A DNA stretch of 22,887 nt, taken from a virus (taxonomy: Duplodnaviria; Heunggongvirae; Uroviricota; Caudoviricetes). The number at the start of each line of letters is the position of its first letter. The first letter of the stretch is position 1. Below the pieces are notes generated by a model. The model searched no databases and was not told the origin of the DNA. It worked only from the letters and a program-made list of their open reading frames with translations. The stretch is taken from the IMG/VR virus record IMGVR_UViG_2541047738_000004; one strand, 5' to 3'. Of the stretch, positions 1 through 22,887 are shown piece after piece. Position numbers and translations under genes: made by a program.

Positions 1-164
1 TGTTACGCCATATGGGCTGGACTGAAGCCGCAGACCTGATTGTTAAAGGTATGGAAGGCGCAATCAACGCCAAGACTGTAACCTATGACTTCGAACGTCT
101 GATGGAAGGCGCTAAATTGCTGAAATGTAGCGAGTTTGGCGACGCGATCATCAAGAACATGTAA
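1..164 (+). CDS. icd: Isocitrate dehydrogenase, 3' end (partial; frame starts at nt 3, stop TAA 162..164)
   Basis: Translation ...[53 protein letters not shown] matches the Icd C-terminus. Phage 21 and e14 are known to integrate here and supply a replacement 3' end. Confidence 0.85.
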
Positions 165-187
165 TCACTACATGTGTTAAATATTTA

Positions 188-216
188 AACGGGCGTGTTA
201 TACGCCCGTTGTTTTA
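188..216 (+). terminator. Rho-independent terminator downstream of icd
   Basis: Hairpin aacgggcg-tgttata-cgcccgtt followed by a T-tract (gttttat). Confidence 0.5.
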
Positions 217-231
217 TGATGATGTAAAATC

Positions 232-267
232 TTCCCCAAAACTTTCCCCAAAACCCTTCCCCAAAAC
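232..267. promoter_or_regulatory. Three tandem direct repeats TTCCCCAAAAC, candidate arm-type integrase binding sites (P' arm of att)
   Basis: Copies at 232..242, 244..254 and 257..267, immediately beyond the int stop codon, as for lambda P'1-P'3. Confidence 0.45.
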
Positions 268-277
268 TGGCTATTTT

Positions 278-1420
278 CTATGCTGTTTTGATATCTACGA
301 TAACCCAGTCTTTACCACGATCATCATTGTATCGGTCGGTCATTTTTCTGGATTTATGGCCTAACAACTTTTGCGTATCCAGACCCTGTTCCCGATATAA
401 CCGTTCTGACAGAGATCGCTGCTCATGAAATGTGGGCGCAGTTCCTTGCTCCCATTTTATGCCACATTTTTCCCTGGCCTTTTTAAAAGCCGTTGTCAGA
501 GTATTTGCAGAAACCTGGTCTCCTCTGTTTGCTTGAGAGGTAGTGTGACGGTAATGGACCAGATATTTACTAACAACAGCATCCCTGCACTGAGATATAA
601 CTTCACGAAGGGTAATATTCAGAGCATCGCATTTCAGGTTAAGCGGAATAGCAAGTTTTGAACCGGTTTTTTCCTGAGTAATGTGCAACATGTCGTCCCA
701 GATATCAGAGAATTTCAAATTGCAGATATCACCTAAACGTTGTCCAGTAACAAGAGCAAGTAGCATGCCGCATTTTAAATAGGGCTGCCGTCTGCTTACG
801 CTTTCAAATATTGCCTGCCATTCGGGCAGTGACAATCTTTGGCGGTTTACTCGATTTCGCGGTTGTTTTGTTGCCTGCGCTGGGTTAAATCCTGGCGGAA
901 CATGTCCTGCGTGTTGTGCTTCTTTGAAGACGTCGATCAACACCATTCTCACGACTTGCGCCATCCTGTTATGACCTTCAGCCTTTACAGCATCAATTAT
1001 TTCGGCAATATCAAGTGCGGTAATATCCTTGAGGTGTTGCATTCCACAATGCTCACGGAAAAGACGAATGGGTTTGCCTTTTTGCCGATAGGAGTTGGGT
1101 CTTAGTTCATTATGTTGCAGCCTGTCCTCCTGGATAGAAATATATTTATCAAGCCATTCTGTCACCGTAATTTCTGAGCGCCTGCCTTTCATTCTTTCCA
1201 GACGCTCATTGACGCTTAATATTTGTCGGGTACGTTGTTCAGCAATAATGGTATTTGCTTCAGTAGCAACTTGTTTTGCTTCATTCTCATCAGTTCCTAA
1301 GCTATGAAAACGACCGGATAGTGGATGTTTGTATTGCCAATATACCTTTCCGGTTCGCTTATCTAATTTGCAATATAAATTGGGTATAGAGATTTTGTGA
1401 GATCGGGGTCTAGCAGCCAT
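278..1420 (-). CDS. int: Tyrosine recombinase, phage integrase
   Basis: 380-aa ORF with a lambda-Int-family C-terminal catalytic region (…HEQRSLSERLY…LLGHKS…) at the prophage edge, overlapped by xis. Confidence 0.93.
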   Translation of the reverse strand: MAARPRSHKISIPNLYCKLDKRTGKVYWQYKHPLSGRFHSLGTDENEAKQVATEANTIIAEQRTRQILSVNERLERMKGRRSEITVTEWLDKYISIQEDRLQHNELRPNSYRQKGKPIRLFREHCGMQHLKDITALDIAEIIDAVKAEGHNRMAQVVRMVLIDVFKEAQHAGHVPPGFNPAQATKQPRNRVNRQRLSLPEWQAIFESVSRRQPYLKCGMLLALVTGQRLGDICNLKFSDIWDDMLHITQEKTGSKLAIPLNLKCDALNITLREVISQCRDAVVSKYLVHYRHTTSQANRGDQVSANTLTTAFKKAREKCGIKWEQGTAPTFHEQRSLSERLYREQGLDTQKLLGHKSRKMTDRYNDDRGKDWVIVDIKTA

Positions 1421-1646
1421 CAGCGATTATCCGTTGGAGTTTTGGGTTTGCGTTTATTGGGAGTTGCGGTTCTGCAAGCGTTCCTACAAAACGGGAATTT
1501 CGGTCAATCATCCAGTAGCGACCAACTTTTATAGCGGGTGGGGCCATCATTTTCCCTTGCGCGTATTTTTTCAGAACTCGCTCACTTGGTGCTAAGTCCC
1601 CAAATTCTTCTTTAGCCCAGTCCTGTAAAGTGATTAGTCGAGACAT
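1410..1646 (-). CDS. xis: Excisionase
   Basis: 78-aa ORF overlapping the int start, with a strong RBS (GAGGAGG). Position and size are typical of lambdoid Xis. Confidence 0.75.
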   Translation of the reverse strand: MSRLITLQDWAKEEFGDLAPSERVLKKYAQGKMMAPPAIKVGRYWMIDRNSRFVGTLAEPQLPINANPKLQRIIADGC

Positions 1647-1785
1647 TTGTCCTCCTCTTAGCTGCTGAGGGAGTTTGTGACCGATATATCTGACATGATA
1701 TTAAGCTCATGGCAGGTACATCTCTTGACTGGTCATAGAGATAAATTTAATGCTGAGAAATGCAGTATTGAATTTATCAATTTTT

Positions 1786-2025
1786 CTATTTCCTGCGTAT
1801 GGCACGTAACTTCTTAATGTGTTCTGCCGTTTCGATCTCTTCTGCTATCCGATCTGCATCAGCTTTATTCACAGGTTCAAAGTCATGATTAAAGCGGAAC
1901 ATGCTGGCGATACATGTTCTGCCTTTTCGGATGTAGTGAACTTTGTTGTAGGTAGAACGCAGGATTTTGCAGGGAGTGCCGTGGTGGTCGACGTACCAGG
2001 TGTTAGGAAAAATGATTCTGAGCAT
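1786..2025 (-). CDS. Hypothetical early-left (b2/ea region) phage protein
   Basis: 79-aa ORF with ATG start and GAGGTG RBS; no family recognised. Confidence 0.55.
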   Translation of the reverse strand: MLRIIFPNTWYVDHHGTPCKILRSTYNKVHYIRKGRTCIASMFRFNHDFEPVNKADADRIAEEIETAEHIKKLRAIRRK

Positions 2026-2072
2026 TTTTACACCTCAGTTGGACGATGTTGAAATTTGCTGCTTTGAGGCCA

Positions 2073-2291
2073 TCACAATCCCCATTGTTTGTTCTTAAGT
2101 TCGATCTCCTCCTGGCAACTTGCACAAGTCCGACAACCCTGAACGACCAGGCGTCTTCGCTCATCTATCGGATCGCCACACTCACAACAATGAGTGGCAG
2201 ATACAGTCTGGTAGTTCAGACGACGCATTTTTATTGCTGTATTGCGCTGTAATTCTTCGATTTCTGATGCTGAATCAATGATGTCTGCCAT
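2073..2291 (-). CDS. TraR/DksA-family C4 zinc-finger protein
   Basis: 72 aa with CxxC…CxxC (…HCCECGDPIDERRRLVVQGCRTCASCQ…), typical of phage TraR-like proteins. Confidence 0.7.
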   Translation of the reverse strand: MADIIDSASEIEELQRNTAIKMRRLNYQTVSATHCCECGDPIDERRRLVVQGCRTCASCQEEIELKNKQWGL

Positions 2292-2344
2292 CTTCCATTA
2301 ATCCCTGAATTGTTGGTTAATACGCTTGAGGGTGAATGCGAATA

Positions 2345-2369
2345 ATAAAAAAGGAGCCTGTAGCTCCCT
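2345..2369 (-). terminator. Putative rho-independent terminator (minus strand)
   Basis: Minus-strand hairpin GGAGCTACAGGCTCC followed by TTTTTTATT, just downstream of the 2390..2689 ORF. Confidence 0.4.
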
Positions 2370-2389
2370 GATGATTTTGCTTTTCATGT

Positions 2390-2689
2390 TCATCGCTCCT
2401 TAAAGACGCCGTTTAACATGCCGATCGCCAGGCTTAAATGAGTCGGTGTGAATCCCATCAGCGTTACCGTTTCGCGGTGCTTCTTCAGTACGCTACGGCA
2501 AATGTCATCGACGTTTTTATCCGGAAACTGCTGTCTGGCTTTTTTGATTTCAGAGTTAGCTTGACGGGCAATGCTGCGAAGGGCGTTTTTCTGCTGAGGT
2601 GTCACTGAACAAGCCCCATGCCGGAAAGCATAAGCACACAGAATATGAAGCCCGCCGCCAGAAAAATGCATTCTGTTGTTGTCATGCAA
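2390..2689 (-). CDS. Hypothetical phage protein (first ATG at 2671; 2689 is a TTG start)
   Basis: Co-directional ORF in the early-left operon; the start overlaps the upstream ORF stop. Confidence 0.5.
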   Translation of the reverse strand: MHDNNRMHFSGGGLHILCAYAFRHGACSVTPQQKNALRSIARQANSEIKKARQQFPDKNVDDICRSVLKKHRETVTLMGFTPTHLSLAIGMLNGVFKER

Positions 2690-2873
2690 GCTCTCTCTCG
2701 TTTGCCTCTGCTTTCGCCGCCATCATTTCCAGCTTTTGTGAAAGGGATGCGGCTAACGTATGAAATTCTTCGTCTGTTTCTGCTGGTATTGGCACAAACC
2801 TGACTCCAATTTGAGCAAGGCTATGTGCCATCTCAATGCTCGTTCTTAACTCAACAGGAGATGCTTTGTGCAT
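2682..2873 (-). CDS. Hypothetical phage protein
   Basis: 63-aa ORF, ATG with GAGGGG RBS, translationally coupled to neighbours. Confidence 0.5.
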   Translation of the reverse strand: MHKASPVELRTSIEMAHSLAQIGVRFVPIPAETDEEFHTLAASLSQKLEMMAAKAEANERELA

Positions 2874-3034
2874 ACAGCCCCTCGTTTATTATTTATCTCC
2901 TCAGCCAGCCGCTGGGCTTTCAGTGGATTTTGGATAACAGAAAGGCCGGGAAATACCCAGCCTCGCTTTGTAACGGAGTAGACGAAAGTGATCGCGCCTA
3001 CCCGGATATTATCGTGAGGATGCGTCATCGCCAT
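2846..3034 (-). CDS. Hypothetical phage protein
   Basis: 62-aa ORF with ATG and GGGGAG RBS; overlaps the exo stop by 10 nt. Confidence 0.4.
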
Positions 3035-3705
3035 TGCTCCCCAAATACAAAACCAATTTCAGCCAGTGCCTCGTCCATTTTTTCGATGAACTCCGGCACC
3101 ATCTCGTCAAAACTCGCCATGTACTTTTCATCCCGCTCAACCACGACATAATGCAGTCCTTCACGCTTCATACGCGGGTCATAGTTGGCAAAGTACCAGG
3201 CATCTTTTCGTGTCACCCACATGCTGTACTGCACCTGGGCCATGTAAGCCGACTTTATGGCCTCGAAACCACCGAGCCGGAACTTCATGAAATCCCGGGA
3301 GGTAAACGGGCATTTCAGCTCAAGGCCATTGCCGTCACTGCATAAACCATCGGGAGAGCAGGCGGTGCGCATACTTTCGTCGCGATAGATGATCGGGGAT
3401 TCAGTAACATTCACGCCGGAAGTGAATTCAAACAGAGTTCTGGCGTCGTTCTCGTACTGTTTTCCCCAGGCCAGCGCCTTAGCATTAACTTCCGGAGCCA
3501 CACCGGTGCAAACCTCAGCCAGCAGGGTGTGGAAGTAGGACATTTTCATGTCAGGCCACTTCTTTCCTGAGCGGGGCTTTGCTATCACGTTGTGAACTTG
3601 TGAAGCGGTGATGACGCCGAGCCGTAATTTGTGCCACGCATCATCTCCCTGCTCGATAGCTCTCACGTCGATCCCGGTACGCTGCAGGATAATGTCCGGT
3701 GTCAT
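3025..3705 (-). CDS. exo: Lambda exonuclease (Red-alpha)
   Basis: 226 aa, near-identical to lambda Exo as recalled ([16 protein letters not shown]…GEQWR). Confidence 0.97.
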
Positions 3706-4487
3706 GCTGCCACCTTCTGTTCAGTGGCTTTTTGTTTCAGGAATCCAAGAGCTTTCACTGCTTCGTCCTGTGTCAGTTCTGACGATGCACGAATGTCGCG
3801 GCGAAATATCTGGGAACAGAGCGGCAATAAGTCGTCATCCCATGTTTTATCCAGGGCGATCAGCAGAGTGTTAATCTCCTGCATGGTTTCATCGTTAACC
3901 GGAGTGATGTCGCGTTCCGGCTGACGTTCTGCAGTGTATGCGGTATTTTCGACAATGCGCTCGGCTTCATCCTTGTCATAGATACCAGCAAATCCGAAGG
4001 CGAGACGGGCACACTGAATCATGGCTTTATGCCGTAACATCCGTTTGGGATGCGACTGCCACGGCCCCGTGATTTCTCTGCCTTCGCGAGTTTTGAATGG
4101 TTCGCGGCGGCATTCATCCATCCATTCGGTAACGCAGATCGGATGATTACGGTCCTTGCGGTAAATCCGGCATGTACAGGATTCATTGTCCTGCTCAAAG
4201 TCCATGCCATCAAACTGCTGGTTTTCATTGATGATGCGGGACCAGCCATCAACGCCCACCACCGGAACGATGCCGTTCTGCTTATCAGGGAAGGCGTAAA
4301 TTTCTTTCGTCCACGGATTAAGGCCGTACTGGTTGGCGACGATCAACAATGCGATGAACTGCGCATCGCTGGCATCACCTTTAAATGCCGTCTGGCGAAG
4401 AGTGGTGATCAGTTCCTGTGGGTCGACAGAATCCATGCCGACACGTTCAGCCAGCTTCCCTGCCAGCGTTGCGAGTGCTGTACTCAT
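3702..4487 (-). CDS. bet: Bet single-strand annealing recombinase (Red-beta)
   Basis: 261 aa matching lambda Bet ([20 protein letters not shown]…); ATGA overlap with exo. Confidence 0.97.
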
Positions 4488-4492
4488 CCGTT

Positions 4493-4909
4493 TTATACCT
4501 CTGAATCAATATCAACCTGGTGGTGAGCAATGGTTTCAACCATGTACCGGATGTGTTCTGCCATGCGCTCCTGAAACTCAACATCGTCATCAAACGCACG
4601 GGTAATGGCTTTTTTGCTGGCCCCGTGGCGTTGCAAATGATCGATGCATAGCGATTCAAACAGGTGCTGGGGCAGGCCTTTTTCCATGTCGTCTGCCAGT
4701 TCTGCCTCTTTCTCTTCACGGGCGATCTGCTGGTAGTGACGCGCCCAGCTCTGAGCCTCAAGACGATCCTGAATGTAATAAGCGTTCATGGCTGAACTCC
4801 TGAAATAGCTGTGAAAATATCGCCCGCGAAATGCCGGGCTGATTAGGAAAACAGGAAAGGGGGTTAGTGAATGCTTTTGCTTGATCTCAGTTTCAGTATT
4901 AATATCCAT
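4493..4909 (-). CDS. gam: Gam, RecBCD inhibitor
   Basis: 138 aa matching lambda Gam ([61 protein letters not shown]…). Confidence 0.95.
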
Positions 4910-5007
4910 TTTTTATAAGCGTCGACGGCCTCACGAAACATCTTTTCATCGCCAATAAAAGTGGCGATAGTGAATTTAGTCTGGATAGCCATAAGTGTTT
5001 GATCCAT
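4864..5007 (-). CDS. kil: Kil, host cell-division inhibitor (47 aa)
   Basis: C-terminal 47 aa of the 4864..5133 ORF ([47 protein letters not shown]) matches lambda Kil. Confidence 0.85.
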
Positions 5008-5140
5008 TTTTTGGGACTCCTGGCTGATTAAGTATGTCGATAAGGCGTTTCCATCCGTCACGTAATTTACGGGTGATTCGTTCAAGTAAAGATTCGGAAG
5101 GGCAGCCAGCAACAGGCCACCCTGCAATGGCATATTGCAT
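4976..5140 (-). CDS. cIII: cIII, FtsH inhibitor (54 aa; below the ORF-track size cutoff)
   Basis: Hand translation of the minus strand gives [54 protein letters not shown], matching lambda cIII; overlaps the kil start as in lambda. Confidence 0.85.
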   Translation of the reverse strand: MQYAIAGWPVAGCPSESLLERITRKLRDGWKRLIDILNQPGVPKNGSNTYGYPD

Positions 5141-5212
5141 GGTGTGCTCCTTATTTATACATAACGAAAAACGCCTCGAGTGAAGCGTTATTGGTATGCG
5201 GTAACGCCGCGC

Positions 5213-5581
5213 TCAGGCGGCTTTGATAGTCATATCATCTGAATCAAATATTCCTGATGTATCGATATCGGTAATTCTTATTCCTTCGCTACCATCCATT
5301 GGAGGCCATCCTTCCTGACCATTTCCATCATTCCAGTCGAACTCACACACAACACCATATGCATTTAAGTCGCTTGAAATTGCTATAAGCAGAGCATGTT
5401 GCGCCAGCATGATTAATACAGCATTTAATACAGAGCCGTGTTTATTGAGTCGGTATTCAGAGTCTGACCAGAAATTATTAATCTGGTGAAGTTTTTCCTC
5501 TGTCATTACGTCATGGTCGATTTCAATTTCTATTGATGCTTTCCAGTCGTAATCAATGATGTATTTTTTGATGTTTGACAT
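5213..5581 (-). CDS. ea10: Ea10-like early protein
   Basis: 122 aa matching lambda Ea10 as recalled (MSNIKKYIIDYDWKASIEIEIDHDVMTEEK…). Confidence 0.85.
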   Translation of the reverse strand: MSNIKKYIIDYDWKASIEIEIDHDVMTEEKLHQINNFWSDSEYRLNKHGSVLNAVLIMLAQHALLIAISSDLNAYGVVCEFDWNDGNGQEGWPPMDGSEGIRITDIDTSGIFDSDDMTIKAA

Positions 5582-5601
5582 CTATTCATATCCTCACAGA
5601 T

Positions 5602-5627
5602 AAAAAATCGCCCTCACATTGGAGGGC
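5602..5627 (-). terminator. tL-type rho-independent terminator upstream of ea10
   Basis: Minus-strand hairpin GCCCTC-loop-GAGGGC followed by a U-tract (complement of aaaaaa 5602..5607). Confidence 0.5.
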
Positions 5628-5841
5628 AAAGAAGATTTCCAATAATCAGAACAAGTCGGCTCCTGTTTAGTTACGAGCGACATTGCTCAGTGTATTCACT
5701 CGTTGGAATGAATACACAGTGCAGTGTTTATTAGTATGCCTGTCTTTTAACCACATCAGGCTCGGTGGTTCTCGTGTACCCCTACAGCGAGAAATCGGAT
5801 AAACTCTATTCACCCCTACAGAGAGCAAAAGAGAAACGCCG

Positions 5842-6423
5842 ATGAACAACTCATGGTGGCAGGAACTAATGCATTTTTTCCTGCAAGGAATGACACTTAA
5901 ACAGTTGATTCATATGCTAATCATCCTGATCATATTGATTATTGTTATGCCTGTAAGCGTAAAAGAATGGATAAACCTGCATAATCCAGAAATCCTTCCT
6001 CATTACTGGATGTATTACATCCTGTTGTTTTGCGTTAGCTATGTGCTTAACGGCGTTGTTAATTCCGCTTATCACGCTGTGACTGTAAGAATTGAGATAT
6101 TCGCTGCTCAGAAGCGCAAATCTAAAGAAGAGAAATACGTGCAAGATTTGTTTGATTCGTTAACTCTTGGAGAAAGAGCGTATTTGGCATTCGCTGTAGC
6201 CGCTAATAACCAGCTAAAGACAGAAAAGGGAAGCCCTGAAGCAATCTCATTGCTCGAAAAAGGGCTTCTTATTCGGGTACCTTCTGCTACTGGATATCCT
6301 GAAATCGACCGTTTTGTTATCCCGGAACGCTATAGAAATGAGTGCTACATTAGGTTTGCTGGGAAGAAAGACAGTCTTATGGATGAACTTATCGCTCAGG
6401 ATAAGCATGGCAAAAACAAGTAA
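5842..6423 (+). CDS. sieB: Superinfection exclusion protein B
   Basis: 193 aa with hydrophobic N-terminal helices (…LIHMLIILIILIIVMPV…), matching lambda SieB; opposite orientation to the pL operon as in lambda. Confidence 0.88.
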   Translation: MNNSWWQELMHFFLQGMTLKQLIHMLIILIILIIVMPVSVKEWINLHNPEILPHYWMYYILLFCVSYVLNGVVNSAYHAVTVRIEIFAAQKRKSKEEKYVQDLFDSLTLGERAYLAFAVAANNQLKTEKGSPEAISLLEKGLLIRVPSATGYPEIDRFVIPERYRNECYIRFAGKKDSLMDELIAQDKHGKNK

Positions 6424-6439
6424 TTAGCAAATGAATTTA

Positions 6440-6748
6440 TCATCTCGCCGTCAGTTGTTTTGATTTCCGGTAGCCTGCCGCGTAAATAGCTACGTTTGGC
6501 AGGCAAACACTTCCACTGCATTCATCTACTTTCTTGCAGCGAAGGCTTCCGAGTGATATTGCTTTTTCAGAAAGGCTTAACCGCTTTCTCGGGTCTTCCT
6601 GAACAGGTTCCTCACTGTCTGTGCCGAAGATCGAATCGATGATGTTGCAGATGGAATCACGCTCGATGGCCAGCTTTCTGCGCCGCTCATGACGGCGAGT
6701 TTTGGCATTTCCTGCAAATGTTGATTTTCCGTACACGATTACCGTCAT
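6440..6748 (-). CDS. N: N-type transcription antiterminator, P22 gene-24-like (start at internal ATG, 102 aa)
   Basis: Arginine-rich motif GNAKTRRHERRRKLAIER matches the P22 N (gp24) ARM; a P22-type boxB lies upstream. The ORF-track N-terminal extension lacks support. Confidence 0.8.
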   Translation of the reverse strand: MTVIVYGKSTFAGNAKTRRHERRRKLAIERDSICNIIDSIFGTDSEEPVQEDPRKRLSLSEKAISLGSLRCKKVDECSGSVCLPNVAIYAAGYRKSKQLTAR

Positions 6749-6866
6749 GATGTTTTCCTCATGTGAAATGGCTTTGGTGGTGATGCGCCAGATGCTGATC
6801 TTCTGGTTGCTGTCGTTACTGCTGCAATTCACATCACCCCAAACCCATCTCGTTTGGTATCTGTTC

Positions 6867-6900
6867 GCGCTTTGTCAGCGCATCATCGAAGTTAAAGAGC
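6867..6900 (-). promoter_or_regulatory. nutL (boxB 6867..6881; boxA-like 6892..6900)
   Basis: Minus-strand GCGCTGACAAAGCGC hairpin (P22-type boxB) preceded on the transcript by GCTCTTTAA (boxA-like). Confidence 0.6.
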
Positions 6901-7162
6901 CTGCCAATCTGTTCCGTTTGGCTGCCAGCGTCCTGCTGATGGCGATTATAATGAACCAATAGTTCGATATTATCAAGAACTATAAGTACGAATTGTTTGT
7001 GGTTCATTAACTTAATGAGATATGTTTTTGATATGTAAAGGAATTTATTTTTGTAAAGATTGAAGATTGGTCAGTAGGAGAGAAAGAATTGTTTGCTGGC
7101 GTGTTAGTTCGTGGGTTAGCACATGTGCGGATGTTAAATAAGGTAGACGATCGTGAGGAAAA

Positions 7163-7186
7163 GAAAAACCGGCGCTGAGGCCGGGT
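7163..7186 (-). terminator. Rho-independent terminator after the 299-aa gene (tIMM-like)
   Basis: Minus-strand hairpin CCGGC-loop-GCCGG followed by UUUUU, a few nt downstream of the stop at 7191. Confidence 0.5.
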
Positions 7187-7190
7187 ATAA

Positions 7191-8090
7191 TTATTTGATT
7201 ATTTCTTTTATAAAGACTTCTTTCGGTTGGTATTTTTTATCTGATGATTTGAGCTGGTACGTTATTGTTATATCAGCACGTACAGAAAATTTACCTGCAA
7301 AATCTGATGGGTTTACGTTGGGGCCAAGAACCATATTTACTCTTCGATCTATTAATCCAGGGATAACAGCAGCCCAACCTTTCTCTGGATTGTCGAGGTC
7401 TAATGCACGGATTTCAACATCAACATCAAAATGATCCTGAGTATATGACTCTGGTGTGAAGACAACTTCAGTTGGGGCTTTTTTAATGGTTTCAGCGGGA
7501 ATGGTCACTGTACCACCCCCTGTACCTATGACCATCGTAGATCCTTCGTCTGCCCTAGCTGGGGCAAGCGTCTTAATGGAACTTTTGGCAAGAGTCTTCT
7601 TATTGGTTACCGTGCTTTCTATGATTGCTTGAAGACGGTCAGGTGAAATATTAGCCTCACCGGCACCAATATTGATGATTGTATTGTTATTTGCTTCAAA
7701 GTGGGAGGTGTTGCTTGGAGCCATAGCCTTAGTTGCTAGAACTAAGCCATATCCAACCAGACCAATAACAACAGCACCAACGAGAGCGTTTCTCATTTTC
7801 CCATTTCCGATCTTTGCATGAGCGCCAGCAAGAAACTTGTCCATTTCTTCTTGGCTACCAAAGAGGAGTTTAATAACAATATCTTCATAAAGGCTTCCTG
7901 CTTCTAATCGCGCAACATGCACCGATATATCAAGGATATTAGCCCCTGTCAGTTCCTGCAAAACACCTTCTGATTGTTTTGCGATGGCCTCCCACCCTTG
8001 AAGGGAGGTAATCACATCTTTGATGCTTACAGGTTCTTTAGTTGAATAATATATGTTTTCGGTAAAGGTTAAAGATAATTCTTGGGACAT
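7191..8090 (-). CDS. Unrecognised 299-aa single-pass membrane protein in the rexAB-equivalent slot; candidate superinfection-exclusion or abortive-infection protein
   Basis: Long ORF with ATG and GAGGG RBS and a central hydrophobic helix (ALVGAVVIGLVGYGLVLATKAM). AT-rich compared with flanking genes, directly downstream of cI on the same strand, followed by its own terminator. No family recognised. Confidence 0.75.
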   Translation of the reverse strand: MSQELSLTFTENIYYSTKEPVSIKDVITSLQGWEAIAKQSEGVLQELTGANILDISVHVARLEAGSLYEDIVIKLLFGSQEEMDKFLAGAHAKIGNGKMRNALVGAVVIGLVGYGLVLATKAMAPSNTSHFEANNNTIINIGAGEANISPDRLQAIIESTVTNKKTLAKSSIKTLAPARADEGSTMVIGTGGGTVTIPAETIKKAPTEVVFTPESYTQDHFDVDVEIRALDLDNPEKGWAAVIPGLIDRRVNMVLGPNVNPSDFAGKFSVRADITITYQLKSSDKKYQPKEVFIKEIIK

Positions 8091-8219
8091 CCGAGCCCTC
8101 GCTGTTTCTTTCGATTTGCTGTGTTAAGCTAATATTTTAATATCCATGTTTCTGTTTGCTTGCAGTGTGTTTCTCACCACCATCCAAACGTACTGGTTAC
8201 TAGCTATGTGATGATGAAG

Positions 8220-8927
8220 TCATGAACTTTTCAGCCATTCCCTGGCCTCGATGTCATCTAGGTGGCGAGATTGCTTCAGAATACCAGCTACATACTCCAC
8301 CTTTGCTACTTGATGATAAGGCAACGTTATTGGCCTGTGGTCTTGGTTGATGCTTGTAAATTGGTATTCTCCGTCTCTGTCATAGCCAAGAACCTTGATC
8401 ATGTTGTGCCCTTCAATGGTTCTGACAAACACCTCATCACCTGGGAATACTTTGGTGTTAGGCTCAATGAGTACATATTCTCCTGATTTTATTCTGGGCC
8501 ACATGCTGTCTCCTTTTACACGAAGACCAAAGGCATCTGGATCATCGCTATAAATCTTGAGCCACCCATCGCGCTCTTCGGTCATCTCGATGGCACCATC
8601 AACACCAAGAATTGCCTCACCAACCACGCGCACTAACCCTTTTTTTAATTTGCCAACAATTGAAAAAGTATCTTCATCATTCGCTCCATTTAACGAAGTG
8701 CCGTGCTGAAGCCAAACAACATCAACGTTTAGAAATTTCGCAAGCGCATTCATTTTTTCCTGGCGTGGTAAAGACTCAGCATTAAACCATTTGCTAACGC
8801 CTTTGGACGAAAGAGAAAGGGCACGGGCTATGGCCATTCCCCTACCATGTTCATCAAGACCAGCTTCTTTACAGGCTTGCGCTAGCCGCTGGGCGAATTC
8901 TTTGCGCACTTTTTCATTCTGAACCAT
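8220..8927 (-). CDS. cI: CI-type prophage repressor (HTH N-domain plus S24 LexA-like autocleavage domain)
   Basis: 235 aa with an N-terminal HTH region and C-terminal GDSMWP…K signature of S24 peptidases. Divergent from cro, with no leader or SD before the ATG (leaderless, as for lambda pRM). Confidence 0.9.
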   Translation of the reverse strand: MVQNEKVRKEFAQRLAQACKEAGLDEHGRGMAIARALSLSSKGVSKWFNAESLPRQEKMNALAKFLNVDVVWLQHGTSLNGANDEDTFSIVGKLKKGLVRVVGEAILGVDGAIEMTEERDGWLKIYSDDPDAFGLRVKGDSMWPRIKSGEYVLIEPNTKVFPGDEVFVRTIEGHNMIKVLGYDRDGEYQFTSINQDHRPITLPYHQVAKVEYVAGILKQSRHLDDIEAREWLKSS

Positions 8928-9005
8928 GAGTACGATACTAAAGCACTTGCAAAAACTTTCAGTTCAACCATAATGCGTACTGAAAGTACGAAAAAGGACA
9001 TTCCT
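8928..9005. promoter_or_regulatory. Immunity-region operator/promoter block (OR, pRM, pR)
   Basis: 78-bp divergent intergenic region. It holds a perfect palindrome CGTACTGAAAGTACG (8976..8990) and a related inverted element ACTTTCAGT (8954..8964), overlapping the likely pR. Confidence 0.6.
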
Positions 9006-9233
9006 ATGCAAAATCTTGATGAGCCGATTAAAGGTGTCGGCATCCCTGAAGTTGCGAAGGCTTGTGGAGTTAGCGAAAGGGCTGTCTATAAGTGGCTCAA
9101 AAACGGCTTCCTCCCTAAGACTGAGTTTTTTGGGAAAACGAAATACGCATCAAAAATCGAAGAGATTTCTGGTGGCAAATATCAAGCAAGCGAAATGCTT
9201 GAAATAAGCAAAAAGAACCTTCTGGCAGCATAA
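9006..9233 (+). CDS. cro: Cro-like HTH repressor (75 aa)
   Basis: HTH (VAKACGVSERAVYKWLKNG) and RBS aaagga 8 nt upstream of ATG 9006. The earlier in-frame ATG at 8973 sits inside the operator and has no SD. Confidence 0.78.
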   Translation: MQNLDEPIKGVGIPEVAKACGVSERAVYKWLKNGFLPKTEFFGKTKYASKIEEISGGKYQASEMLEISKKNLLAA

Positions 9234-9240
9234 GTAACAC

Positions 9241-9275
9241 CGCTCTTTATCAATCTGCACCGCCGACAACGCGGT
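9241..9275 (+). promoter_or_regulatory. nutR (boxA 9241..9249 CGCTCTTTA; boxB 9259..9275)
   Basis: Consensus boxA followed by hairpin ACCGCCGACAACGCGGT (P22-type boxB), between cro and cII. Confidence 0.65.
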
Positions 9276-9339
9276 AACTAATTAAGAACTCATCGAAAGA
9301 TGCGTATTAGTGATTATTTACCTATGGAAATAGTAAGAA

Positions 9340-9639
9340 ATGGAACAAACAAATTACAGCAAACTATCACAGCGCGACGTTGATCGCGCAGAAACAGATT
9401 TACTTATCAACCTGTCAACGCTTACTCAGCGCGGTCTGGCAAAGATGATTGGCTGTCATGAATCGAAGATAAGCAGAACAGACTGGAGGTTTATAGCTTC
9501 GGTCTTGTGTGCTTTTGGCATGGCATCAGACATCAGTCCGATTAGCAGAGCTTTTAAGTATGCGCTTGATGAAATCACCAATAAAAAACGCCCGGTGTGC
9601 AAGACCGAGCGTTCTGAACAAATCCAGATGGAGTTCTGA
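9340..9639 (+). CDS. cII: CII transcriptional activator
   Basis: 99 aa; C-terminus …NKKRP…TERSEQIQMEF matches lambda CII. Confidence 0.85.
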   Translation: MEQTNYSKLSQRDVDRAETDLLINLSTLTQRGLAKMIGCHESKISRTDWRFIASVLCAFGMASDISPISRAFKYALDEITNKKRPVCKTERSEQIQMEF

Positions 9640-9672
9640 GGTCATTACTGGATCTATCAACAGGAGTCATTA
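9586..9672 (-). ncRNA. oop: OOP antisense RNA (approximate ends) with tO terminator at 9583..9611
   Basis: Minus-strand hairpin CGCUCGG-loop-CCGGGCG followed by UUUUUU overlapping the cII 3' end. The cII/O junction sequence matches lambda, where oop is encoded. Confidence 0.45.
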
Positions 9673-10571
9673 TGACAAATACAGCAAAAATACTCAACTT
9701 CGGCAGAGGTAACTTTGCCGGACAGGAGCGTAATGTGGCAGATCTCGATGATGGTTACGCCAGACTATCAAATATGCTGCTTGAGGCTTATTCGGGCGCA
9801 GATCTGACCAAGCGACAGTTTAAAGTGCTGCTTGCCATTCTGCGTAAAACCTATGGGTGGAATAAACCAATGGACAGAATCACCGATTCTCAACTTAGCG
9901 AGATTACAAAGTTACCTGTCAAACGGTGCAATGAAGCCAAGTTAGAACTCGTCAGAATGAATATTATCAAGCAGCAAGGCGGCATGTTTGGACCAAACAA
10001 AAACATCTCAGAATGGTGCATCCCTCAAAACGAGGGAAAATCCCCTAAAACGAGGGATAAAACATCCCTCAAATTGGGGGATTGCTATCCCTCAAAACAG
10101 GGGGACACAAAAGACACTATTACAAAAGAAAAAAGAAAAGATTATTCGTCCGAGAATTCTGGCGAATCCTCTGACCAGCCAGAAAACGATCTTTCTGTGG
10201 TTAAACCGGATGCTGCAATTCAGAGCGGCAGTAAGTGGGGAACAGCAGAAGACCTGACCGCCGCAGAGTGGATGTTTGACATGGTGAAGACCATCGCGCC
10301 ATCAGCCAGAAAACCGAATTTTGCTGGGTGGGCTAACGATATCCGCCTGATGCGTGAACGTGACGGACGTAACCACCGCGATATGTGTGTGCTTTTCCGC
10401 TGGGCCTGCCAGGACAACTTCTGGTCCGGTAACGTGCTGAGTCCGGCCAAACTCCGCGACAAGTGGACCCAGCTCGAAATCAACCGTAACAAGCAACAGG
10501 CTGGCGTGACAGCCGGAAAACCAAAACTCGACCTGACAAACACTGACTGGATTTACGGGGTGGATCTATGA
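9672..10571 (+). CDS. O: Replication initiator O
   Basis: 299 aa matching lambda O (MTNTAKILNFGRGNFAGQERNVADLDDGYARL…), with iterons inside the gene. Confidence 0.97.
   Translation: MTNTAKILNFGRGNFAGQERNVADLDDGYARLSNMLLEAYSGADLTKRQFKVLLAILRKTYGWNKPMDRITDSQLSEITKLPVKRCNEAKLELVRMNIIKQQGGMFGPNKNISEWCIPQNEGKSPKTRDKTSLKLGDCYPSKQGDTKDTITKEKRKDYSSENSGESSDQPENDLSVVKPDAAIQSGSKWGTAEDLTAAEWMFDMVKTIAPSARKPNFAGWANDIRLMRERDGRNHRDMCVLFRWACQDNFWSGNVLSPAKLRDKWTQLEINRNKQQAGVTAGKPKLDLTNTDWIYGVDL
10020..10150 (+). repeat. ori-lambda: four iterons (ATCCCTCAAAACGAGGGA-like) plus AT-rich unwinding region
   Basis: Four ~18-bp direct repeats at about 10020..10037, 10041..10057, 10063..10080 and 10087..10105, followed by A-rich sequence 10106..10150. 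Confidence 0.88.
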
Positions 10572-11269
10572 AAAACATCGCCGCACAGATGGTTAACTTT
10601 GACCGTGAGCAGATGCGTCGGATCGCCAACAACATGCCGGAACAGTACGACGAAAAGCCACAGGTACAGCAGGTAGCGCAGATCATCAACGGTGTGTTCA
10701 GCCAGTTACTGGCAACTTTCCCGGCGAGCCTGGCTAACCGTGACCAGAACGAACTGAACGAAATCCGCCGCCAGTGGGTTCTGGCTTTCCGGGAAAACGG
10801 GATCACCACAATGGAACAGGTTAACGCAGGAATGCGCGTAGCCCGTCGGCAGAATCGACCATTTCTGCCATCACCCGGGCAGTTTGTTGCATGGTGCCGG
10901 GAAGAAGCATCCGTTATCGCCGGACTGCCAAACGTCAGCGAGCTGGTTGATATGGTTTACGAGTATTGCCGGAAGCGAGGCCTGTATCCGGATGCGGAGT
11001 CTTATCCGTGGAAATCAAATGCGCACTACTGGCTGGTTACCAACCTGTATCAGAACATGCGGGCCAATGCGCTTACTGATGCGGAATTACGCCGTAAGGC
11101 CGCAGATGAGCTTGTCCATATGACTGCGAGAATTAACCGTGGTGAGGCGATCCCTGAACCAGTAAAACAACTTCCTGTCATGGGCGGTAGACCTCTAAAT
11201 CGTGCACAGGCTCTGGCGAAGATCGCAGAAATCAAAGCTAAGTTCGGACTGAAAGGAGCAAGTGTATGA
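10568..11269 (+). CDS. P: Replication protein P (DnaB helicase loader)
   Basis: 233 aa matching lambda P (MKNIAAQMVNFDREQMRRIANNMPEQYDEKPQVQQ…). Confidence 0.97.
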   Translation: MKNIAAQMVNFDREQMRRIANNMPEQYDEKPQVQQVAQIINGVFSQLLATFPASLANRDQNELNEIRRQWVLAFRENGITTMEQVNAGMRVARRQNRPFLPSPGQFVAWCREEASVIAGLPNVSELVDMVYEYCRKRGLYPDAESYPWKSNAHYWLVTNLYQNMRANALTDAELRRKAADELVHMTARINRGEAIPEPVKQLPVMGGRPLNRAQALAKIAEIKAKFGLKGASV

Positions 11270-11556
11270 CGGGCAAAGAGGCAATTATTCATTACCTGGG
11301 GACGCATAATAGCTTCTGTGCGCCGGACGTTGCCGCGCTAACAGGCGCAACAGTAACCAGCATAAATCAGGCCGCGGCTAAAATGGCACGGGCAGGTCTT
11401 CTGGTTATCGAAGGTAAGGTCTGGCGAACGGTGTATTACCGGTTTGCTACCAGGGAAGAACGGGAAGGAAAGATGAGCACGAACCTGATTTTTAAGGAGT
11501 GTCGCCAGAGTGCCGCGATGAAACGGGTATTGGCGGTATATGGAGTTAAAAGATGA
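11266..11556 (+). CDS. ren: Ren (Rex-exclusion escape protein)
   Basis: 96 aa matching lambda Ren (MTGKEAIIHYLGTHNSFCAPDVAALTGATVTSINQAAAKMARAGLL…). Confidence 0.9.
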   Translation: MTGKEAIIHYLGTHNSFCAPDVAALTGATVTSINQAAAKMARAGLLVIEGKVWRTVYYRFATREEREGKMSTNLIFKECRQSAAMKRVLAVYGVKR

Positions 11557-11581
11557 CCATCTACATTACTGAGCTAATAAC

Positions 11582-11613
11582 AGGCCTGCTGGTAATCGCA
11601 GGCCTTTTTATTT
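11582..11613 (+). terminator. tR2-like rho-independent terminator
   Basis: 8-bp stem AGGCCTGC / GCAGGCCT with 8-nt loop, followed by TTTTTATTT, between ren and ninB. Confidence 0.55.
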
Positions 11614-11629
11614 GGGGGAGAGGGAAGTC

Positions 11630-12070
11630 ATGAAAAAACTAACCTTTGAAATTCGATCTCCAGCACATCAGCAAAACGCTATTCACGCAGTACAGCAAAT
11701 CCTTCCAGACCCAACCAAACCAATCGTAGTAACCATTCAGGAACGCAACCGCAGCTTAGACCAAAACAGGAAGCTATGGGCCTGCTTAGGTGACGTCTCT
11801 CGTCAGGTTGAATGGCATGGTCGCTGGCTGGATGCAGAAAGCTGGAAGTGTGTGTTTACCGCAGCATTAAAGCAGCAGGATGTTGTTCCTAACCTTGCCG
11901 GGAATGGCTTTGTGGTAATAGGCCAGTCAACCAGCAGGATGCGTGTAGGCGAATTTGCGGAGCTATTAGAGCTTATACAGGCATTCGGTACAGAGCGTGG
12001 CGTTAAGTGGTCAGACGAAGCGAGACTGGCTCTGGAGTGGAAAGCGAGATGGGGAGATCGGGCTGCATGA
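11630..12070 (+). CDS. ninB: NinB (Orf) recombination mediator
   Basis: 146 aa from ATG 11630 (RBS gggagagggaag) matching lambda NinB (MKKLTFEIRSPAHQQNAIHAVQQILPDP…). Confidence 0.9.
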   Translation: MKKLTFEIRSPAHQQNAIHAVQQILPDPTKPIVVTIQERNRSLDQNRKLWACLGDVSRQVEWHGRWLDAESWKCVFTAALKQQDVVPNLAGNGFVVIGQSTSRMRVGEFAELLELIQAFGTERGVKWSDEARLALEWKARWGDRAA

Positions 12071-12594
12071 CTATCAAATCAAATACGCCAGCACACGACA
12101 AGGACTGCTGGCAAACGCCGCTTTGGCTTTTTGATGCACTGGATATTGAGTTTGGATTCTGGCTGGATTCGGCAGCGAGCGACAAAAATGCTCTGTGTGC
12201 TCACTGGCTAACTGAGGCCGACGACGCGCTCAATTCTGAGTGGGTAAGCCACGGTGCAATCTGGAATAACCCACCGTACAGCAATATCAGGCCGTGGGTG
12301 GAAAAAGCCGCTGAGCAGTGCATACAACAGCGACAGACGGTAGTTATGCTTGTGCCAGAGGATATGTCAGTCGGATGGTTCAGCAAGGCTCTGGAGAGTG
12401 TCGACGAAGTTCGCATTATCACTGATGGACGGATTAATTTTATCGAACCATCGACAGGGCTGGAGAAGAAGGGAAACAGCAAAGGCTCCATGCTGCTGAT
12501 TTGGCGACCGTTCATCAGTCCTCGACGGATGTTTACTACCGTATCCAAAGCGGCATTGATGGCGATCGGGCAGGGCGTCAGGAGGGCGGCATGA
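12067..12594 (+). CDS. Phage DNA N6-adenine methyltransferase (Dam-type)
   Basis: 175 aa from ATG 12067 (ATGA overlap with ninB) containing the NPPY catalytic motif (…[18 protein letters not shown]…). Confidence 0.8.
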
Positions 12595-12767
12595 GGCGAC
12601 AGCGACGAAGTTTCACCGACATCATCTGCGAAAACTGCAAATACCTTCCAACGAAACGCTCCAGAAATAAACGCAAGCCAATCCCAAAAGAATCTGACGT
12701 AAAAACCTTCAATTACACAGCTCACCTGTGGGATATCCGGTGGCTAAGATATCGTGCGAGGAAATGA
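12591..12767 (+). CDS. ninE: NinE
   Basis: 58 aa ([58 protein letters not shown]) matching lambda/P22 NinE; RBS ggaggg. Confidence 0.8.
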
Positions 12768-13111
12768 CAATGGATTATTCACAGTTAAGTGATTTTGAAA
12801 TTAACAGAATGGTAGGAGACATAATTTTTAAAGGCCTTTGGGCAAGTAAACCGGAAACATCAGGGAATAACACCAACAAATGGTATTACGGAAATGCTGA
12901 TACAACTTTTGAGCCATTAAATCATTTGCCTGACTACTGCAATGATCCGAGCGCTTCATGGCCGATTATTGAGAAATACAGGATTTCTATCTTAGACCAG
13001 TTAACTGAATGGTGTGTGGATGCAAAAGGCGTAAGCCCAATATTTGATACCAGACCTCTCCGCGCCGCCATTATTGTCTTTCTCCTGATGCAGGAGGCCA
13101 ATAATGCTTAG
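12764..13111 (+). CDS. NinX-like nin-region protein (possible DUF2591)
   Basis: 115 aa from ATG 12764 overlapping the ninE stop. It occupies the position of P22 ninX between ninE and ninF; the family name is from memory only. Confidence 0.55.
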
Positions 13112-13298
13112 CCCATCTCAATCCCTTCAATACCTGAAAGGAAGCATAGAGCGGGCTTCAATGTGCACAGAGTGGATTCTATCTAGGTTTAGCGCATACA
13201 GAAGATTGCCGGTAAAGGGCATGCCAAGCAAGTCGATGCTGCATATGCAAAAGAATGCGCGCGGGAAGGTATGGCGAGAACGCAGGTTATCTGGCTGA
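13104..13298 (+). CDS. NinF-like protein (N-terminal ~18 aa match lambda NinF, then divergent)
   Basis: [18 protein letters not shown]… resembles the lambda NinF N-terminus; the remainder lacks the recalled Cys-rich NinF C-terminus. RBS caggagg. Confidence 0.5.
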
Positions 13299-13317
13299 AA
13301 GAGGGGGTAATTAAGGC

Positions 13318-13680
13318 GTGAATACTTACCACATCACACTACCCTGGCCTCCGAGCAATAATCGCTATTATCGCCATAATCGCGGGCGCACGCACGTCAG
13401 CGCAGAGGGGCAGGCATACCGCGATAACGTCGCCCGAATCATTAAAAACGCAATGCTGGATATCGGCCTGGCGATGCCTGTGAAAATCCGCATTGAGTGC
13501 CACATGCCGGATCGCCGTCGCCGTGACCTGGATAATCTGCAAAAAGCCGCTTTTGACGCACTCACCAAAGCAGGTTTCTGGCTGGATGATGCTCAGGTCG
13601 TTGATTACCGCGTTGTGAAGATGCCTGTTACCAAAGGTGGGAGGCTGGAATTGACCATCACCGAAATGGGGAATGAATGA
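13318..13680 (+). CDS. rusA: RusA Holliday-junction resolvase (GTG start)
   Basis: 120 aa matching RusA of DLP12/phage 82 ([35 protein letters not shown]…). Confidence 0.9.
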
Positions 13681-13817
13681 TGTTTGAGTTTTATATGGCA
13701 GAACGTCTTCGCCACCGCTGGGTGCGTCTGCGCTTATATCGTTTCCCCGGTTCTGTTTTGACCGATTACCGAATACTGAAGAATTACGCCAAAACACTGA
13801 CAGGAGCAGGAGTATGA
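13680..13817 (+). CDS. YlcG-like small protein (45 aa; below the ORF-track cutoff)
   Basis: Hand translation gives [45 protein letters not shown], overlapping the rusA stop; same position as DLP12 ylcG. Confidence 0.45.
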   Translation: MFEFYMAERLRHRWVRLRLYRFPGSVLTDYRILKNYAKTLTGAGV

Positions 13818-13902
13818 AGTCAGAGATAACAATCAACTAATACTGTTTTGCTGATTTTTGCTTGTAATTGGCGTTCTGGTCTGATTTTTGTGGAGTAAGT
13901 TG

Positions 13903-14280
13903 ATGCGTGATATTCAGATGGTTCTTGAGCGTTGGGGAGCGTGGGCGGCTAATAATCATGAAGATGTGACCTGGTCGTCCATTGCCGCCGGTTTTAAGGG
14001 ATTAATTCCTTCAAAAGTAAAATCTCGCCCGCAATGTTGTGACGATGACGCGATGATCATTTGCGGGTGCATGGCCCGTCTGAAAAATAACAACAGCGAT
14101 TTGCATGATTTGTTAGTGGACTATTATGTCGGCGGCATGACTTTTATGGCGCTTGCGCGTAAGCATGGTAGATCTGATTGTTGGATTGGCAGGATGCTCC
14201 AAAAAGCTGAGGGCGTAGTGGAGGGCATGCTGATGGTGTTGGATCTCAGATTGGAGATGGATGCTGATTGTTTGAGATAA
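13903..14280 (+). CDS. Q-like late antiterminator (DLP12 QuuD / phage 82 Q family)
   Basis: 125 aa from ATG 13903 ([26 protein letters not shown]…) resembling DLP12 QuuD as recalled; followed by pR'/tR'-like elements. Confidence 0.72.
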
Positions 14281-14309
14281 TTAAAGGAAAAGTTGCTGTC
14301 TGGTTATCA

Positions 14310-14336
14310 TTAGACTAATGTTTCAAATGTTAGAAT
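14310..14336 (+). promoter_or_regulatory. Candidate late promoter pR' (-35 TTAGAC, -10 TAGAAT) with qut region
   Basis: Sigma-70-like hexamers just downstream of Q and about 45 nt upstream of a strong terminator; the spacer is short (~15 bp), so placement is tentative. Confidence 0.3.
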
Positions 14337-14378
14337 CGCAACGTAGTTATGATCATATAACAGCTTGTTCCCTGATTT

Positions 14379-14409
14379 AGCCAGCCTCCCCAAAGGCTGG
14401 TTTTTTTTC
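14379..14409 (+). terminator. tR'-like rho-independent terminator
   Basis: Hairpin CCAGCC-tccccaaa-GGCTGG followed by a run of 8 T. Confidence 0.65.
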
Positions 14410-14436
14410 TAATAAGTATCAATCCGGTTAGGTATT

Positions 14437-14961
14437 TTATTGTTTGACCCATAATAGTTCATTGACATTGAATCCCAATTTTTGAGCAGTACGCACATAG
14501 TCTGCTTTTACATTATCTGGAATAGTTGGAGTCCGTGCCAGAATCCATAGGTATTCTCTGTTCGGACCACTGACAAGAGCATATTTATACTCATCATCCA
14601 GTTTGATTACATTATAGCCACCATAGAAGGGGCCAAAAAACGAAACCTTCAACGCTGCAGTTGTATTATCTCCTGTAAAGTATGCTTTACCTTCGCTCTC
14701 GCTCCATTTGTTTTTCGTTGGGTCATATCCACGATTAAGTACACTAATCCCTCCGTCGTTCCGTTTCCCATAAGTGGCGCTGACCTGTTCCAGACCACGT
14801 TCAAATCGGTTCTCAAGCCGAGCTATTTCATACCATTTTCCGAGGTAGCGGTTGGTGTCAAAATTTGTAATCGGCTGCACACCTTTAGGTGGTGTCGGGG
14901 CCTTACATGCTATCAGAGTGAAAGAGAGTGCAATGCCAGTCAACACAGGCCATAACTTCAT
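14437..14961 (-). CDS. blc: Blc-like outer-membrane lipoprotein (bacterial lipocalin)
   Basis: 174 aa with a lipoprotein signal peptide and lipobox (…FTLIACKAPTPP…) and strong similarity to E. coli Blc as recalled (…RYLGKWYEIARLENRFERGLE…KVSFFGPFYGGYNVI…YLWILARTPT…). Confidence 0.85.
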   Translation of the reverse strand: MKLWPVLTGIALSFTLIACKAPTPPKGVQPITNFDTNRYLGKWYEIARLENRFERGLEQVSATYGKRNDGGISVLNRGYDPTKNKWSESEGKAYFTGDNTTAALKVSFFGPFYGGYNVIKLDDEYKYALVSGPNREYLWILARTPTIPDNVKADYVRTAQKLGFNVNELLWVKQ

Positions 14962-15153
14962 AATATATCCTGTACTTTTGATAGTTGAGAGTAAGTATTA
15001 AAGATAGATGATTACTACCGATCACTTAAAGAACTTTCCTACTATATTAGGAATAGTCCATAACAAAAAAATTGTCAGTGATGACGGCAGAAAGGCAGTT
15101 TAGGTCGTGTACTACACTGTTAACCTGTTAATGAATTAGTCAAGGGGTAGGCA

Positions 15154-16113
15154 ATGATAAAAAAACCTGTCGTTGGGATCAGTGGTTGTTTGGCCGGTTC
15201 TTCTGTCCGTTTTGATGGTGGTCACAAAAGAGCTAGCTTTTTAATGGACAAATTACTGGAATGGGTAACATTCAAACCAGTATGTCCGGAAATGGCTATA
15301 GGGCTTCCAGTTCCGCGTCCTGCTCTACGTCTTGTTCGCTCGGCGCAAGGAAATATACGGATGTGTTTCAGCCACGACCAGAATGAGGATGTTACAGAGA
15401 AAATGACAGAGTTTAGTCGTTCTTATCTTGACAAATTAAAGGATGTATCGGGATTTGTGGTTTGTGCAAAATCTCCTAGCTGTGGTATGGAACGCGTGCG
15501 TGTATATGATGAAAATGGTAATCGTGGTCGTAAAGATGGAGTGGGACTATTTACGAGCACGTTGATGGAAAGGTTTTCCTGGCTACCGGTTGAAGAGGAT
15601 GGGCGACTACATGATCCAGTGCTTCGTGAAAACTTTGTTGAAAGAGTATTTGCTTTACATGAGCTCAATCATCTTTATAAAGCGAAATTATCAAGAAGGG
15701 AATTATTAGCTTTTCATAGCCGTTATAAGCTTCAGTTGTTGGCGCATAGCCAGGCCGGTTATAAAGAGATGGGGCCATTTGTGGCTGCAATACATGAGTG
15801 GGCAGACCTTGAATCATACTTTGAGGTGTATCGTGAGAAGCTGATGGCGATTCTCAGAAAACCTGCATCACGTAAAAATCACACGAATGTGCTGATGCAT
15901 ATACAGGGATATTTTAGTAACTGCTTAAATACACGTCAGCGTAAAGAGTTGAGCGATGTTATACTTAACTATCGAGCTGGCACGCTACCTCTTCTTGCGC
16001 CATTAACTTTGCTGAAGCATTACTTGGCAGAGTATCCTGATGATTATTTGCTTATACAGAATTACTTCCACCCCTATCCTGATGAACTGGCTCTAAGACT
16101 CTTGGTGAACTAG
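15154..16113 (+). CDS. DUF523/DUF1722 fusion protein (TudS thiouracil-desulfurase-like N-domain, YbgA-like C-domain)
   Basis: 319 aa; the N-terminus VGISGCLAG…VRFDGGHK resembles the Cys-containing DUF523/TudS signature, and the C-terminal half resembles the YbgA/DUF1722 helical domain. Family assignment is from memory. Confidence 0.75.
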   Translation: MIKKPVVGISGCLAGSSVRFDGGHKRASFLMDKLLEWVTFKPVCPEMAIGLPVPRPALRLVRSAQGNIRMCFSHDQNEDVTEKMTEFSRSYLDKLKDVSGFVVCAKSPSCGMERVRVYDENGNRGRKDGVGLFTSTLMERFSWLPVEEDGRLHDPVLRENFVERVFALHELNHLYKAKLSRRELLAFHSRYKLQLLAHSQAGYKEMGPFVAAIHEWADLESYFEVYREKLMAILRKPASRKNHTNVLMHIQGYFSNCLNTRQRKELSDVILNYRAGTLPLLAPLTLLKHYLAEYPDDYLLIQNYFHPYPDELALRLLVN

Positions 16114-16422
16114 GCGTTTGGAATGCACCAACAAGATGATTTTCTCCTTAGAGAATGTTTACAATCGTAAAAACTTCACTATGATATCTATAGTTGTACA
16201 GTTTGTAAAAAAATTCGGTTCATGCTTAAGGTAATGTTAATATGTTAATTAATGATTAATAATCAAGCAAGCCAAAAATAGTTCTGTTTAATCTAGTATT
16301 ACATAAATATTTTAAAGAAAATATCAAAGTTCATGATGATATAATGAGGTTTTTCTCATTGAAAATATGGCAATTTTAATATTTCCACCTATACTTACTT
16401 AACTCAAATCTAATTATGTCAG

Positions 16423-17163
16423 GTGGATGGTATGCCATGCATATGTTCTATCATTTTGGTTTTGAACTCGTTTGATATCCGGCTTGGTAAAGAAAAAATC
16501 TCTCTAAAAAAAGGAAGTGTTGTTGCTATAGAATACAATTTAAAAGTTTTCTTTTCTTCAAATAAAGATAATATAATGATCGTGGATATTGAAGAGAAAA
16601 CAGTTAATGACTTCTTTAAAAACAATACACTCTCACCTTTTTCTGTAAGAAGATTTTATTCAGCATACTTGATAGTAAACTGTACAGACTATTCATTGTT
16701 AAAGAACTTGATAGGTTGCTTGAATTGTGATGGTGAAACTACGGCTGTAGTTAAAAATTCAATATTATTTGCATGTCTTGCTATTTTATCCTCGGAAAAA
16801 ATGTTTCAGAGTTTTTTGTTTGGGTGTCTTAATAGTTTAGGAAGCAAAGTTAAGGCTATTATTCACTCGGACATATCTGCAGCATGGAGACTTTGTGATA
16901 TTTCTTCAAGACTATGTCTGAGTGAAAGTTTGTTAAAAAGAAAACTAAAACACGAAGGCTTATCATTTAGCAAATTAATTCTTGAAGAACGAATGGTGAT
17001 GGCTGAAAGGTTATTAAGCTACAATTTCTATCCTGTTGGGAAAGTTGCTAAAATATGTGGTTATGAAAGCGCGTCATATTTTATAAGTGTTTTCAGAAGA
17101 TATTTTGGTGTTCCCCCCCATGAATATTCATCAAGATTTTTTTTAGAAAAAGGCAAGATGTAA
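16423..17163 (+). CDS. AraC-family transcriptional regulator (Rns/AggR/GadX/AppY-like); start uncertain (GTG 16423 or ATG 16432)
   Basis: C-terminal AraC HTH (…VGKVAKICGYESASYFISVFRRYFGVPPHEY…); markedly AT-rich coding sequence preceded by ~300 bp of AT-rich non-coding DNA. Confidence 0.75.
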   Translation: MDGMPCICSIILVLNSFDIRLGKEKISLKKGSVVAIEYNLKVFFSSNKDNIMIVDIEEKTVNDFFKNNTLSPFSVRRFYSAYLIVNCTDYSLLKNLIGCLNCDGETTAVVKNSILFACLAILSSEKMFQSFLFGCLNSLGSKVKAIIHSDISAAWRLCDISSRLCLSESLLKRKLKHEGLSFSKLILEERMVMAERLLSYNFYPVGKVAKICGYESASYFISVFRRYFGVPPHEYSSRFFLEKGKM

Positions 17164-17225
17164 CGTGATGCGTTTTGATGATTTTGTAATTTTCATATTT
17201 GATGATTATATGATGCTTTCAGCTA

Positions 17226-17252
17226 CGCCAGAATAATCGCTGGCGTTTTTCT
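17226..17252 (+). terminator. Putative rho-independent terminator after the AraC-family gene
   Basis: Hairpin CGCCAG-aataatcg-CTGGCG followed by TTTTTCTTTT. Confidence 0.45.
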
Positions 17253-17330
17253 TTTCTAATGTAACTTCTGTATCTTTCCCTCTTTCATTCCAAACCGTGT
17301 ACACCATCCGTTATTCGCGGAGGTGAGGCT

Positions 17331-17546
17331 ATGAAATCCATGGACAAGTTAACAACGGGCATTGCCTACGGCACCTCTGCAGGCAGTGCTGGCTACTGGT
17401 TTTTACAGTGGCTTGATCAGGTCAGTCCGTCACAGTGGGCGGCGATTGGAGTGCTTGGAAGCCTTGTGTTGGGTTTTCTCACTTATCTGACAAACCTTTA
17501 TTTCAAGATTAAAGAAGATAAGCGTAAGGCTGCGAGAGGTGAATAA
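17331..17546 (+). CDS. S: Phage-21-type class II holin / pinholin (dual start Met1/Met4)
   Basis: 71 aa ([71 protein letters not shown]) near-identical to S21 as recalled; RBS ggaggtgagg. Confidence 0.92.
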
Positions 17547-18043
17547 TGTCGCCATCATTACGCAAGGCTGTAGCAGCTGCTATTGGTGGTGGGGCTGTTG
17601 CCATAGCGTCTGTGCTCATCACTGGTCCGAGTGGTGACGATGGTCTGGAAGGTGTCAGCTACATACCATATAAAGATATTGTTGGTGTATGGACTGTATG
17701 TCACGGGCATACAGGAAAAGACATCATGCTCGGTAAAACGTATACCAAAGCAGAATGCAAAGCACTCTTGAATAAAGACCTTGCCACTGTCGCCAGACAA
17801 ATTAACCCGTACATCAAAGTCGATATACCGGAAACAACGCGCGGCGCTCTTTACTCATTCGTTTACAACGTGGGTGCTGGCAATTTCAGAACATCGACGC
17901 TTCTTCGCAAAATAAACCAGGGCGATATCAAAGGCGCATGTGATCAGTTACGTCGCTGGACATATGCTGGCGGTAAGCAATGGAAAGGTCTCATGACTCG
18001 TCGTGAGATTGAGCGTGAAATCTGTTTGTGGGGTCAGCAATGA
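17546..18043 (+). CDS. R: SAR endolysin (T4-lysozyme-fold muramidase with N-terminal signal-anchor-release domain)
   Basis: 165 aa with an N-terminal Gly/Ala-rich weakly hydrophobic segment ([20 protein letters not shown]), matching phage 21 R21 / DLP12 RrrD. Confidence 0.92.
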
Positions 18044-18501
18044 ACAGAGTAACCGCGATTATCTCCGCTCTGGTTATCTGCATCATCGTCTGCCTGTCAT
18101 GGGCTGTTAATCATTACCGTGATAACGCCATTACCTACAAAGCCCAGCGCGACAAAAATGCCAGAGAACTGAAGCTGGCGAACGCGGCAATTACTGACAT
18201 GCAGATGCGTCAGCGTGATGTTGCTGCGCTCGATGCAAAATACACGAAGGAGTTAGCTGATGCGAAAGCTGAAAATGATGCTCTGCGTGATGATGTTGCC
18301 GCTGGTCGTCGTCGGTTGCACATCAAAGCAGTCTGTCAGTCAGTGCGTGAAGCCACCACCGCCTCCGGCGTGGATAATGCAGCCTCCCCCCGACTGGCAG
18401 ACACCGCTGAACGGGATTATTTCACCCTCAGAGAGAGGCTGATCACGATGCAAAAACAACTGGAAGGAACCCAGAAGTATATTAATGAGCAGTGCAGATA
18501 G
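18040..18501 (+). CDS. Rz: Rz spanin, inner-membrane subunit (i-spanin)
   Basis: 153 aa from ATG 18040 ([29 protein letters not shown]…) matching lambda Rz; ATGA overlap with the endolysin stop. Confidence 0.9.
18260..18442 (+). CDS. Rz1: Rz1 spanin, outer-membrane lipoprotein subunit (o-spanin), embedded in Rz in +1 frame
   Basis: 60 aa with lipobox [10 protein letters not shown] and proline-rich mature region (…[21 protein letters not shown]…), entirely within Rz. Confidence 0.85.
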
Positions 18502-18532
18502 AGCTGCCCATATCGATGGGCAACTCATGCAA

Positions 18533-18826
18533 TTATTGTGAGCAATAGACACGCGCTTCCAGCGGAGTATAAATGCCTAAAGTAATAAAACCGAGCAATC
18601 CATTTACGAATGTTTGCTGGGTTTCTGTTTTAACAACATTTTCTGCGCCGCCACAAATTTTGGCTGCATCAACAGTTTTCTCCTGTCCAATTCCCGAAAC
18701 GAAGAAGTGATGGGTGATGGTTTCCTTTGGTGTTACTGCTGTCGGTTTGTTTCCAACAGTAAACGTCTGTTGAGCACATCCTGTAATAAGCATTGCCAGA
18801 GCGGCAGAAAACAACATTTTTTTCAT
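18533..18826 (-). CDS. bor: Bor lipoprotein (serum-resistance protein)
   Basis: 97 aa from internal ATG (MKKMLFSAALAMLITGCAQQTFTVGNKPTAV…) matching lambda Bor; the ORF-track N-terminal extension is rejected. Confidence 0.9.
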   Translation of the reverse strand: MKKMLFSAALAMLITGCAQQTFTVGNKPTAVTPKETITHHFFVSGIGQEKTVDAAKICGGAENVVKTETQQTFVNGLLGFITLGIYTPLEARVYCSQ

Positions 18827-19185
18827 CTTATTATCCTGCATTGTTAAAAACGGCAGAATCCTATGTGACAACAATTAAACGATAGTTAAATGGATTGATG
18901 AAAATTAAAACTATATAGGTGGATGCTCAGCCTATTGGAGGAGGGGGGCACTCAGAATCCTGTGGAATGAAATAAACCGCTCTTTCTGTCCATTACCCTT
19001 TTAGCTGCGCTGTATCGTCGCCGTATTCCCGCATTAACCATGACCGTAGCCCGACGGGGAATTCCTTCTGCGTGAGTGTGCGGGAATAATCAAAAACGAT
19101 GCACACCGGGTTTTACTGTGCTGACAGACGCAGGGTTACCCTCATAGTCGCTTTTCCGGTGCGATGGTGGAAGAAACCGGGATGT

Positions 19186-19380
19186 TTATTCATCATCACT
19201 TTGGATTGATGTACATGCTCTCTTTTCTGACGTTAGTCTCCGACGGCAGGCTTCAATGACCCAGGCTGAGAAATTCCCAGACCCTTTTTGCTCAAGAGCG
19301 ATGTTAATTTGTTCAATCATTTGGTTAGGAAAGCGGATGTTGCGGGTTGTTGTTCTGCGGGTTCTGTTCTTAGTTGACAT
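19186..19380 (-). CDS. YlcI-like small protein (possible DUF3950; lambda right-end small ORF)
   Basis: 64 aa (MSTKNRTRRTTTRNIRFPNQMIEQINIALEQKGSGNFSAWVIEACRRRL…), conserved next to cos in lambda/DLP12 as recalled. Confidence 0.65.
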   Translation of the reverse strand: MSTKNRTRRTTTRNIRFPNQMIEQINIALEQKGSGNFSAWVIEACRRRLTSEKRACTSIQSDDE

Positions 19381-19539
19381 GAGGTTGCCCCGTATTCAGT
19401 GTCGCTGATTTGTATTGTCTGAAGTTGTTTTTACGTTAAGTTGATGCAGATCAATTAATACGATACCTGCGTCATAATTGATTATTTGACGTGGTTTGAT
19501 GGCGTAGATGCACGTTGTGACATGTAGATGATAATTATT

Positions 19540-19768
19540 ATCATTTTGTGGGTCCTTTCCGGCGATCCGACAGGTTACGGGGCGGCGACCTCGCGGGTTT
19601 TCGCTATTTATGAAAATTTTCCGGTTTAAGGTGTTTCCGTTCTTCTTCGTCGTAACTTAATGTATTTATTTAAAATACCCCCTGAAAAGAAAGGAAACGA
19701 CAGGTGCTGAAAGCGAGCTTTTTGGCCTCTGTCGTTTCCTTTCTCTGTTTTTGTCCGTGGAATGAGCA
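19540..19768 (+). other. cos: cos site: cosQ, cosN (12-nt cohesive end GGGCGGCGACCT at 19580..19591) and cosB
   Basis: …CCGACAGGTTACG|GGGCGGCGACCTCGCGGGTTTTCGCTATTTATGAAAATTTTCCGG… matches the lambda right-end/left-end junction as recalled. Confidence 0.88.
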
Positions 19769-20288
19769 ATGGAAGTCAACAAAAAGCAGCTGGCTGACAT
19801 TTTCGGTGCGAGTATCCGTACCATTCAGAACTGGCAGGAACAGGGAATGCCCGTTCTGCGAGGCGGTGGCAAGGGTAATGAGGTGCTTTATGACTCTGCC
19901 GCCGTCATAAAATGGTATGCCGAAAGGGATTCTGAAATTGAGAACGAAAAGCTGCGCCGGGAGGTTGAAGAACTGCGGCAGGCCAGCGAGGCAGATCTCC
20001 AGCCAGGAACTATTGAGTACGAACGCCATCGACTTACGCGTGCGCAGGCCGACGCACAGGAACTGAAGAATGCCAGAGACTCCGCTGAAGTGGTGGAAAC
20101 CGCATTCTGTACTTTCGTGTTGTCGCGGATCGCAGGTGAAATTGCCAGTATTCTCGACGGGCTCCCCCTGTCGGTGCAGCGGCGTTTTCCGGAACTGGAA
20201 AACCGACATGTTGATTTCCTGAAACGGGATATCATCAAAGCCATGAACAAAGCAGCCGCGCTGGATGAACTGATACCGGGGTTGCTGA

Positions 20289-20314
<26 letters not shown>
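19769..20314 (+). CDS. Nu1: Terminase small subunit Nu1
   Basis: 181 aa matching lambda Nu1 (MEVNKKQLADIFGASIRTIQNWQEQGMPVLRGGGKGNEVLYD…). Confidence 0.97.
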
Positions 20315-22878
<2,564 letters not shown>

Positions 22879-22887
22879 GAGGCACCT

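Follow-up and report, generated by a model that had tools for sequence, protein, structure and literature searches.

A viral DNA stretch of 22,887 nucleotides from a member of the Caudoviricetes (hereafter the window, referring to its full length) carries three genes between its Q antiterminator and its lysis genes that encode a lipocalin, a DUF523/DUF1722 protein, and an AraC-family regulator. This raises the questions of what these genes encode, where they came from, how they may be expressed in a lysogen and after induction, and whether their combination is as unusual for this position as a preliminary description of the sequence had suggested. As discussed below, the island is an ordinary and already known moron cassette. 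Further, we consider it probable that it is a composite of two parts of different origin, residing in the lambdoid Q-to-holin hotspot and expressed by the logic proposed below.

The Q-to-holin slot

The left neighbor of the cassette is a Q antiterminator gene of the QuuD type (13903..14280, plus strand; Pfam Phage_antitermQ, 2.5e-51), labeled "antiterminator Q family protein" by PGAP in an identical genome. Its right neighbor is a Class II (P21-type) holin gene (17331..17546, plus strand; Phage_holin_2_1, 3e-35), alongside which a RrrD lysozyme is encoded downstream of the cassette. When the region is compared with the corresponding Q-to-S region of prophage DLP12 in K-12, the two are ~92% identical in nucleotide sequence over 13601-14262, an interval comprising the upstream genes and the greater part of quuD. 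The homology is lost after 14262, at the 3' end of Q, and is back at 17320 with essD, 11 bp before the ATG of the holin gene. These blastn break points set the limits of the exchangeable cassette (14263..17319). With homology absent between these two points, and with nmpC and IS5 present in the equivalent interval of K-12 DLP12, the island takes the exact place of the nmpC cassette. The break points and the presence of nmpC at the same place bear out the earlier proposal of a cargo (moron) island in the lambdoid Q-to-holin slot.

In addition to sharing the insertion interval, the island and the nmpC slot of DLP12 both have their first cargo gene on the minus strand. The stx slot of 933W-type phages also occupies the same Q-to-S interval. 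However, the gene content of both the nmpC (DLP12) and the stx (933W-type) cargo is unrelated to that of the island, and no tRNA genes, as present in Stx phages, were found in the slot. The AT-richness described earlier is real, as the GC content of the island (14263-17319) is 37.3% vs. 46.3% for the whole window, and it drops to 31.3% in the AraC-type gene and 27.0% in the spacer between this gene and rudS. In its position, its replacement of another cargo, its deviant composition, and its dispensability, the region agrees with a moron cassette of the lambdoid Q-to-S slot. All three gene identities given in the preliminary description (lipocalin, DUF523/DUF1722, and AraC-family) are likewise confirmed by Pfam, and the open reading frames lie where it had placed them.

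The three genes and their distribution

The first gene (14437..14961) is located on the minus strand, against the late operon, and encodes a Blc-like bacterial lipocalin of 174 aa (Lipocalin_2, PF08212, 2.2e-43) that is identical to gp65 of Escherichia phage 1H12. It scores 315.5 bits against the NCBIfam model of the Blc subfamily (NF007786, cut-off 267), and matches the structures of E. coli Blc (3mbt/1qwd) at 3e-69. As read from its translation, it has a predicted lipobox LIAC with Cys19, and its N-terminus, MKLWPVLTGIALSFTLIAC(19)K, can be aligned to the lipobox of Blc, VVAC(18)S; the protein is predicted to be an outer-membrane lipoprotein. Judging from its homology, it would bind lipids or hydrophobic ligands, presumably in envelope maintenance. 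It shares the Lipocalin_2 fold family, the lipoprotein signal peptide, and the subfamily score with E. coli Blc (b4149, which adjoins ampC), but it is closer to the lipocalins encoded next to RudS in Kluyvera, Enterobacter, Kosakonia, and Buttiauxella. Its identity to K-12 Blc is 60%, vs. 74-81% to the RudS-adjoining lipocalins of other Enterobacteriaceae, and its gene context differs from that of blc as well. We therefore rejected it as an orthologue of the chromosomal ampC-adjacent blc, and its sequence points to a paralogous Blc-like lipocalin. The blc gene has been reported as a frequent lambda moron, present in >50% of infant-gut lambdas (PMC6969025).

The second gene, rudS (15154..16113, plus strand), encodes a protein of 319 aa in which Pfam identifies PF04463 (2-thiour_desulf/DUF523; residues 7-149, 3.6e-40) and PF08349 (DUF1722; residues 192-309, 1.3e-40). 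This is the fusion of an N-terminal TudS/DUF523 domain and a C-terminal DUF1722 domain expected of RudS. The protein is identical to RudS_vir, i.e., gp66 of 1H12 (H3V29_gp66), which is encoded at the corresponding coordinates in NC_049947, where the island DNA is 100.0% identical. Its C12, C44, and C110 are at the positions given for RudS_vir (Table 1, PMC11417400), and the equivalents of the catalytic Glu, Arg, Ser, and Ser are E46, R55, S107, and S109. In RudS_KT, the [4Fe-4S]-ligating residues are C17, C49, and C114, and the catalytic ones are E51, R60, S111, and S113 (PMC11417400). The domain fusion, the Fe-S cysteines, and the catalytic residues are thus common to the window protein, RudS_vir, RudS_ST (Salmonella STM1389/ORF319), and RudS_KT (P. 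putida PP_0741) (PMC11417400). Its sole sequence match in the PDB is TudS (6z92).

RudS, a desulfidase with a [4Fe-4S] cluster, turns s4U8 of tRNA back into U (PMC11417400). The preliminary description had suggested a thio-nucleobase-modifying enzyme, and was right in that the protein acts on a thio-nucleobase, since identified as tRNA s4U (PMC11417400). When overexpressed in E. coli in a 2024 study, RudS_vir lowered tRNA 4-thiouridine. Although it was well expressed, its tRNA desulfidation was below that of other RudS proteins, and the lag on 4-thiouracil was shortest with this protein (PMC11417400). Taken together, these last two results leave some doubt about which substrate it prefers in vivo. 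Overexpression of the P. putida RudS shortened the growth delay induced by UVA, an effect shown for that enzyme only (PMC11417400).

The third gene (16432..17163, plus strand; 31% GC) encodes an AraC/XylS-family regulator of 243 aa with a C-terminal double helix-turn-helix AraC DNA-binding domain (HTH_18, PF12833, 2.9e-15; HTH_AraC, PF00165, 1.7e-12). A GTG start at 16423 was rejected in favor of the ATG at 16432, following the PGAP annotation. The best PDB matches are the DNA-binding domain of GadX (3mkl, 5.5e-21), CsvR, Rns, and ToxT, and the nearest NCBIfam models are YdeO and GadX, both scoring below cut-off. Homology to the PatE/PsrA/PsrB/AppY group extends over the full length and includes the N-terminal domain, as found in the comparisons with ECs_0287 of strain Sakai (53% identity over 235 aa, E 3e-86), PsrA (ECs_1087, 47%), and AppY (30% over 235 aa). 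ECs_0287 is taken to be PatE (z0321), since Sp1, which we take to correspond to OI-8 in Sakai, contains no other AraC-type gene.

Prophage AraC-like regulators of this group are well studied, and PatE, PsrB, and AppY are known to activate gadE/hdeA and raise acid resistance (PMC10877973, PMC10057817). The window regulator resembles PatE, PsrA (z1789/ECs_1087), and PsrB (z2104) of EHEC O157:H7, as well as AppY of DLP12, in its size, AT-richness, and prophage location, and psrA is similarly located just downstream of the Q antiterminator in Sakai Sp4. Nonetheless, it represents a distinct allele group that is at most 53% identical to the characterized members compared (ECs_0287, PsrA, and AppY). 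It is mainly present in non-O157 strains, and its linkage is to lipocalin-rudS; psrA, in contrast, is accompanied by tRNA genes, effector loci, and pch (PMC10877973). By analogy with its relatives, the regulator would plug into the GAD acid-resistance network of the host via gadE and hdeA, but at 53% identity to the presumed PatE, it need not control the same genes.

None of these genes is confined to the window. The region 14300-17330 is 100.0% identical in DNA sequence to Escherichia phage 1H12 (NC_049947 41424-44454, genus Jouyvirus), and at least 99% identical to ten further infant-gut lambda isolates (including Lambda_ev066, Lambda_2E9, and Lambda_4B5). The gp65-gp67 region of 1H12 has the same order of Q, lipocalin (minus strand), gp66, gp67, holin, endolysin, Rz, and Bor, with no difference in the island; 1H12 is a phage record, whereas the window is the prophage form, as integrated at icd in, e.g., E. 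coli ST3. Among 5426 complete E. coli genomes, 1064 contain a full-length rudS and 996 the regulator gene, and the three genes are present in ~18-20%. The same gene order recurs in icd-, DLP12-, and Qin-type prophages, and the complete order of Q-lipocalin-RudS-AraC-holin was found at 71 of 80 IMG/VR loci, the others being truncated copies or contig ends. The cassette is bound to one Q type (95-100% identity), and each of its three genes has its own full-length PHROG family (phrog_1450 for the regulator). IS insertions are present in some copies, and rudS of BL21(DE3) is only an IS3-truncated remnant. The dN/dS values (0.07-0.29 for the lipocalin gene, 0.10-0.22 for rudS, and 0.21-0.28 for the regulator gene) are well below 1 and comparable to those of Q and holin; all three genes are under purifying selection.

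The view of this trio as unusual cargo is not sustained by its presence in identical form in 1H12 and its occurrence in ~18-20% of genomes and at 71 of 80 IMG/VR loci, nor by the literature, in which a function has been assigned to RudS_vir (PMC11417400), blc is a known moron (PMC6969025), and the regulator family is well studied. The preliminary description had itself named a common, well-annotated module of assigned function as the finding that would speak against its view; as the trio is common and its middle gene has an assigned function, this is largely what was found, although in databases, the lipocalin and the regulator still carry generic annotations. The three-gene unit as such was not found in our literature search. 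E. coli has been stated to lack RudS (PMC11417400; PMC13602947), which holds for K-12, yet about one-fifth of the complete genomes have a prophage copy.

Origin and expression of the cassette

Besides the phage copies, we found lipocalin-RudS and lipocalin-MerR-RudS units on the chromosomes of Enterobacteriaceae, with no phage genes around. The pair of lipocalin and RudS genes constitutes an ancestral unit of the chromosome in this family, in which a MerR/MlrA regulator often separates the two. The phage version lacks this MerR regulator, and Kluyvera has kept the pair without any adjacent regulator. RudS homologs elsewhere also adjoin photolyase genes; in general, chromosomal RudS genes are next to MerR/LitR-type regulators and/or photolyase, whereas the phage copy has neither (PMC11417400 and this analysis). 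The repeated occurrence of the lipocalin-(MerR)-RudS order on chromosomes points to a functional connection of a Blc-like lipocalin with the erasure of tRNA s4U, of which no mention was found in the literature searched. Phage RudS is 68-76% identical to enterobacterial chromosomal RudS. The GC content of the phage copies is 43%, vs. 51-63% in the chromosomal homologs, and we count this difference against our preferred explanation. The regulator gene, at 31% GC vs. 43% for rudS and the lipocalin gene, appears to have been acquired separately. The first part of the cassette would be the divergent lipocalin (minus strand)/rudS (plus strand) pair, i.e., the chromosomal unit minus its regulator, and the second part the very AT-rich regulator gene of the AraC/XylS family, from the PatE/PsrA/PsrB/AppY group.

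Two intrinsic-terminator-like hairpins bracket the cassette. The first hairpin with a T-run, a candidate tR' (14379..14410, plus strand; dG -14.2 kcal/mol, z = -3.9), is located between Q and the lipocalin gene and is kept in the AST215, HS, and IdasGreatGrand alleles. Two sub-threshold RNA-family matches on this hairpin were rejected as chance, and no known RNA families were detected in the island at gathering scores. The second (17225..17254, plus strand; dG -12.1 kcal/mol, z -2.8), also followed by a T-run, is located between the regulator gene and the holin gene, and is nearly invariant where the flanks of the alleles have diverged to ~80%. Upstream of the candidate tR', a consensus scan gave a promoter-like match (14252..14281, plus strand) as weak evidence for the late promoter PR'. 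This match, TGGAGA-18-GATAAT with an upstream TG, overlaps the stop codon of Q, and its sequence is kept in cassette alleles. A finer alignment of the Q-proximal region with DLP12 for a shared PR'/qut revealed only short conserved blocks, e.g., ATATAACAG.

In total, the scan of the region gave 12 sigma-70 promoter-like matches vs. 11.2 expected, i.e., chance level; no promoter was assigned to the cargo genes, and none was convincing for rudS or the lipocalin gene. The divergent intergenic region between these two genes (14962..15153, 34% GC) is conserved across phage alleles and contains a single 9/12 match (14985-15012, plus strand). A search for an operator shared between this region and the chromosomal intergenic regions of Kluyvera and Huaxiibacter found no meaningful conservation. 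The AT-rich spacer upstream of the regulator gene (16114..16431, 27% GC) is presumed to be a promoter and silencing region, with promoter-like matches at 16158-16185 and 16367-16395 (both plus strand) that are not above chance.

Judging from the gene geometry, each gene in lysogens would be expressed from its own promoter, probably H-NS-silenced or stress-induced, while the candidate tR' would end a short PR' transcript when Q is absent, and the terminator at 17225-17254 would shield the lysis genes from cassette transcription. Upon induction, Q-modified RNA polymerase from PR' would read through tR', run antisense over the lipocalin gene, and then proceed in sense through rudS and the regulator gene, past the second terminator, and into the holin gene. 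As this read-through is in sense for both plus-strand genes, we propose that they are boosted late, like stx in Stx phages.

UV is a classical inducer of prophages; it also cross-links s4U8 to C13 and sets off the stringent response. The genes on the plus strand, rudS in particular, could be pictured as lytic-cycle auxiliary genes, rather than genes of lysogenic conversion, relying mainly on Q-antiterminated late expression, with RudS stripping s4U from host tRNA during phage development, e.g., to sustain translation under sunlight or UV induction. Such a role would fit UV as the inducing signal, the position of rudS and the regulator gene immediately after Q and tR' in the orientation of the late operon, the lack of a convincing rudS promoter, the tight tie of the cassette to one Q type, and the photolyase genes beside RudS homologs elsewhere (PMC11417400). 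However, the AT-rich and terminator-bracketed anatomy, with one gene on the opposite strand, is that of a typical moron, and the lipocalin-rudS pair is also a stable unit outside phage. Further, purifying selection maintains the cassette even in defective prophages that have lost the capacity for lytic growth (e.g., the Qin remnant in strain HS), and an enzyme made late would get little time for turnover of the tRNA pool. We regard a mainly lytic role as doubtful.

We think it quite unlikely that the AraC-like protein is a dedicated local regulator of the lipocalin gene and rudS, which would have replaced the MerR/MlrA-type regulator to form a self-contained stress regulon. The three genes do occur together almost always in phage contexts (the 71 of 80 IMG/VR loci), with similar genome counts for the regulator gene and rudS (996 and 1064, respectively), and the chromosomal MerR regulator is absent from the phage version. 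On the other hand, the presumed PatE (Sp1), PsrA (Sp4), and AppY (DLP12) occur without the lipocalin/rudS pair, and relatives of the regulator act on host GAD genes (PMC10877973, PMC10057817). A relative of the regulator is present in 1889 genomes vs. rudS in 1082, and the Kluyvera pair has no adjacent regulator. Separate acquisition, as suggested by the GC contents, also argues against such a dedicated role, as does the truncation or frameshift of the regulator gene at a few loci, in some of which rudS and the lipocalin gene remain intact.

Finally, although the island sits in a recombination hotspot of a kind that houses many temperate-phage defense and exclusion genes and some of its copies carry IS insertions, it is highly improbable that it represents neutral passenger DNA, given the dN/dS well below 1 for all three genes and the ~1000 genomes with intact copies, or an anti-phage defense/superinfection-exclusion locus, given also that none of the three proteins has a PADLOC match at E <= 0.01 and that the family of each has a known, unrelated biochemical activity.

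Implications

The moron cassette carries little weight as a discovery, with an identical phage published, one gene biochemically characterized, and the other two belonging to well-studied families. The chromosomal lipocalin-RudS unit, the purifying selection on the trio, and the prophage RudS in about one-fifth of genomes are small additions made here. With a full-length prophage rudS in 1064 of the 5426 genomes, the choice of strain matters for s4U and UVA experiments. Moreover, the cassette may extend the set of prophage AraC regulators feeding into the acid-resistance network of the host by a widespread member.

More tentatively, and with low confidence, the lipocalin and RudS may be a functionally coupled light/oxidative-stress unit that lambdoid phages took from the chromosome of an enterobacterium, and that lost its MerR/LitR-like regulator and came under the control of a PatE/Psr-like AraC regulator, of Q-dependent late transcription, or of both. 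If true, approximately one in five E. coli strains would have a phage-controlled "eraser" of tRNA s4U, which would alter the UVA growth delay and stringent response, and might also affect how successfully UV induces the prophage.

Prophage setting and boundaries of the cassette

The window carries a lambda-like prophage next to icd, and the region is 100% identical in E. coli ST3 (NZ_CP121087). The 3' end of icd (window start to ~164) is the first feature, followed by an integrase gene on the minus strand (278-1420) and then an excisionase gene; icd is the insertion site of phage 21/e14-type elements, and this prophage is inserted there. The gene order in NZ_CP121087 is icd, int, xis, exo/bet/gam, kil, cIII, sieB, a cI-like repressor gene, cro, cII, O, P, ren, ninB, dam, ninE, rusA, ylcG, Q, the three cargo genes, holin, RrrD, Rz, iss/bor, terminase, and portal. 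The immediate neighbours of the cargo encode a Phage_antitermQ protein on one side and a P21-type holin on the other.

The three ORFs of the preliminary description, with the domains it had proposed, were recovered in the interval 14437-17163: a lipocalin of 174 aa on the minus strand (14437-14961; Lipocalin_2, 2e-43), the 319-aa product of rudS on the plus strand (15154-16113; DUF523/2-thiouracil desulfurase, 4e-40, and DUF1722, 1e-40), and a plus-strand AraC-type regulator ending at 17163 (HTH_18, 3e-15). The start assigned to the regulator by PGAP is ATG 16432 (243 aa), where the Shine-Dalgarno context is better than at GTG 16423. The reported AT-richness was likewise borne out (37.3% GC vs. 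46.3% for the window), with 43% GC in lipocalin and rudS, 31% in the regulator, and 27% in the spacer before it. The island contains no tRNA genes, and an Rfam search of it found nothing.

Homology to the K-12 prophage DLP12 stops at 14262, 18 nt short of the Q stop codon, and returns at 17320, 11 nt ahead of the holin ATG; the corresponding interval in DLP12 holds nmpC plus IS5. The cargo is flanked by two plus-strand, terminator-like hairpins with T-runs, one between Q and the lipocalin (14379-14410; dG -14.2 kcal/mol, z = -3.9), where tR' is expected, and one between the regulator and the holin (17225-17254; dG -12.1 kcal/mol, z = -2.8). Both persist in alleles whose identity elsewhere is 80-90%. 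Over the Q stop codon (14252-14281) lies a promoter-like match that includes an extended -10, but since such matches in the region are at chance level (12 seen vs. 11.2 expected), no promoters were assigned.

Elsewhere in the prophage, Rfam matches across the whole window are confined to one family, Lambda_thermo, the cIII thermoregulator (5095-5153, minus strand; 88.5 bits, E 1e-20). Adjoining the cI-like S24 repressor gene (8220-8927) is a minus-strand ORF of 299 aa and unknown function (7191-8090), in the slot that corresponds to that of rexAB in lambda. It has a full-length match to phrog_4506 ("unknown function"), with no match in NCBIfam or PADLOC searches and only a sub-threshold DUF1206 match in Pfam, and might be a so far uncharacterised moron (a dispensable fitness gene carried by a phage) acting in exclusion or defence. 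Just upstream of rusA is a plus-strand remnant of a DUF1364 (ybcO-like) gene without its N-terminus (13232-13321), annotated as a pseudogene by RefSeq in the identical genome. A Bor/Iss serum-survival lipoprotein gene (18533-18826, minus strand; Lambda_Bor, 6e-31; iss in RefSeq) lies just past Rz on the opposite strand, and is a second classical moron near the island.

Prevalence of the cassette

A block of 3031 bp containing the cassette is 100% identical in Escherichia phage 1H12 (NC_049947) and Lambda_ev066, at least 99% identical in nine further infant-gut lambda isolates, and ~90% identical in phage IdasGreatGrand. In 1H12 the three genes are annotated as gp65 ("Lipocalin Blc"), gp66, and gp67 (both "hypothetical"), and each protein falls full-length into a PHROG family of its own, labelled "unknown function" (phrog_2809, phrog_3275, and phrog_1450, respectively). 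Mathieu et al. (2020; PMC6969025) had already counted blc as a moron, present in over half of their gut lambdas. Of 5426 complete genomes of E. coli, 1152 have matches to the block, 1064 contain full-length rudS, and 996 contain a full-length regulator allele. The order Q, lipocalin (minus strand), rudS, regulator, holin also recurs in a DLP12-like prophage (AST215) and, in strain HS, in the Qin remnant, and the full architecture is present in 71 of the 80 IMG/VR loci retrieved with RudS; in the others, the regulator is truncated or frameshifted, or the contig edge is reached. Because the cassette recurs across phages, genomes, and IMG/VR loci, it is not the unusual cargo for the Q-to-holin slot that it had been taken for, but one of the commoner occupants. 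The opposite case, a common prophage module with an assigned function, is largely what was found. The island is real and was correctly described, but as a moron cassette it is ordinary and widespread; its sequence was already available, and part of it has been characterised.

In a few viral contigs from IMG/VR (L151, L153, and L118), lipocalin and rudS are intact but the AraC-like gene carries a truncation or frameshift; this decay suggests that, of the three cargo genes, the regulator can most easily be dispensed with. The cassette was also seen on two short contigs (L061 and L080) of a Saccharibacteria MAG, "Candidatus Nanosynbacter sp." D148_maxbin.008, with 98% identity for Q, 97% for the lipocalin, and 88-92% for RudS, together with an AraC allele and holin. 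These contigs are almost certainly prophage DNA from E. coli that was mis-binned.

RudS and its linkage to the lipocalin

The middle gene is identical to gp66 of 1H12, the RudS_vir studied by Jamontas et al. (NAR 2024, PMC11417400). In RudS proteins, TudS is fused to DUF1722; they remove the sulfur from 4-thiouridine (s4U) in tRNA, and tRNA s4U fell with all six tested enzymes, RudS_vir included, when overexpressed in E. coli (PMC11417400). The activity of RudS_vir was below that predicted from its expression level, and its lag on 4-thiouracil was the shortest; overexpression of RudS_KT shortened the UVA growth delay from ~105 to ~60 min (PMC11417400). The window protein has C12/C44/C110, and the catalytic E51, R60, S111, and S113 of RudS_KT correspond to its E46, R55, S107, and S109; its only PDB sequence match is TudS (6z92). 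E. coli has been described as lacking RudS (PMC11417400; 2026 review, PMC13602947), which is true of K-12 but not of ~20% of complete genomes. In BL21(DE3) (NZ_CP053602; locus L004, 5137-6000), Q, lipocalin, and the start of rudS lie in a Qin-type remnant, where IS3 cuts rudS after ~49 codons; this strain was the host in the published RudS UVA experiment (PMC11417400).

The lipocalin carries a lipobox (LIAC19), belongs to the NCBIfam Blc subfamily (315.5 bits; cut-off 267), and matches the sequences of Blc crystal structures at 3e-69, but is only 60% identical to K-12 Blc. Closer relatives were found beside chromosomal rudS genes in a survey of one genome per species, which returned 72 loci; RudS from the enterobacterial ones shares 68-76% identity with its phage counterpart. 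Eleven loci (Kluyvera, Huaxiibacter) have, upstream of RudS and on the other strand, a lipocalin that shares 73-79% identity with that of the phage. In Kluyvera the two genes are immediate neighbours; the Kluyvera ascorbata locus sits amid core genes (yejH-like helicase, rplY, ndpA). In eight others (Enterobacter, Kosakonia, Buttiauxella, Lelliottia, Raoultella), a plus-strand MerR/MlrA-type regulator stands between the minus-strand lipocalin and plus-strand RudS, as in Enterobacter sp. Bisph1 (L040, 3421-5957; MerR_1, MlrA_helical, and MlrA_C domains), and 11 further enterobacterial loci have the MerR regulator without the lipocalin. In Vibrio, Shewanella, and Photobacterium, the immediate neighbour of RudS is a photolyase gene. 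None of the surveyed chromosomal RudS loci contains Q, holin, or a close AraC relative. The occurrence of the pair in chromosomal contexts without phage genes indicates that the divergent lipocalin/rudS pair is an old chromosomal unit, captured by phage without the MerR regulator. The lipocalin-MerR/MlrA-RudS arrangement, for which no description was found in the literature searched, suggests from gene order a regulated lipocalin/RudS stress unit. The phage lipocalin and rudS (14437-16113) have ~43% GC (GC3 37-39%), and the homologous genes on the chromosomes of Kluyvera, Enterobacter, Citrobacter, and Klebsiella (L053, L040, L010, L012) have 51-63%, a gap that reflects either an AT-richer, unsampled donor lineage or strong drift to AT on the phage.

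The regulator, selection, and possible roles

Over 235 aa the regulator shares 53% identity with Sakai ECs_0287, which is the sole AraC-type regulator in prophage Sp1 and is taken to be PatE/z0321 of OI-8. Its identity to PsrA (ECs_1087, Sp4) is 47%, and to the DLP12 protein AppY 30%. Its best sequence matches in the structural database are the GadX DNA-binding domain, CsvR, Rns, and ToxT, and its closest NCBIfam models, YdeO and GadX, are both below cut-off. The psrA gene lies just downstream of a Q antiterminator gene, ahead of the ileZ-argN-argO tRNAs, and is thus a precedent for an AraC-like gene in this position. PatE, PsrA/B, and AppY activate gadE/hdeA and increase acid resistance, and some of them also repress type III secretion or motility (PMC10877973; PMC10057817).

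In a lysogen, each cargo gene would be transcribed from its own putative promoter, with the AT-rich regulator region probably silenced by H-NS and induced by stress, by analogy with appY, and the hairpin at 17225-17254 may shield the lysis genes from cargo transcription. After induction, Q-modified polymerase from PR' would pass tR', cross the lipocalin in antisense, transcribe rudS and the regulator in sense, and go on into the holin gene. As likely benefits, the lipocalin would help to maintain the envelope, RudS would ease the s4U-dependent arrest of growth under UVA or tune the tRNA pool in another way, and the regulator would raise acid resistance via the GAD network. Alternatively, RudS might serve mainly the lytic cycle, e.g., translation after UV induction, or the regulator might control the neighbouring lipocalin/rudS pair, replacing the lost MerR protein. 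A defence locus is argued against by a PADLOC search, which gave no match for the cargo proteins. Neutral passenger DNA is argued against by pairwise Nei-Gojobori dN/dS among four alleles (window, AST215, HS, and IdasGreatGrand; dS up to 0.2-0.6), which was 0.07-0.29 for the lipocalin, 0.10-0.22 for rudS, and 0.21-0.28 for the regulator, compared with 0.00-0.11 for Q and 0.08-0.12 for holin; purifying selection maintains the cargo genes, including in a defective prophage. The interest of the cassette now lies in the prevalence of prophage RudS at the species level and in the conserved linkage between the lipocalin and RudS.

Follow-up and report, generated by a model that had tools for sequence, protein, structure and literature searches.

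A second Blc-type lipocalin gene paired with rudS between the Q and holin genes of a lambdoid prophage

The window, which is the whole 22,887-nucleotide stretch of DNA analysed, belongs to a lambdoid prophage integrated at icd, and it carries a lipocalin gene between the antiterminator gene Q and the holin gene. This gene is antisense to Q, rudS/ybgA, an AraC-like gene and the lysis genes; the first-pass annotation had placed it on the strand opposite to tR' and the late operon, and the positions of Q at 13903-14280 (+) and rudS at 15154-16113 (+) relative to the lipocalin gene (-) agree with this. The features of the region are:

13903-14280, + strand: antiterminator Q (QuuD-like, Q21/PF06530 family; Pfam Phage_antitermQ, 2.5e-51)
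14252-14281, + strand: rival PR' candidate, TGGAGA-18-GATAAT (promoter scan, 9/12), overlapping the Q stop codon
14293-14321, + strand: candidate PR', TTGCTG, 17-bp spacer, TAATGT (8/12, read from the sequence)
14379-14410, + strand: intrinsic terminator (terminator scan), stem 14379-14402, then U8
14437-14961, - strand: gene for a Blc-type lipocalin lipoprotein, ATG start, 174 aa
14905-14961, - strand: signal peptide, residues 1-19 (read from the translation)
14905-14916, - strand: lipobox L16-I-A-C19, with Lys20 at +2 (from the translation)
14962-15153: divergent spacer from the lipocalin gene to rudS, 192 bp
14994-14999, - strand: candidate -10 element AATACT, in the divergent spacer
15036-15053: near-palindrome TTCCTAaTATAgTAGGAA, occurring once where 0.01 occurrences are expected
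15041-15046, - strand: candidate -10 element TATAGT, in the divergent spacer
15154-16113, + strand: rudS ('YbgA family', TudS/DUF523 + DUF1722; Pfam 2-thiour_desulf and DUF1722), tRNA 4-thiouridine desulfidase
16432-17163, + strand: AraC-family (YdeO/GadX-like) regulator gene (Pfam HTH_18 and HTH_AraC)
17225-17256, + strand: second intrinsic terminator (-11.3 kcal/mol, z -3.17), between the AraC-like gene and the holin gene
17331-17546, + strand: class II holin, the first late gene and right edge of the cargo slot (strain ST3 annotation)
18533-18826, - strand: the bor copy of the prophage

The prophage also has sieB.

The lipocalin ORF is preceded by a Shine-Dalgarno sequence, AGGA, at 14968-14971. 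Residues 35-174 match Pfam Lipocalin_2 (PF08212; E 2.2e-43, profile positions 2-146 of 146), and the protein passes the NCBIfam model for 'outer membrane lipoprotein Blc' (NF007786) over its full length with 315.5 bits, the cut-off for this subfamily being 267 bits. The solved structures of E. coli Blc (3MBT, 1QWD and 2ACO) are matched with an E value of 2.6e-69. As read from the translation, the N-terminus, MKLWPVLTGIALSFTLIAC followed by KA, is a type II signal peptide with the lipobox L-I-A-C. The lipobox consensus is [LVI][ASTVI][GAS]C, and Asp at position +2 is the rule for retention in the inner membrane. Because the +2 residue is Lys, and not the retention signal Asp, the precursor is predicted to be sorted to the outer membrane. 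The gene had been described beforehand as encoding a Blc-like outer-membrane lipoprotein with a lipobox, and the profile matches, the structure matches and the LIAC motif all support that description.

The phage lipocalin and E. coli Blc are equal in length, both have a lipobox and they align without gaps at 60% protein and 68% DNA identity, but the residue at +2 is Ser in Blc and Lys in the phage protein, and Blc is a paralogue encoded elsewhere. The closest relatives of the phage lipocalin are chromosomal proteins with 74-82% identity that form a second enterobacterial lipocalin clade. The Blc orthologues of Salmonella, Citrobacter and Buttiauxella are, in turn, 76-77% identical to E. coli Blc and 60-61% identical to the phage lipocalin. 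Orthology with E. coli blc is ruled out by the 60% identity to Blc, compared with 74-82% to the other clade, and by the different locus. The relationship is also visible at the N-terminus, where the MerR-linked chromosomal lipocalins described below have AC-K(S/A)PTPP, as does the phage lipocalin, with members of the clade reading LVAC-KSPTPP. The possibility that a host blc had been misassembled into the prophage, raised with the original annotation, is likewise ruled out by the 60% protein and 68% DNA identity and by the presence of both copies in single closed genomes. Host blc and the phage lipocalin gene occur together in complete genomes such as that of strain ST3, and the same arrangement recurs in 11 phage genomes and 84 loci.

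When the 19 positions listed as ligand contacts of Blc (PMC8177097) are compared, 18 are identical in the phage lipocalin, and the only change, K77R, is conservative. Arg52, at the mouth of the pocket (PMC7026729), is also retained. Gly84 of Blc is Asn in the phage lipocalin; a G84E variant of Blc has been studied (PMC7026729). Since the pocket differs so little from that of E. coli Blc, the phage lipocalin is expected to bind ligands of the same kind, although the role of Blc itself is unsettled, with lysophospholipid and heme/porphyrin both proposed (PMC7026729, PMC8177097). Blc binds hematoporphyrin at 0.14 nM (PMC8177097).

The lipocalin gene and rudS diverge from the 192-bp spacer, and this distance is exactly 192 bp in all 82 of the loci that extend across rudS. 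The first-pass annotation had held that the lipocalin gene must be driven by its own promoter in this region. The divergent 192-bp region is real, but scanning the - strand of 14962-15153 for sigma-70 promoters gave no match of at least 9/12, and the candidates read by hand on that strand (AATACT, TATAGT and TATCTT) are all weak; no convincing sigma-E or MerR-type spacing for a lipocalin promoter was found in the spacer. A phylogenetic footprint of the spacer, drawn from 41 distinct alleles, contains an invariant block at 15040-15058. A box similar to the near-palindrome is present at an equal distance upstream of the chromosomal relatives in a MAFFT alignment, although it is short and the similarity may be due to chance. 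In the half of the spacer nearest the lipocalin gene, 12.5% of sites are variable, compared with 17.7% at codon position 3 (p = 0.30) and with 24% in the half nearest rudS (p = 0.06). This reduced variability is suggestive only and not significant, and the promoter of the lipocalin gene is putative.

The neighbour genes differ in how well they have been kept. The rudS gene is intact in 81 of 82 loci and, in the window, its product is 100% identical to gp66 of phage 1H12, which was assayed as the tRNA s4U desulfidase RudS_vir, with the three cluster cysteines Cys12, Cys44 and Cys110 (PMC11417400). The AraC-like gene, in contrast, is broken, by truncation or interruption, in 14 of 79 loci; it is very AT-rich (GC 0.26-0.32), its product matches the NCBIfam YdeO and GadX models, both below cut-off, and it is a third, looser member of the cargo block. 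Literature searches on prophage AraC-like regulators and strain LF82 returned nothing bearing on the lipocalin gene. Together with the preceding Q and the following holin, these genes form an arrangement that is already represented among isolated phages. 'Lipocalin Blc' of Escherichia phage 1H12 (gp65, YP_009909556; PHROG 2809) is a 100% identical protein, and 1H12 and ten other Lambda_ev/Lambda_2E9-type phages (Jouyvirus) have the same Q, rudS/gp66, AraC-like gene and holin, with the lipocalin gene antisense. There is no detectable difference between the window and the 1H12-type element, of which the window is a prophage copy.

In related genomes, the slot between Q and the holin gene is occupied by a porin gene, an AB5 toxin pair, a methyltransferase gene or the lipocalin block, and similarity among these alleles stops at the Q stop codon and resumes ~15-30 bp before the holin ATG. 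The lipocalin gene and rudS have a GC content of 0.39-0.44, compared with 0.47-0.54 for the flanks. Examined as a possible moron, the lipocalin gene thus has both a position in a variable cargo slot between neighbour genes and a base composition unlike that of its flanks. Two known phage genes resemble it. The nmpC/lc gene of DLP12 and PA-2-type prophages occupies the same Q-holin slot on the opposite strand and has an outer-membrane product, but this product is a porin rather than a lipoprotein and the non-coding flanks are unrelated from the Q stop codon onward. Lambda bor/iss, like the lipocalin gene, is carried by a lambdoid phage on the strand opposite to the late operon and encodes a small outer-membrane lipoprotein. 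It is a serum-resistance gene located downstream of Rz and is believed to be active in the lysogen. It differs from the lipocalin gene in the fold encoded (Lambda_Bor, PF06291), in its slot, which follows Rz whereas that of the lipocalin gene is between Q and S, and in having a known phenotype. That a phage-borne Blc-like lipocalin is a lambda moron is already known: blc was listed as a moron in >50%, but not all, of 19 lambdas from the infant gut, whose noted morons are mostly membrane proteins (Mathieu et al. 2020, PMC6969025). That paper goes no further than naming blc and is silent on its origin, partner gene, regulation and function (PMC6969025). What is new here is the second lipocalin clade, the fixed pairing with rudS, the MerR-linked chromosomal counterpart and the purifying selection.

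A copy of the lipocalin gene is present in ~19-21% of complete E. coli genomes, and an identical lipocalin, annotated 'Lipocalin Blc', is present in 11 isolated lambda-like phages. ETEC B7A and ST69 isolates are among the carriers of the block. The gene was found in three different prophage backbones and is full-length, with no stop codons, in all 84 loci. Its alleles diverge by 5% in DNA with a dN/dS of 0.06-0.19, and the lipocalin is under purifying selection. The gene has remained intact even in decayed Qin-like and DLP12-like prophages, the Qin-like elements being full of IS elements and pseudogenes. These observations make a role in the lysogen, as had been suggested by analogy with bor, plausible, although recent spread, instead of a benefit to the lysogen, could account for the purifying selection. 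They also bear on the idea that the lipocalin gene is a neutral hitch-hiker, silent or irrelevant in the lysogen and kept by linkage to the Q-lysis region. That idea draws on the absence of a - strand promoter of at least 9/12, on the p value of 0.30 for spacer conservation and on the decay of the adjoining AraC-like gene, but we consider it improbable given the low dN/dS at 5% DNA divergence, the three backbones and the fact that 0 of 84 lipocalin copies are disrupted while an AraC-like neighbour with the same history is often broken.

Our preferred explanation, in which we have good though not full confidence, is that the lipocalin gene is a lysogenic-conversion ('moron') gene encoding a phage-borne second Blc-type outer-membrane lipocalin. 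A lipoprotein of this type might instead serve the phage. Cor and Llp are outer-membrane lipoproteins of other phages that act as superinfection-exclusion or receptor-masking factors, and the lipocalin could be imagined to act similarly, since it is an outer-membrane lipoprotein encoded by a temperate phage and most of the morons noted in these lambdas are membrane proteins (PMC6969025). This is very improbable: the ligand pocket is conserved with Blc and with non-phage chromosomal lipocalins, its nearest relatives, found in several genera, are encoded by ordinary chromosomal genes, and the gene is intact in defective prophages unable to make phage. A PADLOC search with the lipocalin, RudS, the AraC-like protein and the cI-adjacent ORF returned no defence match, and sieB is already in the prophage.

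The chromosomal relatives point to the source of the block. In Leclercia, Enterobacter nematophilus, Huaxiibacter, Buttiauxella and Raoultella, a lipocalin relative is located 0.9-1.5 kb from a rudS homologue with 71-74% identity, in the same divergent orientation in all five genera, and a MerR/MlrA-like gene separates the two in four of these genera. A transthyretin-like gene is sometimes also present between them, whereas the phage locus lacks the regulator. In Cedecea and Klebsiella variicola, the lipocalin-MerR pair adjoins an operon with SDR, amine-oxidase, DUF1365, CFA-synthase-like and DUF2878 genes, and the Lelliottia relatives adjoin ars and acetoin genes, without rudS. The promoters of the chromosomal lipocalin genes look MerR-type (TTGAAT, 20 bp, TACACT), a feature that the phage copy lacks. 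When the phage spacer was compared with the chromosomal loci by BLAST, only the coding parts aligned and no donor was identified, and a search of the phage locus for a remnant of the MerR gene found none. Most likely, the lipocalin gene and rudS were acquired jointly from a chromosomal locus of an enterobacterium, with a MerR/MlrA-type regulator between them that was lost in the phage. Both rudS and this lipocalin clade are absent from the chromosome of E. coli itself and are thus contributed by the prophage.

This origin invites a more specific proposal, which refines the moron explanation and does not exclude it, namely that the lipocalin and RudS are one module against near-UV/blue-light (photo-oxidative) stress, derived from a MerR-controlled light-response locus. 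RudS would remove photosensitive 4-thiouridine from tRNA, and the lipocalin would handle envelope damage or sequester photosensitising porphyrins. The constant 192 bp in 82 of 82 loci, the intact rudS in 81 of 82 and the MerR/MlrA-linked neighbourhood in several genera, including the lipocalin-MerR pair of Cedecea and Klebsiella variicola, are all consistent with such a module, as is a light-induced lipocalin lipoprotein in Chryseobacterium lacus. RudS genes are members of light-responsive operons under MerR/LitR control, and overexpressed RudS lessens the growth delay caused by UVA (PMC11417400); the affinity of Blc for hematoporphyrin (PMC8177097) fits the same scheme. The basis of the proposal is, however, gene neighbourhood, and the Lelliottia relatives have no rudS. 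The phage copy has neither the MerR gene nor the MerR-type operators of the chromosomal genes, the gut is dark, and RudS_vir was the weaker on tRNA of the enzymes assayed (PMC11417400). We therefore hold this proposal only tentatively, and give the same low weight to its historical form, in which the lipocalin is no moron on its own but half of a lipocalin-RudS module that lambdoid phages lifted, without the regulator, from a MerR/MlrA-type locus probably responsive to light or photo-oxidative stress. Both products would then act on one stress, RudS on photosensitive tRNA and the lipocalin on photo-damaged envelope lipids or photosensitising porphyrins.

How the lipocalin gene, as a moron, would relate to late transcription depends on the region after Q. 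Against solved structures, the Q protein matches Q21 distantly (2e-8), and it is annotated as antiterminator Q in strain ST3. The terminator at 14379-14410 folds on the + strand with -14.2 kcal/mol (z -2.96) and ends 27 bp from the lipocalin stop codon; among alleles its stem is conserved and is followed by a U-run of 6-8 bases. The hairpin also stands at the 3' end of the lipocalin transcript, where it has -13.3 kcal/mol and is followed by CUAAAUC, without a U tract. Neither Rfam nor ARAGORN found a tRNA or other known RNA in the interval from Q to the lipocalin gene; in Stx phages, a tRNA is located between Q and the downstream genes. In the candidate PR' at 14293-14321, the -35 element is invariant across alleles and the -10 element is TAAYRT. 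Of the 41 other distinct allele sequences aligned, 39 have TGGAAT in place of the pause-like TAGAAT at 14331-14336. The terminator is most likely tR', an assignment made from position alone because the layout is the standard Q-PR'-tR' one, and late transcription would oppose the lipocalin gene only if this assignment is right. The first-pass annotation had put the lipocalin gene immediately downstream of tR'; a strong + strand terminator after Q is indeed there, but its identity as tR' is less secure, with PR' candidates of 8-9/12.

It is possible, but rather unlikely, that the terminator at 14379-14410 instead ends the early-right/Q transcript or the lipocalin message, that the Q-dependent promoter is elsewhere, for example just before the holin gene, and that late transcription never crosses the lipocalin gene. 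The weakness of the PR' candidates beside Q, the TGGAAT found in most alleles in place of TAGAAT and the presence of a second terminator just upstream of the holin gene would fit this arrangement, as would the porin allele, in which the segment after Q is entirely different and yet the Q proteins are 87% identical. In known Q systems, however, PR', a pause element and a terminator lie directly after Q (preprint 10.1101/651190). The stretch before the holin gene has no better promoter, and RNA initiated there would meet the 17225 terminator after ~35 nt, which is too short for a Q-loading pause; this terminator is, moreover, well placed to end the AraC-like gene. A tR' before the holin gene was judged less likely than 14379-14410 on account of the missing better promoter and the ~35 nt RNA.

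With 14379-14410 as tR' and the lipocalin gene as a moron, a scheme for its expression can be outlined. The gene would be transcribed leftward from the 192-bp spacer that it has in common with rudS, independently of the phage programme, and the precursor would be exported, lipidated at Cys19 and sent to the outer membrane, where the pocket may bind hydrophobic envelope molecules such as lysophospholipids, fatty acids and possibly porphyrins. In the lysogen, the short PR' transcript would end at the hairpin 27 bp past the lipocalin stop codon, shielding the gene. On induction, Q-modified polymerase would pass the terminator, meet the lipocalin gene head-on, and then transcribe rudS and the AraC-like gene as sense RNA on its way to the lysis genes.

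A Blc-like lipocalin as coliphage cargo is ordinary, being already present in GenBank annotations, in PHROGs and in the 2020 paper. About 1 in 5 complete E. coli genomes nevertheless have an extra envelope lipoprotein of this kind, and as lysophospholipid levels and inflammation in the gut have been linked to variants of host Blc (PMC7026729), a second lipocalin copy could confound work on Blc variants in the gut. The pairing with rudS and the MerR-linked origin provide a testable lead on the function of this lipocalin clade, and the pairing also offers a lead on why a gut phage carries a tRNA de-thiolating enzyme. If the two genes do form a module against photo-oxidative stress, phages would have spread the lipocalin and rudS to about one-fifth of E. 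coli.

The ORF at 14437..14961 on the - strand starts with ATG, six bases downstream of an AGGA, and encodes 174 residues, of which residues 35-174 match Pfam Lipocalin_2 (E 2.2e-43). Its score against the NCBIfam model 'outer membrane lipoprotein Blc' is 315.5 bits (cut-off 267 bits), the solved structures of E. coli Blc (3MBT, 1QWD and 2ACO) are matched at ~1e-68 and the alignment with E. coli Blc is gapless with 60% identity. In the translated N-terminus, MKLWPVLTGIALSFTLIAC followed by KAPTPP, a basic start leads into a hydrophobic core and an L-I-A-C lipobox, with Lys at +2. The +2 rule for lipoprotein sorting is established and, because the +2 residue is Lys, this lipoprotein is predicted to reach the outer membrane. 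All these lines agree with the first-pass annotation of a Blc-like lipoprotein gene with a lipobox.

The best relatives outside coliphages, with 74-82% identity, are encoded in Cedecea, Leclercia, Enterobacter nematophilus, Huaxiibacter, Buttiauxella, Raoultella, Kosakonia, Klebsiella variicola, K. huaxiensis, Pantoea and Lelliottia. Two types are encoded by Buttiauxella izardii: a phage-type lipocalin, with 79% identity to the window protein, and a true orthologue of Blc, with 60% identity to the window protein and 76% to E. coli Blc. The co-occurrence of both types, with these identities, places the phage gene by sequence in a second enterobacterial clade, marked by AC-K(S/A)PTPP, and not with host blc, of which it is a paralogue. 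Blc has 19 residues lining its ligand pocket (PMC8177097) and 18 of these are unchanged in the phage lipocalin, the sole change being K77R. Arg52, at the pocket entrance (PMC7026729), is also retained; Gly84 of Blc is replaced by Asn. With the pocket so conserved and Arg52 kept, the ligand class is likely the same as that of Blc. For Blc this class is debated, the proposals being lysophospholipids and fatty acids on one side and heme or porphyrins on the other (PMC7026729, PMC8177097).

A sensitive DNA search of 5426 complete E. coli genomes found host blc, with ~68% DNA identity to the phage gene, in 5372 and the phage-type gene, at ≥90% identity, in ~1040-1130. That a host blc had been misassembled into the prophage, a possibility raised in the first-pass annotation, is ruled out by this low DNA identity, by the presence of both genes in strain ST3, and by the same neighbours in isolated phages. 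An identical protein with the same neighbours, labelled 'Lipocalin Blc', is encoded by 11 isolated lambda-like phages including 1H12 (Jouyvirus), a further 130 IMG/VR contigs carry the gene and the protein has its own PHROG family, 2809. That a blc-type lipocalin is a lambda moron is already published, as a name in a list, since Mathieu et al. 2020 counted 'blc, a bacterial lipocalin' as one of the morons found in over half of their 19 lambdas (PMC6969025). In the literature searched, no other paper brought lipocalin, lambdoid, moron and prophage together. Separately, ~305 places on E. coli plasmids carry a blc-like gene with roughly 67-68% DNA identity to the phage gene, and so at least two mobile routes bring lipocalin genes into E. 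coli. Q, the lipocalin gene (97%) and the beginning of rudS of this E. coli prophage also appear on a 2.1-kb contig (L013, JARKOR010000135.1) from a metagenome bin named 'Candidatus Nanosynbacter', into which the contig was almost certainly misbinned.

A lambdoid prophage adjoining icd in E. coli ST3 matches the window at 100% identity, and the genes around the lipocalin gene are ordered as follows.

Local gene order, Q to iss/bor
5′ of Q, + strand, rusA and ylcG
13903-14280, + strand, Q
14437..14961, - strand, lipocalin gene, between Q and rudS
15154-16113, + strand, 'YbgA family' gene (rudS)
16432-17163, + strand, AraC-family gene
17331-17546, + strand, holin gene, then endolysin and spanin genes
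18533-18826, - strand, iss/bor homologue, after the spanin gene (Lambda_Bor, 1e-30)

No other gene between Q and the lysis genes runs leftward, confirming the proposal that the lipocalin gene is antisense to the direction of Q and late transcription. With the iss/bor homologue, this prophage has two outer-membrane lipoprotein genes that run antisense to its late genes. In related prophages, the Q-holin slot holds other cargo, namely an ADP-ribosyltransferase with a subtilase-like B subunit, a methyltransferase, or the ompC/nmpC-type porin of DLP12-type elements which, like the lipocalin gene, is on the opposite strand. In alignments, similarity ends at the Q stop codon and resumes roughly 15-30 bp 5′ of the holin ATG. 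The GC content is 0.39-0.44 for the lipocalin gene and rudS, 0.26-0.32 for the AraC-like gene and 0.47-0.54 for flanking phage genes. The cargo block is present in three prophage backbones, one of which, a lambda-like element at icd, is represented by the window and 1H12. The others are DLP12-like (L004) and, in B7A and PK13, Qin-like with abundant IS elements and pseudogenes. ARAGORN and Rfam searches found no tRNA and no Rfam family in the lipocalin gene and terminator region.

Elsewhere in the window, a DUF1364 (ybcO-like) remnant lies directly 5′ of rusA (13232-13321, + strand), annotated in ST3 as an N-terminally truncated pseudogene, and a full-length lambda cIII thermoregulator RNA element is present at 5095-5153 on the - strand (Rfam RF01804, 88.5 bits). 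A 299-aa ORF (7191-8090, - strand) adjoins the cI-like repressor gene, at the position of lambda rexAB. It falls in PHROG 4506, a family of unknown function, searches of Pfam, NCBIfam and PADLOC gave no match, and it is a candidate lysogen-expressed gene.

Terminator scanning and folding identified a + strand intrinsic terminator, with a 9-bp stem (14379-14402, -14.2 kcal/mol) followed by eight U, that ends 27 bp from the lipocalin stop codon. The stem is conserved among alleles; the U-run (14403-14410) has eight bases in the window and seven or six in most other alleles. On the - strand, the hairpin (-13.3 kcal/mol) is followed by CUAAAUC in place of a U tract, and so does not form a canonical terminator for lipocalin transcripts. 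Q is a PF06530-family protein that distantly matches the Q21 structure, and in this family the cassette order is Q, PR′, a sigma-dependent pause element, terminator and late genes (10.1101/651190). A candidate PR′, TTGCTG-17-TAATGT (14293-14321), is located 3′ of the Q stop codon and has a -35 that is invariant among alleles; a second candidate promoter, TGGAGA-18-GATAAT (14252-14281), overlaps the stop codon. Two -10-like hexamers precede the hairpin, TATGAT at 14348 and TAGAAT at 14331, the latter reading TGGAAT in 39 of 41 other distinct aligned allele sequences. No promoter better than the candidates near Q was found in the stretch 5′ of the holin gene, and the terminator at 17225 is well positioned to end the AraC-like gene. 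The lipocalin gene was described as lying just past tR′; its position beyond a terminator that follows Q holds, and 14379-14410 is probably tR′. If so, transcription from PR′ would stop short of the lipocalin gene in the lysogen and, as originally proposed, run head-on through it after induction, an arrangement like that of lambda bor and DLP12 nmpC. The DLP12-type prophage of E. coli H14 (L003) has an intact ompC/nmpC-type porin gene on the opposite strand in the Q-holin slot (L003 1907-3752), and a promoter-plus-terminator-like unit directly 5′ of essD that raises the question of where PR′ is located in this allele.

Because iss, the nearest upstream leftward gene, is 3.5 kb away, the 192-bp spacer at 14962-15153, proposed in the first-pass annotation, is the only reasonable place for the putative lipocalin promoter. 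A sigma-70 scan of the - strand of this spacer gave no match of at least 9/12. There are two weak - strand candidate -10 sequences, AATACT (14994-14999), with a predicted leader of ~25 nt, and TATAGT (15041-15046). The latter falls in TTCCTAaTATAgTAGGAA (15036-15053), a near-palindrome with a single occurrence in the window versus 0.01 expected. A similar box, CAATATACTACGAAT, is present at an equal distance 5′ of the chromosomal lipocalin relatives. In these relatives (L014-L018, about 8900-10000 in each), the lipocalin gene is preceded by a MerR-style TTGAAT and TACACT, separated by 20 bp with a GTGCA...TGCAC dyad, and rudS or a transthyretin-like gene by a conserved TTGGACAAA...TTTGTGTAAGTTTTA element. 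Neither is present in the phage copy. Among 41 distinct alleles, variable sites constitute 12.5% of the lipocalin-proximal half of the spacer versus 17.7% of third codon positions (p = 0.30), and 24% of the rudS-proximal half versus that 12.5% (p = 0.06).

None of the 84 loci examined has a shortened lipocalin ORF, and dN/dS for this gene is 0.06-0.19 between alleles with 5% DNA divergence. Among the 82 loci that extend across rudS, 81 have this gene intact, and in every one the start codons of the pair are 192 bp apart. Truncation or interruption of the AraC-like gene was seen in 14 of 79. Given these counts and the constant spacing, the lipocalin gene and rudS form a conserved unit that excludes the AraC-like gene. 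The AraC-family protein resembles YdeO and GadX, below family cut-offs, and has 52%-identical relatives in lambdoid phages mEp332, PhiR70_1 and ev099.

The rudS product (319 aa) has a TudS (2-thiouracil desulfurase) domain plus DUF1722 and is 100% identical to 1H12 gp66, 'RudS_vir', whose tRNA 4-thiouridine desulfidase activity has been assayed (Jamontas et al. 2024, PMC11417400). As RudS is absent from E. coli (PMC11417400), prophage rudS supplies the host with a tRNA 'eraser'. RudS genes tend towards MerR/LitR-controlled, light-responsive operons, and no lipocalin is mentioned in that report (PMC11417400). A rudS homologue whose product is 71-74% identical to phage RudS lies 0.9-1.5 kb from the chromosomal lipocalin relative in Leclercia, E. 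nematophilus, Huaxiibacter, Buttiauxella and Raoultella, and the two genes diverge as in the phage. A MerR/MlrA-like regulator gene lies between them in four of these five genera, sometimes with a transthyretin-like gene. In Cedecea and K. variicola, the same lipocalin-MerR pair is next to an operon encoding SnoaL, SDR, amine oxidase, DUF1365, CFA-synthase-like and DUF2878 proteins; the Lelliottia locus is linked to neither rudS nor such an operon. The simplest reading of these sequences is that the phage block would be a captured piece of a chromosomal lipocalin-MerR-rudS locus from which the regulator was deleted, with no donor nameable because only coding DNA aligns, at 70-75% identity.

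The first-pass annotation was therefore right in the identity, position and orientation of the lipocalin gene, and reasonable but unproven in its promoter, tR′ and lysogen expression. It was incomplete in that the gene is a blc paralogue and half of a fixed lipocalin-rudS pair of apparently chromosomal origin. This pairing and its MerR-linked ancestry appear unreported in the literature searched, and constitute a modestly interesting, testable lead.

Follow-up and report, generated by a model that had tools for sequence, protein, structure and literature searches.

A phage-borne rudS gene for a TudS-DUF1722 fusion protein in the late region of a lambdoid Escherichia coli prophage

What is a protein resembling thiouracil desulfurases doing in the late region of a lambdoid phage, and who benefits from it? 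The window (the whole stretch of DNA analysed here, 22,887 nucleotides) encodes such a protein in a gene, rudS, located exactly at positions 15154–16113 of the forward strand. The open reading frame starts with an ATG, encodes 319 amino acids, and has a Shine-Dalgarno-like AAGGGG 6–11 nucleotides 5' of its start. From position 10800 to 19579, the window shows no mismatch with the genome of Escherichia phage 1H12 (NC_049947) over 8780 bases, and a 3.8-kb stretch spanning rudS is 100% identical in 1H12 and in ten sibling 'Lambda_ev/1H12' phage genomes. The gene itself equals H3V29_gp66 of phage 1H12 (YP_009909557.1; 960 of 960 nucleotides, 319 of 319 amino acids). This identity, together with the antiterminator gene Q upstream and a P21-type holin gene S downstream, bears out the original prediction that the gene is phage-borne, and the open reading frame is confirmed as a real gene carried by a phage.

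The protein has a name and a published activity. Jamontas et al. 2024 (NAR 52:10543; PMC11417400) list it in their Table 1 as RudS_vir, with Cys12, Cys44, and Cys110, and the protein described there does not differ in sequence from the one encoded in the window; for the published work, the gene was synthesised and expressed from a plasmid. Enzyme and substrate are therefore already in print for exactly this sequence, and the mechanism for its family, and the finding does not reveal a new type of system. What is new here is the prophage context at icd, the organisation as a moron cassette, the lack of a MerR-type regulator, and the presence of the gene in about 20% of complete E. coli genomes.

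Profile searches agree with the fusion of DUF523 and DUF1722 domains that had been predicted, in part, from an N-terminal signature (motif VGISGCLAGSSVRFDGGHK, found at amino acids 7–25). The TudS or 2-thiouracil desulfurase catalytic domain (DUF523; Pfam PF04463, 2-thiour_desulf) covers amino acids 7–149 (positions 15172–15600, forward strand), with 137.7 bits for a cut-off of 34.7 (E 3.6e-40), and the DUF1722 domain (PF08349), which binds the tRNA anticodon arm according to PMC11417400, covers amino acids 192–309 (positions 15727–16080, forward strand), with 138.8 bits for a cut-off of 22.5 (E 1.3e-40). Both matches are full length (profile positions 1–141 of 141 and 1–117 of 117) and well over the curated thresholds, which rules out a chance resemblance. 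RudS proteins were defined in PMC11417400 by a TudS domain N-terminal of a DUF1722 domain, each with E < 0.001 and more than 80 aligned amino acids, and the order, E values, and lengths of the Pfam matches place the 319-residue protein within this definition.

The two related families with a single domain do not accommodate it. Stand-alone TudS enzymes have about 150–170 amino acids and allow growth on 2- and 4-thiouracil; the one of known crystal structure (6Z92) has a catalytic domain homologous to that of RudS_vir, but it consists of this domain only (about 166 amino acids) and acts on free bases and nucleotides, whereas RudS_vir adds DUF1722. The YbgA protein of E. coli (b0707, about 169 amino acids) is a stand-alone DUF1722 protein without a catalytic domain that resembles the C-terminal half of RudS_vir. 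The NCBIfam equivalog model for YbgA (NF007549) matches only amino acids 160–315 of the phage protein (model positions 9–164 of 169), with 189.6 bits for a cut-off of 237, which excludes it from that class, even if PGAP labels the phage protein as 'YbgA family protein'. In E. coli, the YbgA gene lies upstream of the photolyase gene phr.

The residues expected at the active site are all present. Cys12, Cys44, and Cys110 align with C10, C43, and C104 of the TudS structure sequence 6Z92 (E 8.9e-5 with a single sequence, 1e-5 with a profile), and so do the CxxG, CPE, and SPSCG motifs, in line with the cluster-ligating cysteines that had been anticipated. The three cysteines, as well as E46, R55, S107, and S109, are invariant among 26 relatives (71–92% identity), an alignment drawn from the matches listed, i.e., from the 120 closest proteins. 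The last four residues correspond to E51, R60, S111, and S113 of RudS_KT, the protein of Pseudomonas putida (PP_0741), and mutating any of these four abolishes the activity of RudS_KT (PMC11417400). Two other positions differ: in place of Tyr25 and Asn26 of RudS_KT, RudS_vir and all enterobacterial relatives have Phe20 and Asp21. An AlphaFold2 model built on the 26-sequence alignment was poor (mean pLDDT 61.8, pTM 0.47) because the alignment is too shallow, and the geometry of the cysteine triad in this model is uninformative; the best match in a Foldseek search of the PDB with it had an E value of 0.86, which is equally uninformative.

By analogy with the family literature, Cys12, Cys44, and Cys110 would hold a [4Fe-4S] cluster whose free fourth iron would bind the thione sulfur of 4-thiouridine at position 8 of the tRNA (s4U8). 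Arg55, Ser107, and Ser109 would position Glu46, which may activate a water molecule, so that s4U would be converted to U, with a [4Fe-5S] intermediate on the way to sulfide release. Docking of the tRNA anticodon arm would fall to the C-terminal DUF1722 domain, which would thereby give specificity for tRNA over free bases.

Published assays concern precisely this conversion. Plasmid overexpression of six RudS orthologs in E. coli BL21(DE3), with RudS_vir among them, lowered s4U in the tRNA by 4.7- to 26-fold across the set, and neither stand-alone TudS nor E. coli YbgA produced such a drop (PMC11417400). Within the set, RudS_vir was less active than RudS_ST despite a similar protein level (PMC11417400). 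RudS_vir shares with RudS_KT and with RudS_ST (STM1389/ORF319, Salmonella SPI-2 region) the TudS-DUF1722 architecture, the three cysteines, the Glu/Arg/Ser/Ser set, and the lowering of s4U. Their genes are chromosomal, whereas RudS_vir is encoded in the late region of a phage, together with a lipocalin and an AraC-like protein and without a MerR neighbour.

The substrates that had been proposed for the protein were thiolated nucleobases or nucleotides, with s4U in tRNA as an example. The latter is the published activity, but the free bases fare poorly: no RudS used 2-thiouracil, and RudS_vir let 4-thiouracil feed a uracil auxotroph only after a lag (PMC11417400). Work on the nucleobase or nucleotide pool would thus be at most a side activity. 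One could still imagine an enzyme of salvage or detoxification that, like TudS, returns free thiolated bases or nucleotides (4-thiouracil, 4-thio-UMP) to the uracil pool and does not act as an eraser on tRNA. The catalytic domain is after all a full-length TudS domain, stand-alone TudS enzymes recycle 4-thio-UMP (PMC10611767), and the lag of RudS_vir on 4-thiouracil was the shortest among the RudS proteins tested (PMC11417400). Yet none of these proteins equalled TudS in supporting growth, the authors do not regard thiouracils as primary substrates, and it is the fused DUF1722 that confers the action on tRNA, since TudS alone left tRNA s4U unlowered (PMC11417400). We regard such a role as highly improbable.

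The surroundings of the gene define its carrier. Positions 1–164 of the window are the 3' end of icd, which indicates a prophage inserted at the icd site, and the window, a lambdoid prophage, is identical to the chromosome of E. coli ST3 from position 1 through 22792. The order of genes around rudS is Q, a tR'-like terminator, blc on the reverse strand, rudS, an AT-rich spacer, an araC-like gene, a hairpin, and then the lysis genes for holin S, endolysin, and Rz. The gene of the antiterminator Q, the activator of the late genes, lies directly upstream of the cassette (13903–14280, forward strand; Phage_antitermQ, E 2.5e-51) and is followed by an intrinsic terminator (14379–14410, forward strand), found by a terminator scan, whose 9-bp stem and T run suggest a tR'-like function. 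Divergent from rudS lies the gene of a Blc-type outer-membrane lipocalin lipoprotein (14437–14961, reverse strand; Lipocalin_2, E 2.2e-43), with 315.5 bits for the NCBIfam Blc model (cut-off 267). The third gene of the cassette (16432–17163, forward strand; HTH_18 and HTH_AraC) encodes an AraC-family regulator whose best NCBIfam matches are YdeO and GadX, both below cut-off; it has 31% GC, and the 318-bp spacer ahead of it has 27%. The same scan found a hairpin that may act as a second terminator (17225–17254, forward strand) ahead of the gene of the P21-type class II holin S (17331–17546, forward strand; Phage_holin_2_1, E 3e-35), which starts the lysis cassette and sets the downstream boundary of the cargo.

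This cargo varies between phages. The related phages PhiR30_1, mEp332, and Turner match the Q and holin ends only (about 20% of the query) and hold other genes in between, e.g., one for OmpD. Since rudS is flanked by Q and the lysis genes and is missing from related phages with similar ends, blc, rudS, and the araC-like gene can be regarded as a moron cassette. In Stx phages, stx occupies the corresponding late position, and AppY, PatE, and PsrB are prophage-encoded AraC-like regulators, of the same general class as the one in the cassette, that rewire acid resistance. The blc gene is a common moron among lambda-like phages of the infant gut. Taking domains, residues, published activity, and context together, we put at about 0.9 the probability that RudS_vir is a [4Fe-4S] tRNA s4U desulfidase (an 'eraser') carried as a moron in a 1H12-type lambdoid prophage at icd. 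Two side observations concern the cassette. Homologues of the AraC-like protein, about 52% identical, are found in other lambdoid coliphages, and the two terminator-like hairpins (14379–14402 and 17225–17246, forward strand) lie at the two ends of the cassette, where the second could keep transcription of the moron genes in lysogens from reaching the lysis genes.

Where might the cassette have come from? The nearest chromosomal relatives of rudS are about 76% identical and occur in Citrobacter, Klebsiella, Buttiauxella, Serratia, and others. Their genetic organisation differs between genera. In Serratia, the order is amine oxidase, DUF1365, CFA synthase, an ORF without a Pfam match, DUF3833, and rudS, and the ORF pattern is the same in Yersinia and Pectobacterium. 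Shewanella has a ChrR-like gene, rudS, photolyase, SnoaL, and amine oxidase, with a similar ORF pattern in Vibrio. Kosakonia and Enterobacter have blc on the reverse strand, a MerR/MlrA-like regulator, and rudS, and in Kluyvera chromosomes, blc and rudS are directly divergent, as in the phage. The association of chromosomal rudS with photolyase, ChrR, CFA synthase, and amine oxidase points to light or photo-oxidative stress and fits the link between RudS_KT and UVA. Because blc and rudS are also paired in enterobacterial chromosomes, they look like a co-captured piece of such a cluster, and, from the comparison of these loci, the phage appears to carry a blc-rudS fragment of it, minus the MerR regulator and its palindrome. 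The set of chromosomal loci did not include the Salmonella STM1389 locus (SPI-2 ORF319/ORF242), which the genome scan did not return.

We also considered whether the pairing of the araC-like gene with rudS copies a chromosomal module of rudS and its regulator. This was rejected, since no close AraC homologue lies beside rudS in the 72 chromosomal loci, where the only AraC-like matches are weak (32–35% identity over 80–104 amino acids, in 5 of the 72). The low-GC araC-like gene was thus added separately.

The lack of a MerR-type regulator bears on the expression of the gene. The chromosomal genes for RudS_KT and RudS_ST are reportedly under MerR/LitR-type light-responsive control, and in Pseudomonas a photolyase gene adjoins. 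The phage has no MerR gene, the lipocalin gene is the sole neighbour kept, and the intergenic region between blc and rudS lacks the operator-like palindrome found in Enterobacter and Buttiauxella. Hence, light induction of phage rudS should not be assumed. Aligned with those of the chromosomal loci, this region shows a mean column identity of 42% and no conserved element, and a scan with promoter consensus sequences 5' of rudS gave 12 sites, none of them convincing, compared with 11.2 ± 3.4 in shuffled sequence. Since rudS lies 3' of Q and of the tR'-like terminator, it may be expressed mainly from the late lytic transcript, which would suggest a role centred on the phage. A rudS gene without a MerR-type regulator is in any case a handy natural case of an s4U eraser expressed from a phage.

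The distribution of the gene gives a different indication of who benefits from it. Among 5426 complete E. coli genomes, 1064 (about 20%) encode rudS at a coverage of at least 80%; the best matches comprise 110 with at least 99% identity and 971 with about 92%. The whole stretch from Q through blc, rudS, and the araC-like gene to the holin gene is conserved in 941 genomes. In E. coli HS, the rudS cassette lies inside a defective Qin-like prophage, and this arrangement is found in at least 276 genomes. Between two E. coli alleles of rudS that have diverged by about 8%, dN/dS is 0.11–0.14. That rudS has stayed intact under purifying selection even where the prophage has decayed speaks for an advantage to the host or lysogen more than for a function confined to lytic growth, and the most likely role of prophage rudS, as we infer it, is lysogenic conversion. 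Lower tRNA s4U would blunt UVA-induced cross-linking between s4U8 and C13, the growth delay, and the stringent response, and the benefit would fall to E. coli strains that otherwise hold only the stand-alone DUF1722 protein YbgA. Lowering s4U with RudS_KT cut the UVA growth delay of E. coli to about 60 min, compared with about 105 min otherwise. That this evidence of UVA protection comes from RudS_KT and not from RudS_vir would, in our analysis, count against lysogenic conversion here.

Could the gene be neutral instead? If blc and rudS had been taken up jointly from the chromosome of an enterobacterium and rudS had since been hitch-hiking in a successful prophage lineage, with no effect at its native expression, the mere 76% identity of the chromosomal relatives and the blc-rudS pairs in chromosomes would be consistent with a single old capture, and the promoter scan, which identified no promoter for rudS, would fit as well. 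We deem this quite unlikely in view of the dN/dS values, of the conservation of every catalytic residue, and of 1064 genomes with an intact open reading frame, in part within decayed prophages, where neutral genes should erode.

A further possibility is a use during the lytic cycle. In such a scenario, rudS would be transcribed late in a Q-dependent manner, as for stx, and s4U would be erased from host tRNA late in infection, either sustaining or reprogramming translation, e.g., after induction by UV, or evading a host defence directed at tRNA. Lambdoid prophages are UV-inducible, rudS is on the strand of the late transcript with Q and the tR'-like terminator upstream and holin S downstream, and the phage gene is without the MerR regulator seen beside some chromosomal relatives. 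Against them stands the fact that purifying selection has kept the cassette intact in a defective Qin-like prophage. In addition, taking s4U away cannot mend a tRNA once it has been cross-linked, and RudS made only after UV would presumably come too late. A literature search for phage- or defence-related roles of s4U or DUF1722 yielded nothing beyond the RudS paper and turned up no defence system keyed to s4U. We consider the lytic use unlikely, and the speculation in the original prediction about phage–host conflict finds no support in these data.

Whether as a lysogenic-conversion factor or as a late phage tool, it is possible, if still doubtful, that prophage RudS at native levels rewrites tRNA s4U in about one-fifth of E. 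coli. If so, near-UV growth delay, the triggering of the stringent response, and the s4U-dependent stability of tRNA would vary among E. coli with their prophage content, and RudS_vir would be the first virus-carried eraser of a tRNA modification with a demonstrated physiological role. It would also mean that the statement that E. coli lacks RudS, when based on K-12 and BL21, misdescribes the species. This statement, made in PMC11417400 and in a 2026 review, is true for K-12 and BL21 and false for the species overall. Anyone who works with non-laboratory E. coli, be it on the UVA response, on tRNA modification, or on s4U-based methods to label or cross-link RNA, should therefore reckon with prophage rudS.

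Some minor observations complete the description of the window and of the cassette. In the window as a whole, searches with Rfam and for tRNAs found nothing near rudS, their sole match being the Lambda cIII thermoregulator (5095–5153, reverse strand; 88.5 bits, E 1e-20). Just 3' of Rz, at about 18533–18826 on the reverse strand (20734–21027 in L002), lies a gene for an Iss/Bor-like serum-survival lipoprotein, a common moron of lambdoid phages. The last 95 bases or so of the window (22793–22887) diverge from the ST3 chromosome, which probably marks a mosaic boundary within the terminase/portal region. Finally, fragments of the E. coli-type arrangement of Q, blc, rudS, araC-like, and holin genes (88–98% identity) were found in two contigs (L056 and L075) binned in a MAG labelled 'Candidatus Nanosynbacter', and they are most likely E. 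coli prophage DNA introduced as a binning contaminant.

Follow-up and report, generated by a model that had tools for sequence, protein, structure and literature searches.

In a lambda-like E. coli prophage, an AT-rich gene located between the late antiterminator gene Q and that of the holin codes for a two-domain transcription factor that we place, close to certainly, in the small Escherichia clade of PatE, Psr and AppY (GadW and YdeO included) within the AraC/XylS family. By analogy with the characterised members of that clade, the protein is probably expressed in the lysogen and would act there as an activator at the same host promoters as its relatives or at overlapping ones. This particular regulator is uncharacterised; the clade of phage-borne host regulators to which it belongs is already established. 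The whole stretch of DNA that we analysed (22,887 nucleotides, hereafter the window) is a complete lambda-like prophage adjoining icd, and its sequence matches that of a prophage in E. coli strain ST3 (NZ_CP121087) base for base as far as window position 22792.

The prophage shares its nin/Q and lysis modules with DLP12, at 92–94% nucleotide identity. Homology to DLP12 runs on both sides of the gene, through ybcO-rusA-ylcG-quuD on one side and essD-rrrD-rzpD-borD on the other, ending at 14262 and restarting at 17320 (Table 1). The same interval in DLP12 is occupied by nmpC (with IS5), and because the gap in homology is thus filled by different genes, we place the AraC-family gene in a variable Q-to-S cargo slot and not at the position of appY, which sits at the right end of DLP12 beside ompT. 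The initial annotation had viewed the gene in a DLP12/AppY setting. That reading was ruled out on three counts: the prophage is at icd rather than at the DLP12 site, the gene occupies a different slot, and its product is only 30% identical to AppY. Downstream of the holin gene follow genes for an RrrD-like lysozyme, Rz and an Iss/Bor lipoprotein, and a 17-nucleotide direct repeat is present between the stop codon of the AraC-family gene and the holin gene. An Rfam scan of 13800–17600 gave a single sub-threshold match, at the terminator hairpin that follows Q.

Table 1. Features of the cargo slot and its borders (positions are those of the window; promoter-like elements are candidates).
Feature	Positions	Strand	Details
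Late antiterminator gene Q, QuuD-like	13903..14280	+	
Q-to-holin (Q-S) cargo/moron slot	14263..17319	.	Contains blc-like (-), ybgA/tudS-like (+) and AraC-family (+) genes; limits from DLP12 homology
Terminator-like hairpin (14379-14402) and U-run	14379..14410	+	Directly after Q, tR'-like position; -14.2 kcal/mol, z -2.96
Blc-type outer-membrane lipocalin gene (cargo)	14437..14961	-	174 aa; NCBIfam Blc 315.5 bits against a cutoff of 267
Gene for TudS (2-thiouracil desulfurase, DUF523) domain fused to DUF1722 (YbgA family) (cargo)	15154..16113	+	319 aa
AT-rich spacer (upstream regulatory region)	16114..16431	+	318 bp; 27.0% GC
Distal sigma-70 promoter-like element	16158..16185	+	TTTACA-16 nt-TATGAT; scan 10/12; inferred start site ~16192
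Proximal promoter-like element	16367..16395	+	ATGGCA-17 nt-TATACT; scan 9/12; inferred start site ~16402, leader ~30 nt
Shine-Dalgarno-like AGGTGG	16421..16426	+	5 nt before ATG 16432; the same in every locus aligned, including that of a homologue with 62% protein identity
AraC/XylS-family regulator gene	16432..17163	+	243 aa; WP_001112170.1; intact ORF
Intrinsic terminator 3' of the AraC-family gene	17225..17256	+	Hairpin 17225-17246 with 7-bp GC-rich stem, then U-run
P21-type class II holin gene, first lysis gene	17331..17546	+	

The gene and its upstream region are far more AT-rich than their surroundings, as had been noticed at the outset. The coding sequence has a GC content of 31.3% (GC3 26%), and together with the still poorer spacer it stands apart from both the window as a whole (46.3%) and the neighbouring genes, which fall between 43% and 48% (ybgA-like 42.7%, blc-like 43.4%, Q 47.4%, holin 47.2%, lysozyme 47.8%). 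When we slid a window of 1217 bp along the sequence (mean 46.1%, standard deviation 5.2%), the lowest-GC stretch anywhere in the 22.9 kb was 16002–17218, at 30.7%, about three standard deviations low; among 18 non-overlapping windows the minimum was 32.6%, the sole value below 41%. These figures closely resemble those of appY, for which the gene has 31.7% and the upstream region 23.7% GC, compared with 31.3% and 25.7% here. Expression of appY has been reported to depend on H-NS, among other regulators, and psrA expression has been reported to increase upon repression of the Hha silencer. A search of 16050–17250 for the published high-affinity H-NS motif TCGATAAATT found no match with up to two mismatches, compared with 1.2 per kb elsewhere. 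The idea of H-NS silencing therefore draws on bulk composition close to that of appY, by which analogy it is plausible.

The reading frame is open across 16423–17163, the last position being the final base of the stop codon, and the spacer begins at 16114, the first base past the stop of the upstream gene. The start codon had been called ambiguous between GTG 16423, ATG 16432 and later codons, an ambiguity that we could settle in favour of ATG 16432: PGAP begins WP_001112170.1 there; homologues ranging from 82% down to 28% identity, including GadW, AppY, YdeO, PatE and PsrA, all start at an equivalent M-x-x-x-C-S-(V/I); the AGGTGG preceding it is invariant; and the other nearby ATGs, at 16437 and 16443, are out of frame, the following in-frame methionine being codon 49. 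No ribosome-binding site accompanies GTG 16423.

Across the allele classes at 100%, 82% and 76% identity the spacer is variable, save for two conserved islands that coincide with the two promoter-like elements. At the distal element both hexamers are the same in all three classes and the flanks vary. The proximal island, of ~90 bp, takes in the ATGGCA-17-TATACT element, the ribosome-binding site and the start codon. Within it, TATACTTA, at the proximal promoter-like element, is invariant in all alleles and in the 62%-identical homologue, which has little other similarity upstream and whose nucleotide homology to the window starts at 16396; TCAGGTGG is likewise invariant, even in that homologue. 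From this pattern of sequence conservation we regard both elements as candidate promoters. The spacer (16114–16431) matched no Rfam family and held no convincing ORF, the one 38-amino-acid ORF with a TTG start not being conserved as such. Two further motif searches were set aside. The partial AppY motif ATGSCWGM is fitted at 6 of 8 positions by a candidate −35 sequence, ATGGCAAT, which we do not use as evidence because it is not conserved in the other alleles, and a scan for the GAD box allowing up to five mismatches returned matches at 16345 and 17176, which we dropped because they are at chance level for AT-rich DNA and because the GAD box is a site for GadE rather than an AraC-type site. 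On the 3′ side, the RNA of the intrinsic terminator has a predicted folding energy of −12.1 kcal/mol (z −2.84); its sequence is identical in an 85% allele and it lies within the cargo slot.

Deviant base composition (27–31% GC versus 46%), promoter-like elements and a terminator of its own, and a location between conserved phage genes in a position where the homologous DLP12 lacks it, together fit the definition of a moron. The same location would also suit a regulator of the phage life cycle, expressed with the late operon and influencing superinfection, late transcription or the time of lysis: Q lies upstream of the gene, which is encoded on the late strand, and from this we infer that Q-modified polymerase reads through it during lytic growth, and the 17-nucleotide repeat lies between it and the first lysis gene. 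We nevertheless judge this role highly improbable, given that the gene is missing from DLP12-type phages and from other lambdoid phages in which Q and the lysis modules are the same, that the terminator and promoter-like elements are those to be expected of a moron expressed in the lysogen, and that no member of the clade is known to control phage genes. An alignment of the stretch just past Q against DLP12, Sp4 and L011 failed to reveal where the late promoter lies.

The protein has the ~100-amino-acid C-terminal domain with two helix-turn-helix motifs that characterises the AraC/XylS family, confirming the AraC-type helix-turn-helix proposed by the initial annotation: residues 161–237 match the Pfam families HTH_18 (E = 2.9e-15, 56.8 bits, gathering cutoff 33.6) and HTH_AraC (E = 1.7e-12, 47.6 bits, cutoff 26.6). 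An AlphaFold model (pLDDT 84.8) has an N-terminal beta-sandwich with helices (approximately residues 1–130, encoded by 16432–16821) followed by a seven-helix DNA-binding domain with its double helix-turn-helix (approximately residues 136–235, 16837–17136). The modelled DNA-binding domain superposes on that of GadX at 1.4 Å with 42% identity and also matches the DNA-binding domains of MarA, AraC and AdpA. Over the full length, Foldseek matched the model to Rns, CsvR and ToxT, with E values from 2e-11 to 1e-7 and ~20% identity. These virulence regulators, which have a fatty-acid-binding N-terminal domain, share the two-domain fold over ~250 aligned columns, at a global rmsd of ~14 Å that reflects a different modelled domain arrangement; sequence similarity covers residues 98–236 of the window protein for Rns and residues 22–233 for ToxT.

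A blastp comparison with the translated genome records of K-12 and Sakai identified the closer relatives. The best was PatE (Sakai ECs_0287), at 53% identity over 235 amino acids, followed among those aligning over their full length by PsrA (40%; ecs1087, with its ORF extended to an MVVVCSVI start), GadW (35%), AppY (30%) and YdeO (28%); EnvY matched at 32% over most of the length (residues 2–232), and GadX (39%) and YbcM (28%) in the C-terminal part only. Residues 1–235 align with PatE, PsrA, GadW, AppY and YdeO, and all of these share the N-terminal M-x-x-x-C-S-(V/I), which is the basis for the clade assignment. The suggestion that the protein belongs with Rns, AggR, GadX and AppY is therefore upheld for the part of that group that aligns in full, namely GadW, AppY, YdeO, PatE and the Psr proteins; of the relatives proposed for comparison, AppY and YdeO align along their entire length and GadX does not, its N-terminal domain having no recognisable sequence similarity to that of the window protein. 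Similarity to Rns and AggR is confined to residues 98–236, with ~20% identity at the level of the fold, making any link to adhesin-type regulators a weak one. Equivalog models gave no more specific assignment. The YdeO model was the best NCBIfam match, covering residues 4–238, and both it (NF007407, 112.7 bits against 348) and the GadX model (NF007432, 98.9 against 500) scored far below their cutoffs.

The full-length clade appears to be small, since only nine members of a 50%-identity library of 1.84 billion representatives score at or below 1e-30. In that library the window protein is itself represented by the 62% homologue (P0013), which is 55% identical to PatE. The family is filed in PHROGs as of unknown function (phrog_1450), the source names of the homologues are all generic, and our literature searches found nothing on accession WP_001112170.1 or on a cassette of blc, ybgA-tudS and araC genes.

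PatE is the nearest characterised relative. Prophage Sp1 has a single AraC-type gene, ECs_0287, which, judging by position, should correspond to Z0321 of the EHEC strain EDL933, which is PatE. Identity to the window protein is 72% in the DNA-binding domain and falls to 38% in the N-terminal one; both proteins have SESLLKRKLK as their first recognition helix. In the second recognition helix the window protein has I218 and S219 where PatE has T and Y; we take these to be base-contact positions, as mapped from the contacts of MarA. Like the gene studied here, patE is prophage-borne and AT-rich (35% GC) and encodes a protein of ~245 amino acids. It differs in having a known regulon and in lying at the right end of its prophage after tail-fibre genes, not in the Q-S slot. 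With only 53% identity between the proteins, and with PatE-type genes (98% cluster P0015) following side tail-fibre genes, we rejected the idea that the two are orthologues.

The Psr proteins, prophage-encoded secretion regulators of EHEC (PsrA/PsrB, ecs1087/z1789, z2104), are less similar overall than PatE and resemble the window gene in other respects. Both that gene and psrA follow Q in a lambdoid prophage (Sakai Sp4 in the case of psrA), and the I-S pair of the second recognition helix recurs in PsrA. The genes around psrA differ, however, being tRNA genes and effector loci where the window has blc and ybgA; psrA is not AT-rich (42% GC), and Psr genes are found in association with LEE-positive strains. 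AppY shares the clade, the N-terminal motif and a prophage origin with the window protein and is more distant in sequence (22% identity in the N-terminal domain and 40% in the DNA-binding domain). Residue K169 aligns with K170 of AppY, and this DNA-contact lysine is invariant; the K170E substitution in AppY abolishes DNA binding.

GadW and YdeO, like GadX, are chromosomal AraC-type regulators of the acid fitness island. For the prophage-borne members, published descriptions point to the same destination. PatE is described as a prophage-encoded AraC-like activator of EHEC acid-resistance genes; PatE and PsrB are described as activating gadE/hdeA, as binding fragments of the hdeA (−132 to −45) and gadE promoters, and as increasing acid resistance, and PsrA and PsrB as repressing type III secretion via GadE/YhiF. 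Acid resistance also goes up under AppY, which has gadE and gadY among its direct targets for activation. In the accounts on which we draw, every characterised clade member thus converges on the acid fitness island, acting in trans on host genes. Together with the conserved recognition helices, which make a lysogen-expressed activator of host promoters the best-supported reading, this convergence gives that reading its most likely targets.

We next considered whether the gene is maintained as a working one. Relative to the 82% allele (dS ~0.37), dN/dS for the whole gene is 0.26, with values of 0.14 for the DNA-binding domain and 0.32 for the N-terminal one; overall values are 0.19 relative to the 62% homologue and 0.15 relative to PatE. 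These figures argue for a working protein. They also weaken the proposal that the gene is silent or decaying cargo, a permanently silenced hitch-hiker in the Q-S slot that brings no benefit to phage or host. Such a fate would agree with the extreme AT-richness and with several instances of damage: a stop at codon 36 in one of 80 IMG/VR viral contigs, IS1 copies that flank the gene in strain 14EC033, and a common variant of the 82% allele, located in a degraded prophage, that is split into ORFs of 44 and 195 amino acids (P0012, 623 member sequences). The split variant shows that some lineages can do without the gene. The other 79 contigs carry an intact ORF, however, and besides the selection on the coding sequence, the promoter-like elements, ribosome-binding site, terminator and DNA-contact lysine have all been conserved, so that we consider permanent silence distinctly unlikely. 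Disruption in related strains, raised by the initial annotation as a point against function, is accordingly seen in the common split variant and is nearly absent from the viral contigs.

Gene order bears on a further alternative, in which the protein is a local regulator of its cassette. Many AraC-family proteins control adjacent genes, and this one might act on the divergent promoters of the blc-like and ybgA/tudS-like genes (14962–15153), on its own promoter, or on both, and not on host regulons, with its N-terminal domain perhaps binding a small ligand as the signal. Linkage is indeed strict: in the 80 IMG/VR contigs, which comprise the 100%, ~82% and ~76% alleles, the order is Q(+), blc(−), ybgA(+), araC(+), holin(+) and lysozyme(+) wherever the flanks are present (69 are complete), other loci have the same order, and the ybgA/tudS-like gene is always linked to the AraC-family gene in these three close allele classes. 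The resemblance of the fold to the ligand-binding Rns and ToxT also speaks for such a role. More distant homologues, however, keep other company: the 62% homologue directly follows a different type of Q and has neither blc nor ybgA, PatE-type genes come after tail-fibre genes, and PsrA has other neighbours. These positions indicate that the regulator is a module that recurs in prophage cargo positions, of which the cassette is one stable arrangement. A repeat search within the cargo slot found only short two-copy matches, and no repeated motif was common to the blc–ybgA intergenic region and the region upstream of araC. With the homologues lacking blc and ybgA, with no shared motif, and with the characterised clade members all acting in trans on host genes, purely local control is weakened and in our view unlikely.

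A broader version of the idea, in which the three genes form one functional unit whose Rns/ToxT-like domain senses a gut lipid or fatty acid and couples it to both the cassette and the GAD regulon, strikes us as a long shot; if it were true, the cassette would be a portable environment-sensing module for lambda-like temperate phages of the infant gut. Ten genome records of sequenced temperate phages, among them the Lambda_ev series, 1H12 and 2G7a, code for a protein identical to the one studied here, and the record names fit the naming in an infant-gut coliphage isolation study; that study describes blc as a frequent moron, and its main text makes no mention of AraC.

Of 5426 complete E. coli genomes, 110 carry an allele of the gene with at least 99% identity and a further 592 carry one of 80–90%, together 702 (~13%), including human clinical isolates such as the blood isolate ST3. 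A scan of one genome per species, run with search patterns so strict that it says little about distribution, returned one locus only; the contig that carries it, 3.2 kb long and binned in a 'Candidatus Nanosynbacter' MAG, is probably mis-binned E. coli phage DNA.

Returning to the lysogen-expressed activator of host promoters, we regard the gene as moron-type cargo carried by a lambda-like temperate phage and propose the following sequence of events. Transcription in the lysogen would start from one or more promoters of the gene's own in the AT-rich spacer; H-NS or other nucleoid proteins would probably keep expression low, and stationary phase or stress would raise it, as has been reported for appY. 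The protein would then use its two helix-turn-helix motifs to bind host promoters at AT-rich sites, most likely in the acid fitness island (gadE and hdeAB), as with PatE, PsrB, AppY, GadW and YdeO. We would expect the host to become more resistant to acid as a result, and traits under GadE control to be affected in turn. During lytic growth, Q-antiterminated late transcripts should also include the gene. What survives of the initial annotation is thus its core, a regulator of the AraC type that is AT-rich, is carried by a prophage and probably acts on genes of the host, shorn of the details concerning DLP12, AppY and adhesins.

The prophage-borne regulators PatE, PsrA/B and AppY plug into the acid-resistance network of the host and thereby alter survival and virulence traits, a concept that is already established and that the present gene leaves unchanged. 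Lysogens carrying this gene would offer a simple system in which to study how such regulators are wired into the host. If the protein does drive gadE and hdeAB, then acid tolerance in many non-EHEC lineages would be partly transferable by phage.

A homopolymer of seven C residues lies at 17113-17119, inside the AraC gene, and is found in the window allele only, the 82% allele reading CCTCCCC at the same site. A database variant of the protein (P0008) is 230 amino acids long and ends in ...FGVPPP. Adding one C to the tract gives GTT CCC CCC CCA TGA, exactly the ending of this variant, which may be either a product of slippage or a homopolymer sequencing error.

Downstream of the AraC coding region, a 17-nucleotide direct repeat (see table), partly retained in the 85% allele, sits between the stop codon and the terminator of the gene, with the start of the holin gene ~120-160 bp beyond it. 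Upstream, the candidate -35 element of the proximal promoter, ATGGCAAT (16367-16374), agrees at six of eight positions with ATGSCWGM, a partial motif for AppY that overlaps the -35 element at gadE P3 and gadY. The element was not conserved in the other alleles of the AraC gene, and its resemblance to an AppY-type site is probably a chance match.

Features of the prophage, with coordinates along the window
Feature	Position	Strand	Remarks
Blc-type outer-membrane lipocalin gene	14437-14961	-	directly after the post-Q terminator
TudS/DUF523 (2-thiouracil desulfurase) + DUF1722 fusion, 319 aa	15154-16113	+	cargo gene 5' of the AraC gene
17-nt direct repeat, TTTGATGATTTTGTAAT / TTTGATGATTATATGAT	17174-17190 and 17198-17214		24-bp spacing
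Bor homologue	18533-18826	-	its counterpart in the ST3 prophage, which is identical here, carries the annotation Iss (increased serum survival lipoprotein)

In Sakai (L009), psrA (ECs_1087; 18678-19391) is annotated as encoding 195 amino acids. Its start was probably placed too far downstream, because the frame is open 5' of that position up to an ATG from which the predicted N terminus (MVVVCSVIMV...) agrees with that of the family. In strain 14EC033 (L002, NZ_CP024147, 5195-7767), two copies of IS1 bracket the 85% allele of the AraC gene, and chromosomal ykgL/ykgO occupy the place of the lysis genes downstream of it; the prophage at this locus is a remnant. An 83% homologue lies on a 3.2-kb contig (L013, JARKOR010000151.1) that was binned into a 'Candidatus Nanosynbacter' MAG; this contig is almost certainly prophage DNA of E. 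coli assigned to the wrong bin.

The ST3 prophage, with its Iss annotation, comes from a human blood isolate. Its identity to the window ends at 22792, with 67 mismatches in the final 95 bases (22793-22887), a pattern suggestive of a mosaic junction close to the boundary between terminase and portal.

Two further genes share the cargo slot with the AraC gene. The blc-like gene is antisense to the presumed late transcript; Blc lipocalin genes have been described as morons in >50% of infant-gut lambda phages. The TudS-DUF1722 protein is matched by K-12 YbgA (169 aa) in its C-terminal half only, and its phage family, phrog_3275, is filed in PHROGs under unknown function. Temperate lambda-like phages thereby carry a predicted thio-nucleobase desulfidase-like enzyme as fixed cargo.
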